Source: an uncultured cyanobacterium (GTDB lineage Bacteria > Cyanobacteriota > Cyanobacteriia > PCC-9006 > JAAUQQ01). Taken from it: a stretch of DNA of 64,000 bases. The number at the start of each line of letters is the position of its first letter. The stretch's first letter is position 1. A program made the translations under genes and the position numbers. Shown in pieces: positions 1-64,000 of this stretch. The notes under the pieces are model-generated. The model saw only the letters and a list, made by a program, of their open reading frames with translations, was not told the DNA's origin and did no database searches. The stretch lies in assembly GCA_963718615.1 (NCBI GenBank), contig OY970368.1, positions 928,001-992,000 of the forward strand, given 5' to 3'.

Positions 1-105
1 CGCGATCGCCTCGGGCTCGGTCAGGTGGATTCTGCCTCCACTGGCGATCTAGAATCTGAGATTACAGTACGGGTAGGCTCAGACTGGCATCCGCCGACCT
101 GGTAA
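1..105 (+). CDS. 3' end of a probable LCP (LytR/CpsA/Psr) family protein, truncated by the window edge
   Basis: Frame 1 reads RDRLGLGQVDSASTGDLESEITVRVGSDWHPPTW*, resembling the LytR_C tail (STGDxxSDITxRxGxDW) of cyanobacterial LCP proteins. Confidence 0.6.
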   Translation, partial: RDRLGLGQVDSASTGDLESEITVRVGSDWHPPTW

Positions 106-260
106 TATCCCACCTGTCGCGTTCAGCGGGTCCTGGGGGATTAATAAGTAAACCGAAATTCATTCGACTCAGGGTCAGACGACTCAGGGTCAGACGGTGC
201 TTCTACCTGAAAGGTCTGCTCTAAGGCCCGCACCTCATCTGTTCTTGACGCTTTGCCCCC

Positions 261-992
261 ATGACCTACAGCCTACGCGTTGCAGATTTGCCCGCAGCCG
301 AACGCCCTCGCGAACGCCTGATGGAAGAAGGAGCCCGTGCTCTGGCGACGGCAGAACTGCTGGCGATTCTGCTGGGTACCGGTCAAGGACCCGGTAAGCT
401 TTCCGCCCTTGGACTGGGCAACTACATCTTGCATACGCTGGCTCAAAATCAACAGGATCCGCTGGCGGTGTTGCGTCAGGTTTCTTTGGCGGAGCTGACC
501 TCCATTGTGGGCGTTGGCCCCGCAAAGGCCTGCTCGATTCTGGCAGCAGTGGAGTTGGGCAAGCGGGTATTTTTGGCCCGTCCGCTCGATCGCCTACCCT
601 TAGAAAGTCCGGAGGCTGCTGCGCTCTATCTGACGCCAGATTTGATGTGGGAAAGCCAAGAGCATTTTGCGGTGCTGTTGCTGGATATCAAAAATCGCCC
701 CATTGGCACTCGCATCGTTTCCATTGGCACCGCCACCGAAACCTTGGCCCATCCCCGCGAGATTTTCCGCACGCTGATTCGCCAAGGGGCAACCCGCGCC
801 ATCATTGCCCACAACCATCCCTCTGGCAGCACAGACCCCAGTCCCGAGGATCTGGCCCTCACGCGACAGTTGCTCCAAGCCGCTCAAATTCTTTCACTTC
901 CGTTGCTGGATCATCTGATTCTCGGCGGTGGACAGTTCACCAGTTTGCGCCAAACAACCCACCTCTGGGAGGACTATCCCCAAGAGGGCTAA
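261..992 (+). CDS. radC: RadC/JAB-domain protein
   Basis: N-terminal ERPRERL, helix-hairpin-helix GVGPAKA, JAB motif AHNHPSG...PSPED...LLDHLI. Confidence 0.95.
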
Positions 993-1025
993 GTCAGCCG
1001 CTGTTTACATCTTTGACTTCAGGGT

Positions 1026-1478
1026 CTAAAGCATTTGAAACTGAGGATTGCTCCGCAAGCCAGAGACCTGGAAATTCCAGAGCCCTTCCATGAGCAGAGG
1101 GTCGTTAGTCTGGATTAAAGACGTGTCGAGCAGGAGAGCAACGTAATATTCCTGTTGTCGCAGAATAAAAGCGGTATGGGCTTCACACAACACCTTGGCG
1201 TAGTGAAAGTTTTCCAGATTTAGCGTCGACATCAACAACCAGCGCAGACCCAGAACCTGAAAAACGGTCTTTTCCCACAGCAAAGGTTCTGAAGCCTGGG
1301 AAACAAAATACTCCTGAGGCAAACCATTCCAATCAAAAATCACGGCTCCCACGATCGCATCTTCAAAGGTGCTGGGTGGGGAAAGGCAACTCCCAGGTTC
1401 AAAGACCCCCGCAGAACTAGAGCAGAGTGGCATCGCCATAGGCCAAGAATAGAGAGGACAGAAATAACAAAAATACAA
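1026..1478 (-). CDS. Hypothetical protein (start may be the ATG near 1439)
   Basis: 150-aa ORF filling the gap between radC and the next gene; no motif recognised. Confidence 0.55.
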   Translation of the reverse strand: MYFCYFCPLYSWPMAMPLCSSSAGVFEPGSCLSPPSTFEDAIVGAVIFDWNGLPQEYFVSQASEPLLWEKTVFQVLGLRWLLMSTLNLENFHYAKVLCEAHTAFILRQQEYYVALLLDTSLIQTNDPLLMEGLWNFQVSGLRSNPQFQML

Positions 1479-1527
1479 AAATAAGGACAGTATGCCCCGC
1501 TTTAAGATGCCCGACCCTGAGGACGAA

Positions 1528-2283
1528 CTAAAACTGCGGGGGTAGAAAATTATGCTTTAAGCTTTTCTCGAAACTTTGCTCTGAACTTTGCTCTGAACGC
1601 CATGCGGCAGGCACATCTACCTGTCCTTGCGCTTCGCATTCGAAGGCTTGGGTTTGCCAAGTCTTGAGATCCATCTCCGATAGACGATGTAGTCCTAAAC
1701 AACGAGGCTGATAGACCTGGCTAACGACCATCCAGCCAAAACCGCGCAACCAATCCAAACCTGTTTTGATCCAGGATTCTCGATTGCCAGGACGTCCAGT
1801 CTCTGCCACTTGCACCGGTGAAACCCAAATGCCCTGTCCCCCTAAAATAATTCGCCCCAATCCCACCGCCCGCGCAGTGTGTGATCCTGAGGTTACTAAC
1901 TGGAGATGGCGAACGCCCCAAGCGTTGAGGGTGGCAGTGCTAAACCGATAATTGCCCAAGGTGGACTGGGCACAGGGCTCAATCCATACCTGCTCCATTG
2001 GAGCATGGGATCGCCGAAAAATCAGCCAAATACAAGGCTCTGCCGAACCCGCAGAAATTAAAATGGGCCGTTCAGGAAACTGTTGGGCTAGCTGCGCTGC
2101 ATAGATTTCGCGGCGGATACTGCCGCCTAGGACTAAGACCCCATCAATCGGCTGCCGTGCGGCTTGGACCAGGGCCAAGCCTTGATGGGCGCTCCAAAAT
2201 AACAGACAACCCAGCAAGAGACCGAGGAGCAATCGCGGCCCCGTCTTCCTACGCTCAATCTTTGGTTGCTTACTCAATCCCAC
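1528..2283 (-). CDS. YdcF/DUF218 family membrane-anchored protein
   Basis: N-terminal TM helix, VLVLGG..RE, ILIS.GS, E..A.ST..N, LVTS..H..RA motifs. Confidence 0.85.
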   Translation of the reverse strand: MGLSKQPKIERRKTGPRLLLGLLLGCLLFWSAHQGLALVQAARQPIDGVLVLGGSIRREIYAAQLAQQFPERPILISAGSAEPCIWLIFRRSHAPMEQVWIEPCAQSTLGNYRFSTATLNAWGVRHLQLVTSGSHTARAVGLGRIILGGQGIWVSPVQVAETGRPGNRESWIKTGLDWLRGFGWMVVSQVYQPRCLGLHRLSEMDLKTWQTQAFECEAQGQVDVPAAWRSEQSSEQSFEKSLKHNFLPPQF

Positions 2284-2609
2284 TTTGTCCTGAAGAACCC
2301 TTGTAAGGCTTGGAAAGAAACAAAACAGGGCACGCGGGAACCAATCCCAGAACTGTCACACCTCCCCCGCTGTCCGCGAACCCATCATTGGATAGTCTAA
2401 AAACGAACCCCTGATAGGGCGTGCGTTCCCGTGAGAGACAGCGAAGCTCCATTACTCCCAATCCTCTGCTCCCAACCCTTCCCCGCTCCAAACCCTCCCC
2501 CGCTTCCGTAATCGGGGATTACAATTTCTATCATTAGCCATTTAGCCACTTCTATATTTCCCAAATTTCTCAATCGTTGCGTTGACCCCTTGCTGCCGCT
2601 GGAGATTTC

Positions 2610-3899
2610 ATGAAGCTATTGACATCCTTACCCCCTGTTCAGGCCCTGTTCTTTGGAAGTGCGATCGCCACAACCTTTGCGCTTTCTCTCGTTGGCCCCG
2701 GCGTGGGCAATGTCGTCCGGGCAGCGTGGCAGGATAGCCCGAAGGCCCTAGTTGACCAAGCTTGGCAAATCGTTAACCAGGAGTATGTAGATCCAACCTT
2801 TAATCAACAAGATTGGCAGCAGGTCCGTCGCGACCTCCTGGGCCGGGAATATGCCTCTCAGCAAGATGCCTATAAAGCCCTGAGCCAAGCCATTGGCAAG
2901 ATCGGCGACAAGTATACTCGCTTCATGGATCCGCAGCAGTATGCGGCCCTGACGGATCAGACCTCGGGCGAGCTTTCTGGGGTAGGTATGCGTCTCTCGT
3001 TGGATCCGAAAACGGAAGTCTTGACCGTCGCAGCCCCCATTAAGGATTCCCCCGCCATGACGGCAGGGATCAAAGCGGGAGACCAGATCCTCATGATTGA
3101 TGGCCGCTCCACCCGCAATATGACCGTGGAGGAAGCGGCGGAGCTGATTCGTGGTAAAGAGGGTACCTCAATCAAAATTAAGTTTTCCCGCGATGGGCGT
3201 CCGTTTGAGCGGCAGATCACCAGGGCAAGGATCGAGATTCCCAGCGTGCAATACAGCCTTCAGCAGGAAGAGGGCAATCGGATTGGCTACATTCGCCTGA
3301 GCCAGTTCACCGCCCATGCGGCGCAGGAAATGCAGTCTGCGATTAAGGATCTTAATAGCCAGGGTGCAGACGCTTTTGTTCTGGATTTGCGGGGGAATCC
3401 TGGGGGCTTGCTCTATTCCAGTCTCGACATTGCTCGGATGTGGATCCAAGACGGCGAAATTGTCAAAACCGTCGATCGGGATGCAAAGGATGAACATATT
3501 ACGGCCAACCGCACAGCGCTGACCGATCGCCCCTTGGCGGTTCTGGTGGATAAAGGTTCGGCCAGCTCCAGCGAAATTTTGTCGGGCGCGCTCCAAGACA
3601 ACCAGCGGGCGACGATCGTGGGTACGCATACCTTTGGCAAAGCCTTGGTCCAATCCCTCCATCCTTTGGCTGATGGCTCGGGTCTGGCGGTGACGATCGC
3701 CCACTACTACACCCCCAACGGCACCGACATCAGTCAAACAGGGATTGCGCCGGATGTGGAAGTTAAGCTGAGCGAAAATCAACAGCAGGCTCTGGCCAAT
3801 AATCCCGATGATATTGGTACAGTTAAGGATCCCCAGTATGCCTCGGCCATTGCGGTGCTTGCGAAGCAGATCCGCCCGAATGTTTATACTCAGCGTTGA
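2610..3899 (+). CDS. Carboxyl-terminal processing protease (S41, CtpA/CtpB-like)
   Basis: PDZ domain, DLRGNPGG, SASSSEI (catalytic Ser), TFGKALVQ (catalytic Lys). Confidence 0.95.
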   Translation: MKLLTSLPPVQALFFGSAIATTFALSLVGPGVGNVVRAAWQDSPKALVDQAWQIVNQEYVDPTFNQQDWQQVRRDLLGREYASQQDAYKALSQAIGKIGDKYTRFMDPQQYAALTDQTSGELSGVGMRLSLDPKTEVLTVAAPIKDSPAMTAGIKAGDQILMIDGRSTRNMTVEEAAELIRGKEGTSIKIKFSRDGRPFERQITRARIEIPSVQYSLQQEEGNRIGYIRLSQFTAHAAQEMQSAIKDLNSQGADAFVLDLRGNPGGLLYSSLDIARMWIQDGEIVKTVDRDAKDEHITANRTALTDRPLAVLVDKGSASSSEILSGALQDNQRATIVGTHTFGKALVQSLHPLADGSGLAVTIAHYYTPNGTDISQTGIAPDVEVKLSENQQQALANNPDDIGTVKDPQYASAIAVLAKQIRPNVYTQR

Positions 3900-3938
3900 T
3901 ACTCAATGCGTTGATACTCGTTGATACTTCCTCAGTTC

Positions 3939-5243
3939 ATGACTGCATCGACCTCCCTGTCTCGCTCCCTGCCGGAATTAGCCCAGGCAACCCGAATGGC
4001 CGCCCAGCAGCTTGCAGGGTTGCCTACAGACGCCAAAAACCAAGCCATTGAGGCGATCGCCCAAGCCCTCGAAGCGGCCCAAACCGAGATCTTGGCGGCG
4101 AACCAAGCCGACTGCCAAGCCGCTGAGGCCGATGGCATTGCCCCGGCGCTCTATGCTCGGCTGAAGCTGGATACTGCAAAGCTCAAAGGGGCGATCGCCG
4201 GGGTGCGGGATGTGGGTCGATTGGCGGATCCCGTGGGCCAAGTGCAAATTCAGCGGCGGCTGGATGAGGGCCTGGTGCTGCGGCGGCTCTCCTGCCCAGT
4301 GGGGGTGTTGGGCGTGATTTTTGAGGCACGGCCCGATGCGGTGATGCAGATTGCCGCTTTGGCGATCAAGTCGGGGAATGGAGCGATTCTCAAGGGCGGT
4401 CGGGAGGCGGTGCGTTCCTGTCAGGCGATCGTCCAGGCGATTCAAGCGGGGTTAGCCCAGAGTGACGTGGACCCAGCGGTGATTCAATTGCTGACCAGTC
4501 GCTCGGAAATTGCTGAACTGCTGAAGCTAGAGCAAGATGTGGATTTGATTATCCCTCGGGGCTCCAACGCCTTTGTGCGCTACGTTCAGGAAAATACGCA
4601 GATTCCCGTTTTGGGCCATGCGGATGGCATTTGTCATCTCTATTTGGATGGGGCGGCGGATGCGGAAAAGGCGGTGGCGATCGCCGTTGATGCCAAAACC
4701 CAATACCCCGCAGCCTGCAACGCCATCGAAACGCTGCTGGTCCATGAATCCCTGGTGACCTCAATCTTGCCCCCGGTGGCCCAGGCGCTGCAAGCGGCCC
4801 AGGTGATGCTCAAGGGCGATGCCCGTTGTGTGGAGATCCTAGGGATCGCAGCGGCCACGCCGGAGGACTGGGGGACGGAATATAGTGATTTGGTGCTTTC
4901 CATCAAGCTGGTGGCCTCCTTGGACGAGGCGATCGCCCACATCAATCACTACGGCTCGCACCATACCGATGCCATCGTCACCGAAGACCCAGCCGCTGCC
5001 GATCGGTTCTTGGCCCAGGTCAATAGCGCTGGGATCTACCACAACTGCTCAACCCGGTTTGCCGACGGCTTTCGCTACGGCTTCGGAGCCGAGGTGGGCA
5101 TTAGCACCCAGAAGCTTGCACCACGGGGGCCGGTGGGACTGGAGGGGCTAGTGACGTACAAATATCAACTGGTCGGCGCAGGGCACATTGCAGCGACCTA
5201 CAGCGGTGCCCAGGCCAAAGCCTTTTTGCACGAGGATTTCTGA
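3939..5243 (+). CDS. proA: Glutamate-5-semialdehyde dehydrogenase
   Basis: [47 protein letters not shown]; ATG at 3939 preferred over TTG at 3921. Confidence 0.97.
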
Positions 5244-5247
5244 GGCG

Positions 5248-5604
5248 GTGGACTACCTAGAAGTCAAAGGCATTCGTTGCTACGGCTATACCGGCTACTT
5301 TCCCGCCGAGAATGAGCTGGGCCAGTGGTTTGAAGTGGATTTAAGGTTTGGCTTAGATCTGTCCTGCGCCGCCCAATCCGATGCGCTTGACGATGCGTTG
5401 GATTATCGCCAGGTGATTGATCAAGTACAGACGTTGGTCCGAACTCAGGTTTTCAAGACCATTGAACGGCTGGCGGGGGCGATCGCCGAAGCGCTCCTCT
5501 CCCTCAAAAAATTTGACCAGATCACCGTGCGGCTCACCAAACTCTCGCCACCCATTCCAGACTTTCTGGGATCGGTCACCGTTGAACTAACCCGCCGTTC
5601 TTAG
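5248..5604 (+). CDS. folB: Dihydroneopterin aldolase
   Basis: YGYTG..PAE..LGQWFEVDL, SD.L.D.LDY, IE.LA..IA; in-frame GTG at 5248 just after the proA stop. Confidence 0.93.
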   Translation: MDYLEVKGIRCYGYTGYFPAENELGQWFEVDLRFGLDLSCAAQSDALDDALDYRQVIDQVQTLVRTQVFKTIERLAGAIAEALLSLKKFDQITVRLTKLSPPIPDFLGSVTVELTRRS

Positions 5605-5627
5605 GTCCAGGGGTGATGGGCCCGTTC

Positions 5628-6755
5628 CTAGGCATAGGTTGGCTGAGCCGGGGTGAGATTAGGGCTAATCCGGCCCAACTCCAGGCTAAAAATTGAGCCT
5701 TGGGGCCGATTATTCATGACTGTGATCACGCCACCATGGGCCTCAACCGCGAGTTTGCAAAAGGCCAAGCCCAATCCGGTTTGCTTCACCCCTTGGAGAT
5801 TGAGATCCGTGGCAAATTTTTGAAATAAACGCTCCTTGAGCTGGTCGCTTACCCCTGGCCCTTGATCGCGAACACGGATATGAACGGTTTGAGGGGTGGG
5901 ATAGGCGACCTCAACAGAAATTTCGCCCCCCGGTGGAGAAAACTTGAGGGCATTACTCAACAAATTGTCCATGACTCGCCGAATCAGTAATGCATCTAGC
6001 AAGACGGTGTGAGCTGTAGCGGGAAATTCAGTGCGGAGGGTGAGCGATCGCTGCTGAGCCAGCAACCGAAAATCATCCAGGGCCTCCTGAGCCAGTCGAG
6101 CCACATCCACCGGCTGCAATTGCAAGGTCATCCGCTCCGAGCGCAATTTGGACAGCATCAAAACGCTGTCGACCATGCAGTGCAATCGCTGGATCGACGA
6201 ACTAATGCGCTGTACCTGTTTCCGCTGGGCTTCCTCGGGACAAAGACGCAGCAGCAGCTCCTGGGACATGGTCATACTCGTCAGCGGGCTGCGCAGGTCA
6301 TGAACGATCATGTGGGTCAGATCATCCTGAAGATCGATGAGATTTTGCAAGCGATCGTACTGCTGCTTGATTCGCAGCATCGAGCGAATGCGAGCCCGTA
6401 GCTCTACGCTATCAGTGGGTTTAGAAATAAAATCATCAGCCCCTGCGGCCAGACAAGCCTCCAGATCCTTACGGGAGGAGAGGGCCGTCAGCGCAATAAT
6501 CGGAATATGCTGCCACTGGGAATTGGATTTGAGGATTCGACAGATCGCCAAACCATCCAGGTCTGGCATCATGATGTCGAGCAAAATGAGATCAGGCTGA
6601 CAGTCCTTCAAGTAACTCAGCAATGCACGACCACTATCGAGAAACGCTAGCTGGTAATTTTCCTGGTAGAGCAGAATCTCTAAAATATTGAAATTTTCTG
6701 GCTGATCATCAACCACCAAGATGAGCGGTGCCATACAACACCTAACCTCCATCAA
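5628..6755 (-). CDS. Hybrid response regulator / histidine kinase
   Basis: REC domain (ILVVDD, LLDIMMP, FISKP), H-box HDLRSPL, N-box NLLSNALKF, G boxes DQGPG and TGLGL. Confidence 0.95.
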   Translation of the reverse strand: MMEVRCCMAPLILVVDDQPENFNILEILLYQENYQLAFLDSGRALLSYLKDCQPDLILLDIMMPDLDGLAICRILKSNSQWQHIPIIALTALSSRKDLEACLAAGADDFISKPTDSVELRARIRSMLRIKQQYDRLQNLIDLQDDLTHMIVHDLRSPLTSMTMSQELLLRLCPEEAQRKQVQRISSSIQRLHCMVDSVLMLSKLRSERMTLQLQPVDVARLAQEALDDFRLLAQQRSLTLRTEFPATAHTVLLDALLIRRVMDNLLSNALKFSPPGGEISVEVAYPTPQTVHIRVRDQGPGVSDQLKERLFQKFATDLNLQGVKQTGLGLAFCKLAVEAHGGVITVMNNRPQGSIFSLELGRISPNLTPAQPTYA

Positions 6756-6843
6756 GCTGCACTAGAGAACAAAAAGGGAAACGGAGGAGGGGAAAGGAGC
6801 ATGATTAAACTAAGTGACTTAGCTTCCTGTATATAAACATACC

Positions 6844-6919
6844 CAAACCCACAAAACCAAGGGTAGGACATTCCGGAAACCGAACGTTCCGATTCTTGAA
6901 CCTGGTTTTGTGGGGTTTG
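6844..6919 (-). terminator. Inverted repeat downstream of dxs
   Basis: CAAACCCACAAAACCA ... TGGTTTTGTGGGGTTTG just after the dxs stop. Confidence 0.45.
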
Positions 6920-6936
6920 CCTGGCTGGAGCAGCTC

Positions 6937-8844
6937 CTAAACCCCGACGGCAACCGCTTGGGGCTGGAACTGTTTGAGGACTCGCTCTGCCATTTGGGCC
7001 GGGGTGAGCTCTAGGTCGATCATGGACTCATTGGGTGTGGCATGGTCCACCAGGATGTCGGGGACACCGAGGCGGAAGAGCGAGACCTTGAGATGGTGAT
7101 CGAGGAAGGATTCGGCGATCGCCGAACCAAATCCCCCCATCAAACCGCCTTCTTCCAGGGTGACCACTTTGCCAATGCGCTCGGCCAAGGGCAAAATCAG
7201 TTCCTCGTCCAGGGGTTTAGCAAACCGGGCGTTCACTACCGTGGCTTCTAGGCCATGCTCGCTGAGAATTTCTGCCGTCTGAACTGCCGGATACACCATC
7301 GAGCCATAGGCAAGCAGCAAAACATCATCGCCGCTGCGCAAAATTTCGCCCTTGCCGATGGGTAGGTCTTCCCAGCCCTCTTCCATGAGCGGAACGCCGT
7401 AGCCATTGCCGCGAGGGTAGCGCATGGCGATCGGCCCATCGGTATAGTTGATTCCGGTAATCAGCATCCGCTGGAGCTCGCCTTCATCCTTGGGGGCCAT
7501 GACGACCATGTTGGGGATACAGCGCAAATAGGCAATGTCGTAGAGCCCTTGGTGGGTGGGTCCATCCGCCCCGACAATGCCTGCTCGATCAATGCAGAAG
7601 AAGACGGGAAGGTTTTGGATACAGACATCGTGGACAATTTGATCGAAGGCCCGCTGGAGGAATGTCGAGTAGATGGCGGCAACGGGGCGCATGCCTTCAC
7701 AGGCCATGCCTGCGGCGAGGGTAACGGCGTGCTGTTCGGCAATGCCCACGTCGATGTATTGCTTGGGCAAACGCTTTTGCAAAATATCGAGGCCGGTGCC
7801 CGTTGCCATGGCGGCAGTAATGGCGATAACCCGAGGATTATCCTCGGCAATTTTGGTCAGGGCTTCGCCAAAAACCTTGGAGTAGCTGGGGGGTTTGGGC
7901 TTGTTCGAGGGTTTAGATTTGCCGGTGGTGAGGTCAAAGGGAGATTGGGCGTGGTAGCCGACTTGGTCCTGTTCGGCGATCGCATACCCCTTGCCCTTCG
8001 TCGTCGCCACATGCACCAGCACCGGCCCCGGAATCTTGTGGGATTCCTTAAACGTATGGATCAGCTCTTCCAAATTGTGACCATCCACTGGACCCACGTA
8101 GGTAAAGCCCAATTCCTCAAAGACTGCGCCAACCTTAGGCACGGCCAAACGCTTCATCCCCTCCTTGACCCGCTGAAGCTCAGGAGGCAGCGTACCGCCC
8201 ACGAACGGCAATTGCTTGAACTGCTCCTCTAGATTGTCCGTGAGGAACTGCATCGGCGGGCTGAGGCGGATTTTGTTGAGATAGCGGGGAATCGCGCCGA
8301 CATTGGGCGAGATCGACATTTCGTTGTCGTTCAGGACCACCATCAGGTTGGTATGGGGCAGATGACCCGCATGGTTGATGGCTTCTAGGGCCATGCCACC
8401 GGTCAGGGCACCATCGCCGATCACCGCGACAGCTTTGAAATCTTCCCCTTTGGCATCGCGGGCGATCGCCATCCCCAACGCCGCCGAAATACTCGTAGAC
8501 GCATGCCCTGCGCCAAAGTGGTCAAAGTCGCTTTCACAGCGCTTGAGATAGCCTGCGACCCCGTTCTTTTGTCGCAGCGTCTGGAAATTTTGATAGCGTC
8601 CCGTCAAGAGTTTGTGGGGATAGGCCTGGTGACCCACGTCCCAAACCACCTTATCTCGGTCTAGATCCAGGGTTTGGTAGAGTGCGAGCGTCAGTTCCAC
8701 CACACCCAATCCCGGTCCCAAATGTCCACCGCTTGCGGCGACTGTCTCTAGATGCTTTTCCCGAATTTGGCGGGCAATCTGCTCCAGCTCATGGATAGAG
8801 AGGCCGTGGAGTTGATTGGGATGGGTCAGTTCACTTAGGTGCAT
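6937..8844 (-). CDS. dxs: 1-deoxy-D-xylulose-5-phosphate synthase
   Basis: [54 protein letters not shown]. Confidence 0.98.
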
Positions 8845-9101
8845 ACTTGCCGTACCCCTTAGGGTGATTCAGTACCGATGAGTTGTTGATCGAAAGCGGG
8901 CAGCGGATACGCAGTTTGTCCGCCTCTTTTCACTCTAGTCGAAAGCGTCAGCTAGAGGGTTTTAACTGTTCTAGGTTGCAACATTCTGCAAGGCACAGTT
9001 GTAACGAAAGCGCTGAAATCACGAGGATTTGAGTGGAGGATCAAAAAAACTTCCCAAAAGCCTCCCAAAAGCCTCCCAAAACCCTTCCCAAAATACCCCA
9101 C

Positions 9102-9125
9102 AAAAAAGAGCCCGAACCTGGGCTC
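9102..9125 (-). terminator. Intrinsic terminator
   Basis: Minus strand GAGCCC-AGGTTC-GGGCTC-TTTTTT downstream of the 9214..9696 gene. Confidence 0.6.
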
Positions 9126-9213
9126 CCTGTTTCCAAGAACAAGATCAGGACAAAATTCTCTAGGCTACTGGTCGAACAGAACCGCCACCATGTCATCCCA
9201 TTACCACATCCCA

Positions 9214-9696
9214 TTACCACATGGCGCGAACGGGAGCAGCCGGAGCTGGGGGCTGGGCCGCAGGGGCCGTAGTGGCTGCAGGGGCTGGTGGGGGTGGCGG
9301 GTTTGTCGCAGCAGGGGTTGAGGGGGCTGTAGTGGCCGCAGGGGGCGTTGCTCCGGGGGTGGGATCGAGATTGCCCGTGGTGGAACCGGCTTGGGCGGTT
9401 GTGTTCTCTGTACTGGGTTGAGCGACAAAGACATCCCTGGTGTTGGGACTGGTCGTTGAACGGGTTGTCTCCGAAGTGGCAGAGGGGGTTGCTGCGTTTT
9501 GTCCCACCTGCCGTGCCCCTAGGTTGGAGGATTGGGTGGTTTGTCCATTGGCGGGAATATTCGGGACCGCCGGCAAGACCGTGGGATCTGCAACCTGGTT
9601 GGTTGAGCCCAGGCGGAAGGCAGGGACTTTGCTCAGGCCCAGAACCGCTGCAATGGCCGCGATCGCCGCGAAAATAATTGAAATCAGGTTTGCCAT
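9214..9696 (-). CDS. Pro/Thr/Ala-rich low-complexity protein with N-terminal hydrophobic anchor
   Basis: ATG start, N-terminal hydrophobic helix, disordered P/T/A body, ends PVRAMW; followed by a terminator. Confidence 0.7.
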   Translation of the reverse strand: MANLISIIFAAIAAIAAVLGLSKVPAFRLGSTNQVADPTVLPAVPNIPANGQTTQSSNLGARQVGQNAATPSATSETTRSTTSPNTRDVFVAQPSTENTTAQAGSTTGNLDPTPGATPPAATTAPSTPAATNPPPPPAPAATTAPAAQPPAPAAPVRAMW

Positions 9697-9949
9697 GGGT
9701 TGCCTCTGGACTCGCCCCGTTAATATAGCGCGATCAAAAAATCTGCTCTACGCTTTTACCCCGTTCACTTCCTGGCGTCAAGCCCAAAATCAGGCTTCTC
9801 GGGTAACAGATTCCTCCAACCTCCAACAAATTGTTTCGCCTATCCGTTTCTCCCCCAAAACCTGGATATGTTGAGACCAGACATGGCCGGAGCCCCCCTC
9901 GGGCAGCGCCCTGTCTTGACGGAATGCTCTCGATTTTTTCGCTAGACTC

Positions 9950-11620
9950 ATGGTCACACCCTCTTCGGTTTCTACGTCGGTTTCTACGGCTGCTCTTTTT
10001 CCTGCTCCGTCCTCTTCGCTCGTGCTCTACGACACCACCCTGCGGGACGGGGCGCAGCGGGAAGGAATTGCCCTGTCGCTGGCGGATAAGCTGCGGATTG
10101 CTCAGGCCCTCGATCGCCTCGGAATTCCTTTTATCGAAGGGGGCTGGCCCGGTGCAAACCCAAAGGATGTGCAGTTTTTCTGGCAGCTCCAGCAACAGCC
10201 ACTTCAGCAGGCGGAAGTCGTGGCCTTTTGCTCCACCTGTCGGCCAGGGCAGCGCGCGGATCAGGATGAGCTCCTCCAGGGCATTTTGGCGGCGGGAACG
10301 CGCTGGGTAACGGTTTTTGGCAAGTCCTGGGATTTGCACGTCACGGAAGGGCTCAAAACCACGCTGGAGGAAAATCTGCGGCTGATCCGAGACAGCATTG
10401 TCTATTTGCGCAGTCAGGGTCGCCGGGTAATTTACGATGCCGAGCATTGGTTTGATGGCTATTGTCAGAACCCGGACTATGCGGTCAAAACCCTGGAGGC
10501 AGCGTTGGATGCGGGAGTGGAGTGGCTGACGCTGTGCGATACCAATGGGGGAATGTTGCCCCATGAGGTCACTGAAATTGTGCAGGCAACCCGTAAAGCC
10601 CTAGGAGCCCTGCCACCGCTGGGCATTCATACCCACAATGATTCGGAGACGGCGGTGGCAAATGCGATCGCCGCTGTCCAAGCAGGAGCCACCCTCGTCC
10701 AAGGCACGATCAACGGCTACGGCGAACGCTGCGGTAATGCCAACCTCTGTGCCCTCATCCCCAATCTTCAACTCAAGTTGGGTTACGACTGTCTGCAGCC
10801 CGAGCAGCTTCAAACCCTAACCTCTACGAGTCGTCTCATCAGCGAAATTGTCAACTTGGCCCCAGACGACCACGCCGCCTTCGTGGGGCAATCCGCCTTT
10901 GCCCACAAGGGCGGCATCCATGTCAGTGCCGTTGAGCGCAATCCTCGGACCTACGAGCATGTTTCTCCCACAACCGTTGGCAATAGCCGCCGCATTGTGA
11001 TTTCTGAGCAATCGGGGCTGAGCAACTTGATCGCGAAGGCTCGCAGTTTTGGCCTAGACCTAGACCGGCAGGCTCCCGCCACGCGGCAGTTGCTCCAGCG
11101 ACTGAAGGAATTGGAACACAAAGGCTATCAATTTGAAGCAGCGGAGGCCAGTTTTGAATTACTGATGCGGGAGTATTTGGGTGGGCGAGACCCTATTTTT
11201 ACCCTTGGCGAATTTCAGGTTCACTGCGGCCACCGGGGCGAACGGCTTTCTTCCTTGGCGACGGTCAAAGTCAGCGTCAATGGTCAAGACATTTTGCAAG
11301 CGGGAGAAGGCAATGGTCCGGTGGACGCGCTGGATAAGGCCCTACGGACGGCGCTGGAAACCTTTTATCCAGCGGTCTCGCAATTTTATTTAACGGATTA
11401 CAAAGTTCGAATTCTCGATAGCTCCGCTGGTACGGCTGCAACCACTCGTGTTCTGGTGGAATCGAGCAATGGGGAACAGCGGTGGACAACGCTAGGGGTT
11501 TCGACGAATATTATTGAGGCATCCTATGAGGCGGTGGTGGAGGGCTTAGAATATGGGTTGTTGCTGGAACAACGACAAGTGCGCACGACTTCTAGCCCGG
11601 TTGCTGGAACAATGGGGTGA
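9950..11620 (+). CDS. cimA: Citramalate synthase (LeuA-like)
   Basis: YDTTLRDGAQREG, EGGWPGANPKD, YDAEHWFDGY, HTHND, GYGERCGNA, GNGPVDALD. Confidence 0.93.
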   Translation: MVTPSSVSTSVSTAALFPAPSSSLVLYDTTLRDGAQREGIALSLADKLRIAQALDRLGIPFIEGGWPGANPKDVQFFWQLQQQPLQQAEVVAFCSTCRPGQRADQDELLQGILAAGTRWVTVFGKSWDLHVTEGLKTTLEENLRLIRDSIVYLRSQGRRVIYDAEHWFDGYCQNPDYAVKTLEAALDAGVEWLTLCDTNGGMLPHEVTEIVQATRKALGALPPLGIHTHNDSETAVANAIAAVQAGATLVQGTINGYGERCGNANLCALIPNLQLKLGYDCLQPEQLQTLTSTSRLISEIVNLAPDDHAAFVGQSAFAHKGGIHVSAVERNPRTYEHVSPTTVGNSRRIVISEQSGLSNLIAKARSFGLDLDRQAPATRQLLQRLKELEHKGYQFEAAEASFELLMREYLGGRDPIFTLGEFQVHCGHRGERLSSLATVKVSVNGQDILQAGEGNGPVDALDKALRTALETFYPAVSQFYLTDYKVRILDSSAGTAATTRVLVESSNGEQRWTTLGVSTNIIEASYEAVVEGLEYGLLLEQRQVRTTSSPVAGTMG

Positions 11621-11626
11621 ATTCAC

Positions 11627-13156
11627 GTGAGTCTTTCTCTCATCACTCGGGCGACGGAACAGAGCGACAACACCGCTATCGTCACCGCCGAAGGACAGTT
11701 TACCTACTCCGATCTCCTTCGCCGTTCCGGTCAAATCGCCACCCAGTTGCTCAAGGGTGGCGAGGGTTTCGATGCCAACGGTCTTGATGATTTGCAAGAA
11801 CAGCGGGTCGCCTTTCTCATGCCTTCCGGCTTTGACTATGTCGCAACCCAATGGGGAATCTGGCGAGCGGGGGGCATTGCGGTGCCTTTGTGCGTTATCC
11901 ATCCGCGCCCTGAGCTGGACTATGTGATTACGAATGCTGGTGCATCGATTGTGGTTGCCCATCCCGAATTTGAGGCCCTGCTACGCCCGATCGCAGCAAC
12001 CCACGGCTTGCGCTTCATCCTCACTTCAGAACGACTTCCCGCCGCTATCGCGAAGCTGCCAGACTTAGATCTAAGCAGACGGGCCTTAATTCTCTACACG
12101 AGCGGTACCACCGGCAAACCGAAGGGTGTTGTCATGACCCATGGCAATATTCAGGCCCAGGTCACTAGCTTGGTGACCGCTTGGGGGTGGGGGGAGCGCG
12201 ATCGCATTCTCCATGTCCTCCCGCTGCACCATATCCACGGCATTATCAATGTCTTGACCTGTGCCCTGTGGGTTGGGGCCGAGTGTCATATGCTCGCCAA
12301 ATTTGAGGCCGAAACCGTTTGGGAGCGCATTGCCCAAGGCGATCTAACTTTATTTATGGCGGTGCCGACCATCTATGCCAAATTAATCGCAGCCTGGGAA
12401 CAAGCCTCCGGCGAACAGCAGCAGCTCCGCTCCCAAGCCTGTGGCAAAATGCGATTAATGGTGTCCGGCTCCGCTGCCTTGCCCGTCCAATTGTTAGAGC
12501 GCTGGGCGGGGATCAGCGGCCATTTCCTGCTGGAGCGCTATGGCATGACCGAAATTGGCATGGCCCTTTCTAATCCCCTTCAGGGTCAGCGACGGGCGGG
12601 GTTTGTGGGACAACCCTTGCCCCAGGTTGAGGTGCGATTGGTGGATGACCATGGGAGTGCTGTTCCCAGTGGAACCTCCGGTGAAATTCAGGTCAAAGGT
12701 CCGGGGGTCTTTCTGGAATATTGGGAGAACCCAGACGCCACAGCCAAGGCGTTTCAATCGGGTTGGTTTTGTACGGGAGACTTGGCGATCGTTGAGGAAG
12801 ATTGCTATCGCATTTTGGGGCGAATGAGCGTCGATATTATCAAAACCGGCGGCTATAAAGTTTCGGCCTTAGAAATCGAAGAAGTCCTCCGCACCCATCC
12901 CGATATTCAAGACTGTGCCGTGGTGGGCGTGGCTGATCCAGAGTGGGGCGAGCGGGTTTGTGCGGCTTTGGTGCTGAAGGATCAGGCAGAATTAAGGATT
13001 GAAGACTTTCGCCGTTGGGCTAAAGATTATCTCGCGGTTTATAAAGTGCCCAGTCGGATTTTGGCGATCGCCGAACTCCCCCGCAATGCCATGGGAAAAG
13101 TCACCAAACCCGCCGTCGCTAAACTCTTTTCATCCCCCTTGATAGACCCTATCTAA
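11627..13156 (+). CDS. Acyl-CoA synthetase (MatB/ACSF3-like AMP-binding enzyme)
   Basis: YTSGTTGKPKG, LPLHHIHG, ERYGMTEIGM, TGD, LPRNAMGKV. Confidence 0.92.
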   Translation: MSLSLITRATEQSDNTAIVTAEGQFTYSDLLRRSGQIATQLLKGGEGFDANGLDDLQEQRVAFLMPSGFDYVATQWGIWRAGGIAVPLCVIHPRPELDYVITNAGASIVVAHPEFEALLRPIAATHGLRFILTSERLPAAIAKLPDLDLSRRALILYTSGTTGKPKGVVMTHGNIQAQVTSLVTAWGWGERDRILHVLPLHHIHGIINVLTCALWVGAECHMLAKFEAETVWERIAQGDLTLFMAVPTIYAKLIAAWEQASGEQQQLRSQACGKMRLMVSGSAALPVQLLERWAGISGHFLLERYGMTEIGMALSNPLQGQRRAGFVGQPLPQVEVRLVDDHGSAVPSGTSGEIQVKGPGVFLEYWENPDATAKAFQSGWFCTGDLAIVEEDCYRILGRMSVDIIKTGGYKVSALEIEEVLRTHPDIQDCAVVGVADPEWGERVCAALVLKDQAELRIEDFRRWAKDYLAVYKVPSRILAIAELPRNAMGKVTKPAVAKLFSSPLIDPI

Positions 13157-13176
13157 ACCCATGAACGATGCTCGGC

Positions 13177-15234
13177 CTAATCCCCCGATTCCACAATCCA
13201 ATTCAACGCATATTCAACTCGCTTCTGCCCGCCGTTCACCACCACAAATTCGTACAGTCCCGTTTCCGCTAGCGTTCCCTCCCAGTGGTAATCCCCAGAG
13301 AGAGACTGGAGAGCAGACCGCTGGGCAGTTGGGGGATAAATGGCTAAACTCAAACCGGGAGGAGCTTCCAGGGTGACGCGCAAATGCTGACCGGCTTTGA
13401 GATTGGCGATCGCCACCCTCCCCGACTGCGGCTCTACTCCTTTGCGCCAATAGCCATTCCCCGCCGCATCAATCGCCACAGTTGCCAAAGCATCTCCCTG
13501 GGTCACCGCCACGACCTGATCCTTCGCCATGGCCCGCCAAAGCTGATCGATGGCCCCATGGCCATCCCCCGGTTTACGAAGCGATTGCAGCTCGGGAAAG
13601 CGATCGCGAAACCCCAGATCCACCAGATCGTAAAGCGCTCGGCTACTGAGAGATTTTTGATTGACCTGGGCAATCCAGCCCTGGAGAACGCCGTCGCTGT
13701 AGGTTCCCAGTTGCGATCGCTGCTCAGGACTCAGCCGCGCTAACCGATCTAACCACTCCGCCGCCAAGGCATCCCAGGCGGCTCGTAGGGGGGCATCTTC
13801 AGGGGTCGTGCTCAAGTTGCGTCCGGCAAGGTCCGGGTGCGTGGCGTAAAAACTTTCGTTGATCAGTTGGTTATAAAAGGATGGGGGGATGTTGAGGCGA
13901 TCGCGCGCTTGCGTCAAAGCTTGTTTACGAGCCAACTCTTCGGCAGAAAGGGGCGGGGGTTCAGGACTGGTTTCCGGGATGGGGGTGGGGGATGGGGGGG
14001 CGAGGGATGGCGTGAGGGTGACGGCTGCGGGGTTGGGGTTCGGGAGCTGGTTTTGGCGGTGCAGGATCCCATAGGCGGTGCCTAGGGCCAGGATTGCTAA
14101 TACAATAATCTGTCCCCAAGACCGGGACCCAAGCCAAAACCTAGGGCGCTGGGAGGGGGCGGGGCTCGTTTGGGCAGGGGGGGGAGCTGTCACGGGGCCT
14201 TGGATGAGGTTCTGGGTAACGGAACTTTGGGTGACGGCACTTTGGGTAACGGAACTTTGGGTGATGGAACTTTGGGTTTTGAGCTGGGAGACCGCGACGA
14301 TTTGCGCTAGGTCCTGGAGGGCGGCGGCGGCGCTGGGGTAGCGATTGGCAGGGCGGAGTGCAACCATGCGGTAGAGGACGTTGCCTAGCCCTGGATTAAG
14401 GGGTAACGTTTGGGGCCAGGTCCATTCCAACGTATGAACATCCATCAGCCGCTGGGGTTCCCAGCCGCTCAGAAGCGTCAGCGCGGTTACGCCCAGAGCA
14501 TAAACATCACTGTGGGGAAACACCGCCCCATGCTGCATTTGTTCCGGCGGCGCATAGCCCAGTTTGCCCAGACGGGTGCCGTGAACGGTTGTCGCCTGGG
14601 CGGCGCTCGGGCTCATCATTTGCGAGAGCACGGTGACAGCGGCCTGTTTGACCGCCCCAAAGTCGATCAGCACGGGTAAACCGTCGGGTCGCTGGATTAA
14701 ATTATCCGGTGCAATATCCCGGTGAATCATGCCCTGCTGGTGCAGATAGTCCAGCACTGGCAAAATCTGCCGCAACAGCAAGGCTACTTCCGCTTCGCTC
14801 AGGGTTTGGCCCTGGCGCTGTCGCTCCTGGAGCCAGGTTTGGTAGGTGCGTCCTTCGATGTAGTCTTGCACCAAAAACAAATAGTCGTAGCCGCCAAACG
14901 GAAGCCGCCGCAGTTCGCGGAACTTGGGAATTTGCGGATGATCGAGGCGGTAAAGGACCCCCGCTTCCCGCTCAAATAGCCGCTGGGCCTTTTCTAACCC
15001 GGCAGTTCCCTGGACCTGAGGGGCAAACTCCTTCAGCACGCAGGTTTCGTCAAACCGCTGGGTGTCCTTGGCCAGATAGCTGCGGCCAAAGCCGCCTTGA
15101 CCGAGCATTCGGAGGATGCAGTAGCGATCGCCCAACAAAGCCCCCGAAGGAATGATCGGTGCAAACAGCGAAGGGGAATGGGGGAGGGGAGTCACCATAG
15201 GAATTATCCAGCGCAGGATGGGCGATCGCACCAA
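13177..15234 (-). CDS. Membrane Ser/Thr protein kinase (Pkn2-type)
   Basis: LGQGGFG, VLKEF, HRDIAPDN, DFG, GYAPPEQ; TM helix near aa 375-395; extracellular C-terminal domain. Confidence 0.95.
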   Translation of the reverse strand: MVRSPILRWIIPMVTPLPHSPSLFAPIIPSGALLGDRYCILRMLGQGGFGRSYLAKDTQRFDETCVLKEFAPQVQGTAGLEKAQRLFEREAGVLYRLDHPQIPKFRELRRLPFGGYDYLFLVQDYIEGRTYQTWLQERQRQGQTLSEAEVALLLRQILPVLDYLHQQGMIHRDIAPDNLIQRPDGLPVLIDFGAVKQAAVTVLSQMMSPSAAQATTVHGTRLGKLGYAPPEQMQHGAVFPHSDVYALGVTALTLLSGWEPQRLMDVHTLEWTWPQTLPLNPGLGNVLYRMVALRPANRYPSAAAALQDLAQIVAVSQLKTQSSITQSSVTQSAVTQSSVTQNLIQGPVTAPPPAQTSPAPSQRPRFWLGSRSWGQIIVLAILALGTAYGILHRQNQLPNPNPAAVTLTPSLAPPSPTPIPETSPEPPPLSAEELARKQALTQARDRLNIPPSFYNQLINESFYATHPDLAGRNLSTTPEDAPLRAAWDALAAEWLDRLARLSPEQRSQLGTYSDGVLQGWIAQVNQKSLSSRALYDLVDLGFRDRFPELQSLRKPGDGHGAIDQLWRAMAKDQVVAVTQGDALATVAIDAAGNGYWRKGVEPQSGRVAIANLKAGQHLRVTLEAPPGLSLAIYPPTAQRSALQSLSGDYHWEGTLAETGLYEFVVVNGGQKRVEYALNWIVESGD

Positions 15235-15340
15235 AAGTCGCCACCACTAACGATAGGATAAAACACAGACCGCTGCTGAAAACCGCGCCGTCGGCAACTT
15301 GTTCTAATCCTTAAGTTTGGCTGCCCAGGTACCCACTGTG

Positions 15341-16453
15341 ATGAAATCGATTATCCCCGTCCCATTGCCCCAACAGTCCTACAACATCGCCATTGTGCCC
15401 GGCGGCTTGGCGCAGCTAGGGGATTGGATGGTGGTCCAGGATGGGGGGTTGAATCTGGGCAAAAAGGTGTTGCTGGTGTCCAATCCGGAGATTTTTGCAG
15501 TTTATGGCGATCGCGCCTGCCAATCTCTCCAAGCCGCAGGCTTTGACGTGGCGACTCACCTGATCCCAGCGGGGGAAGAACACAAACACCTGGGCTCGAT
15601 CCAAGCGCTCTACGACAGCGCCTTAAACCACAAGCTGGAGCGCTCTTCCACGCTGGTGGCCCTGGGCGGTGGCGTAATTGGCGATATGACGGGGTTCGCG
15701 GCGGCAACCTGGCTGCGGGGGATTAACTTTGTCCAGGTGCCGACGTCGCTATTGGCCATGGTCGATGCTTCAATTGGCGGCAAAACGGGGGTGAATCATC
15801 CCCAGGGGAAAAACCTGATTGGGGCGTTTTATCAACCGAAGCTGGTTCTCATTGACCCGACGGTCTTGGCAACGCTACCGGAGCGGGAGTTTCGAGCGGG
15901 AATGGCGGAAGTGATCAAATACGGGGTGATTTGGTCGGCGGAGCTGTTTGAAGCCTTGGAGCGCAATGAGCGATTGATGCAGCTAGAAGACCTGAGCCCG
16001 GAGTTGCAAACGGCGATTCTGGACCATTCCTGTCGGGCCAAGGCAGAGGTGGTGGGGAAGGACGAAAAGGAATCGGGGTTGCGGGCGATTTTGAATTACG
16101 GCCACACCATCGGCCACGCGGTGGAGAGTCTGACGGGCTACACCGTGGTCAATCATGGGGAAGCGGTGGGGATTGGTATGGTGGCGGCGGGTCATTTGGG
16201 TGTGGCGTTGGGGCTGTGGGATGAAGCCTCGAATGGGCGGCAGTTGGCGCTGATTGAAAAGGCGGGGTTGCCGACGCAATTACCGGCGGGGATTGATCTG
16301 GAAGCGATTATTGATGCTTTGCAAAGTGATAAGAAGGTAAAGGCTGGAAAAGTGCGGTTTATTTTGCCCCAGGCGATCCGTTCTGTGGTGATCACCGATG
16401 AGGTTTCGCGGGAGGTGTTGCGGGAGGTGTTGGCGGGGATGGAAAAATTTTAA
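15341..16453 (+). CDS. aroB: 3-dehydroquinate synthase
   Basis: [41 protein letters not shown]; in-frame ATG at 15341. Confidence 0.97.
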
Positions 16454-16473
16454 AATTAAAAAATAAAAAAAAA

Positions 16474-16486
16474 CGCGCTGCGCGCG
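16474..16486 (-). other. GC hairpin with 3-nt loop (CGCGC-GCA-GCGCG), DGR-type cis hairpin and/or terminator
   Basis: Lies about 55 nt downstream of the VR-like stop, after a pyrimidine-rich tract, and is followed by a T-run. Confidence 0.6.
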
Positions 16487-16540
16487 CAAGAGGAGAAAAG
16501 ACCCAAGGGCAGAGGGCAAAAGGTTAAGAAGTGTAAAGTG

Positions 16541-16669
16541 CTAGTGAGTCCTCGCGCTAACACACACCACCCGAAACCCGCAGTAGTAGTTGCGATTGTC
16601 GGGCGAAGCGTTGTTGCGGGAGGCCGAGCGGCAGTCCCTCGGAGATCTGAGCCACGAACCGCCCCGCAG
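16541..16669 (-). pseudogene. Orphan C-terminus of an FGE-sulfatase (CLec-fold) gene, resembling a DGR variable region
   Basis: Minus strand translates LRGGSWLRSPRDCRSASRNNASPDNRNYYCGFRVVCVSARTH*; an in-frame TAA lies about 20 codons upstream, so the gene body is missing. Confidence 0.85.
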
Positions 16670-17105
16670 GCAAACTTTTGTCGAGTGGGTCACCCATGCT
16701 CGGTCTCGTTCGGTCTGGTCACAGGCATTTTATCAACAGCAACGACTGTCGGGTAAATCCCATCAAAAGGCCATTCGTGCTTTGGCTTATAAATGGGGGC
16801 GGATTCTTTGGCGATGTTGGCAGGATAGGACTCCTTATGATGAGGAAAAGTATCTCGCTGCTCTCCGGCGCAAAAACTCTCCTTTGGTCGCTCTTTTACC
16901 GGATTAGTTCTCTATCTTGTTGCTCGATTGAACTGCTTTAGGTTTTGAACCAATCGAATACAAAAAATACGAAGATGGCTCTGATAGACCAGTTTGGCTG
17001 ATACTCAAAACTGACTATTAGGTGGTTTGCGCTGGCTTCAATTCGCTCGGATATTACATCAGAGTTATTTTGTATCTTCTCTATTGACCCTGTCCGCCTC
17101 AGGGC
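16665..17105 (+). mobile_element. IS110-family remnant: transposase C-terminus (16665-16907) plus putative right end
   Basis: RQTFVEW...WSQAFYQQQR..GKSHQKAIRALAYKWGRILWRCWQDRTPYDEEKYLAAL matches IS110 transposase C-termini. Right-end position is inferred from TTGAC...CCTCAGGGC abutting an attC half-site. Confidence 0.75.
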
Positions 17106-17109
17106 CTAT

Positions 17110-17119
17110 GTTATGCTGC
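17110..17119 (-). other. Candidate attC R'' half-site (GCAGCATAAC on the cassette strand)
   Basis: Perfect 10-bp inverted match to 20277-20286; no clean attC hairpin follows, consistent with interruption by the IS. Confidence 0.5.
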
Positions 17120-17356
17120 AATCTGGGCATAATGTGTTCCCCAAAATTTATCGGTTGGGCAGTAGAAGTTGTGGTTGGGAATGCATCCTACAAGCTCGGA
17201 GATTGCATTTCATCCCTAAAGCTGACTTCATAGAATCTTGAGCAAACTTGGGTAGCACGCCAGCCTGATTTTTTAATCAAATCGCTGATGACTCTATAGC
17301 CGTTTACATGAGGTAGATAGTTAATTTGGAACAGTTGAGCTAAAGAATACTTTCAG

Positions 17357-19981
17357 TTATTCAATTTTAGCAATCACTCGAAACTCATGCCTTGTTGAAG
17401 TGCCTTCAACAATCTCAGCGAAATAAGTTTTTCCACCAATGCGATCCCCTCTTTCTTCAAATTGAACTGTCCCTGTTGCTCCATCAAATTTAATGGTGGT
17501 CATGTTTCGTTGGATGGACTCTCGCGTGAATCCTCCTTGTAAGCTATCTTGTAAGCTATCTTGTAAGCTATCTTGTAAGCTATTGACCAGTGCCAAGACA
17601 GCATCATACGCCATTGGCGTGCGCCAAGTGCCTACAGCAGCACCCCAAAGTTTTTCAGCATCGTTCGCGAATTCTTGAGCCGCTTCAGAAATACTTGGAT
17701 CCCAAGGCGTTAAAACGACTGTTCCCAAAATATTTGTGTTTTCCGCCGCCAGGATTTCACCCAGATACATGGAGGGGCTGGCGACGACATCCTGCAAAGC
17801 TTTTTCCCCTTTTGCATAGTCTAATGCTTTAATAACCTCACTTGTATCCTCCGTCGATGGCACAATAAGGAGTCCGGTTGCTCCATCTTCTGTAAGTGTT
17901 TTCAGAAGCATCTCGTTTAAATCTGCCTGAGTAGCTTCAACACCAGCTTGAGCAACAGGACTGAGAATACTCTGAAAGTCGCAACTTCCTTTTAAGAGTT
18001 CAAAGTTATCATCGCTGGATTCTTTCTGCTTATCAATGATATCGCTTGTGAAGGAGTCACTAAAGAGTGAACCAGAATTGAAGCAAACAGAGACGTTCCC
18101 ACTCAAATTCTCTTTTGCGTACTGAATAAATGCCTCGGCTATCTCTTTATCATTTGGGACTGTTCGAAAAAAGTATTTACTCTTAACAGCTAAATCTGTC
18201 TCGCTGCTGGTGGGAGAGATAATAGTCAAGCCGAAGTCATCATAATCCTTGAGAGCGGCTTCAGTTGTACTGCTCGAATTGTGACCAACGACTGCCAGTA
18301 TGTCAGGGTCAGATCCGAAACTATTAGCCACCTGCGCCGCAACGGCACTTTCATTACCATCATCAGCAATCTCGACCTGTAGCAGGAAACCATTGTTTTG
18401 CATCCCTTCATTGCACGTAACTGTTGATTGCTTATTTCTGATTTCTTCTAAGATATCTGTAATTTCTCCGCAATTCTCCTTTGATTGTGCATGAGCAACC
18501 CCTCGAAGTATTTCTTCTGCCCGATCTTTTGATACGCCACTAATAGGGACGCTTACCCCTATCTTGACTACTTGTACATTTTCACCCTCTTTACGTTGTC
18601 TTTCAGCTTCTGCGTTGTTTAGATAGATAAGAGCTTCTGGATCATTTGGATAGCCCGTAAGCCACGCTTCCAGCACTTGCACAGCGTCTTCATATCTACC
18701 CTCTTGAAAATGGGCTTCAGCTAATTCTCTCAGAGCGTTCAGAGGACTGTCACTGTCACTCGCAATCAAAAACTCTTCGCCAAGACTCTTTCTAGACTCT
18801 GGAAGAGGATTACCGGCTTCAAAGATAGCTTCAAACAGCCTAGCCCCGACAGAGAAAACGAGACTGAATCCTATCAAGGCAACAAAGATATAGCCAACCA
18901 GCGAGGCAATAGGCTTGCGATCTTCGGATGCTGACTCAGGCGTTGATGGAGATGGTTCGGCAGCATCCCTTGGTGGAGGGGCATACGTTCGCGTCCTGCC
19001 TTCGGTTACACTTTCTTCTTCAGAGGAAGCTTCTTCTGTCGAGTCTTTTCTTGTAGGAACTTCTTTTGATAGAGAAGCTCCTCTTCGAAGGAGTGTTGGA
19101 TATTGATGCCCCTTCATACCTTCCATATGAACCGCGTTTCGACCATACTCACATGAATCCTCAATTGGGGTTCCTGCACCGAGTGCATCATAAAAGCCAA
19201 TTGCAAATTCAATCGCTGCCTCATCGCCAATAGCCTTACTCATACCGATGACGTAGTTGATATGCCGACTGATGGCTTCAGCCTGAAACTCGGAGTAACA
19301 AGCATTGAGGACAACGCATTCAACTGTTTCCGAACAGAGTTTAAAGAGATTGGCGAGAGCTTCGCTATCAAGTAAGTGATAAGCCCCTAATCTGTTTTCT
19401 ACCACTAATCCATCTTCGCCAGCACCGTGCCCTGCAAAATGTATCAAGTTTGGTTTACAGTCCAAAATTTTCCGTCTTATATCTTTGGTACGGACTGCGC
19501 CAGCTATTTCTATAGAAAAGTTTGAGGAGTAACGAGATCTTTGAATCGCTTCTTGTATTTCTCGCACTTCCTCATTAAGGGACAACCGCTCCGTATTTTT
19601 AGGATTAGCCGATAATATTAATATTTTCCATGTTTTAGTTGGAGCCTTTACGATAGTAGGACTTGATGTTCCGTGACCGATTTCATACTTACTGATTAAT
19701 GTATCAAGCCATTGCTGGTTCTCAACGCCTGTAAATTGTCTTACGGCTTTTATAAATTTTCCTAAGGCATAAGTTCCATCATCCAGACGACCATAACTCG
19801 ATAATTGCTTAACAATTTGACTAGTTACAACAAACGTATCACCGGATAAATCAATCGTAGCGACAAACTGGCTCAACCCAGCAAAGTCAAGTATTGCCTG
19901 ACGACCAGGTTTCGTAGCTAGCTGTGGCAGATCCTTAAGGAGAATGACGAGGTGCTGGAAATCTTCAGTGCTAAGCTGCAT
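17357..19981 (-). CDS. EAD-like + CHAT (caspase-like) + TM + TPR-like + LivJ-type periplasmic binding domain protein
   Basis: ILILSANP, HFAGHG and VVLNACYS (CHAT His/Cys dyad); TM IASLVGYIFVALIGFSLVFSV; PNDPEALIYLNNA; LAVVGHNSS, SPTSS, FFRTVP, FDGATGTVQF...GDR. Confidence 0.9.
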   Translation of the reverse strand: MQLSTEDFQHLVILLKDLPQLATKPGRQAILDFAGLSQFVATIDLSGDTFVVTSQIVKQLSSYGRLDDGTYALGKFIKAVRQFTGVENQQWLDTLISKYEIGHGTSSPTIVKAPTKTWKILILSANPKNTERLSLNEEVREIQEAIQRSRYSSNFSIEIAGAVRTKDIRRKILDCKPNLIHFAGHGAGEDGLVVENRLGAYHLLDSEALANLFKLCSETVECVVLNACYSEFQAEAISRHINYVIGMSKAIGDEAAIEFAIGFYDALGAGTPIEDSCEYGRNAVHMEGMKGHQYPTLLRRGASLSKEVPTRKDSTEEASSEEESVTEGRTRTYAPPPRDAAEPSPSTPESASEDRKPIASLVGYIFVALIGFSLVFSVGARLFEAIFEAGNPLPESRKSLGEEFLIASDSDSPLNALRELAEAHFQEGRYEDAVQVLEAWLTGYPNDPEALIYLNNAEAERQRKEGENVQVVKIGVSVPISGVSKDRAEEILRGVAHAQSKENCGEITDILEEIRNKQSTVTCNEGMQNNGFLLQVEIADDGNESAVAAQVANSFGSDPDILAVVGHNSSSTTEAALKDYDDFGLTIISPTSSETDLAVKSKYFFRTVPNDKEIAEAFIQYAKENLSGNVSVCFNSGSLFSDSFTSDIIDKQKESSDDNFELLKGSCDFQSILSPVAQAGVEATQADLNEMLLKTLTEDGATGLLIVPSTEDTSEVIKALDYAKGEKALQDVVASPSMYLGEILAAENTNILGTVVLTPWDPSISEAAQEFANDAEKLWGAAVGTWRTPMAYDAVLALVNSLQDSLQDSLQDSLQGGFTRESIQRNMTTIKFDGATGTVQFEERGDRIGGKTYFAEIVEGTSTRHEFRVIAKIE

Positions 19982-20279
19982 GTCTAGCGATCTTCCTCAA
20001 AGGACAACGAGGGAACGTACCCGGATTTCAGGATCTCTAACGCTTGGAACTACTTACAAAATTCGGCTCATGTTAATGGAAATGTTGACAGGAAAGTGTT
20101 TTGATAAACACCTAGACGCAATTTTAAGAGAATTCTGATCTTTTTTCACAATTTCGCCAAGTTTATTAGCGTGAATTCCCAATTGTTCCAATACTGTGAC
20201 TTCTGTCACTAAACTGCATGACGAAATGCTGCGTGACAAGCAGATGAACTTCAAGTACCTTCACAACAGAGGACTAGCA

Positions 20280-20395
20280 GCATAACGATTTAGCTCAGCC
20301 GCGCCAAGAAATCTAGCTATTATCAACGCATGTTGATAGCGCGGCTGGCTCATCAATCCTTTTTTTGTGGCGTCGGTTGCAGCGATGTGTTAATT
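20280..20395 (-). other. Integron attC site (116 bp)
   Basis: Minus strand: AATTAAC-ACATC-GCTGCAACCGACGCCA ... TGGCGCGGCTGAGC-TAAATC-GTTATGC, with 5/6-bp spacers and two extra bases on the R''/L'' arm as in canonical attC. Confidence 0.85.
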
Positions 20396-20479
20396 CGTAG
20401 CGGAGTTGTTTACAGTGTTCCCAAGCGCTAACATTAAATCTATAGGCAAGCCTCCTCAGTGATTCATATTTCCGCTGCG

Positions 20480-20500
20480 ATTTAACTCTTAATAGGCAGA
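20480..20500 (-). other. Candidate attI core (TGCCTATTAAGA-GTTAAAT)
   Basis: GTTRRRY core 150 bp upstream of intI, facing the array. GTTAAATCGCAGCGG matches the cassette end at 20389-20403 as an inverted repeat (13/15). Confidence 0.65.
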
Positions 20501-20631
20501 AATTTTCTGTATATCATCCTCATAGAGCATGATAGCCAGAAACTTTCTACATATCCCCTAGACGATATCCCGAAACTTTCCGTATAACCCGCATATAGGG
20601 GTGATAGGCAGAAATATTCTTCATATCGCCC
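20492..20631. repeat. Four imperfect palindromic direct repeats, consensus ATAGGCAGAAAnTTTCTnnATATC
   Basis: Copies start at 20492, 20532, 20565 and 20604, between attI and the intI start. Confidence 0.8.
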
Positions 20632-20634
20632 ACC

Positions 20635-21606
20635 ATGGAAAACCGGCCTAAGAAGCTCCTAGAACAGGTTAGTGAGCAAATTCGCCTTAAACACTACTCT
20701 TATCGTACCGAGGAAACCTATATTCAGTGGATAAAACGTTACATTCTGTTTCACAATAAGCGTCATCCTAAGGATATGGGAGTCCCAGAAATTGAAGCAT
20801 TCCTAGGCCATCTGGCTGTCGAGGGAAAAGTCGCAGCCTCAACCCAAAATCAAGCGCTCAGCGCAATACTTTTCCTCTATCAACACGTCCTCAAACAAGA
20901 CCTAGACGGGCAAGTTGATGCAATCCGAGCCAAACGCCCTCACTACTTGCCGACTGTTCTTACCCCAGAAGAAGTTCGGGCCATCCTAACCCAGATGTCT
21001 GGCGTTCACCGACTCATTGTTCAAATCCTCTACGGGAGTGGTCTTAGGCAGACTGAATGTCTGAAATTACGCGTGAAAGACCTCGATTTCCAACAATCTC
21101 AAATTATTGTCAGGATGGGCAAAGGTGGCAAAGACCGCGTCACACCACTTCCTCAAAAGCTCACTGAGCCCCTACAGGAACACCTCCAAGCCATTCGCCG
21201 CCTCCACCAGCAAGATCTAGACCGTGGCTATGGACAAGTTCCACTCCCTTTTGCTATGGCCAAAAAACATCCTCATGCAGGACGGGACTGGCTCTGGCAG
21301 TTTGTCTTTCCGGCCATCAATATCAAAAAAGACGATAGTGCTCCCTTCCCTTACCGCCATCCACTCCACGAAACAGGTATCCAAAAAGCGCTCAAAGCAG
21401 CAACCTGTCTTGCAGGAATACAAAAGCGTGTGAGTTGCCACACCTTCCGCCACAGCTTCGCCCCCCATCTCCTACAAAACGGCTACGACATCCGCACCGT
21501 CCAAGAACTGTTGGGCCACAAAGATGTCAAGACAACCATGATCTACACCCATGTCCTCAATCGCGGAGGCCGAGGCGTTCGCAGTCCACTGGATATCACC
21601 TCGTAA
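20635..21606 (+). CDS. intI: Integron integrase (tyrosine recombinase)
   Basis: [42 protein letters not shown], integron-specific insert ([19 protein letters not shown]), HTFRHSF, LLGH, IYTHV. Confidence 0.96.
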
Positions 21607-22759
21607 TCTGGTCCACCACCCACCGAGCCGAAGCCGGAGCCAACAAAACACCATTGCGATAATGGCCCGTCGCCAGCAAAACATTGTCATAGCCCTGGAG
21701 CGTTTCCAAAATCGGAGCCGGACGGCCCTGGGGGCGGGGACGCAGACCCGACCAAGCGCGGACGATTTCCCCCTGGGCGAGGTCCGGGCAGAGCGCGATC
21801 GCCCCCCGCCACACCTGATCCAGCAAAGATTTATCCGCGATCGCCGCCATCCCCCCATCATCCGGCAATTCCACCGTCGCTCCCACCCAATATTCCGCCG
21901 CCTTAGGCGAAAGTTCCGTCTCCGTCATCCAGGGCTTCAGGAGCGGCACGATATGAATATCCTGGCCCGTAACCACCGGTTGCAGATGATCACCGCCCAA
22001 GGGCCGAGGCAACCACACCTGCAAGGCTTGGCCTAACACCGGACGAACCTCCAAAGGCGTTTGCAAACAACGGGTCAACGCCATCGAGCCCAACCCAGCG
22101 GTGATCACGACAATATCTGCCGGTTCAGAATCCTCCGCCCAGCAGACCTGGGTACAGTGGAGCAACGGGGAATCGAGGGCATCGGACGGGTTGGGGGTCA
22201 GGGTCGTGAGAAAAGCATCCACGGCGGCATCAAACCGGAAGCGTACGCCTCGCCGTTGGGCCGCTGTGACGAGGGCTTGGGTGAGCGCGGTGGGATCGAC
22301 CTGGCGATCGCCCTCAGAATACACCCCACCGATCAAATCTGGTCGCTGAGCATTGACTTGGGGATAGCGCTCCTGGAGGCGATCGCGGTCGAGGAGTTCC
22401 AGGGCAAAGCCCTGGTCTTGGCGGCTGGTTTGGAGCGATCGCCACCGCTCCCAGTCATCCCCCTCAAACAGCAATTTCAAAATGCCCTGGCGATTAAACG
22501 GCACATGCTGACCCGTCGCCGCTTCGAGCTCTGGAATCAGTTGCTCATAGCGCGCCAGACTCTCCCGCCGCAGTTGCCACTGGCGTCCTTTGACCTTATG
22601 GCTGATCACGCCCATGAGTACCCCCAAAGCCGCCGCCGTGCAGGCTTGGGCCGGGGGCTGGCGATCGAGCACCGTAATCTTTAATCCTGGAATATGGCTG
22701 AGTTCATAGGCCGTCATTGCCCCTACAACCCCGCAGCCGATAAGAGTCACCCGAGTCAC
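21596..22759 (-). CDS. FAD-dependent oxidoreductase (DAO/ThiO-like)
   Basis: IGCGVVG Rossmann motif, [22 protein letters not shown]. Confidence 0.9.
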
Positions 22760-22879
22760 GTCCGTCCGTCCCCTTAAGGATTCGCTTTAATCATGAGACC
22801 CCACCGCCATCCGTTTGGGTAGGAGACGATGGGGTCAATGGGCATAGGGGGTATCACCCCATAAAGCTGGTTTGGGCGT

Positions 22880-24301
22880 CTATTCACCGTTGGAGGGGTC
22901 GGAGGTTGTGGCGATCGCCGCTTCTGCCGGTTGAACCGCAACCTCACCGCTGTCTCGATCAAAGGCAAACCGCAACAGCGGCGGAGCCAGGAACGTCGTC
23001 AAAATCACCATGACGATAATCGCCGCATTCAGCGAATCCGACAGGGCTCCACTGGCCGCGCCAACCCCAGCAAAGACCAAGCCCACCTCGCCCCGAGGAA
23101 TCATGCCAAAACCAATGGCTAGCTTGTTGACCTTTTCCGGGCCAAAGACCGTAAAGCCAGTGACAACCTTACCGATAATCGCCACGACAATCAAAAAGGC
23201 CGCAATAATCAAGCCCTCGCGGTTGCTTGGGTCCATCGGATTGAGCACCGACAGCTCGGTTTTGGCCCCGACACTGATGAAGAAAATCGGCACCAACACA
23301 TCGGCGATCGGCACCACCTGTTCTTCTAGCTCATGGCGTTTTTCGGTTTCGCCCAAAATCAAGCCCGCCGCAAAGGCTCCCAGAATCGCCTCTAGGTGAA
23401 TGACTGCACCGATATAGGACAACACCAGCGCCACGATCAGCGCCGCCACCAGGAGCTGACCGCGAGTTTTCATTTCGTTGACTACGCCCAGAAAATAGGG
23501 AGCCAACAGCCGCCCCACCACAATCGTGCCGATCAAAAAGGCCGCCGCGCTAAAAATCAGCAGCGCCACGTTGGTGAGCTTCACTTCGCCGGTTTTGGCC
23601 AAGCTCGCCACCACCGCCAGGACCACAATCCCGAGAATATCGTCGAGAATCGCCGCGCCAATAATAATTTGGCCTTCCCGCGAGCTGAGCTGGCGTAGTT
23701 CTGACAACACCTTGGCGGTAATGCCAATACTCGTTGCCGTCAGCGCCGCCCCCGCAAAGATCGCCGGGACCGTGGGCATGTTAAACAGCGCAATCAACCC
23801 CAGTGTCCCCAGGGCAAAGGGCGTCACCACCCCCACCACAGCCACCACGGCAGCCTGGGGACCGACCTTGATGAGTTCCTTCAGGTCCGACTCTAGGCCA
23901 ATTTCAAACAGGAGCAAAATAACCCCCATCTCGGCCAAGACGGAGATAACTTCACTTTGGGCCTTAAAGACCTCGGTGGCGATCGCCGGGGTCAATCCCG
24001 CTGTCTTTTCCAACATGCCGATCAGCATCGAGTCGGCGGCAACGGCTCCAGATTCCGGGAAGACCAGCAGATGCAGGGCCGAAACCCCCACCACCACGCC
24101 CCCCACCAATTCTCCGAGAACCGGCGGCAGATTAATGCGAGCACAGAGCTCCCCGCCAATTTTGCTGGCCAAAAAGACCACGACTAAACTGAGCAAAACC
24201 CCGGCAAGGACCAGCGGTGCCACTTCAGCCGAGGGGGCCTCGGCGGCTTCGGCCAAAAACCGCAGAGGCGTAAGGGTAGACGGAAGATCAAAAACGGACA
24301 T
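22880..24301 (-). CDS. Na+/H+ antiporter (CPA2, NhaS3-like)
   Basis: Multiple TM helices, LLFEIGLESD, ATSIGIT, IIGAAILDD, GMIPRGEVGL; ATG at 24301 preferred. Confidence 0.93.
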   Translation of the reverse strand: MSVFDLPSTLTPLRFLAEAAEAPSAEVAPLVLAGVLLSLVVVFLASKIGGELCARINLPPVLGELVGGVVVGVSALHLLVFPESGAVAADSMLIGMLEKTAGLTPAIATEVFKAQSEVISVLAEMGVILLLFEIGLESDLKELIKVGPQAAVVAVVGVVTPFALGTLGLIALFNMPTVPAIFAGAALTATSIGITAKVLSELRQLSSREGQIIIGAAILDDILGIVVLAVVASLAKTGEVKLTNVALLIFSAAAFLIGTIVVGRLLAPYFLGVVNEMKTRGQLLVAALIVALVLSYIGAVIHLEAILGAFAAGLILGETEKRHELEEQVVPIADVLVPIFFISVGAKTELSVLNPMDPSNREGLIIAAFLIVVAIIGKVVTGFTVFGPEKVNKLAIGFGMIPRGEVGLVFAGVGAASGALSDSLNAAIIVMVILTTFLAPPLLRFAFDRDSGEVAVQPAEAAIATTSDPSNGE

Positions 24302-24551
24302 GATAAATCGGTCCTGCAAACCGGTTTGCTTTGACGGTTCACTGAGGCGAATCACCTAGGCGAATCACCCAGTGAACGGAAACTATCAGAAACTATCAAT
24401 TGAGCTGGGCAATTGAAATCCCCTCAACAATGGGTTTATTTTCTATCAACCTGAGGATTTTGGCCCATCTGCTTCTGGATCCATTGGATTTGATCATCAA
24501 TGGGTTAAGTTATTTCTTCAGCTATCCGTTACACAATCCCTCGGCGATCGC

Positions 24552-25370
24552 TTAAGCAAAAATGCGGTGCTGGAGTGACGGCATTTGTCGACGCACCTGG
24601 CTGAGACGGTTGGGGTCGATGGGGGCGATCGCCACCCCCGGTTTTTCTCCAGCGTCTGCCAAAATCACCCCCCAGGGATCCACAATCATGGCGTGGCCGT
24701 GGGTTTGACGACGGGCGTAGTGCTGGCCGGTCTGGGCTGGAGCAATGATGTAGCACGTATTTTCGATCGCCCGCGCCTGGAGCAAAATCTTCCAGTGGTC
24801 CTTGCCCGTATAGGCCGTAAACGCCGCCGGGACAAACAGGACCTCCGCACCAGTTTTGGACAAATGGCGATAGAGTTCCGGGAAGCGCACGTCATAGCAA
24901 ACCGAGAGCCCTAGCTTGCCAAACTGTTCGGAATCCACTAAAACGGGCAATTGGCGACCGGGCTGGACCGTGCTGGATTCCCGGTAGGTATTGCCATCGG
25001 GCAGATCTACATCAAACAGGTGAACCTTTTCGTAGCGGCTGAGATCTTGGCCATCGGGACCCACAAGTAGCGCCGTGTTGTGCACTTGGCCTTGGCCCAC
25101 AGGCACCGGGAAGCCGCCCCCTAGGATCGTCACCTGGTAGCGCTGGGCCATGGTTTTGAGGAATTTGCTGGCGTCCTGGGCGATCGCCCCCGCCTGGGCA
25201 ATTTTTTCTTCTTCTTCGCCCATAAAGGCAAAGTTCTCGGGGAGACTGATCAGCTCGGCCCCCTGGTGAACCGCCAGATCGATTAGTTCTTCTGCCTGAA
25301 CTAGGTTTTTCGCCAGGTTTGGCAGACTGGTCATTTGAATGGCAGCGGCCAGATAAGACTTCATGGGCAT
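24552..25370 (-). CDS. Carbon-nitrogen hydrolase (Nit1-like amidase)
   Basis: Catalytic triad motifs LPENF, YEKVHLFD, VCYDVRFPE; ARAIEN. Confidence 0.93.
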   Translation of the reverse strand: MPMKSYLAAAIQMTSLPNLAKNLVQAEELIDLAVHQGAELISLPENFAFMGEEEEKIAQAGAIAQDASKFLKTMAQRYQVTILGGGFPVPVGQGQVHNTALLVGPDGQDLSRYEKVHLFDVDLPDGNTYRESSTVQPGRQLPVLVDSEQFGKLGLSVCYDVRFPELYRHLSKTGAEVLFVPAAFTAYTGKDHWKILLQARAIENTCYIIAPAQTGQHYARRQTHGHAMIVDPWGVILADAGEKPGVAIAPIDPNRLSQVRRQMPSLQHRIFA

Positions 25371-25577
25371 GGGACGAGGAGTAAGGTGAGGGATAGATTA
25401 CCTCTAGGTTTCACCGGACAATAACCGTTTTTAGCAGCTCAAGCGAAAATCTCCAGCGGTACCGATCGGCGTCAAATCCCGAACAGGGATTATAGTTCAA
25501 ACCCGTGACTCCTGTTGTATTCCCACTGTTTTATTCCGACTATCCATTACTGCGAACCTTTTGCGGTTACTCGAAAT

Positions 25578-26204
25578 ATGTTGAATCGTTCTGTGAGGCT
25601 GGAGGCGATCGCCTCCCTTCTGACGGGTGTTTTCCGAAACCCGGACCAAGCCTTGGAAAATCCAGCTTGGTTTGTCCATTTGCAGCTTTGGCAGCGCCGA
25701 ACGCCGCTATTCGCAGCGGATAGTGTGACGTTGTTTTTGGAACAGGCCAATGTGCTTTATCTGGATCGGCCCTATCGTCAACGGCTGCTGCGACTAACGG
25801 AGGAAGCTGGCCAGGTTTGGGGGCAGTATTACCAGTTCCAGGATTTTTCCCGATGGCGGGGTTGTGGGGAAGCGTCGGAGCGATTGCAGGGGCTGATGCT
25901 GGCGGATGTGGCGGAGTTGCCCGGTTGTCGAGTGGCGATCGCCCCAGTCCCAACCGGAGACCCAACCAGAGACCCGACCGGAGACCCGACGGAAGAATGG
26001 CAGGCGCGGCTCGTACCGGGAGGCTGTTGCGAATTTGAGTACGAGGGTCAAAAGCGCCAGGTTTTAGTGGGGTTTGATGTGGCAGAAACTGAGGCAGGGG
26101 TGAGTCTCAAAACCTATGATAAGGGCATCGATCCGGAGACGGGGCAGGGGCTATGGGGCGCGTTGATGGGTCCCTATGAGTTTTGGAAGCTGGGAGACCG
26201 TTAA
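25578..26204 (+). CDS. Phycobiliprotein chromophore lyase, CpcT/CpeT family
   Basis: N..QA.ENP.WFVH, EQA......PYRQR, LPGC, YDKGIDPETG..LWGA..GPYEF. Confidence 0.9.
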   Translation: MLNRSVRLEAIASLLTGVFRNPDQALENPAWFVHLQLWQRRTPLFAADSVTLFLEQANVLYLDRPYRQRLLRLTEEAGQVWGQYYQFQDFSRWRGCGEASERLQGLMLADVAELPGCRVAIAPVPTGDPTRDPTGDPTEEWQARLVPGGCCEFEYEGQKRQVLVGFDVAETEAGVSLKTYDKGIDPETGQGLWGALMGPYEFWKLGDR

Positions 26205-26265
26205 AGGAGATCGTTCAAGGAGATTGTTAAAATAGGAATATTGCTGTCTTGCTCAGGAGATTGCT

Positions 26266-26643
26266 ATGCAACCGATCCCAAAATCTTATTCGGACACGCC
26301 CGCATCCCTTGCTTCACCATCCCCTGCTTCAGTGCCGCCCCCAACTGCCGACCCTTGGGCAGAAGCACTGCCAGCAGAAGCACAATCCGTGGAAAATCCG
26401 TCCGTGGAAAATCCGTCCGAGCCTTCCGCCTTGCTCGACTCTCCAGCCTTTCCGCTGCTTTTGCTAATTTGTATGGCAGTAGTGGTCGTCCAGGCTGCCG
26501 TTGAGCTCCTCGTGGAACTGGGTGTGGTCCTTGTGGTTTTGGTTCAATGGGGCGTCCGTCGCTATCAAGCGCAGGGGCACAGCAATCAACCGCCCTTTGG
26601 CGAAACTTCTGTTGCTCATCTGGCCCCTCTCGCCATGAGTTAG
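26266..26643 (+). CDS. Hypothetical membrane protein
   Basis: ATG ORF with a hydrophobic C-terminal segment. Confidence 0.5.
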   Translation: MQPIPKSYSDTPASLASPSPASVPPPTADPWAEALPAEAQSVENPSVENPSEPSALLDSPAFPLLLLICMAVVVVQAAVELLVELGVVLVVLVQWGVRRYQAQGHSNQPPFGETSVAHLAPLAMS

Positions 26644-26684
26644 TACTTGAGTTAATACAGGGGGGATGGTGGGTTGCATCGCCC

Positions 26685-28127
26685 CTAGCGCCTTGGTTGC
26701 CGATACCACTGTGCTAAGCGATCGCCTGAAATCCCCACCCGATAGCCCAAAATCATGAGTTGATTCAGCATCGTCGTCCGCACAATGCCAAGCTTTTGCC
26801 AGCGCCGAGCCGAAGTGGTGACCGCTGCGGGGGCGATCGCCACCTTCCCCTGCCGTCTCACCCGCTGCATCAACTCAAAATCTTCCATAATCGGTAAATC
26901 CGCAAACCCGCCCAGGGCCTCAAACACCGAGCGCTTGAGGAAAATTCCCTGGTCCCCGTAGGGCAATTGGAAAAACCGCGATCGCCACTGTACCCCCCGT
27001 TCAATCCAGCGCAGTTTGGGATCCGGTCCGTCAATGCGCAATTGAAAGGCACCGGCCATGACGCCGGGTTGGTTGAGGACTGTTTGGGCGATCGCCTCAA
27101 ACTGCTCTGGCAATTCCGTATCCGCATGGAGGAACAGTAAAATTTCCCCATGGGCCAAGGCCGCGCCGCGATTGAGCTGTCGGGCTCGACCGCCGGTTTC
27201 GATGATGACCCTTGTGCCTTGGGTTTGGGCGATGGCCACGGTATTGTCGGTGCTGCCGCCGTCGCAGATGATCAGTTCCGCCTGGGGGGCGATCGCTCGC
27301 AGTCGGGTTAAGAGCCGGGGTAAGTTTTCCGCTTCGTTGTGGGTGGGAATGATCACCGAAATCGAAGGGCGGGGTCGGATGGGAAGCGTCCAATCCTCCG
27401 GGCGGTACATCTCCCACACTGGCAAATCCTCGGGATAGTCCACATCCTGGAGGGGTTGAAGTTGCGCCACCTGCAAGCCTTGGACCGAGGCCCGAGCCAA
27501 GGTCTCCGCTAAAACTTGCTCCGTTCCCCAAGCCATCTCTGCCAATAGGGCCGGAACCGCCTGGGCAAAGGCTTCGGCGCGCAGACCAATGAGGTAATAG
27601 CCGCCATCTAAGGCTGGTCCTAGGACTAAATCTTGGTTGTCTAAGCGTTCAAAGGCTTGACTCAAGAGCTCAGGGGTGATGCCGGGACAGTCGATGCCGA
27701 TAATCACAATCCGTTTGCTGGCTGCGGCAAATCCTGCTTGAAAGGCTTGGGCCATGCGATCGCCCAAATCCCCCGTCGCCTGGGGCCGATATTCCCACTG
27801 GGGTCCTAGCCAGGATTGCAGGCGATCGCCATCTCCCCCCGCAAATAGCACCTGAACCTGCGTATTCTTAACCGGGGAATCTTCAACCGGGGAATCTTCA
27901 ACCGGGGAATCCTGGGCCGGGTCTAAGGCTTGCCACTGAGCCACCGTTTGCAGCGTATGCTCCGTCATTTGCCGCTGCAAGTCTGCCGCTCCCGCCGCCC
28001 CCAGGGCTGGAATCAGTCGAGTTTTCGTTGTGCCCGGTTCGGGATAGCGAGTAAAGACGATCAGTTGGTTGAGTCCTTGGCGCGATCGCGACTCCGGTGA
28101 CGGCCCTAGCGCTGACACTGCTGACAC
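26685..28127 (-). CDS. Fused DUF2064 (TIGR04282-like) and GT2 (TIGR04283-like) glycosyltransferase
   Basis: FTRYPEPGTTKTRL, GDLGDRM, IGIDCP, LGPALDGGYYLIG, then SVIIPTHNE, FLHADT, PYGDQG, IMED, TSARRW. Confidence 0.9.
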   Translation of the reverse strand: MSAVSALGPSPESRSRQGLNQLIVFTRYPEPGTTKTRLIPALGAAGAADLQRQMTEHTLQTVAQWQALDPAQDSPVEDSPVEDSPVKNTQVQVLFAGGDGDRLQSWLGPQWEYRPQATGDLGDRMAQAFQAGFAAASKRIVIIGIDCPGITPELLSQAFERLDNQDLVLGPALDGGYYLIGLRAEAFAQAVPALLAEMAWGTEQVLAETLARASVQGLQVAQLQPLQDVDYPEDLPVWEMYRPEDWTLPIRPRPSISVIIPTHNEAENLPRLLTRLRAIAPQAELIICDGGSTDNTVAIAQTQGTRVIIETGGRARQLNRGAALAHGEILLFLHADTELPEQFEAIAQTVLNQPGVMAGAFQLRIDGPDPKLRWIERGVQWRSRFFQLPYGDQGIFLKRSVFEALGGFADLPIMEDFELMQRVRRQGKVAIAPAAVTTSARRWQKLGIVRTTMLNQLMILGYRVGISGDRLAQWYRQPRR

Positions 28128-28128
28128 T

Positions 28129-28686
28129 TTAAATCACCGCCTCCGATTCCGGTTCCTGCAAGGGCTGGGTCAACCGTTCAAATTCCTGTTCGGTCACCAG
28201 ATGTCCCGGCTCTTCCCGATTCACCCGATCGATAAATAAAATGCCGTCCAGATGGTCCAGCTCATGCTGAAAAATCCGAGCGATGAAGCCTTGGAAATGC
28301 GATCGCGTCAGATTCCCCCCCCGATCCACATATTCCACCTGAATTGACCGAGCCCGCAATACCTGCCCCCGCCGATTCGGCACACTCAAACAGCCCTCCC
28401 AACCCAGCTCTTCTGCCTCCGATCGGTCTACCAAACAGGGATTAATCATCGCCGTCGGCTCCATCTCCGGCGCATCGGGATAGCGAGGATTGGGCCGCGA
28501 CGCCACAATAAACAGCCGCTGGGGCACCGCCAGTTGGGGAGCCGCAATGCCTACCCCATCCTTTTTTTGCATCATCCCCATTAGGTCCTCAATCAATCGC
28601 TGAACCTGGGGGGATTCGGGGTTTGCGATCGCCTCCGCCACCCGCCGCAACCGCCGATCCCCCACCCGAATTAAACGTCTCATCAT
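28129..28686 (-). CDS. def: Peptide deformylase
   Basis: GVGIAAPQ, EGCLSV, QHELDHLDG. Confidence 0.96.
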   Translation of the reverse strand: MMRRLIRVGDRRLRRVAEAIANPESPQVQRLIEDLMGMMQKKDGVGIAAPQLAVPQRLFIVASRPNPRYPDAPEMEPTAMINPCLVDRSEAEELGWEGCLSVPNRRGQVLRARSIQVEYVDRGGNLTRSHFQGFIARIFQHELDHLDGILFIDRVNREEPGHLVTEQEFERLTQPLQEPESEAVI

Positions 28687-28746
28687 GGTGATTATTTTTC
28701 CCGTTTCCCGCGTCCGTCCTCTGCCCTGCGACTGTCCTCTATCCTG

Positions 28747-30084
28747 CTACCGCTGATTTTCCCGGCGCTCTGCCAACTCCGCTGGCTTCACGCTCAACTG
28801 CAAGATCTTTCCCTGGCGATTGACCTCAACCGGCAAATCCTTGCCCACATTTCCCTCCGCTACCCGGTCTTGTACATCCTGGGCGGTTTTGACCCCTTTG
28901 CCACTTACCTTTTGGAGCACATCCCCAGGCCGCAGCCCCGCCAGTTCCGCCGGAGATTTGGGCACTACTCGGGCGATTAAAACCCCGTCTTCCTGGGAGA
29001 TCTCAAACCCCACATTGGGATTGGAGCGAATCTGCTCGACCAAATCCGGGGTCAGCGTCAGCATTTGAATTCCCAAAAAAGGATGCTCCACCTTGCCCTT
29101 GCTAATCAACTGCTCCGCCAACCGTTGGGCCGTATTGATCGGAATCGAAAACCCTAGCCCTTGGGCATCGCCAATGATCGCCGTATTCATCCCAATCACC
29201 TCGCCCCGATCGTTCAGCAGCGGCCCCCCCGAGTTCCCTGGATTAATGGCCGCATCGGTTTGAATAAAGCCCACCCGCTTATCTGGAACGCCCACCTCTG
29301 AGCTGCTGCGTCCAGTGGCGCTGATAATGCCGACTGTCACCGTATTGTCTAGACCGAGGGGATTGCCGATGGCGATCGCCCATTCCCCCGGCAAAAGCTG
29401 ATCCGAATTTCCTAGGGGTACCGTCGGCAAGGTCACCGCATTAATTTTGATAACGGCCACATCGGTTACCGTATCTTGACCTAACACCTTGCCTTCAAAA
29501 CTGCGGCCATCCTTGAGTTTGACCTTGACCCGTTCTGCCCCTTCCACCACATGGGCATTGGTCAAAATTACGCCATCCTGACGAATGATAAATCCCGATC
29601 CCGACCCTTCCTGCACCCGCTCCGGGGGCTGAGCCCGTCGCCCGAAAAATTCCCGAAACAGGGGATCCTCAAAGATCTCAGGCATCCCCGTGCGCACCGT
29701 CCGCGACGCATCGATCCGCACAACCGCTGGACCCACCCGCTGCACCGCACTCACAATAAAATTCTCCTCCCCCTGCGCCGCCACCGGGCGAGTTTGCAGC
29801 GCCGCAGACACCAGCGCTGGATTAGGCGTACCCCCACCAGGCTCCGGTGTCGCTTCCGCTAGGATCTGGGGCGTGCGCCCTAGGCTCCAGGGGTTCCAAT
29901 GGCCAGACTGGGCGGCCCGCAGACCCGCTAAGGTTGCGCCGACGCCCACGAGCAACGAGAACAATGCAATCGGCCAGATGTTGTTTTTGCCCGAACGCCT
30001 TGGCGCGCCAGACCCGTGGTTGTCCTGGGGCGATCGCGACGAAGAAGAAAAACTGTTAGAAGAATCAGAAGGCGTAGGTCTCAT
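28747..30084 (-). CDS. HtrA/HhoA family serine protease with PDZ domain
   Basis: GSGSGFI, TNAHVV, DVAVIKI, QTDAAINPGNSGGPL. Confidence 0.95.
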   Translation of the reverse strand: MRPTPSDSSNSFSSSSRSPQDNHGSGAPRRSGKNNIWPIALFSLLVGVGATLAGLRAAQSGHWNPWSLGRTPQILAEATPEPGGGTPNPALVSAALQTRPVAAQGEENFIVSAVQRVGPAVVRIDASRTVRTGMPEIFEDPLFREFFGRRAQPPERVQEGSGSGFIIRQDGVILTNAHVVEGAERVKVKLKDGRSFEGKVLGQDTVTDVAVIKINAVTLPTVPLGNSDQLLPGEWAIAIGNPLGLDNTVTVGIISATGRSSSEVGVPDKRVGFIQTDAAINPGNSGGPLLNDRGEVIGMNTAIIGDAQGLGFSIPINTAQRLAEQLISKGKVEHPFLGIQMLTLTPDLVEQIRSNPNVGFEISQEDGVLIARVVPKSPAELAGLRPGDVLQKVSGKGVKTAQDVQDRVAEGNVGKDLPVEVNRQGKILQLSVKPAELAERRENQR

Positions 30085-30758
30085 AGGGAGCAACAAAAGT
30101 CCTCAAAATGCACCGAAGGAAAATCTAGCCAGACCGTTAGTCTAAGGGACCATCTCTACATCGCTCTGCCGACGCAACGCTGGACTTGAAGATAGCCTTG
30201 GGTAGGCCTTGGGTATGGCCTTGAATATCAAGATTTATCATTCTGGCTAGCCTCTCGCCGGACAATGCTGACAGAATAGCGCTTGCCAATGGCTCTATTC
30301 CCTAAACCCACTTTTCCCCTCACGCTCTGATTCTATCGCCCGATGCTCGCTCCTGAGACCCTGCTTCTCTTTGACCGGACGCTTGCAGGTTTGTCGTGAA
30401 ATTCAGTATAATTACGTAAATATCATGATGAACGCAATCCCTTTTCTTGCCTCAGCCCTCGGTTTTTCTATGGGGCTAGATGGGGTAACTTGATAGACTC
30501 TGGGTGAGGTTTTTTGCTTAATCCCAGGGAGGCACACAGTAGCTTAGGTCAGTAGCTGGAGCCCCCCGCTGATCTGTTGCCCCGCTGGCCCGGTCGGCGA
30601 ATATCCGTGTTTTTGCGAGGATGCTGGTTTTTGAGTCTGACCCCTGGGCTGATTTCTGGGGCGATCGCTTGTCGCCGGGTTTAATCACCTGTCCCTTAAA
30701 TCATGCTCCTGAATCAGGCTCCGTTTTCGTCGTTTCCGGTTCACAGTAGGCAGTTAAC

Positions 30759-32222
30759 GTGGCTCCTTATTCTCCCGAACAGCTCTGGCATGAAATTTTG
30801 GAGCGGCTTCAGCTACAGCTTAGTCGTCCCACCTTTGAAACCTGGATTAAAACAGCCAGTGCGGAGAAGCTAGAAGGCAATTGCCTGTATATTTGTACGC
30901 CCAACCCGTTTGCGCGGAACTGGCTCCAAAAGTACTATTTGCAAACGATTGCCGAGGCGATCGAAGCGATTTTGGGCTATGCCCTAGAGATTCAATTCAC
31001 GGTGCCTGTGACGGGGGATGAGGCCGGGGGCACGACCACAGGCGATAGTCTCTGGACAACGGCGGCTGCGGCCCCAGTGGAGGCCCCCGCAGCGTCAGAG
31101 TCTAACGCTGGAAATAGCGCTGGAAATAGCGCTGGAAATAGCGCTGGAAATAGCGTTGGCAGCGAGGTCAAGCGGGGGCAGATGCGTCCGTCTGAACTCA
31201 ATCCCAAATACGTTTTTTCACGGTTTGTGGTGGGAGCCGGAAGTCGCATGGCTCATGCGGCGGCGCTGGCGGTGGCAGAATCACCAGGCCGAGAGTTCAA
31301 TCCGCTATTTCTCTGTGGCGGCGTTGGATTGGGCAAAACTCACTTGATGCAGGCCATTGGTCACTATCGCTTGCAGATTGATCCCAATACGAACATCTTC
31401 TATGTCTCGACCGAGCAGTTTACCAATGACTTAATTGGTGCGATCCGGCGGGACGGAATGCAGGCATTTCGGGAGCATTACCGAGCAGCGGATGTGCTGT
31501 TGGTGGATGATATTCAATTTATTGAGGGGAAGGAATACACCCAGGAAGAGTTTTTCCACACCTTTAATACGCTACATGAAGCGGGCAAGCAGGTGGTGCT
31601 GGCCTCCGATCGCCCCCCCAGCCAAATTCCCCGACTCCAGGAACGACTCTGTTCACGTTTCTCCATGGGGCTGATTGCGGATGTACAAGCGCCGGACTTT
31701 GAAACCCGGATGGCAATTTTGCAGAAGAAGGCAGAGTACGAAAATATCCGTCTGCCCCGAGAGGTCAACGAATATATTGCCTCGCGCTATACCTCCAACA
31801 TTCGGGAATTGGAAGGTGCGCTCACCCGTGCGGTGGCCTATATTTCCATTTCTGGCATGTCGATGACGGTTGATAATATTGGTCCCGTGCTCAACCCTCC
31901 CATGGAGCAAGTTGAAGTTTCGCCAGAAATTATTTTATCCATCGTGGCCGAGACCTTTGGGATCTCTCTGGAAGACCTCAAAAGTAGCTCACGGCGGCGA
32001 GAAGTGAGTCAGGCCCGACAGGTAGGGATGTATTTAATGCGCCAGCACACGGATCTGAGCTTGCCTAAAATCGGCGAGGCCTTTGGCGGGAAGGACCACA
32101 CCACGGTGATGTATAGCTGTGACAAAATCGCCCAGCTCAAGGACTCAGATAACCAGCTCAACCTTACGATTCGTCAGCTCAACGACAAGCTGTACATGAA
32201 TAGTAAGGTTCAGAGCCGCTAA
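30759..32222 (+). CDS. dnaA: Chromosomal replication initiator
   Basis: [53 protein letters not shown]. Confidence 0.98.
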
Positions 32223-32267
32223 GGATTGCGATTGACGCAAGCTTGGGATAACCGTGATTAACCGTGA

Positions 32268-32852
32268 TTAACGGGGAATCAGCTCGGTATTGACTTCATT
32301 CACCTGACGACGGCGGAGCGTGGCCGATTCTGTGCGCGGTAACAGCTCAAACACCTCTCGGAGAGTATCGTCAATTTTTTCGTAGGACACCTGGCCGACT
32401 TCATCCAGGACAATTTTGCCTGCTTGGTCAAACACAACCAGTTGGGGAACCTGACCGCGATAGTAGGAGCGCTCATCGGTTTTGGGATAATCCGTGTTGA
32501 GCACGGTATCGGCGCTGATAGGAATGAAATCCGCTGCTCGGCCATAGCCTGCTTGCAGCTGGGAATAGGTCGAGGCAAATTGCTTACAGTCGCGGCTGTC
32601 ATCTAGATAAAACAGCAACAGTGCAGGCTTTTTCTGGGCAAAGGATGTCGCTAGGTCAACCCGTGGGGGAACAAGAGAGCCATTGCTAGCGTAGAGGGCA
32701 AAAATATTGCCATCAAAGCGATCGTCTTGCAAACTGGCCCACGCGGGAACGGGGCTCCAGGTGCTCAGAACAATCAGACCGACGACGACAAGGGAGCAAA
32801 CAGCCAGGGTCCAGTGCAAGCAACGACGAAACCAAGTACGCAGCATGGTCAA
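32268..32852 (-). CDS. Thioredoxin-fold thylakoid protein (PSI accumulation factor family)
   Basis: Signal/TM segment, DD.FDGNIFALYA.NGSLVPP, YLDDS.DCKQF. Confidence 0.75.
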   Translation of the reverse strand: MTMLRTWFRRCLHWTLAVCSLVVVGLIVLSTWSPVPAWASLQDDRFDGNIFALYASNGSLVPPRVDLATSFAQKKPALLLFYLDDSRDCKQFASTYSQLQAGYGRAADFIPISADTVLNTDYPKTDERSYYRGQVPQLVVFDQAGKIVLDEVGQVSYEKIDDTLREVFELLPRTESATLRRRQVNEVNTELIPR

Positions 32853-32858
32853 AGGGAA

Positions 32859-35141
32859 TTAATCCTGAAGGGTTAAGATGGAATCCTTCCCATTTTGCCC
32901 TAGGACTGCGACCAAAGGACGGGGCTCGGCAATGTTATAGCCTTGAGCGTAGTCGACACCGAGCTCACACACCTTGGCAAAAATGGCGTCGCTGGAAACA
33001 AACTCGGTGATGGTTTGGATGCCCATGACGCGGCCAATTTGGCTGATGGCTTCGACCATGGCCTGGGCGACGGGGTCTTCGACAATGTCTTTGACAAAAC
33101 AGCCATCGATTTTGAGGTAGTCAATGGGCAGATTTTTCAGATAGGCCAAGGAGGACATACCGGTACCAAAGTCATCCAGAGAGAACTTACAGCCGAGACG
33201 GCGCAGGTCCTGAATGAATTCGGCAGCTTTTTGGAGATTGGCGATCGCCACCGTTTCCGTCACCTCAAAGCACAAGACCTGGGGCGGAATTTGGTAGCGG
33301 GCAATCTGCTCTCGGACAAAATGAATAAACTGATCGTCGTTGATACTGCTGCCCGAAAGATTAATCGCGTAGACACATTCGCCACCCTCCTGACGACAGC
33401 GTTCCCAGGCTTGGCGGTAGTGCTCGCCCTGGGTCGAAAATAGCGTGGTAATCACCCAACGATCGATCACCGGCATGAGATTGTAGCGTTCTGCCGCTGG
33501 CATAAACGCCGCAGGAGAAATAATCCGCCCCGCTTCGTCCCGTAGGCGGATCAGCACTTCATAATGCTCACTGGCCGGGTGATGGGTTTGCAGAGGGGCG
33601 ATCGTCTGGAAATAAAGACAGAAGCGATTTTCCGTTAGTGCCTGCTGGATGCGCGCAATCCACTGAATTTCCTCACGCTGTTGGGCGATCGCCTGGTCAT
33701 CCCCCTTACAGGCATAAACCCGACCGCGACCCTGGCGCTTGGCGGTGTAGCAAGCTACATCGGCGGTGGAAATCACATCGCCGACGCTGGCCTCATGGCC
33801 CCGAACCGGCGCAATGCCGAGGCTGGCACTGACCGAAAACATTTGTCCTGACCAAAAAAACTTGAGCGATTGGATACTGCGGCACAGATCCTGGGCGATG
33901 GCCAAAGCCCGCTGTCCCGAACATTGATAGAGTAAAATCGCGAACTCATCGCCCCCCAGCCGCGCCACCACATCCGAGCGACGCACCTTTTCCCGCAGGA
34001 GCTGGCCAATCTGACAAAGGAGGCGATCGCCCGCCAAATGGCCACAGCTATCGTTAATTAATTTGAAGCAGTCCAAATCCAGAATGCAAACACTGTGTTC
34101 AAGGTTATTCTCCTTGGCCTGGAGAATGGCGCGCTGCAAATGGCTTTCAAAATTGCTGCGATTGGCCAATTCGGTCAACGGGTCATGACTCACCTGCCAA
34201 CACAATTGCCGCTCCATTTGTCGTGCCTGAGTGACATCTCGAAACGTTAGCACCGCGCCCTGGATCGTGCCTCGGCGATCGCGAATCGGCACCAACGAAT
34301 CATCAATGGCAAATTCATCCCCCATGCGGGAAATTAGCCGCTGGGTTTGGCGATGATCCCCTAGGCGTTCCTGACCTTGTAAGATCTGCTCAAGACCGAG
34401 GTCAATGGTTTTAGCGGTTTCCTCATCAATCGTCAAAAAGACTTCCGACAGGGGGCGATTCTGCGCCTCGATCGATGACCATCCGGTTAACAATTGAGCA
34501 ATGGGGTTAATCGATTGCACCAGTCCCTGGGCATCTAGGGTGATCACGCCTTCCGCCAGGGAATCCAGCGTTGTTTGGGCAAATTCTTTTTCCTGAAGGA
34601 GCTTGGCCTCCATTTGCTTGCGATCGCTAAAATACACCGCAATTTTTTGCACCAGCCAGGTCACCACCCCCACGAGGGAGAGACTAAACACGGCAAAGGT
34701 GACCCAGAGTAAAGTTAGGGTGAGCTTGCGTTGCGCTTCGAGGGGGCGATCGCCAGTTGCAGGAGGAGAGACCAGAGAGTCAGTCACCCAGCCGCTAGCC
34801 AAGCTACTTTCTCGTGGACTTTTCGCCTGCGGGTAAATTTCGATGGAAGCCTGCTCTAGAGCCCGAAAGCTGGTTGAGATTTTCACAGCGCTGACCCCCA
34901 CCACTCCCCCCGTCGCCAACAAGGAGAGCAGAAGCGTCGGAAGAGCCAGTTTACGTCTCAAAACGTCAACAGAATCCTCCTCACGGAGAACGATCGTGTC
35001 TCGAAAACGTGCTAGGTAATGCCTCAAGTCCATGGATTGGTACAGACCCTGCTGAGCAAAAACCGAGTCAAATGCCAACAGTGACTTGCCTTGCGCAGGC
35101 ATTCCTTCAACCTTGACTCGGAATAATCCCAGTAAGCCCAA
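32859..35141 (-). CDS. Membrane PAS-GGDEF-EAL protein (start uncertain)
   Basis: PAS, HDPLTELANR, RLGGDEF, EVLIR, FEVTET, LDDFGTG, LKIDG. Confidence 0.93.
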   Translation of the reverse strand: MGLLGLFRVKVEGMPAQGKSLLAFDSVFAQQGLYQSMDLRHYLARFRDTIVLREEDSVDVLRRKLALPTLLLSLLATGGVVGVSAVKISTSFRALEQASIEIYPQAKSPRESSLASGWVTDSLVSPPATGDRPLEAQRKLTLTLLWVTFAVFSLSLVGVVTWLVQKIAVYFSDRKQMEAKLLQEKEFAQTTLDSLAEGVITLDAQGLVQSINPIAQLLTGWSSIEAQNRPLSEVFLTIDEETAKTIDLGLEQILQGQERLGDHRQTQRLISRMGDEFAIDDSLVPIRDRRGTIQGAVLTFRDVTQARQMERQLCWQVSHDPLTELANRSNFESHLQRAILQAKENNLEHSVCILDLDCFKLINDSCGHLAGDRLLCQIGQLLREKVRRSDVVARLGGDEFAILLYQCSGQRALAIAQDLCRSIQSLKFFWSGQMFSVSASLGIAPVRGHEASVGDVISTADVACYTAKRQGRGRVYACKGDDQAIAQQREEIQWIARIQQALTENRFCLYFQTIAPLQTHHPASEHYEVLIRLRDEAGRIISPAAFMPAAERYNLMPVIDRWVITTLFSTQGEHYRQAWERCRQEGGECVYAINLSGSSINDDQFIHFVREQIARYQIPPQVLCFEVTETVAIANLQKAAEFIQDLRRLGCKFSLDDFGTGMSSLAYLKNLPIDYLKIDGCFVKDIVEDPVAQAMVEAISQIGRVMGIQTITEFVSSDAIFAKVCELGVDYAQGYNIAEPRPLVAVLGQNGKDSILTLQD

Positions 35142-35267
35142 AGCTATCCCATCAATTTCACAGGGAATTTACGGAAGTCCCTGGTCGGCAAGTCCTCTAG
35201 ATGGGGTTTTCCCACCAGCCCACTCGCCCGGTTCGCCGCTGATGGACGGGGGGTTCCCTAGCTTTCC

Positions 35268-35468
35268 CTAGCGGTCTCCCTGGCTGGGCGGTTCCAGGCC
35301 CCACTCATGCCTCAGTACTTCCCGATACAGGCTTTCCCGCACCATCATTTGCTCGTACAGTTCCAGCAAAAAGTCCTGCGCCTGCATCAAGTCCATCTGA
35401 GAAACCTGAGTTTTGAACGCATGCAGACTAAACTGCTGTTCCATCGAAAGCGATTTAGATTGATCCAT
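35268..35468 (-). CDS. nblA: Phycobilisome degradation protein NblA
   Basis: LSMEQQF.L..F..QV.QM...QAQ.FL..LYEQMMVRE..Y...L.H.WG. Confidence 0.93.
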   Translation of the reverse strand: MDQSKSLSMEQQFSLHAFKTQVSQMDLMQAQDFLLELYEQMMVRESLYREVLRHEWGLEPPSQGDR

Positions 35469-35531
35469 GGCAACCTCCCGTTACGGATCGATAACCTTAT
35501 GTGGATCCTGTTGCAGACTTCGATAAAAATC

Positions 35532-35547
35532 TGTACGGGATCATACA
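35532..35547. promoter_or_regulatory. Candidate NtcA box upstream of nblA
   Basis: TGTA-CGGGATCA-TACA fits GTA-N8-TAC, about 65 bp upstream of the nblA ATG; no -10 at the canonical 22-nt spacing. Confidence 0.55.
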
Positions 35548-35649
35548 AAGATTTATTAACAAAATGGAAACAGCCGCCCATTTTCTGATCTGCGGGCGAT
35601 TGTTCCCAGTGTATTCAAAAAAATGGATCGTTGCCTGGATTAACTTGAT

Positions 35650-36699
35650 TTACTCGTCGGGTAGGACTTTGAAGCGAATCGTACGTCCAGCGGCTAAATC
35701 CCCCAGGGGTAGCGAGAGCTGATCCCCAGAAATCTGGCCGAGGGCATCTAGCATTTGGCGCAGATGCGGTGTACTGGCTCCGCTTTCGAGATAGAGCCGT
35801 TCGCTCAGGTTGCCGAGCCGTTTCCAACTGGTGTAGAGCTTGGTCATGGCCTGCTCCACCTGGGAGGCTTGATTAACCAGGTCTGCTGCTAGGTTGAGGC
35901 AATCTAGGCGCAAGGCTTCTTCCAGGGCCTGTTCAATGTCCATGGTTCCTTGATTAATGGTTTGGACCTGGGCCGATGCCTCTAGATAGCGGGAGAGATA
36001 GCGGGCCGAAAGCGTCATCTCTTTAATGGTTTCGAGGTCTGGATTTTCGGCAACCTCGGCCTGGATAGCCTCTTGATGGACCTCGGGGAGTTTTTCCATT
36101 TGCTTGACCAGCGGAGCCAAGTAGCGCGATGGCAAGCTATTGTTGGCGGCCTTCTCCCGCACGGGCTCAGGCAACATCTCGGAGGTGACGGCGGTCCATT
36201 CGTCGGTCACCTGCTTGACCTGCTGGCGGGTGATGCGTTTGCCATCCCGTGCGGCGTCGCTGAGCATCACCTGGACCTCTGGCGGGGCCTGGGCTGTTTC
36301 AATAAAGGCACTTTTGCTAAAGCGGTTGACCGAGTCGCTATCGAGGCTGCCCTGTTCCAAGAGGTGATCGGCGCTGTTGGCCAGTTCAATCAGGTTGTAG
36401 GCGCGGCTTTTGGTGATTTCCCGGTCCTTCAGCCAGTTTAAAAACCCGGCTCCACGGGTGTCGCCGCCGTAGCGTTCGCGATCGCGCACCACCCGCAAAA
36501 TTCGCCCCCGCCAGATTTCCGTTTGCAGATCAAAGCGATCGCACACCTGCCAAGCCTGTTCGACCCTGGTATTAAAGTCATGGGGCGAGATTGCGTCATC
36601 CTCAGGATCCGGCAATGCAAAGCTTAACTCCAGGTCGGCAGCTAGGGTTGCGAGCTGGTCCTGGGCCAGGGGATCCGAAGAGAGCGGCGCAGCAACCAT
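35650..36699 (-). CDS. Conserved cyanobacterial hypothetical protein
   Basis: 349-aa ORF with AWQVCDRFDLQTEIWRGRILR..RDRE. Confidence 0.8.
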   Translation of the reverse strand: MVAAPLSSDPLAQDQLATLAADLELSFALPDPEDDAISPHDFNTRVEQAWQVCDRFDLQTEIWRGRILRVVRDRERYGGDTRGAGFLNWLKDREITKSRAYNLIELANSADHLLEQGSLDSDSVNRFSKSAFIETAQAPPEVQVMLSDAARDGKRITRQQVKQVTDEWTAVTSEMLPEPVREKAANNSLPSRYLAPLVKQMEKLPEVHQEAIQAEVAENPDLETIKEMTLSARYLSRYLEASAQVQTINQGTMDIEQALEEALRLDCLNLAADLVNQASQVEQAMTKLYTSWKRLGNLSERLYLESGASTPHLRQMLDALGQISGDQLSLPLGDLAAGRTIRFKVLPDE

Positions 36700-36769
36700 A
36701 GCGAAAACGTCCTTAGGGAAATCGATGCCGGTTTATTATCACACGCTAAGGGAGTGCTTCAGTGGGGGG

Positions 36770-37252
36770 CTAGAGGGCAGAACGGATCAAGTGAACCAGT
36801 CCGAGAATAACCGCGCTGGCGATCGCCACCGACATCGCCAACAGCAGTCCGAGGGCGACAAACACCAACCCAACCACCCACCGATCCGCAGCAGCATGCT
36901 GAGCGGGCTGGGCCAAATGGTCTTCTAGTAGGGCAACATTGCGGGCATTGGCTTTCCAGCCCACATCAAACAGATCGCCCAAGAGCGGCACCGTTCCCAG
37001 CAACCAGTCAACGCCGAGGTTGAGCACCATCCGAATCAAGGTCTCAGCGGGCAGCTTCCAGCGTGTCGCTTGAACAACGATGTAAGCAGAAAAGACAATC
37101 CCGGCTACATCCCCCATGCCGGGAATCAAGCCCAAAAACGGGTCAAGTCCCACGCGGTAGGAAGTACCGGGAATAGCGACGGCATTGTCTAAGAGCCGAC
37201 TCAGGGTCTGAAGTTGCTTGAGGGTTTGGGACCGAGACTCAGTGGAAAGCAT
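36770..37252 (-). CDS. DUF4112 membrane protein
   Basis: LLDNA..IPGT..RVGLDP..GLIPG.GD, VPLLGDLFD..WKAN.RN. Confidence 0.9.
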   Translation of the reverse strand: MLSTESRSQTLKQLQTLSRLLDNAVAIPGTSYRVGLDPFLGLIPGMGDVAGIVFSAYIVVQATRWKLPAETLIRMVLNLGVDWLLGTVPLLGDLFDVGWKANARNVALLEDHLAQPAQHAAADRWVVGLVFVALGLLLAMSVAIASAVILGLVHLIRSAL

Positions 37253-37377
37253 GGGAAACAGCGATTCAGAAAACTATCATTCAGACAATTATCTTGCTGA
37301 TCACAGTGTTTCGAACATAAGTGTTTCGAACATCAAGGTTCAACCCAAAACCCTCAGGCTCCTGAAGCAAACCTGGT

Positions 37378-37671
37378 TTAAAAATCTGCGGCAAACTCAG
37401 CGATCGAGCGAGGGTAGGCCATCTCCTCCAACGCCATCGCTTGCGCCATGTATCCCATGGAATTGTTCACCAAAAAATAGACCAACAGAAGTGCCGCTGC
37501 CGCTGAGACCACTAGGAATCCAGCAAGCATCAGCGAAAATTCACGTTGGGTAAGAGCGGACTGCATGAGGTGCAGAGCCCAGGCCACGAGGCCAACCGTT
37601 GCTGCCAATAAAATAACCATGGGAGAGATAAGGCCAAAAATGAGCCTGTCTTTAAGTATTGTAACAGCCAT
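37378..37671 (-). CDS. Small hypothetical membrane protein
   Basis: Two hydrophobic helices. Confidence 0.6.
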   Translation of the reverse strand: MAVTILKDRLIFGLISPMVILLAATVGLVAWALHLMQSALTQREFSLMLAGFLVVSAAAALLLVYFLVNNSMGYMAQAMALEEMAYPRSIAEFAADF

Positions 37672-37745
37672 TTAAAAAATGTGCCGCTAACGCCTCCTAA
37701 GTCCTCTCCCTTGTCAAGGGGGTGATATAGGGGAAGGACGCTAGC

Positions 37746-38516
37746 CTACAGCGGACGGACGGGAACGTGATGGGCTTGGAGATGGTCCTTAATTTCAGCG
37801 ACTGAAAGCTGGCCATAGTGCAACAGAGAAGCTAAAAGTGCAGCCTCAGCATGCCCCTCGGTTAAGGCTTCGCGAATGTGCTCACAGGTACCAGCCCCCC
37901 CGGAAGCAATGACAGGGACTTCAACCCGTTGGGCGATCGCCCGCGTCAGCTCCAAGTCATACCCCGCTTGGGTGCCATCCGCATCCATACTCGTGATCAA
38001 CAGTTCACCGGCTCCCCGTCGGGTCACATCCTCAGCCCACTGCACCGCATCCAAACCCGTATTTTCTCGGCCTCCTCTCACAAACACATCCCAGCCTGGA
38101 TTGCTTTGATCCGATCGACGGCGAGCATCGATTGCCACCACAATACACTGACGACCAAAGCGATCGCTGGCCCGATCAATCAGGCTTGGATCCCGCACAG
38201 CAGCGGAGTTCAGACTTATTTTGTCCGCTCCGGCACGTAACAAATTCTTAATCATTTCTAAGTTTTGAATCCCGCCCCCCACGGTCAGAGGAATAAACAC
38301 CTGCTCCGCCGTGCGGTAAACCACATCAAAAATAATGTCCCGTTCCTCGTGGGTCGCCGTAATGTCCAAAAAGACCAATTCATCGGCCCCAGCCTCGTTA
38401 TAGATCTGGGCCAGCTCGACCGGATCACCGGCATCCTTGAGGTCGACAAAGTTAACCCCCTTGACCACGCGCCCAGCTTTAACATCCAAACAGGGCAGAA
38501 TTCGTTTTGCTAGCAT
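37746..38516 (-). CDS. hisF: Imidazole glycerol phosphate synthase subunit HisF
   Basis: [46 protein letters not shown]. Confidence 0.98.
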
Positions 38517-38759
38517 GAGTCTTCCTGCTTCTCCAATGTCCTGTTTCAAGTCCTGTACAGGTTCATTGCTGAACCACAACCATCGTTCTGAACGATTCTG
38601 AATAATGCCGAATTGCCCTGGGAACCGAACTCAGGGCTAAATTCTCTGCCCTGCCATTTTTGCACTTTGCGATCGCCCGAGGGGCTGAAAGGACTGATAG
38701 ACTGTGGACTGGCTTCAAACCTGTTAAGTTATTTTGAGTGCTTTTAAGAGAGGGCTTGG

Positions 38760-38960
38760 ATGAATATTGGGCAAAAGGTTAGAGTGCAGCGGATTCGCGA
38801 TCGCATTCCCGCCAGCGTTGTCGCGCAAATTAAAAAAAATCCCGTGGGCACCGTCCAGGGCTACCGCGTGGTCGATGGCAAGGGCATTGGTTATGTTGTT
38901 AAATTTAGCGATGCCTTTAGTACCTGGTTTTTTGAAGACGAAATTAAAGCAGAGGGCTAA
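38760..38960 (+). CDS. petP: Cytochrome b6f subunit PetP (DUF2862)
   Basis: IGQKVRV.RIRDR...G.V..YR.VDG.GIG..VKF.D..STWFFEDEI. Confidence 0.85.
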   Translation: MNIGQKVRVQRIRDRIPASVVAQIKKNPVGTVQGYRVVDGKGIGYVVKFSDAFSTWFFEDEIKAEG

Positions 38961-39008
38961 TTGTCCTCCCCCTAATTCAACCCACTCCCATTGACCCCCA
39001 GAGAAGAC

Positions 39009-40100
39009 ATGGCACTGATTCTGACATATCTAGGTAAGGGCGGCACAGGGCGGACCACCGTCGCAGTGGCAGCGGCCAAGAAACTTGCGGCCCAAGGAAA
39101 ACGGGTGCTTCTGGCTTCTGCCGAAGCGGGTCCGGCCTTGGGTCTTTTATTGGGTCAAACCCTTGGGATAGACCCGTTGGTTTTGGAACCGAGCCTCTCA
39201 GTGGTGCAGTTACAGGCCACGGCTTTGGTGCAGCGCGGTTGGGAAGTGCTCAAGCAAAAAGAGGCCCAGTACCTGCGCAGTCCCTTTTTCAAAAATGTCT
39301 ATGGCGAAGAATTAGGAATTTTGCCGGGAATGGATTCGGCGCTGACCCTGAATGCGGTGCGGGACTACGCCCAGAGCGGTCTCTATGACGTGATTGTTTA
39401 CGACGGGGATTCCAGTTTAGAAACCCTGCGCACCTTCGGGTCCCTGGAAGTGACGAGTTGGTATGTGCGGCGGTTTAAGCAGGTGATTCTAGAGTCGGAC
39501 ATTGGCAAGTCGCTGATGCCATTTATTCAGCCGATCTCGGCCACAGTGCTGCAAAACGCCTGGAGCGGAGGCGATATGAATGGGCCGATGCAAGAGGCGG
39601 AAAATTTATTAGAAGAGGGGCGTCAGGCGATTAACGATCCGGCGCGGATGATGACGTTTTTGGTGACGACGGGGGATGAGTTGGCGATCGCCACCGCCCG
39701 TCATTTTTGGGGAAGTGCCCAGCAGGTGGGCTTAACCGTCGGCGGCGTCCTGGTCACCCAAGGGGCAAATCCGGCGACCTTGGCCAGTCAATTTACCCCA
39801 TTACCCCTGCATGCCTTACCAAGCTACACCGGCGATTGGCAACCCCTGATGGACGCCCTGCCCAGTCCTTCTGAGGGGCTGGGTGCGCCGGAGCCGCTAG
39901 AAATCGATGTTCAAGCGGGGCAGGTACGGGTCTTTTTACCGGGCTTTGACAAAAAACAAGTCAAGCTGACCCAATACAACCAGGAAGTCACCATTGACGC
40001 GGGCGACCAGCGGCGTAATATTTTGCTGCCGCCGGAGTTACGGGGGCGATCGGTCACCGGAGCAAAATTTCAGGACAGTTATCTGGTGATCTCGTTTTAG
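39009..40100 (+). CDS. ArsA/Get3-fold ATPase-like protein
   Basis: LGKGGTGRTT, LGILPGMD, C-terminal alpha-crystallin-like FLPGFDKKQVKL; located next to chlG. Confidence 0.88.
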   Translation: MALILTYLGKGGTGRTTVAVAAAKKLAAQGKRVLLASAEAGPALGLLLGQTLGIDPLVLEPSLSVVQLQATALVQRGWEVLKQKEAQYLRSPFFKNVYGEELGILPGMDSALTLNAVRDYAQSGLYDVIVYDGDSSLETLRTFGSLEVTSWYVRRFKQVILESDIGKSLMPFIQPISATVLQNAWSGGDMNGPMQEAENLLEEGRQAINDPARMMTFLVTTGDELAIATARHFWGSAQQVGLTVGGVLVTQGANPATLASQFTPLPLHALPSYTGDWQPLMDALPSPSEGLGAPEPLEIDVQAGQVRVFLPGFDKKQVKLTQYNQEVTIDAGDQRRNILLPPELRGRSVTGAKFQDSYLVISF

Positions 40101-40112
40101 GAGAAAAACATT

Positions 40113-41120
40113 ATGACGGAATCAACCCCAGTACCCCAGCCTACGCCTGAGACCGCCCCAGCGGAGACCGCCAGTGGCTCTAAAGCCCGACAAATGCTGG
40201 GTATGAAAGGTGCCCAGGCGGGCGAGACGTCCCTTTGGAAAATCCGGCTCCAGCTGATGAAGCCGATTACCTGGATTCCCCTGATTTGGGGGGTGGTCTG
40301 CGGAGCGGCGGCCTCGGGAAATTATGTTTGGACCCTCGATGATGTGCTGTTGTCTGCGGCCTGCATGCTGATGGCCGGACCGATGCTGACGGGCTACACC
40401 CAGACCCTGAATGACTATTGCGATCGCGAAATCGACGCCATCAACGAACCCTACCGCCCCATTCCCTCGGGAGCCATTCCCCTCAACCAGGTAAAGGTCC
40501 AGATTGGGATTTTGCTCATGGGGGGATTGGCGATCGCCTTCGGCCTCGATCGAGCCGTGGGCCACAGCTTCCCCACCATGACTGCCCTAACGCTGTTTGG
40601 GATCTTCGTCGCCTATATCTACTCCGCCCCCCCGCTGAAGCTCAAGCAAAACGGCTGGGCTGGCAACTACGCCCTCGGGGCCAGCTACATCGCCTTGCCC
40701 TGGTGGGCCGGTCAAGCGCTGTTTGGCGAGCTCAACTGGAAAATCATGGTGATTACGTTGGTGTATAGCTTGGCTGGACTGGGCATCGCCGTGGTCAATG
40801 ATTTTAAGAGCGTCGAGGGCGATCGCCAACTCGGCCTCCAATCCCTCCCCGTCATGTTTGGTATCGACAAAGCCGCCTGGATCTGCGTCGCCATGATAGA
40901 CCTCTTCCAGCTTGGCATTGCCGCCTATTTAATCGCCATTCATCAAAATCTTTACGCCGTCTTGCTGATTCTCTTGGTTATTCCGCAAATCACCTTTCAG
41001 GATATGTACTTTCTGCGGGATCCCTTGAATAATGATGTCAAATATCAGGCTAGCGCCCAGCCATTTTTGGTTCTCGGGATGTTAGTCACGGCTTTAGCTC
41101 TGGGTCATGCTGTGATTTAA
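40113..41120 (+). CDS. chlG: Chlorophyll synthase
   Basis: RLQLMKPITWIPLIWG, ND..DREIDAINEPYRPIPSG, NDFKSVEGDR. Confidence 0.97.
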   Translation: MTESTPVPQPTPETAPAETASGSKARQMLGMKGAQAGETSLWKIRLQLMKPITWIPLIWGVVCGAAASGNYVWTLDDVLLSAACMLMAGPMLTGYTQTLNDYCDREIDAINEPYRPIPSGAIPLNQVKVQIGILLMGGLAIAFGLDRAVGHSFPTMTALTLFGIFVAYIYSAPPLKLKQNGWAGNYALGASYIALPWWAGQALFGELNWKIMVITLVYSLAGLGIAVVNDFKSVEGDRQLGLQSLPVMFGIDKAAWICVAMIDLFQLGIAAYLIAIHQNLYAVLLILLVIPQITFQDMYFLRDPLNNDVKYQASAQPFLVLGMLVTALALGHAVI

Positions 41121-41175
41121 TCAGTTAGATCTAGATCCAGTCGTACAAATCCAATCGTTTTGCCAGAGGGCTCAG

Positions 41176-43584
41176 GTGACTAAGTCAATTGGTGGACCCG
41201 ATCGCACACCGCCAGAGTTGTCCAAGGCTGCCGCTCAAGCTGATGAGATGACGGCCCAGGACCAAGACCTGGTGGATGATAAAGCGGACAAAACGGGCAA
41301 AGAACAAGGCAAAGAGAACAGCAAAGTTCGCCGTCGTGCCCGGAGATCTCGTAAGCGTCGTCTCCCCCCGGTAACTTTGCCACCGGCGATCGCCAAAGTG
41401 GTTAAAATGCGACGGTTTCAAGTTGTTTCCGCAATCGTTGTGGTTTCGGGGGTCGTCGTCGGCGGTTTAGCCTACGGGCGTCAGCAAATGATTGCTGCCT
41501 TGCCCGATCCTAACGGAGCCTTGACCTTTGCCCGTCGGGGCACGCTCACGATCAAGTCTGCCGATGGTCAGGTGCTGCAAAAATTGGGTCCTTCCACCCG
41601 CGAAGATGTCCCTCTCAGCAAGCTGCCTGACCAAGTGATCAAAGCCTTTATTGCCGCCGAAGATCGTCGTTTTTATAAACACGATGGCGTTGACTATCAG
41701 TCCATCGCCCGAGCTGTACGGGCCAATCTCACCGCCCAAGGCGTAGTTGAGGGAGGCAGTACAATCACTCAGCAGTTGGCTCGCATTGCCTTCCTAGACC
41801 AAGACCGAACGCTTCAGCGCAAACTGCGGGAAGCGCTGATGGCGCAAAAGCTAGAGCACGAACTGGGTAAGGACAAAATCCTAGAGCGCTATCTCAACCT
41901 CGTATATTTGGGCTCCGGCGCTTACGGTGTGGCCGATGCGGCCTGGATTTATTTTGGCAAAACGCCTGACAAGCTCACCCTATCGGAAGCCGCTACGATT
42001 GCCGGAGTCCCGCCTGCCCCAAGCGCCTATTCTCCCCTGGAAAATCCCGATTTGGCGAAGGAGCGTCGCGGCATTGTGCTGCAACGGATGGTACGAGAGG
42101 GTTTTATTAGCCAAGCTGAAGCCGACCAGGCCAATGCCTCTGAGCTAAAAACCAACTCCCAAATCCCCAAATACTTCAATAGCCAATCCCCCTATTTCAC
42201 CACCTACATTCAAAAAGAGCTCAGCAAGTTTTTGAGTAAGGAAGAAATAGAGGCAGGGGGATTAACCGTTGAAACCAGTCTCAATCTCAAATGGCAAGAT
42301 CACGCTTCTCAAATGGTTGTGGATTTTGTCAACAACGAGGGCTATTACCAAGGGTTCGAGCAGGCCGCGATGGCGATCATTGACCCAAAAACGGGTCAAA
42401 TTAAGGTGATGGTCGGGGGCGCAGATTTCAAAGATAGTCAGTTTAATCGGGTTACCCAAGCCCAGCGTCAGCCTGGGTCAACCTTCAAGACCTTTGTCTA
42501 TACCGCCGGGATTGCGGCGGGCTTTTCGCCCTACGACGTCTATAACGATGTGCCCCTTGAGGTGGATGGCTATAAACCCAAAAACTATGGCGGTAAACAC
42601 GCCGGCTCGATGAATATGATTCGGGCGCTAAGCTCTTCGGTCAATATCATTGCCCTGCGAGTTTTGCTAGATGCGGGATTTAAGCCGACGATCAACATGG
42701 CTCGGGCCATGGGCATCGAATCCAAGCTAGAGCCTACCTATTCCATGGCCCTGGGGGCTTGGGAGGTCAATCTGCTAGAGCTGACGAGTGCCTATGGGAC
42801 CTTGGCCAATAAAGGCGAGCATGTTCAGCCCCACGGCATTGTCAAAGTGGTCGATCGCACGGGCAAAGTTCTCGTGGATGGATCCAAGGAATACAAAGCG
42901 AAAAAAGCGGTAGATCCAGGTACAGCATCGATTATGACCTGGATGCTTGAGCAAGTGGTTGAAGCGGGGACCGGTGGACCTGCCTATTTGAGCGATCGCC
43001 AGGTCGCCGGAAAAACAGGAACTTCAGAGAAAGCTAGGGACCTCTGGTTTGTGGGATATATTCCGCAGCTTGTCGCTGGTGTTTGGTTAGGCAATGATGA
43101 CAACTATCCCACGGGGGGAACGAGCGGTACAGCAGCCTCCCTTTGGCATGAGGTGATGAAGGAAATCACCGCAGACCTTGATGTCGAAAAGTTTCCGAAT
43201 TTGCCGAATTTGGATACGCGCAAAGGCAGTATTAAGGCGGAGCCGATCAATCCCAATAGCTTCATTGAAGGTCGCTATGACCCAGAGCCTAAACGAAGCT
43301 ATTCGGACAATTCTGATGATGGCTATTCTAACGATAGCTATGCAGAGGACCCTTACTACGACAATAATAATTCGACGGACAATTATTACGACTCTAAACC
43401 TGAGCCCGAGCCCTACTATGAGCCCGAGCCCGAGCCCTACTATGAGCCCGAGCCCGAGCCCTACTATGAGCCCGAGCCCCAACCTGAGCCTGCTTATGAG
43501 GCACCACCACCCGAGCCTGCCTACGAGGAACCACCCCCGCCACCCCCGCCGCCCCCGTTGCCTGATGCCACTTCGGGTCAATAG
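41176..43584 (+). CDS. Class A penicillin-binding protein (PBP1A family)
   Basis: EDRRFY.H.GVD, GGSTITQQL, RK..E; transpeptidase STFK, SVN, KTG; acidic/Pro-rich tail with YYEPEPEP repeats. Confidence 0.95.
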   Translation: MTKSIGGPDRTPPELSKAAAQADEMTAQDQDLVDDKADKTGKEQGKENSKVRRRARRSRKRRLPPVTLPPAIAKVVKMRRFQVVSAIVVVSGVVVGGLAYGRQQMIAALPDPNGALTFARRGTLTIKSADGQVLQKLGPSTREDVPLSKLPDQVIKAFIAAEDRRFYKHDGVDYQSIARAVRANLTAQGVVEGGSTITQQLARIAFLDQDRTLQRKLREALMAQKLEHELGKDKILERYLNLVYLGSGAYGVADAAWIYFGKTPDKLTLSEAATIAGVPPAPSAYSPLENPDLAKERRGIVLQRMVREGFISQAEADQANASELKTNSQIPKYFNSQSPYFTTYIQKELSKFLSKEEIEAGGLTVETSLNLKWQDHASQMVVDFVNNEGYYQGFEQAAMAIIDPKTGQIKVMVGGADFKDSQFNRVTQAQRQPGSTFKTFVYTAGIAAGFSPYDVYNDVPLEVDGYKPKNYGGKHAGSMNMIRALSSSVNIIALRVLLDAGFKPTINMARAMGIESKLEPTYSMALGAWEVNLLELTSAYGTLANKGEHVQPHGIVKVVDRTGKVLVDGSKEYKAKKAVDPGTASIMTWMLEQVVEAGTGGPAYLSDRQVAGKTGTSEKARDLWFVGYIPQLVAGVWLGNDDNYPTGGTSGTAASLWHEVMKEITADLDVEKFPNLPNLDTRKGSIKAEPINPNSFIEGRYDPEPKRSYSDNSDDGYSNDSYAEDPYYDNNNSTDNYYDSKPEPEPYYEPEPEPYYEPEPEPYYEPEPQPEPAYEAPPPEPAYEEPPPPPPPPPLPDATSGQ

Positions 43585-43639
43585 GACGTAGGTTTAACGC
43601 CTCTGTAGTGCTGTCTGTGTTTATCTTTTTATCGATTGA

Positions 43640-43864
43640 GTGAGCTGCATGTTTTTATCTTTGATATTTGCGATCGCCTCCGAAGCCTCCCGTCCCTTCC
43701 CCAAGCTCTTTGCCTTGGTCTACGGGGTTGGTTTTTTGGCGGCGGTTGTAGGGGGATCTTTGGCTTGGTATAACTCCAAGCGTCCTGCGGGTTGGGAAGA
43801 TGTAGAACGCCCGAGCTTTATCCCTGAGATTAAAACCAAGCTAGACGAGCAAGACAAAGATTAG
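43640..43864 (+). CDS. psb35: Probable photosystem II assembly protein Psb35
   Basis: TM followed by GS.AWYNSKRP.GWED.ERP. Confidence 0.7.
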   Translation: MSCMFLSLIFAIASEASRPFPKLFALVYGVGFLAAVVGGSLAWYNSKRPAGWEDVERPSFIPEIKTKLDEQDKD

Positions 43865-43901
43865 CGAGACTAAGGTGAGCAACACAAGTGCATCCGACGC
43901 G

Positions 43902-43924
43902 GGGACATGGCATTGTCATGTCCC
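43902..43924. terminator. Hairpin between convergent genes
   Basis: GGGACATG-N7-CATGTCCC. Confidence 0.5.
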
Positions 43925-43953
43925 TTAGATTAATAGATTAAGATCAGCATTCT

Positions 43954-44439
43954 TCAGGTAAGGGTTTCTAGACGATCCAGCCAATGGCGATAGATTTTCT
44001 GAACCGATTGCAACATGGCGCTAGGCGAGGGCTTCTCAACGCTACAGGCGGCATCGATTTCCTGGAGATGATTAAGCAGACGAGCCTCTTCAATCTCAAT
44101 GCTGCCATCGCTGTAGACCAGCGCACTGATGGCCTCTAGCAAATCATTGCAAGCCGTTGAATTGGGGCTACTGCCCAAATATTCCTCAATCCAGGCGTAA
44201 CACTGCTCCGGTTTGACTGAAACGAGCTCGTACAGGAAAGGCTTGAGTTCAGGGTCATTTTCTAAACCTTGCTGTTCCGCCAGATGCCGAAGATACTGCC
44301 GTTCTTCAACTTGGATGGTGCCATCAATCCAAGCCGCACCAATGAGAACCTTAAGGAGCATTTTGGTCCGGGATTGCGGGTTCCGGGATTGTGGGTTCCG
44401 GGATTGCATTACCATACTTGCCCTGCTCCTGGAATACAA
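43954..44439 (-). CDS. TerB-like protein
   Basis: LIGAAWIDG.IQ.EER.YL and LVYSDG.I..EEA.LL. Confidence 0.85.
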   Translation of the reverse strand: MYSRSRASMVMQSRNPQSRNPQSRTKMLLKVLIGAAWIDGTIQVEERQYLRHLAEQQGLENDPELKPFLYELVSVKPEQCYAWIEEYLGSSPNSTACNDLLEAISALVYSDGSIEIEEARLLNHLQEIDAACSVEKPSPSAMLQSVQKIYRHWLDRLETLT

Positions 44440-44544
44440 TTGAGTGTTAATACATACTCTTTTAGCCTAGCCTGGGGATCAGAGCTTGGGCCTTAATCCA
44501 CTAGGATTCTTTACACCTTCACAGAAGATTAATGAGACCGCAGA

Positions 44545-45951
44545 TTAATGAGACCGCCGTAACCGCGCCATAAAGAATCCATCCTGATCGCTGCGGTGTG
44601 GCCAGACTTGATACCAGCCTTCAGGGGTGACATAGGCTAGGGCAGGGGAGTTGGCTTGGGGGGGGTCGAGTTTCCAGTGGGGATGGGTGCGTAAGAAGTC
44701 CTGAAGTTGCAGCTCGTTTTCCTGGGGCTGGAGCGTACAGGTGGCATAGACCAAGATGCCCTGAGGCTTTACCCAGGTTGCGGCGTGATGGAGCAAGTTT
44801 TTTTGCAGGTTAACCAGTGGGGCGATCGCCTCCGGTGTCTGTCGCCAGCGAGCATCTGCATGGCGGTGGATTGTTCCTAAGCCTGAACAGGGGACATCGA
44901 GCAAAACTCGATCGGCCCGGTTTTCAAACTGGGGCTGATTCGTGCTGTCGCCTTCGTGAATGCGGATATTTTTGAGCCCGAGACGTTTGGCATTTTGTTT
45001 GAGTTTGCGGAGTCGGGAAGCGGTGCGATCGCAGGCCCAAATCACCCCTTTGTTTTCCATCAGCTCAGCAATATGAGCCGTTTTTCCCCCCGGCGCAGCA
45101 CAGGCATCGATCACCGTTTCACCGGGCTGCGGGTCGAGCAAATGACTGACTAACTGAGCGCTGCTGTCTTGCACCATCCAGTGGCCTTCGGCGAAACCCG
45201 GTAGGGATTGAATGGGTCCGGCAGCTTCCTGGAGGCGGAGGGCTTGAGGTAGGTAGGGCAAACGCTCGACGGGAATGCCGGCGGCTTGAAAGGCAGCTTC
45301 GGTGGTCTCCAGGCTGGTCACGAGGGGATTGATACGCAGGTCAATGCTGGGGGTTTGGTTGAACCAATGGGCGATCGCCACCACTTCGTCGGGGGGCAGT
45401 TGCGATCGCCAGGTTTCAATCATCCAATCAGGATAGCTCTGCTCAATTCCCAAGCGTTGCACCGGGTCTTCGGGCAATTGCAATGGATCCTCACCGGCAT
45501 CCCGCTGACGCAAATACTGACGCAGAAGCCCATTGATAAACCCTGCCAATCCGGTCAGTCCTTCGGTTTTGGCCAGTTCGACGGTGGTATTGACCGCTGC
45601 GGAAGGGGGAATCTGGTCAAGATAGCGCAGTTGATACAATCCTAGGTGTAGCAACAACCGGAGTTTGGGTACCTGCTGGCGGGCTGGCTTTTGGGCCAGT
45701 TGATCGATCAAGGTATCTAGGGTACGCTGGCGGCGAATGCAGCCGTACACCAGTTCTGTGGCCAAGCGGCGATCGGCGGAGCTGAGGGCTGGGTTTTGAG
45801 CTGGATTTTGGGCTGGATTTTGGGTTGATTTTTGAGACTGGGCCAATTTTTGAGACTGGGTCAGGGCGCGATCAAGGGCAACATCGGCATAGGCTCCAGC
45901 TTCTATGGCACAGAGGGCGATAAAGGCAAGTTGGCGGGCAGGTGAGGTCAC
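44545..45951 (-). CDS. rsmB: 16S rRNA m5C967 methyltransferase
   Basis: NusB-like N-terminus, VQD.SAQ, DACAAPGGKT, LLDVPCSG.G, YATCT, DGFF.A. Confidence 0.95.
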   Translation of the reverse strand: MTSPARQLAFIALCAIEAGAYADVALDRALTQSQKLAQSQKSTQNPAQNPAQNPALSSADRRLATELVYGCIRRQRTLDTLIDQLAQKPARQQVPKLRLLLHLGLYQLRYLDQIPPSAAVNTTVELAKTEGLTGLAGFINGLLRQYLRQRDAGEDPLQLPEDPVQRLGIEQSYPDWMIETWRSQLPPDEVVAIAHWFNQTPSIDLRINPLVTSLETTEAAFQAAGIPVERLPYLPQALRLQEAAGPIQSLPGFAEGHWMVQDSSAQLVSHLLDPQPGETVIDACAAPGGKTAHIAELMENKGVIWACDRTASRLRKLKQNAKRLGLKNIRIHEGDSTNQPQFENRADRVLLDVPCSGLGTIHRHADARWRQTPEAIAPLVNLQKNLLHHAATWVKPQGILVYATCTLQPQENELQLQDFLRTHPHWKLDPPQANSPALAYVTPEGWYQVWPHRSDQDGFFMARLRRSH

Positions 45952-45991
45952 AGGTTCGAGGAAAATGGGGAAGAGAGATCATCCTAGCGGT

Positions 45992-48664
45992 TTATCGGGG
46001 CATTTCCAGCGTGCCTCGGGTGACGCCGAGCTGGTTTTGGAGTTTGAGCGATCGCCACAGCGCTTTCCCATCCAGATGACCGGCCAGGAGACGCTGGTAA
46101 GATCGCAGGATTTGGGTGACTTGGTCTGGGGTTTCTTGCAAAAACTCGATGCGGAAATGGTGGAGTCCGGCGGTTCGCAACAGGTCAATGGCCTCGGCAC
46201 CGGTTTGGGCGGTGCTGTTGAAGAGGGTATTGCGGCATCCGGCATCGGCGTGGAGGAGGTGGTCTTTGCCAACGCGATCGCGCAGTTTCACCTCGTGGGT
46301 TTCGCAGGGCCGTCCGCAGTCGCGGAAGTCTTTGCCTTCGGACAAAAAGGCGCAGAAGACGCAGTGCTCCATATGGAACATGGGCATATGCTGATGAATC
46401 GTGACCTCTAGCCAGTCGGGGGGACAGTGGCGAGCCAGGGCTGCGAGTTGCTGGGCGTTGAGATCGTAGGAGGCGGTGAGACGGCTGAGGTTGAACTGTT
46501 GCTTGAAATACTCAGCGGTGAGGGGGTTGGCCACGTTAAGCGAAAAATCGCCGATGCAGGCTTCGGCGGGGAGGTCGGCAAAATAGTCGAGCTGGTCGTA
46601 ATTGCGAATCAGGTAGCCATCGGCACCGGCCTTGCGGATTTGGTCGAGGATGTAGCGTTCTTTGGGCTTCGTAATTCGCGGTGGGGCGAGGAAGAGTTTG
46701 GGAGGGGTGATGGGGTGATGGGGGGATGGGGTCCAGGCGCGGATGAGGGCGACGGCTTGGCGATATTGGGCGGGGTCTTCGAGTTCGCAGTAGAGGGTCG
46801 TGATTCCGGCTTCGAGGGCAGGCCGGAGCTGGGCTAACCGCCGGACTAAGACCATTAGCTCGACCGTTTCATCTATTTTCTGCGGATTCTCCCCTTGCCC
46901 ACCCTGGGGAGAGGGGTCGGGGGTGAGGGGGACTGTTTGTAGATTTGCGGGTGGATTTGCGGGTGGATTCAAGGTCCAACGGGGTAGATCTTTGGCACTT
47001 GCTCCCGCCGATCGCTCCCGCAATTGATCCAACTGCTCCACCAAGGCTCGCCGCATGCGATTCAGCTCGCTCACGGGCAAAATTCCTTCGCCCTCTAGCG
47101 CCACCGTCAGCTCCGCCAACTCGTAGGCCGTATTGCCCAGGCGGCTAAACTGCTGCTGAAGTCGTTCAGGGGTGAGGGGTTGGTTTTGGGCGGGTTCGAG
47201 CACCTGGCTGGATTCGACTTGGACGCTCTGGTTTTGGGGGTCTTGGGCGATCGCCCGCAAAGGCTGTCCCACACCCCCCTGAATTGTTACCCGAATCGGG
47301 CATTTCAGCAGGGCCTTTTCACGGTTTTCACTGCTGTAGGTTTGGCGGATACGGCGGCTGAGGGCGGGATCGCTGGTTTTGTAGAGGCGATCGCCCACCT
47401 GAATCCTACGCAAATCCAAATCCCGCCGCCCGAAGGCCACTAGCGTCTCTTTCCCCCGTGCCTCGACGCCGTAAACGCGCCCCCCCTGTTCTTTCTCCTT
47501 GGCATAATCCCCGGCAAAGACCACGCCATCTCCGGCACTGAGCGGCGCTTCCAGCCGAATCGCAATTTTCGGGTCTTTCCCCGGCAAAATGCGCCGGACT
47601 TGGCCCAGGTAAACGCCCCGCTTTTTGGCAAATTCGCCATGGACCAGCTTCTGGTTATCAATCCCCTCAAACCAACCGGTGTAAAGTCCCCGCGAAAAGG
47701 CCATTTCCAGTTCATATTGAGCCTCGGGATCCGGTTGGCCCAAAGCCTGAAGAGTCACCGCTGTTTCTAAATCCGCCATCACCCGGTCCAGGGCTTCCCG
47801 ATAGACCCGTGTGACGCTGGCCACATATTCTGGGGCCTTGAGCCGTCCTTCAATTTTGAGACAGCTCACCCCCGATCGCACCAATTCCGGCAACACCGAC
47901 AGCCCCGCCAAATCCTGGGGACTGAGGAGATAGCGGCGATCGCCCAACGCCCGCACCTCCCCATCCACCACTAGTTCATAGGGCATCCGGCAAGCCTGGG
48001 CGCATTCTCCCCGATTCGCCGATCGCCCCCCCAGCGCCTCACTGGTCAAGCACTGTCCCGAATAGGCCACACAAAGCGCCCCATGGACAAAGACTTCCAG
48101 GGGGAGGGATTTCCCTGGCCGAACAGCCATCTGGGCCTGAATTTTTTCAATTTCTGCGATCGAACATTCCCGCGCCAACACCACCAGTTCACAGCCCAGG
48201 TTTTCGGCAAACGCCACCCCGGCGGCACTGGTAATCGTCATCTGAGTTGAGGCATGAATCGGGAAATCCGGCGATAGCTGGCGTATCAAGCGACAGAGCC
48301 CTACGTCCTGGACAATGGCTGCGTCTACCCCGGCGGTGATCAGCGATCGCAAATACCCCTCAATCTCCGCCAACTCTTCCGTAAAAATCAACGTATTGAC
48401 CGTTACATAGCCCCTTACCCCTCGTTGGTGTAGAAAGGTCATCAAGTCCGGCAGATCGGCTTCCGTAAAGTTGTGGGCGCGCATTCTGGCATTGAAGCGA
48501 TCGAGGCCAAAGTAAATAGCGTCGGCTCCATTTTCTACCGCCGCCTTGACACAGTCCCAATCCCCGGCTGGAGCCAATAGGACAGGTCGCTGATGGACCA
48601 AAGATCGGTGGTCATTCGCCTCAAATGGGGAAGAATTAGAGGAGAGCACAGAAGCAACATGCAT
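45992..48664 (-). CDS. U32 family protein with DUF3656 (RlhA-like)
   Basis: LLAPAG, GADAIYFG, HASTQ, HGALCVAYSGQC, NRGECAQACR, KIEGRLK. Confidence 0.92.
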   Translation of the reverse strand: MHVASVLSSNSSPFEANDHRSLVHQRPVLLAPAGDWDCVKAAVENGADAIYFGLDRFNARMRAHNFTEADLPDLMTFLHQRGVRGYVTVNTLIFTEELAEIEGYLRSLITAGVDAAIVQDVGLCRLIRQLSPDFPIHASTQMTITSAAGVAFAENLGCELVVLARECSIAEIEKIQAQMAVRPGKSLPLEVFVHGALCVAYSGQCLTSEALGGRSANRGECAQACRMPYELVVDGEVRALGDRRYLLSPQDLAGLSVLPELVRSGVSCLKIEGRLKAPEYVASVTRVYREALDRVMADLETAVTLQALGQPDPEAQYELEMAFSRGLYTGWFEGIDNQKLVHGEFAKKRGVYLGQVRRILPGKDPKIAIRLEAPLSAGDGVVFAGDYAKEKEQGGRVYGVEARGKETLVAFGRRDLDLRRIQVGDRLYKTSDPALSRRIRQTYSSENREKALLKCPIRVTIQGGVGQPLRAIAQDPQNQSVQVESSQVLEPAQNQPLTPERLQQQFSRLGNTAYELAELTVALEGEGILPVSELNRMRRALVEQLDQLRERSAGASAKDLPRWTLNPPANPPANLQTVPLTPDPSPQGGQGENPQKIDETVELMVLVRRLAQLRPALEAGITTLYCELEDPAQYRQAVALIRAWTPSPHHPITPPKLFLAPPRITKPKERYILDQIRKAGADGYLIRNYDQLDYFADLPAEACIGDFSLNVANPLTAEYFKQQFNLSRLTASYDLNAQQLAALARHCPPDWLEVTIHQHMPMFHMEHCVFCAFLSEGKDFRDCGRPCETHEVKLRDRVGKDHLLHADAGCRNTLFNSTAQTGAEAIDLLRTAGLHHFRIEFLQETPDQVTQILRSYQRLLAGHLDGKALWRSLKLQNQLGVTRGTLEMPR

Positions 48665-49099
48665 AGCTCAGTATTGGGCGGTCGAAATTTTCACTCAAAA
48701 ATTAGCAGTTTGGCGCTAGCGCCTTGGACTCGATTCGATCAAATCCTTCTAAAATATCGTCCCATCGATTTACAAGATTGTCTTTGCATTTTGGGGGTAT
48801 CCCCAGATTGGAGTCATCTGCCGCAAAAACCCTGTTTTTTTCTCTTGCACAAAGGACAAAAATTTGTCTTTTATTGCGTACAAACTCTGAGGATAGGAAT
48901 ATTCAAGCGACACAGCCATCTCTTTGAGGTTTTCGTAAAGTCTCTTACGGCTTCTCCGTGATGATAGCTATGATGCTCAGTAACTCCGTCCCATTTTCCC
49001 GATACACCCGATACATTGGAAACGGCTTGACCTGTTAGCTCATTACATCTATTAAAGCAATTTCATCGCAACCAGGTTGCATAGGTCCCAAGAGTAAAT

Positions 49100-50575
49100 A
49101 TGAAAAAAAATACAATCATTATTGGTGCGGGTCCTGCGGGGTTAACTGCGGCTTACGAGCTCTGTAAGCATGGAATTGCCTCAACGGTTCTCGAACAGGG
49201 CGAAAAAGTAGGAGGTATTTCTCGGACAGAAACTTATAAAGGTTATCGATTTGACATTGGTGGACATCGGTTTTTTACGAAGATTGGCGAAGTTCAAACC
49301 CTATGGAATGAAGTTCTAGGAAAGGAATTTATCAAGGTTCCTCGGCTCTCTAGGATTTATTATCAAGGTAAATTTTTTAACTATCCCCTATCGATTGGCA
49401 ATACCCTTCGAAACTTGGGACCTTTCAATAGCGCAGCCATTGGATTGAGCTATCTCAAGGCTCGGCTTCAGGCTCGATTTTTTCCAGGGAAAGAGGCCGA
49501 GAACTTCGAAGATTGGGTGAGCGAACGGTTTGGCCGTCGTCTCTATCGCACCTTTTTTAAGACTTACACCGAGAAAGTGTGGGGAATTCCCTGCGACAAA
49601 ATTCAGGCGGAATGGGCAGCTCAGCGGATTAAGGGGTTATCGCTGAAAAAGGCGGTGATGGATGCGATCGTGGGCAGCAGTGATGCCAAAACCCTAATCA
49701 AGGAGTTTGATTATCCCCTCCATGGTCCCGGCATGATGTGGGAGCGGTTTCAGGAGAAGGTAGAAGCTCAAGGGTCTGAGGTTCAGGTGGAGACGCGGGT
49801 GATTCGCCTAGACCACCACGAGGGCCGGATTCAGCGAGTGATTGCGGAGCGAGCAGGCAAAACCCTAGAGCTGGCCGGTGAGCACTTTGTCTCGACGATG
49901 CCGGTTACGGCCCTAGTTCAGCGGTTGAACCCTGCTCCTCCCGAGAAGATTCTACAGGCGGCTCGCAGCTTGAAGTACCGCGACTTTTTGATTGTGGCGC
50001 TGATTGTCGACCAAGAGGATTTATTTCCAGACAACTGGATTTATATCCATAGCCCCGAGTTTAAGGTGGGTCGTATCCAGAACTTCAAAAACTGGAGCCC
50101 TGCCATGGTGCCCGATGCCCGCAAAACCTGTTTGGGCATGGAGTATTTCTGTAGTGAAGGGGATGCCCTCTGGGAAATGTCGGAGTCGGAGCTGATTGAG
50201 CTGGCGAGCCAGGAGGTCCGGGGCTTGGGGCTGATGGCGGCGGCGACTCAAATCGAAGATGGAACGGTAATTCGCCAGCGCAAGGCCTACCCAGTGTATG
50301 ACGGAGAATACCGTGACCATCTTCAGGTTCTACGGAACTATCTCTGCCAGTTTGAGAATCTTCAAACGGTGGGCCGCAATGGGATGCACCGCTACAACAA
50401 TCAAGATCACTCGATGTTGACCGGGCTCCTCGCCGCAAAAAATATTCTGGGTGAATCCCATGATCTGTGGGAGGTCAATACGGAGCGTTCCTATTATGAA
50501 GATTTCACAAAGGAACAGTGGTCGCAGCTCAAGCAAGCCCAGCAAAAGCGTCAGCAAGAAGCCCTTGCGGCCTAG
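49100..50575 (+). CDS. NAD(P)/FAD-dependent oxidoreductase (glycan-associated)
   Basis: [40 protein letters not shown]. Confidence 0.9.
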
Positions 50576-50586
50576 AGGAGGAGCAG

Positions 50587-51492
50587 ATGGTTGCAAACGT
50601 AGTCCTGCCTTATACCTCAGTAATTATACCGACGTATAATCGACCGGAACGGCTGGGGGCTTGTCTAGGGGCGTTAGCGCGGCTGGATTATCCGGGCGAT
50701 CGCCTCGAAGTCATCGTGGTAGACGACGGCAGCCCTCAAACTCTAGAACCGGTCCTAGCCCCGTTTAACCCTCAGCTCAATCTAACGCTGATCCAGCAAG
50801 CGAATAGGGGTCCAGCCACTGCTCGCAACCGGGGAGCCGCTGCGGCCCAGGGAGATCTGCTGGTATTCACTGACGATGACTGTCTGCCTGAACCAGGATG
50901 GCTACGGGCTTTTGCTGTGTGCTGGCAATCTGCGCCGGGAGCCCTTCTGGGGGGCAAAACGCTGAATGCCTTGGCGGAGAATCTGTATTCCACGGCATCC
51001 CAGCAGTTAATTGATTATCTCTACGACTATTACAACCAGCCGAACCAAGCCATTCAGTTTTTTGCTTCGAATAACATTGCCATGGGGCGCGATCGCTTCC
51101 TCGAAATCGGCGGGTTTGATGTGACGTTCCCGCTGGCGGCGGCGGAGGACCGGGAGTTTTGCGATCGCTGGCTACACCTGGGCTATTCCCTAGAATATGT
51201 GCCGGAAGCCCAAATTCGCCATGCCCATCATCTGACGCTGGGCTCGTTTTGGCGGCAGCATTTTGGCTATGGGCGCGGGGCGTTTTGTTTTCACCAGGTG
51301 CGAGCCCAGCGCAAGGCGGAGCCGATTCAGGTGGAGCCGCTGTCGTTTTATACGGATTTGTTGACCTATCCCCTGAAGGCGAAGTCGAGCCATCCGGGGC
51401 TGTTGGTGTCGGGGCTCTTTTTTCTGTCTCAGGTTGCAACAACAACGGGATTTTTTAGGGAGCGGTGGGGAGCACCTAGATCGTCAACCTAA
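50587..51492 (+). CDS. GT2 glycosyltransferase
   Basis: SVIIPTYNR, VVDDGS, GPATARN.G, FTDDDC, GGFD, ED. Confidence 0.92.
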   Translation: MVANVVLPYTSVIIPTYNRPERLGACLGALARLDYPGDRLEVIVVDDGSPQTLEPVLAPFNPQLNLTLIQQANRGPATARNRGAAAAQGDLLVFTDDDCLPEPGWLRAFAVCWQSAPGALLGGKTLNALAENLYSTASQQLIDYLYDYYNQPNQAIQFFASNNIAMGRDRFLEIGGFDVTFPLAAAEDREFCDRWLHLGYSLEYVPEAQIRHAHHLTLGSFWRQHFGYGRGAFCFHQVRAQRKAEPIQVEPLSFYTDLLTYPLKAKSSHPGLLVSGLFFLSQVATTTGFFRERWGAPRSST

Positions 51493-51820
51493 GGTCAGAT
51501 ACCGCGTGTTTTCAACCCCCCGCTTGAGCTTCCCCCATCTGAGCATTTACATTAGATTGATTGCGGATCGATCCCTTGCGGGCGAAACCGTAATGTTTGC
51601 GATGTAGGCCCAGTCCGGTGCTGTGTGGTTTCCGAGGCCAACCCTGATATCTGGAACGGCATCTCATTGCATCATAGGGCGATCGCCCACCCCCTGCTGC
51701 AACTGGCTCTCGATTACAAAAAATCTTGACAGGCAAGGAATCAAAGCAACGCTAGGATAGGAGCCGAAACCCTCGTTGTGGGGTTTCGCGATCACAACAA
51801 AACCTCTCGCCGTAACCGCC

Positions 51821-52801
51821 ATGGTGCACCACTCCCACGAGAGCCATCCCCACGCCCATCCCCCCGAGCAGCCCCCCCAACCTTCCCACCTAGGCATAGT
51901 TCGTCGCAAAGCGGTACGACGGGTGTTAGTTATTACGTTAGTCCTCAATTTAGCGGTGGTGTTGCTAAAAGGCTGGGTCGGATGGGTTACTGGCTCCCTC
52001 AGCATTATGGCCGACGCGCTCCACAGTGTGACCGACAGTATCAATAATGTTCTGGGTCTGGCAACCAATCAATTAGCGACCCCTGAGCCCGATCGCGAAC
52101 ATCCCTATGGTCACCAAAAATTTGAAGCGGTGGGAGCCCTGGGCATTGCGGCATTTCTCGGCATTGCCTGCTTTGAGATCTTGAAAACCGCAGTTTCGCG
52201 CCTGTTCACAGGGAGTAGCCCCCTAAATATCACAGCACCAGAACTATGGTTGTTGATCTTGGTCCTCGGAATTAATATTTTTGTGGCGTTCTACGAGCGC
52301 AGGGTGGGCAAACGCCTCGATAGCCCCATTCTGATCGCCGATGCCCACCACACCATGAGCGATGTCTGGATTACGATTACGGTGATTGTAGGGTTGCTAG
52401 GGGTATGGCTGCTAAAAATTCAGTGGCTGGATATGGTGCTGGCGTTTCCGGTGGCGGCCTTGGTGCTGTGGAGCGCTTGGGAGGTGTTGAAAATGAATTT
52501 GCCTTGGTTGGTGGATGAGATGGCGATCGCCCCCGAAGCCATCCACCAAACGGTCATGGAAGTACCTGGGGTCATGAATTGCCACAGCATCGCCTCGCGG
52601 GGCATGTTAGGACGGCAGGTGTTTGTGGAAATGCATTTGATTGTAGAGGCCCAGGATGTGGAGACGGCCCACAAGATTACGGAGGCGGTGGAGGCGAAAT
52701 TGAGCGATCGCTACCACCCCATTCGCCCAACGATTCACGTCGAACCCCCGGACTATGTTTCGGAGGAATTAACCTACACGCCGGACTCGCAGCATCCCTG
52801 A
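51821..52801 (+). CDS. Cation diffusion facilitator transporter
   Basis: His-rich N-terminus, ADALHS..D, PDREHPYGH.KFE, ADA.H..SD, IHVEP. Confidence 0.95.
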   Translation: MVHHSHESHPHAHPPEQPPQPSHLGIVRRKAVRRVLVITLVLNLAVVLLKGWVGWVTGSLSIMADALHSVTDSINNVLGLATNQLATPEPDREHPYGHQKFEAVGALGIAAFLGIACFEILKTAVSRLFTGSSPLNITAPELWLLILVLGINIFVAFYERRVGKRLDSPILIADAHHTMSDVWITITVIVGLLGVWLLKIQWLDMVLAFPVAALVLWSAWEVLKMNLPWLVDEMAIAPEAIHQTVMEVPGVMNCHSIASRGMLGRQVFVEMHLIVEAQDVETAHKITEAVEAKLSDRYHPIRPTIHVEPPDYVSEELTYTPDSQHP

Positions 52802-52832
52802 ATCCAGGCTGGATTAAACCCCAAGACCTTCT

Positions 52833-53040
52833 CAGATTGATGAGCCGTTTTGGATGCCGGAGATGGGTTTGGGGCTCGGTCGGCGTGTTTTGTCCTTTGG
52901 GGGACTGGAACAGGAGGGGGTGAGCTGGTGGCAGCGGACAGCAGCTACTATCTCAACGCGGAGGAACTTGCCCAACAGGCAGAGTAAGACAAGGAACGGC
53001 TGGCGGCAAAATTGTGGGAATTGGGGGTTGATCCGGGCGA
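52833..53040 (+). pseudogene. Degenerate 3' fragment of a Uma2 gene
   Basis: GAGCCGTTTTGGATGCCGGA...CGGCTGGCGGCAAA...GGGGTTGATCC parallels 54356-54600 with frameshifts. Confidence 0.8.
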
Positions 53041-53047
53041 AATTTGA

Positions 53048-53434
53048 TCACCAAATGAGCTGAACAGGATACTGAGAGAATATTTGATCGGCACTAATCA
53101 GAGGCATTTCCTCCTGGCGGGCTTGAGAAATAATGAGCCGATCAAACGGATCGCGATGGTGCTGTTCTAATGCGCTCAGACCGTAAATGTGATGCGTTTC
53201 AATCGATAGCAATTGTAGTTGGTTGGTTTGTATTTCATCAGTGACTAGAGTTTCCAATGGGAGTGCGAGAGATAATTTACCAAGCTGCTGCTTGATTTGT
53301 ATTTCCCAGATGCTGACCTTACTCAGAAAAATTGAGTTTTCTCGGTTCTCTAGAATTCTACGCGCCTGCTCGGAAAGCCGTTCTGGACTGAGGCTGAGCC
53401 AGAGAAAAACGTGGGTGTCGATCAGGTAGTTCAC
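53048..53434 (-). CDS. VapC/PIN toxin
   Basis: YLIDTHVFLW, S.WEI.IK, HRDPFDRLII.QA, LISAD. Confidence 0.93.
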   Translation of the reverse strand: MNYLIDTHVFLWLSLSPERLSEQARRILENRENSIFLSKVSIWEIQIKQQLGKLSLALPLETLVTDEIQTNQLQLLSIETHHIYGLSALEQHHRDPFDRLIISQARQEEMPLISADQIFSQYPVQLIW

Positions 53435-53700
53435 ACATCCTCTCCAAACCAGAAGGAATCTGGGAGGGGATCGTTGAAGTCTGGGCTGATCGAACCCATG
53501 CCAGCGTGGAGACCCAGAACCCTTGGCGGTTGGGCAGTTGCAGGCTGAACTTTAGGGGGTAACGTCGAGGGTAATGACTGAAAGTGTTGATATTTATTGA
53601 GTAAGAACTCGATGAAATCAAGGACTTGTTTTTGCAGTGCGGGTGGAAGAAGGGACCATTTTTTCTGCATTTCGGCTGTTAGAGGGCTAATTTTTTCCAT
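53431..53700 (-). CDS. DUF2281-type antitoxin
   Basis: LP..LQKQVLDFIEFL, R.LG...G....SPDFNDPL; 4-bp overlap with the toxin. Confidence 0.85.
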   Translation of the reverse strand: MEKISPLTAEMQKKWSLLPPALQKQVLDFIEFLLNKYQHFQSLPSTLPPKVQPATAQPPRVLGLHAGMGSISPDFNDPLPDSFWFGEDV

Positions 53701-53875
53701 AGCTTGCGCTTAAGGATAGAGACGGGGCATGTTCTCTCCATTTTAGCGGCAGCTTGAGGTGAGAAAGAAAGGTTGGATATTGACTGAATCGCTGAATAGG
53801 TGGCGATCGCTATGCCCCTAACCCATGTCGTATGCTTGAGGAGCACCCACGTATTTTGGGATAGACCCAGAAACT

Positions 53876-54613
53876 ATGCTTCAGGTTGATCCAAAACTCC
53901 AGTTGCCCTCCAGTACCGAGCTACCCTGCTCAGACGATATTCCTGTGGATAACGAAGACCAGAACCTGCTGCCAAATTACCTACTGTTTCTGCTGCAGCG
54001 CATTTGGGCCGATCGCCTCGACTGGTTTTTTGCGGTGGATATGGCGATTTATCACACCACCGGAGCAAACCCTAGGGTTCCCGTCGTGCCGGATGCGTTT
54101 TTGAGTTTGGGGGTCGATCGTAAGAAAAATGGCGAATCTCGCCTCAGCTATGTGATGTGGGAGGAGAATGAGACGCCGCCCGTGATGGTGCTGGAAATGG
54201 TTTCCCATACACCGGGCGGTGAGTACGACAGAAAGCTAGAAATTTACCGCAGGCTGGGGGTGCTCTACGTGGTGGTCTACAATCCCCGCTACTGGCAGCG
54301 AGAGCGGCATCAGCCTTTTGAGGTTTATAAGCTGATGGATGGAGCTTATCAGCTACAAATTGGTGAGCCGTTTTGGATGCCGGAAGTCGGCTTGGGGATT
54401 GGCAGGCATGTATTAACGCTGGGTGGGCTGGAGCAGGAAGGTTTGAGCTGGTTTGCTGTGGACGGGATCCCCTATCCCAGCGCCGAGCAACTGGCTCAGC
54501 AAGCCGAGCAACTGGCTCAGCAAGCCGAGCAACGGCAGCAGCAGGCGGAGCAGGATAGGGAGCGGCTGGCGGCAAAGCTTCGGGAGCTGGGGGTTGATCC
54601 AGACAGCGTGTGA
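53876..54613 (+). CDS. Uma2 (DUF820) PD-(D/E)xK endonuclease-like protein
   Basis: LPCSDD.PVDNEDQ, VPDAFL, LEMVS, EYD.K..IY, coiled-coil tail LRELGVDP. Confidence 0.93.
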   Translation: MLQVDPKLQLPSSTELPCSDDIPVDNEDQNLLPNYLLFLLQRIWADRLDWFFAVDMAIYHTTGANPRVPVVPDAFLSLGVDRKKNGESRLSYVMWEENETPPVMVLEMVSHTPGGEYDRKLEIYRRLGVLYVVVYNPRYWQRERHQPFEVYKLMDGAYQLQIGEPFWMPEVGLGIGRHVLTLGGLEQEGLSWFAVDGIPYPSAEQLAQQAEQLAQQAEQRQQQAEQDRERLAAKLRELGVDPDSV

Positions 54614-54677
54614 GACAGAAGTTGGGGAGCAGCGGGATACGCTAGGCTATTGAAAGCTCATCGTGGAGTGTTTTTCA

Positions 54678-55049
54678 ATGGCGCAAATTGTTCTAGAGTT
54701 GCCTGATAGCTTTGTGGAACAGGTGAGTCGTCTTTGTCCAAACCAGGATTTAGCTGGGGTTTTGGCAGACCGGCTGGTGAAACTATGGTCTTTGGGAGAG
54801 TTGTTGCCGGAGTCGTTGTCGGAAGTTTCGCTTCAGCAGTTGACGGATAGCGAGGTATTGGAGCTGGCTGAGCTGAAGATGGAGGCTGGGCAGAATCAGC
54901 GGTTGGGAGATCTACAGACAAAGGGAAAGACGCAGTCTCTGACGAAGCTTGAAAGCATTGAGCTGTTTGTTTTATTGCAGGTTTATCAGCTTGGACAGCT
55001 ACGCAAGTCTGAAGGATTAGCAGAGGCGTCACGGCGCGGAGGACGTTAA
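54678..55049 (+). CDS. Hypothetical antitoxin-like protein
   Basis: Ends GQLRKSEGLAEA.RRG and is followed directly by an HNH remnant. Confidence 0.7.
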   Translation: MAQIVLELPDSFVEQVSRLCPNQDLAGVLADRLVKLWSLGELLPESLSEVSLQQLTDSEVLELAELKMEAGQNQRLGDLQTKGKTQSLTKLESIELFVLLQVYQLGQLRKSEGLAEASRRGGR

Positions 55050-55144
55050 ATTCACCGTTGGCGGTGACTGTGAGGCGGAATTGGGTAAAGGCGGGGTGGC
55101 ATCCACCAAACTTATCAGCTCAAAATAATAATTTAGAACTCTGA
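55046..55144 (+). pseudogene. C-terminal remnant of an HNH endonuclease
   Basis: LNSPLAVTVRRNWVKAGWHPP, typical of the tail of cyanobacterial HNH proteins; 5' part absent. Confidence 0.65.
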
Positions 55145-55179
55145 AGAGGCGGAAATTCCAAAACGGATAAGCTAGATAT

Positions 55180-55293
55180 TGGTTGACTTGCGGGAATGTG
55201 ACGAATCGGGCTTTGCGTCAGCTTTTGGCGGAGACTTTTGCAGATGCCTTGCAACAGCTTGAGATCGGGGAAGAAATTGTGGAAATTGGGTAA
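55180..55293 (+). pseudogene. C-terminal remnant of a DUF5615 PIN-like protein
   Basis: WLTCGNVTNRALRQLLAETFADALQQLEIGEEIVEIG*; no 5' part. Confidence 0.65.
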
Positions 55294-55558
55294 GGTGGTG
55301 TGTGGCGGGTAGAGGCGGTGCGGCGTGGACTGTAAGGAAGCGTTGGCTGCATGAGTTTGTCAGAGTAAGGTCGATTTACGCATTTTCGACGTTTCAGCCG
55401 ATCTTGCCTTACAATTTGAAACCAAAGACTCTTAAAAAACAGGATTTTTTGAACGATTCTATAAGCTTTCAGGCGATATTTGGCTAGACCTGGCTTTTTC
55501 GGCAAGCTCTAAATAGCAAGAAATAGGATAGGTAGCGGGTACAGAGTATCGTCAAGAA

Positions 55559-55596
55559 AAAACTCCGCCTCTGACAACATCAGAAAGCGGAGTTTT
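55559..55596. terminator. Bidirectional terminator downstream of pilA
   Basis: AAAACTCCGC-CTCTGA-CAACA-TCAGAAA-GCGGAGTTTT. Confidence 0.7.
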
Positions 55597-55774
55597 GGGT
55601 TCACACAATAATTAGCGTAGTTACAGAAACGCTAGTGTTAAAAGATTCAATTGAGTCAAAGCACCTACCTTTTGTGCAGTCGCAGATTTTTACTAGAAAA
55701 ACAAGCTGTTTGCGATATTAATCGTGCTTTACTCAATTGGCTAAGCTGATTTCGAACGGTATAGGGGCTTAAAC

Positions 55775-56395
55775 CTAGTTAACCGGATTATAGCCAGCAG
55801 GATCAGCCGCAAGATTGGGACATACGGGAGCACCAGCTCCAGCAGTGTATACAAACCCAAACGTGTCCGTGCCATCTGCACCAGTCTGCACAGGAGCCTT
55901 CACCGCTTCACAGAGAGTGGCAAGGGTAGTTGCTTCGCCAGTTCCGAGCTGAGTACCAATTTGGACACCACCTAGGTATGCTTTTAAGGAATCAGTTTTC
56001 GGCTGAGCCTGATTAGTGACACTTTTAAAGGTATCTGCTACTGTGCCCGCATCACCGTCCGCAACATTGTAGATGTAGTACTGGGTTGTTGTCTGAATAC
56101 CCAAGCCAAGAGCTCCAATCGCTTTATCATTAGTACCTATGGTTGTGATGCCAGGGGCTGCAAAGCTACCTTTTTCTAAGTAGTAAGCTTGCTGAGCACG
56201 GTTCATAGAACCTACATAGGTTTTGGCTTCAGACTGCTTTGCTTTGTTAGCCTGGTTTAGGAAGGAAGGCAGGGCAATGGCAGATAGAATACCAATGATG
56301 ATGATCACGACTAGCAACTCAATCAAGGTGAAACCACCTTCTTGGCGCTTTGCAACAACGTGCTGTAGAAACTTAGTCTTGAATTCAGCTTTCAT
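55775..56395 (-). CDS. pilA: Type IV major pilin
   Basis: G|FTLIELLVVIIIIGILSAIALPSFL prepilin motif, KAKQSEAK. Confidence 0.95.
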   Translation of the reverse strand: MKAEFKTKFLQHVVAKRQEGGFTLIELLVVIIIIGILSAIALPSFLNQANKAKQSEAKTYVGSMNRAQQAYYLEKGSFAAPGITTIGTNDKAIGALGLGIQTTTQYYIYNVADGDAGTVADTFKSVTNQAQPKTDSLKAYLGGVQIGTQLGTGEATTLATLCEAVKAPVQTGADGTDTFGFVYTAGAGAPVCPNLAADPAGYNPVN

Positions 56396-56452
56396 TATGA
56401 TGTCTCTCCTAGAGGGGTTCGGTGCCGTCTATTGTCTAGCTCCTGAATACAA

Positions 56453-56459
56453 CTTACCC
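56453..56459 (-). promoter_or_regulatory. SigF-type promoter element (GGGTAAG) of pilA
   Basis: GGGTAAG about 60 bp upstream of the pilA ATG; SigF control of pilA1 is established in Synechocystis. Confidence 0.65.
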
Positions 56460-56507
56460 AGAAGACATGGGTTTCATATCATTTAGCACAGAAGCTCTGT
56501 TTCTTCT

Positions 56508-57836
56508 TTAAGTGGATTGTTCTGCAAGCACATACCCTAACTCCATAAGGCGCTGCATCTCGACTTGAATAGCATCATGGGCTTCCTGATAAGTCGTGGG
56601 TGCTAGGGTTAGCAAATTAACCGGTTGAATTTTTCGCCACTGCTCTACTATTGCCGAAAACTCCGTTGGACCGTTAAATAGCTGGAGTAAGCAGGACGCG
56701 AGTAGGCCATTAACCAGGACGGGCGAGACGCTTTTGTCGCAAATTCTGTTAAGATCTGTCACTGTCATAGTGATTACCGATTCTGTCAAGTTTTGCTGTA
56801 GCTGCTCCGTTGCGATCTGTGGATGCAGAGCGATTCGCGAGCTTTGCCATTGTTCTGTTGTCCAATGTTCTAGAGGTATTGGATCTGCTGAATCGTCGGG
56901 GTGACCACACCAGAGATCCAGCAAGCGGTTGAATTTGGAGTTTAAAAGCTCATACATGTGGAGCTGTTCTTCTGGGCTAGCGCCTGCAAGGGCTATCGCA
57001 ACCCCAACCGGAACTTCTTCTAAGTCCTCGAACAAAGTGAGTAGGTTCCATCGTTCCCATTCGACCATACTGATGAATTCCAAGCCAGCTTTGCTCAGAG
57101 CTGAAAAAAATTGAGGGATAGTCCAGCCTTTGTCGCCCCTAAGAAGATGGTTAGCCAAAACGAGTCCGTCATCTGTTTGATAAGGTGGGCTCCAGGTCTG
57201 TGCCTTGATTGTCACCGCTGGCCTGAGTGCAGCCATGAACTCACGAAACAATGCAATCGAAGTTTCTCTGGATTCATCCATGATGCCGACCATCTGGGCG
57301 AATTCTTGAGCCTGATGATAAAGGTGACGTTGTAACGCGCTATGAAAATTGACTCGCAGCACTCCTGTTTTTTTTAAGACAGCACCCATGGTCTTGAGTC
57401 CTGCAATGGGGTCGGTAAGGAGATAAAGTACTTCATCACAATTAATGTAATCAAACTGCCTACCTAGCTGAGGTAAATTTGCCACGTCCATGACATGAAA
57501 TTCATAATTTTCAAAACCATAATGAGCAAGGCGTTTGCTTGCAAGATCAACAGATATTTCAGAGATGTCAATACCAACGATTCTTGCTCCAGGGTTGGCC
57601 GCAGCGAGAATTAAGGACTTATAACCACTTCCACAACCTACATCCAAAATGAGTTTGTCATGGGTAGAAATGATATGCTGGTTTTTCCGGTAATAACCTG
57701 TTACGAGACAATGGCTGTATAAGCGTTCTCTATCGTTGAGAGGAGATTGTTCCAAGGGAACATTGGGATAGGGGGCTTCATTAAATTGCTGGCGAATCTT
57801 TTCCAACATTTCTGAGGCGGCAATCATAGTACTCAT
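56508..57836 (-). CDS. Class I SAM-dependent methyltransferase
   Basis: QF...PYP, ILDVGCGSG, GIDIS, FDYINCDEVLY. Confidence 0.9.
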   Translation of the reverse strand: MSTMIAASEMLEKIRQQFNEAPYPNVPLEQSPLNDRERLYSHCLVTGYYRKNQHIISTHDKLILDVGCGSGYKSLILAAANPGARIVGIDISEISVDLASKRLAHYGFENYEFHVMDVANLPQLGRQFDYINCDEVLYLLTDPIAGLKTMGAVLKKTGVLRVNFHSALQRHLYHQAQEFAQMVGIMDESRETSIALFREFMAALRPAVTIKAQTWSPPYQTDDGLVLANHLLRGDKGWTIPQFFSALSKAGLEFISMVEWERWNLLTLFEDLEEVPVGVAIALAGASPEEQLHMYELLNSKFNRLLDLWCGHPDDSADPIPLEHWTTEQWQSSRIALHPQIATEQLQQNLTESVITMTVTDLNRICDKSVSPVLVNGLLASCLLQLFNGPTEFSAIVEQWRKIQPVNLLTLAPTTYQEAHDAIQVEMQRLMELGYVLAEQST

Positions 57837-58084
57837 AAACTTTAGGGGGACTATATGCTGTAGGCGTTGTAAAAACAGCGTTACGAGTGAATATAAACTA
57901 CCCTCTACCTAGAGAAATACCGTAGAACTAACCTTTACTCCGATTGCAGAGACTCAAAGGACTCTGGGAGTGAGCAGGATTTTGTGTAAATCCCTAAAAA
58001 TCAACGAAAGAATCAAGATTTTAGGCGGGTCGTGCCCAATTTTGTGAACACTCCCCAGAGCCCAGCGTCCTGGATAGCCAAAAT

Positions 58085-58397
58085 ATGTCTGCCAAAGACA
58101 TCAAAAAATCTCTAGCACTCGTGATTTTGTACCAAGACTTTCTGTTACAGAAATGGGAGGAGTTCAGAAATGCATAATCCCAACCCCCTCGCCCAAACCG
58201 TTACCTACAATCCCACCAACCTCAACATCATCGTCGGCTTTGGTGACGCTCGGCCCCCATCGAAATTAACCCCACGCTTGTCCCCGGCTGGCGCACCGTC
58301 ACCATCGACGACCTCAAAGCCGCCAAAATCGATCTTTACGGCGAGGCCATCACCCTTCCCTCCTATCCTGAGACCGAACTCTCCGTCCATTGGCTGA
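58085..58397 (+). pseudogene. Degenerate DUF4160 (3' part) plus frameshifted DUF2442 copy
   Basis: Parallels 59650-59960 (KDIKKSLALVILYQDFLLQKWEEFRNA; MHNPNP...NIIVGF.DARPP, then a frameshift). Confidence 0.85.
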
Positions 58398-58444
58398 ATC
58401 TCAGGCTATGCATAACCCCAACTCGCATCAAACCATTCAGCCGT

Positions 58445-58547
58445 GCAGGCTGGGTGGCGCGAAGCAGAATCCGGCAAAGCCGTAGCTCAATGCAATATAG
58501 CTCAATACCCCTGCCTGTTGGGTTTCACTGCGTTTAACCCAACCTAC
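58445..58547. repeat. Inverted pair of GTAG-type REP-like elements
   Basis: GCAGGCTGGGTGGCGCGAAGCAGAATCCGGC ... GTTGGGTTTCACTGCGTTTAACCCAACCTAC; related copies at 59268 and 61542. Confidence 0.7.
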
Positions 58548-58773
58548 GGCTGGTTTTGGGTTCAGGCTGACTGGCCGATCGCAACAACAAAACCTCCGCC
58601 ATCAGCTTTTGCAACAACGCCATCACCTCTGCCAACGTTGGCTGTGATGACCCTTGGCGAGACCGCTGGGCTAGCTCTGCCTCCCGTTCTTCTCGCTCTT
58701 GCCGCATCTCAGCGAGCTGCTCGCGAAGTGGCCCCGTACTTGGAATGATGTAGCTATCTTGAACGATCTCCAT
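58534..58773 (-). CDS. Small coiled-coil hypothetical protein (ORF A)
   Basis: ATG at 58773 overlaps the end of ORF B; the frame reads into the REP. Confidence 0.55.
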   Translation of the reverse strand: MEIVQDSYIIPSTGPLREQLAEMRQEREEREAELAQRSRQGSSQPTLAEVMALLQKLMAEVLLLRSASQPEPKTSRRLG

Positions 58774-58984
58774 CTTGGTCCTCCAGCACCTGAATCCGCT
58801 TGAAAGCCGCCTTGTTTTCATCTAACAAAATTTGCAGCGTTTGGTTCAGCTCAGCAAAGCCCGCTCGCATCTCTGCCAGAATTTCTTCCTTGTCTGCATC
58901 CACAATCTCTTTCAAAATTTCCAAGCCACCTCGGAGCACCTCGGTGGTCTCGATGAGTTTGTCGATATCTTGGCGATCGCTCAC
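58754..58984 (-). CDS. Small acidic coiled-coil hypothetical protein (ORF B)
   Basis: GTG start overlaps the ORF C stop (GTGA). Confidence 0.6.
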   Translation of the reverse strand: MSDRQDIDKLIETTEVLRGGLEILKEIVDADKEEILAEMRAGFAELNQTLQILLDENKAAFKRIQVLEDQDGDRSR

Positions 58985-59178
58985 TGCCCTGACAACTCAT
59001 CTAAGTTTTTGTCAACGATTTCCAACTGCTTCTTGAGCAGATACCTCAACTTTTGCGAATAACTCAGCTCGTTCCACATAACTGGGTCAATACCAGCCGC
59101 TTCCGGATACGCATCTATCTTGGCGAGCATGTCTGCAATGTCAATTTGGACTCTTTCCCTCGGTTTCTTTTGCGCCAT
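58981..59178 (-). CDS. Small putative ribbon-helix-helix-like DNA-binding protein (ORF C)
   Basis: Basic N-terminus, alternating strand RVQIDI, helix LSYSQKLRYLL; identical protein at 61255..61452. Confidence 0.6.
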   Translation of the reverse strand: MAQKKPRERVQIDIADMLAKIDAYPEAAGIDPVMWNELSYSQKLRYLLKKQLEIVDKNLDELSGQ

Positions 59179-59494
59179 AAGTTTTCACTGACATTATTGA
59201 CATCGTAAACAGAATGGCAAGAAAAGGCAAACAATTTGCCAAATTTGACACCAACTTGCTCGGCCTCGTAGGCTGGGTGGCGCGCAGCAGAGCCTAGCAA
59301 AGCTCCGGTTCCACGCTGTCACCAGCGCGATCGACGATTCCAGAGCCACTAAAATAAAGTGACTCTCGTAGATAAGGAGAAAGCCCTGGGGTTGCAGAGT
59401 TCAAGGTTCAGCCCTCGTCACCATCGATGGCCTCAAAGCCTGCCAAAATAGAGTAGCTAGAACGCGGCGAGTAGAGGATTGGAGAGACACCTAG

Positions 59495-59740
59495 ATGCCA
59501 GTAATTGTTAGCGAACAAGGCTTTAGCGTCGTTCTGTACTTCAACGATCACGACCCTGCCCACGCGCATGTCAAAAAAGCAGGCGGCGAAGCCCGGATCT
59601 TTCTGGGAGACATAGACACAGAGCCAAGCCTATGGGACAGCGACGGGCTCTCCAACAAAGACGTTAAAAAGGCACTGGCAATTGTCATCTTGTTTCAAGA
59701 CCTGCTGCTCCAAAAATGGGAGGAATTTAGAAATGCATAA
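59495..59740 (+). CDS. DUF4160 family protein
   Basis: MPVI....GF....YFNDHDPAHAHV, ends LL.KWEEF. Confidence 0.88.
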   Translation: MPVIVSEQGFSVVLYFNDHDPAHAHVKKAGGEARIFLGDIDTEPSLWDSDGLSNKDVKKALAIVILFQDLLLQKWEEFRNA

Positions 59741-60002
59741 CCCCAACCCCCAGGCCAAGAGCGTCAGCTACAACCCCGAGAACCTCAACATTATCGTCGG
59801 TTTTGATGACGCACGCCCCCCCATCGAAATCAACCCGACGCTTGTCCCTGGCTGGCGTATCATCACGATCGACGATCTCAAAGCTGCCAAAATCGATCGC
59901 TACGGCGAAGCCATCACTGTTCCGTCCTATCCGGACACTGAACTCTCTGTCCATTGGCTGATCCGGCATTTTGGGAGCCAGACCCCAGCAGATTTACAAT
60001 AG
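59733..60002 (+). CDS. DUF2442-like protein
   Basis: ATG overlaps the DUF4160 end; IIVGFDD.R, L.A.KI...GEAI..P...D.ELSV..L. Confidence 0.75.
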   Translation: MHNPNPQAKSVSYNPENLNIIVGFDDARPPIEINPTLVPGWRIITIDDLKAAKIDRYGEAITVPSYPDTELSVHWLIRHFGSQTPADLQ

Positions 60003-60062
60003 AGCGAGCCAAGCACCTAAAACCAGGGGCAGACATAGCAGTCGCAAACCACATCGCAAACC

Positions 60063-60353
60063 ATGCAAGCCTACAAATACACCGCCATCATTGATGCCAA
60101 TGGTCGCCTAGTTCTCGAAGAACCCCTTACACTCCCCGCTGGACAGATCCTCGAAATCGTAATCTGGATAAGTTCTGCGCCAATGCTCCATCCAGCTCCT
60201 CCATCGTCCTTACACCCCGAACCCATTGCTCGCCGCACCGTCCATTGCGACATCCCAATCCTGAAGGAATGGCTAGAACAAACCATTCCCCCGGCTGAGG
60301 TAGAGGCCGAACCAGCAAAATGGGAGTATCTGCGCTCCAAACATGGCCTATGA
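60063..60353 (+). CDS. Putative antitoxin
   Basis: A.ID.NG.L.L..PL.LP.G...EIVI; ATGA overlap with the PIN gene. Confidence 0.7.
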   Translation: MQAYKYTAIIDANGRLVLEEPLTLPAGQILEIVIWISSAPMLHPAPPSSLHPEPIARRTVHCDIPILKEWLEQTIPPAEVEAEPAKWEYLRSKHGL

Positions 60354-60766
60354 AAATATTGGTAGATACAAATGTACTTTTAGACATTGCGTTAGAAAGA
60401 CAGCCTTTCTTTGCCGACAGCCTCCAAGTGCTCTCGCTGATTTTCCACAAGCAGTTGGAGGGATACCTATCGGCATCAACCGTCAGCGATCTCTACTACA
60501 TCATTCGCAGAAACAAAGGGCACGCACCATCCATCGACTTTATCCGACGCATCTTAACGTTCTGTCGGGTCGCAGTTGTCGATCAAGATGCCATCGAATC
60601 CGCGCTGGATTCCAACTTCGGTGACTTTGAAGATGCTATCCAACATAGCACCGCAATCATTAACCAGCTTGATTTAATCGTTACGCGAAATCCCAATGAC
60701 TATACGGATTCGACAATCCAAATTCTTACACCGATACAGTTGCTAGGAGAATTTCGCCGTGAGTAG
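60350..60766 (+). CDS. PIN domain protein
   Basis: ILVDTNVLLD...R.PF, DFEDAIQ..A, IVTRN..DY. Confidence 0.92.
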   Translation: MKILVDTNVLLDIALERQPFFADSLQVLSLIFHKQLEGYLSASTVSDLYYIIRRNKGHAPSIDFIRRILTFCRVAVVDQDAIESALDSNFGDFEDAIQHSTAIINQLDLIVTRNPNDYTDSTIQILTPIQLLGEFRRE

Positions 60767-60777
60767 GCTGGCGTTGA

Positions 60778-60905
60778 ATGCAGAACTCTAACCCCCGAGC
60801 CCAAACCGTTACTGACAACCCCACCCTCGTTCCTGGCTGGCGTACCGTGACGGTCGATGAGCTCAAAGCCGCCACAATCGACCTGTAGGGCGAGGCGATT
60901 ACCCT
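60778..60905 (+). pseudogene. Internally deleted DUF2442 copy
   Basis: ATGCAGAACTCTAACCCC...CCTGGCTGGCGTACC...CTCAAAGCCGCC parallels 59733-59920. Confidence 0.75.
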
Positions 60906-61005
60906 CTGTACAATTCAGACAGAAAAGGGATTGAGAACCTTTAAACCCTGAATTGACTTGAAGTCATCTAACGTTGCGCGTCACTAACGTCAAATTGTAT
61001 TATGC

Positions 61006-61564
61006 ACTGGCCGATCGCAACAACAAAACCTCCGCCATCAGCTTTTGCAACAACGCCATCACCTCTGCCAACGTTGGCTGTGATGACCTTTGGCGAGACC
61101 GCTGGGCTAGCTCTGCCTCCCGTTCTTCTCGCTCTTACCGCATCTCAGCGAGCTGCTCGCGAAGTGGCCCCGTACTTGGAATGATGTAGCTATCTTGAAC
61201 AATCTCGGAGCGCCTCGGTGGTCTCGATGAGTTTGTCGATATCTTGGCGATCGCTCACTGCCCTGACAACTCATCTAAGTTTTTGTCAACGATTTCCAAC
61301 TGCTTCTTGAGCAGATACCTCAACTTTTGCGAATAACTCAGCTCGTTCCACATAACTGGGTCAATACCAGCCGCTTCCGGATACGCATCTATCTTGGCGA
61401 GCATGTCTGCAATGTCAATTTGGACTCTTTCCCTCGGTTTCTTTTGCGCCATAAGTTTTCACTGACATTATTGACATCGTAAACAGAATGGCAAGAAAAG
61501 GCAAACAATTTGCCAAATTTGACACCAACTTGCTCGGCCTCCTAGGCTGGGTGGCGCGAAGCAG
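61006..61564. repeat. Duplicated segment, copy 2 (ORF C intact, ORFs A and B disrupted)
   Basis: Direct repeat of 58570-59290 with a 162-bp deletion at a CTC microhomology. Confidence 0.95.
61255..61452 (-). CDS. Second copy of ORF C
   Basis: Protein identical to 58981..59178. Confidence 0.6.
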   Translation of the reverse strand: MAQKKPRERVQIDIADMLAKIDAYPEAAGIDPVMWNELSYSQKLRYLLKKQLEIVDKNLDELSGQ

Positions 61565-61648
61565 AAGACCCACTTTGAAGAGCTGACCCACCAACTTCAA
61601 CATCCTCGTCGGCGCTGGGGAAGCTCACCCACCCATACCAAAATCCAT

Positions 61649-61683
61649 AAAAAACAGGCACTAGAGAGCCAGTCTCCAGCGCC
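61649..61683 (-). terminator. Intrinsic terminator after ctaE
   Basis: Minus strand GGCGCTGGAGA-CTGGC-TCTCTAGTGCC-TGTTTTTT. Confidence 0.65.
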
Positions 61684-61726
61684 GCAATTTGCAGCCGATG
61701 ACTTAGGACGACCTAGGACAACGGGC

Positions 61727-62341
61727 CTACAGGAGATACAGGAGGATAAAGAGGATAATCCAGACCACATCCACAAAGTGCCAGTAGAGCTCCGCCGCTT
61801 CGATGCCGAATTTGTGGTCAGCGCGGTAGTGGTTGGGTTGGCGCGATCGCCACAGCACCGCCAAAATCGTCAAAACCCCCACCAACACATGGAGCCCGTG
61901 AAATCCAGTCAGCACATAAAACGTGCTGGCAAATAGATTATCCTTCAGTCCAAAGTTGAGATTGCTGTACTCATAGAGCTGGCCCGCCAAAAAGACGATT
62001 CCCAGGACCGCCGTAATCCCAAACCATTGCTGAACCCCTTTGACGTCATTCTCATGAATAGCGTCCTCTGCCTTGTGAATGATAAAGCTACTGCTAATCA
62101 GAATCAGCGTATTGATCCCTGGCAAGAGCAGCTCCAGCTCCGGCATCTGGTCTTCCGGCAGAGACGAAACCGCCCGAAAGGTCAAATAGGCCGCAAACAA
62201 CCCCAGAAAAATCATGCTCTCTGCCACCAGGAACATAATTAATCCAAAGACCCGATGGTCCGGATGCTCCTCGTGGTGGGCAACAGAGGCAGTGCCCGCC
62301 ATATTCAACGTCGTTTCCGTATCAATCGCAGAACCTTGCAT
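61727..62341 (-). CDS. ctaE: Cytochrome c oxidase subunit III
   Basis: FLVAE.MIF, NT.IL..SS, FY.LTGFHGLHV, YWHFVDVVW. Confidence 0.96.
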   Translation of the reverse strand: MQGSAIDTETTLNMAGTASVAHHEEHPDHRVFGLIMFLVAESMIFLGLFAAYLTFRAVSSLPEDQMPELELLLPGINTLILISSSFIIHKAEDAIHENDVKGVQQWFGITAVLGIVFLAGQLYEYSNLNFGLKDNLFASTFYVLTGFHGLHVLVGVLTILAVLWRSRQPNHYRADHKFGIEAAELYWHFVDVVWIILFILLYLL

Positions 62342-62385
62342 AGGTCAAAACCAGCAAAACATTAAAGACCAACTCACCAGGAAAA

Positions 62386-64000
62386 TTATGATTTCGCTGC
62401 CCACAAATCAGACCCGCGAATCGCTCCAATCCGCTTCCGCCCGGACTTTGTGCCATAGGCATAGGGATCCTTAATCAACGGCGGTTCACCAAACCAATTT
62501 TCGACCGGCGGTGGCGAAGTCGTCTGCCACTCCAACGTCAAGGCATTCCAGGGATTGTCCCCGGCCTTTTCGCCCTTGGACCAGGACCAAATCGCATTGA
62601 CAATAAACGGAATGGTGGAAATTGCTAGCAGAAACGACCCCACCGTACAAATCAAATTCACCGTGGCAAATTGGGGATCATACTCCGCTACCCGGCGCGG
62701 CATGCCGTTGAGCCCCAGCCAATGCATTGGCATAAAGCAGAGGTTGAAACCCAAAAACGTCAACACAAAGTGAATCCGGCCCCAGGTTTCATTCATCATT
62801 CGTCCCGTCATTTTTGGGAACCAGTGATAAATCCCGGAATAGAGTCCAAAGACGCTGCCCCCAAACAACACATAGTGCAAATGGGCGACGATGAAATAGG
62901 TATCGTGAACGTGAATATCAAAGGGGACCGAAGCCACCATCACGCCACTAAGACCGCCAACCACAAACATTGAGACAAACCCCATGGCAAACAGCATGGC
63001 GCTGTTGAGCCGAATTTTGCCGCCCCAGAGGGTTGCCACCCAGCTAAAGACCTTGATCCCCGTGGGCACCGCGATAATCATCGTCGCCACCATGAAGAAC
63101 ATGCGCAGCCAGGCCGGGGTGCCGCTGGTGAACATGTGGTGCGCCCAGACGATTAGACCTAGAAAGCTGATGGCGAGACTGGAGTAGGCGATCGCCTTAT
63201 ACCCAAAAATCGGCTTACGCGCATGAACCGGAATAATCTCCGAAATCATCCCAAACACCGGCAAAATCATGATGTAGACCGCCGGGTGGGAGTAAAACCA
63301 GAACATGTGCTGGTACACGATGGGATCGCCACCGCCAGCCGGGTTAAAGAAATTCGTGCCGACCATCAGGTCAAAACTGAGGAGCACTAAGGCCCCAGCC
63401 AAAACCGGCGTAGAGATCAAAATCAGCGCCGAAGCCGCCAGCATCGCCCAGCAAAACAGGGGCATTTGGGTGAGCTGAAGATTGGGTCGACGCATTTTCA
63501 GGATCGTCGTCGAAAAGTTGATCGCCCCCAAAATTGAAGAGGTTCCCAGGAGCAAAACGCTCAGGATCCAAATCAGTTCACCGGTCTTGCCATTGACCAA
63601 ACTCAGCGGGGGATAGGACGTCCAACCCGAGCCCGGTGCTTCCACCAGAAAGCTGCCGATGAGCAATAAACCGGCGGGCGGGATCATCCAAAACGCCACG
63701 GCATTCAGCTTTGGAAACGCCATGTCCCGTGCCCCAATCAGCAGCGGGATCAAATAATTTCCAAAGGCTCCGGTGCCTGCCGGAACGATCCAAAGAAAGA
63801 TCATCACCGTGGCATGGACGGTAAACAGTTGGTTGTAGAGTTCTCGGCTAACGAGGTCAACCTGGGGAGTCGCGAGCTCAGCCCGCACCACAGTGGCTAA
63901 AATACCCCCAATCAAATAGAAAATAAACGACGTCACCAAATACTGAATACCAATGACCTTATGGTCTTCGCTAAAGCTAAAGTAGGTGCGCCAAGTTGTG
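62386..64000 (-). CDS. ctaD: Cytochrome c oxidase subunit I (5' end beyond the window)
   Basis: GWTSYPPL, FWFYSHPAVY, VWAHHMF, HDTYFIVAHLHY, GMPRR. Confidence 0.97.
   Translation of the reverse strand, partial: TTWRTYFSFSEDHKVIGIQYLVTSFIFYLIGGILATVVRAELATPQVDLVSRELYNQLFTVHATVMIFLWIVPAGTGAFGNYLIPLLIGARDMAFPKLNAVAFWMIPPAGLLLIGSFLVEAPGSGWTSYPPLSLVNGKTGELIWILSVLLLGTSSILGAINFSTTILKMRRPNLQLTQMPLFCWAMLAASALILISTPVLAGALVLLSFDLMVGTNFFNPAGGGDPIVYQHMFWFYSHPAVYIMILPVFGMISEIIPVHARKPIFGYKAIAYSSLAISFLGLIVWAHHMFTSGTPAWLRMFFMVATMIIAVPTGIKVFSWVATLWGGKIRLNSAMLFAMGFVSMFVVGGLSGVMVASVPFDIHVHDTYFIVAHLHYVLFGGSVFGLYSGIYHWFPKMTGRMMNETWGRIHFVLTFLGFNLCFMPMHWLGLNGMPRRVAEYDPQFATVNLICTVGSFLLAISTIPFIVNAIWSWSKGEKAGDNPWNALTLEWQTTSPPPVENWFGEPPLIKDPYAYGTKSGRKRIGAIRGSDLWAAKS

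Follow-up and report, generated by a model that had tools for sequence, protein, structure and literature searches.

Sedentary chromosomal integrons consist of an integrase gene (intI), an attI site and a cassette array, and decayed forms with an inactivated intI are known, as in Xanthomonas. The IS1111-attC group of the IS110/IS1111 elements, of which ISPa21 is a further member, shares a DEDD transposase, subterminal inverted repeats and ~200 nt of non-coding sequence downstream of tnp. Passages of Siddiquee et al. (2024, PMC11187229), a paper that cites Tetu & Holmes (2008) and Post & Hall (2009), assign ISKpn4 and ISPst6 to this group. For diversity-generating retroelements (DGRs), passages of Vallota-Eastman et al. 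(2020, PMC7517822) describe cyanobacterial variable proteins with a C-terminal CLec/FGE domain and the variable region (VR) at the 3' end of the gene, with kinase or orthocaspase N-terminal domains in paralogues, a conserved 3' cis element and dispersal of the paralogues. They also describe genomes lacking a reverse transcriptase (RT) in which homology between template repeat (TR) and VR remains, citing all3226.

The locus analyzed here lies in a window of 64,000 nucleotides from the genome of an uncultured cyanobacterium. It is a low-GC chromosomal integron set between two native genes, with a GC content of 0.40–0.50 in the island and 0.57–0.64 in the flanks. It resembles sedentary chromosomal integrons in its TIGR02249 integrase gene, divergent from a multi-repeat attI, in the G|TT bounds of its cassettes and in the low GC of the island. 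In contrast to these, only two cassettes remain in an array shortened by an insertion sequence (IS) and a deletion; the R'' box of cassette 1 is degenerate, and cassette 2, which encodes a predicted transmembrane EAD8-CHAT receptor, is of unusual size (3.2 kb). Elsewhere in the genome, what remains of integrons is intI fragments and dispersed attC sites, as in decayed sedentary integrons. The IS shares with the IS1111-attC group a DEDD transposase and a site- and orientation-specific position at one attC end, and its subterminal repeats and ~200 nt of non-coding sequence downstream of tnp resemble those of the group. It differs in its cyanobacterial host, in the predominance of internally deleted derivatives of ~971 nt and in a longer (~420 nt) non-coding region upstream of tnp. 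The variable-protein gene shares with the DGR proteins in the cited passages the C-terminal domain, the 3'-terminal VR, the domain types of its paralogues, the 3' element and the dispersal. Unlike in those systems, the VR alone survives here, fused to an IS fragment, in a genome that holds nine intact FGE genes (a subset of them with shared VR flanks) and a 3'-truncated TR, and no RT.

A preliminary description of this stretch had listed eight elements from the sequence, and all of them are present in the order and on the strands that it gave, including the VR on the cassette strand directly past the last cassette. The features are as follows.

15317–16453, plus strand: aroB (3-dehydroquinate synthase), convergent with the FGE remnant; native flank
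16454–16540, minus strand: downstream flank of the VR, with a terminator-like GC hairpin at 16487–16473
16541–16670, minus strand: remnant of an FGE-sulfatase/CLec gene, representing its DGR variable region; last 42 codons (LRGGSW...GFRVVCVSARTH) and stop codon, with an IMH-like GAGGAC end
16668–16670, no strand: deletion junction between FGE gene and IS, inside the transposase gene of the latter, with AGG microhomology
16668–17109, plus strand: fragment of an IS1111-like element (IS110 family), the 3' 442 nt of the element, 95–96% identical to four other copies in the genome
17110–17116, minus strand: R'' box of the CHAT cassette attC, GTTATGC (GCATAAC on the cassette strand), abutting the IS right end
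17110–20285, minus strand: cassette 2, ~3.2 kb, bounded by the G|TT of the cassette 1 R' box at 20286/20285 and by the R'' box at 17116–17110
19981–17357, minus strand: gene for an 874-aa protein of predicted EAD8-CHAT-TM-TPR-binding-protein architecture, in cassette 2
20254–20054, minus strand: 66-codon ORF in cassette 2, no family assigned
20286–20485, minus strand: cassette 1, 200 nt, ORF-less, with an attC-like hairpin and a degenerate R'' box
20486–20634, no strand: attI, with four 29-nt repeats at 20490–20630 (repeat family D1), each with a GCCTAT(C/T)A-like core
20635–21606, plus strand: intI, integron integrase (TIGR02249), 323 aa, intact
21596–22759, minus strand: FAD-dependent oxidoreductase (DAO family); native flank

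The integron and its two cassettes

Both native flanks are readily assigned. AroB matches Pfam DHQ_synthase (6.3e-50) and DHQS_C (3.1e-46) and has an orthologue in 31 of 31 genomes searched. The oxidoreductase matches Pfam DAO (1.1e-59), and the 3' end of its gene overlaps intI by 11 nt. IntI scores 444.2 bits against the 'integron integrase' model TIGR02249 (cut-off 265), covering model positions 1–313 of 315, and its translation shows the HxxR and GH...Y motifs. Among at least five integron or integron-remnant loci of the genome, this is the sole full-length intI; the four other intI fragments are all partial. The crossover of attI is predicted at G|TT, positions 20486/20485. A block of homology to another integron platform of the genome (20483–20768) and a block common to the other copies of cassette 1 (20283–20486) join at one GTTA. 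The integron is real but ordinary for cyanobacteria: an integron integrase scored above the cut-off in 127 of 401 cyanobacterial genomes and is therefore common in this phylum, so that the integron itself is not new.

Recognition of attC sites relied on an iterated nhmmer profile built from the genome's own attC family. This profile replaced a scan combining AAC...GTT pairing with minimum-free-energy folding of DNA, which had returned nothing in 16400–20700 and had missed known attC sites as well. Cassette 1 is present in three copies in the genome (90–97% identity), two of which have GTT at both ends while the distal end of the third reads GAT. Its attC has a perfect 9-bp stem (20296–20304 with 20339–20347), and the bottom strand folds with -18.7 kcal/mol (z = -2.9), which none of 200 shuffled sequences equalled. 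The R' box reads GTTATGC, an R'' box of the form RYYYAAC is absent from this site, and the match to the profile is weak (E = 0.11).

Cassette 2 has a GC content of 0.40–0.44, and all that is left of its attC is the R'' box. Its main gene carries the domains EAD8, CHAT, TPR and Peripla_BP_6/ANF_receptor, and PADLOC returned a match to 'chat' (2.6e-12). Judged by these domains, the product is probably a transmembrane EAD8-CHAT (caspase-like) protein whose TPR and periplasmic-binding domains face outward. The 66-codon ORF of the same cassette was considered as a HigA-like antitoxin and discarded, as Pfam, NCBIfam and PADLOC gave it no support and its best match (E = 0.061) was irrelevant. Contigs from runs X1–X4 cover the CHAT gene only along a short stretch near 19176–19436.

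The IS1111-like element and the junction

The IS fragment comprises the last 79 codons of the transposase gene (to 16907) and ~200 nt of non-coding right end with a subterminal inverted repeat, and its homology to copies elsewhere extends over 16668–17116/9. By itself it matches NF033542 (IS110 family) with 1.4e-6 and 27.8 bits (cut-off 140), over the last 60 positions only. A full-length relative carries DEDD_Tnp_IS110 (PF01548, 8e-20) and Transposase_20 (PF02371, 1.4e-17). The subterminal repeat, GGACGGGG..GAGAAGA, is set in from the left end by 6 nt and from the right end by 14 nt; ~200 nt downstream of tnp and, in the full copy, ~420 nt upstream of it are non-coding. The genome harbors at least eight copies or fragments, several of them 5'-truncated and anchored at the right end. 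Most copies are internally deleted derivatives of ~971 nt, to which the single full copy (1814 nt) is 75–81% identical. Rfam detected no family anywhere in the window or in the full IS copy, and no described bridge or seekRNA model matched.

The positions of these copies follow a common rule. A GTT-initial, GTTRRRY-like heptamer follows the right end in 8/8 cases examined, with the exact consensus in five; the sequence GTTATGC occurs in three of the eight, including the one in this window. All five left flanks examined contain an attC ending in TT. Five of 20 attC sites detected with the profile are occupied by the IS at the same position, and in 4/4 arrays the element is found on the attI side and has the orientation of intI. 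Across the genome the IS thus inserts site- and orientation-specifically at one attC end. The 20 integron neighbourhoods surveyed contained a single IS110-family relative, on an attI side, and a single CHAT relative, on the opposite side; no pattern emerges.

Where the fragment ends within the transposase gene, a second sequence takes over. We read this junction by aligning four IS copies and two FGE paralogues to the window. IS homology begins at 16668 within the transposase frame, FGE homology stops at 16669/70, and AGG is common to both. A junction inside the transposase gene with a 3-nt microhomology is, therefore, a deletion scar. On the FGE side its endpoint is located 1–4 nt upstream of the 5' edge of VR/TR homology. 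Such a distance from the VR edge is not predicted by random deletion. A 151-nt contig of run X3 spans 16542–16692 with one difference; its IS side measures only 25 nt and is too short to count as bridging.

The likely explanation is that the integron was truncated by the IS and a deletion, and that the adjacency of the VR is a scar of this deletion that does not imply functional coupling. The IS1111-like copy would have inserted immediately next to the R'' box in the attC of the CHAT cassette. A later illegitimate deletion across 3 nt of microhomology would then have taken the 5' half of the IS, what was left of that attC, such further cassettes as there were, and nearly the whole of an adjacent native FGE gene. 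The lost neighbour would have been a gene for a multidomain FGE/CLec protein, the kind rewritten by DGRs, of which the VR, the IMH-like end and the downstream hairpin alone survive, convergent with aroB. Directly observed are what each part is, where the junction lies and of what kind it is, the targeting of attC by the IS and the missing RT; the sequence in which the events took place, and the original location of the FGE gene, we infer.

Run X2, from a closely related strain, bears on this reconstruction. The sequence from aroB to the FGE stop codon is the same (98%) in this strain, as is the junction between intI and the oxidoreductase gene, which is bridged by a contig. The aroB-side contig (16054–16553) shows 11 differences in 500 nt and the intI contig seven in 764 nt. 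Three further X2 contigs diverge from the window at 16669, and their hand-translated consensus extends the FGE frame, reading ...SERSRV before LRGGSW. Since the aroB-side contig ends at 16553 and has no physical link to these VR contigs, the latter could come from a close paralogue.

If the pieces had been joined by IS copies recombining with one another, or had arrived on a transferred composite segment, both the FGE remnant and the IS fragment would lie away from their original sites. The multiplicity of IS copies and of integron loci fits such a history, as do the several 5'-truncated fragments anchored at the right end. However, the junction connects unique FGE sequence with the interior of an IS rather than two IS copies, the closely related strain has the same sequence on both sides of the island, and the flank from the remnant to aroB is continuous and host-like. 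We regard this origin as unlikely.

More distant relatives say little about the ancestral arrangement. In seven family-level relatives aroB is followed by something other than an FGE gene, and none of these seven stretches contains FGE, intI, DAO, CHAT or IS downstream of aroB. STK-aroB synteny was found in four of the seven, and is uninformative at that distance. The best relative among the 80 loci kept from a metagenome scan with aroB is 71% identical, too distant to read the ancestral interval between aroB and the oxidoreductase gene. The intI of family genome G001 is 72% identical, and no DAO gene is found within 1.5 kb on either side of it.

The variable region and the state of the DGR

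The FGE remnant matches Pfam FGE-sulfatase with E = 1e-5, only at profile positions 214–254 of 255, and has a host-like GC content of 0.638. It aligns with both VR and TR segments of DGR loci (RT, TR and VR) in relatives, and this match is far beyond chance. By these alignments the remnant is a true homologue of DGR variable regions. Downstream, its 3' flank can be aligned to what follows the stop codon in most of the genome's other FGE genes (that at 5612933 is the exception) and to the relatives' VR flanks that bear the GCGCGAAGCGC hairpin. By this conservation, 16454–16540 is the cis element found downstream of DGR-type VRs, and here probably also an intrinsic terminator. The nine other FGE genes comprise 212–691 codons with a GC content of 0.54–0.60, and the nearest intI, attC or IS feature is 37 kb to 990 kb away from them. 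The differences between paralogues of group A are almost confined to NNC codons, and the DGR-type genes include two with caspase domains and one with a kinase domain.

The machinery that would rewrite such genes is missing. A PF00078 search of the genome gave no RT candidate (controls were positive in 3 of 14), a regular expression for RT motifs found no RT in the genome, and tblastn of the genome with four DGR-type RTs from relatives reached a best E value of 0.46. The genome is without an RT; its assembly is one contig, and an RT on an unassembled plasmid is possible. The only TR is an AAC-rich, 3'-truncated relic that stands alone at genome positions 5133912–5133990, 4.2 Mb away and with no RT beside it. 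Between VR and relic, 34 of 97 aligned positions mismatch, 13 of them at TR adenines, and the mismatch rate at non-A positions is 0.28. A cognate TR for this VR, differing at adenines only, was not found in the genome. With the RT absent and the sole TR a truncated relic, the DGR is dead in this genome. Therefore, the adjacency of integron and VR is to be read as a deletion scar and not as functional coupling.

The opposite had been proposed in the preliminary description, namely that the destroyed gene was a DGR target at the end of or inside the array, so that a single set of receptor genes was diversified both by the shuffling of cassettes and by DGR hypermutation. That the lost gene was of the DGR-target type (CLec/FGE) is supported: in relatives, the TR/VR pairs that match the remnant stand beside reverse transcriptases. 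An FGE gene that belonged to the array, or had been recruited to its end, would also account for the VR on the cassette strand directly beyond the last cassette. It would likewise fit the cargo of cassette 2, a caspase-like CHAT protein that recalls the caspase and kinase domains of the DGR-type FGE genes. However, the genome's attC profile finds no attC-like match between the FGE stop codon and aroB, the GC content of the remnant (0.64) stands against 0.41–0.46 in the cassettes, and the 3' flank is of the type seen in FGE genes whose nearest integron feature is 37 kb or more away. Hence only the position at the array end is retained, in the sense that the remnant now abuts it; an origin inside the array is not supported. 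Furthermore, the junction lies within an IS and coincides with no recombination site, and the genome has no RT. A survey of 20 other cyanobacterial integrons detected FGE genes within 20 kb of intI in 0/20 on the attI (cassette) side and in 2/20 on the other side, with no sign of enrichment near integrons. In 15 of 19 publications containing both 'integron' and 'diversity-generating retroelement', titles and abstract openings carried no such link, and two passages of PMC4891356 that mention integrons are unrelated to a DGR link. Membership of the FGE gene in the array is thus highly improbable, and the proposed coupling of two diversification machines fails on the missing RT, the scar and the survey. 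Chance adjacency after a deletion, entered as a caveat in the same description, provides the best explanation, considering that the scar lies inside the IS transposase gene and that the X2 contigs keep FGE coding sequence upstream of the VR.

The position of the breakpoint and its meaning

The location of the endpoint at the VR edge invites a different account of how the deletion arose. In four active DGRs of relatives, TR/VR homology begins before the CGN codon of RGGSW, corresponding to window position 16666, and the endpoint at 16668–16670 is 1–4 nt upstream of this start. The deletion might then be a by-product of aberrant DGR homing: a break or an incomplete cDNA junction at the VR's 5' edge would have been mended using microhomology with the IS of the adjacent integron. 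The survivors (VR, IMH-like end and hairpin) are exactly the cis-acting target of homing, and an endpoint drawn uniformly over FGE genes of 212–691 codons would fall in a 4-nt interval in ~0.2–0.6% of cases. On the other hand, the coincidence was spotted after the fact, and the genome keeps no RT. The bases upstream of the edge (CTG, Leu) belong to the gene and not to the TR, which disfavors a simple run-off of cDNA. In eight family genomes searched for remnants limited to a VR, the short frames proved to be TRs, contig ends or a frameshifted full gene, apart from a single remnant (G001:C197); this one other truncated FGE gene is broken ~35 codons upstream of its VR. We give a homing accident a low probability. 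If true, it would mean that the retroelement destroyed the very gene it targeted and cut an integron array short in one step, a physical interaction of DGR and integron, though without functional coupling.

Under the preferred reading, an IS insertion followed by an illegitimate deletion, the idea of two diversification machines serving one receptor set fails at this locus, and adjacency alone is no sign of coupling. The 5-kb stretch is instead a clear, well-delimited example of three known processes: capture of cassettes by an integron, an IS1111-like element that, with its short derivatives, parasitizes attC sites, and decay of a DGR, with variable regions left frozen. The breakpoint's place at the VR edge gives a minor clue to the ways in which DGR homing may fail. 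A family of attC-homing elements with derivatives of ~1 kb and many insertions at a fixed position may provide natural material for the study of RNA-guided (seekRNA) target choice.

Integron and gene cassettes at the locus

The host genome is complete and comprises a single contig of 6.1 Mb, on which the window spans positions 928001-992000. Features are listed in their order within the window interval 15317-22759.

(+) aroB, first gene of the interval
(-) 50-codon ORF, whose FGE-sulfatase match is confined to the last 42 codons and covers only the end of the domain (the FGE remnant)
(+) IS110-family fragment
(-) 874-codon gene
650 nt without a long ORF, between the 874-codon gene and the integrase gene
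(+) integrase gene intI, 323 codons
(-) FAD oxidoreductase gene, convergent with the integrase gene, ending the interval at 22759

GC content is 0.41-0.50 at ~16700-21300, as compared to 0.55-0.62 in both flanks and 0.523 genome-wide. The integrase scores 444 bits against TIGR02249 (cut-off 265) with near-complete coverage of the model. Its gene has no second full-length copy in the genome, fragments alone being present at four other loci. Homology to these intI fragments ends at 21594, and the 3' ends of the convergent intI and oxidoreductase genes share 11 nt (21596-21606). A 29-nt repeat occurs four times upstream of intI.

The attI site together with the intI start (20483-20768) is 91% identical to a second platform at 1.907 Mb, while window positions 20283-20486 share 97% and 90% identity with two further genome sites. 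These platform and cassette homology blocks join at a single GTTA and, being independent, define the crossover point. Alignment of the three genome copies delimits cassette 1 as a 200-nt unit without an ORF (20286-20485, (-) strand), which is bordered by GTT at both sides in two copies and carries a distal GAT in the third (4.666 Mb). With its shared ends and surroundings that are unrelated outside the 200 nt, the unit has, as judged from the alignment, the appearance of an integrated cassette. Its 3' part contains a perfect 9-bp stem and its bottom-strand fold beats 200 of 200 shuffles; the R'' box does not read RYYYAAC. We conclude that the integron at this locus is real.

Cassette 2 begins at 20285 on the (-) strand and reaches to the box GCATAAC (17116-17110). 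The encoded protein, which is matched by the PADLOC 'chat' model, comprises an N-terminal EAD8 domain, a CHAT caspase-like domain, TPRs and a type-1 periplasmic-binding/ANF-receptor domain; inspection of the translation by eye detected a hydrophobic segment between CHAT and the TPRs. Domain searches assigned no family to a 66-codon ORF upstream of the 874-codon gene.

An insertion sequence residing in attC sites

Four other IS copies in the host genome share 95-96% identity with the fragment at window positions 16668-17116/9. Most copies measure ~971 nt and are internally deleted, and a single 1814-nt copy, 75-81% identical, codes for a 391-aa DEDD/IS110-type transposase. The copies are located in the host genome as follows.

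3852.9-3854.0, 3845.7-3846.8, 2245.1-2247.0 and 4716.7-4717.6 kb: short copies (~971 nt), all at the same attC position
1918.1-1919.9 kb: full-length copy; another attC, at 1920968, is occupied as well

The element has subterminal inverted repeats, 6 nt inside its left end and 14 nt inside its right end. At all eight right ends examined the element stops at ...GGCCTAT, and the heptamer next to it is GTT-initial and GTTRRRY-like, fitting the consensus exactly in five cases and reading GTTATGC in three, the window copy among them. The left flanks carry, in five of five cases, an attC-like palindrome beginning in GCCTAAC-like boxes. An iterated nhmmer profile detected 20 sites of this attC family genome-wide; in five of them the IS is inserted at the identical position, slightly within one R box. 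In each of four arrays, the IS lies on the attI side and on the intI strand, opposite to the cassette genes, and the window copy conforms. These insertion sites mark the IS as an attC-homing element. As it abuts attC R boxes at a fixed position and strand, also in the window, the 'attC half-site' of the preliminary description can be identified as the R'' box of the attC of the CHAT cassette, with the IS directly against it. Mobilisation of the short elements in trans is suggested by the fixed attC position and by the presence of only one full-length, more divergent copy.

Of note, attC sites of this one family are scattered singly over the chromosome, far from any integrase (e.g. at 415570, 427137, 744907, 3133728, 4100519 and 5014238), resembling integrase-less attC clusters or singletons.

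The FGE remnant and its junction with the IS

Ten FGE C-termini are present in the host genome. In five, differences are almost confined to NNC codons, with conserved flanks reaching ~45 nt past the stop, the pattern left by adenine-directed rewriting when copies share one template, as in diversity-generating retroelements (DGRs). An AAC-rich stand-alone segment, KRGGSWNNNPKNCRSAQRNYNQPDN, is found at 5.134 Mb (5133912-5134060). It separates the last two genes of a tandem FGE triplet, and a strong hairpin comes after it. Since it has neither upstream FGE coding nor an adjacent reverse transcriptase (RT) gene, we regard it as a truncated template repeat (TR).

RTs are present in six of seven same-family genomes, and four DGR-type RT loci of relatives contain pairs of TR and variable region (VR) homologous to the host FGE segments and to the window remnant. 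At the protein level, alignment by eye places the differences between the remnant (16541-16670, (-) strand) and a relative's TR only where the TR has Asn, Tyr or Ile; at the DNA level, mismatches affect a fraction of 0.43-0.57 of the TR adenines versus 0.22-0.28 of the other positions. The hairpin at 16487-16473 has counterparts at a similar place in the paralogues and in the VR flanks of relatives. By this pattern, the remnant is a DGR-type VR.

The DGR is dead in this genome: no RT candidate was detectable with PF00078 or by motif scan, and tblastn with the four relatives' RTs gave a best E of 0.46. At 6034435-6034512, directly after an FGE gene, 26 residues weakly resemble the C-terminal end of a DGR-type RT from a relative (tblastn, E = 0.95); this may be the last trace of the lost RT, or noise. 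Remnant TR-VR homology in RT-less cyanobacterial genomes has already been described (PMC7517822).

IS homology starts at 16668. This point falls within the transposase reading frame, ~526 nt from the left end of the element. FGE homology ends at 16669/70, AGG being common to both sides. The remnant has a GC content of 0.638, and no attC was found in the stretch that separates its stop codon from aroB. It shares its 3' flank with FGE genes of caspase-FGE or kinase-FGE architecture, all of which are 37 kb to 990 kb away from the nearest intI, attC or IS feature. Contigs from X2, a public sequencing run of a closely related strain, match 16054-16553 with 98% identity and intI with 99%, and bridge the intI-oxidoreductase junction. 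Three of them depart from the window exactly at 16669 with the FGE frame continuing, as translated by hand; thus, the junction is specific to the strain studied here. These comparisons identify the FGE-IS junction as a deletion scar.

In X2, the VR (16576-16669) is represented by 3-4 mutually different contigs with a summed depth 3-5x that of the aroB-side contig, as would be the case if that strain had several VR/TR copies of near-identical sequence, and hence perhaps an active DGR.

Among relatives, the TR/VR homology of four active DGRs begins immediately ahead of the Arg codon in RGGSW, corresponding to 16666. The deletion endpoint (16668-16670) is 1-4 nt upstream of this start and therefore exactly the minimal homing target survives, as would suit an endpoint left by a homing accident. 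However, one other truncated remnant breaks ~35 codons further upstream, and we consider such an accident highly improbable; the endpoint may lie at the VR edge by chance.

Integrons and FGE genes in other cyanobacteria

Integron integrases are common in cyanobacteria, scoring above the cut-off in 127 of 401 sampled genomes. Around 20 intI genes located on long contigs, 20 kb were examined on each side: an FGE domain was present in none on the attI side and in two on the other side, speaking against an enrichment of FGE genes near integrons. Among the papers listed as mentioning both integrons and DGRs (15 of 19), no title or abstract start concerns a link between them, and in one of these papers (PMC4891356) the mentions of integrons are unrelated. 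In another cyanobacterial genome (G199), an RT gene (17351-18181 of the fetched stretch L183) lies on the cassette side of an integron, 0.6-1.5 kb from intI; it shares only 25% identity with DGR-type RTs and could belong to an attC-targeting group II intron.

The elements seen in the preliminary description (integron, IS110 remnant, VR with hairpin) were confirmed in full. It had further placed a destroyed DGR target at the end of the array or inside it, and a DGR-target remnant indeed sits at the present array end, but the proposed coupling of cassette shuffling with retro-hypermutation does not hold, given the lack of an RT, the deletion-scar junction and the lack of an attC after the remnant's stop. 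The locus combines elements of known kinds, an integron, an IS1111-attC-like IS and a DGR relic, each of them a further member of its kind.
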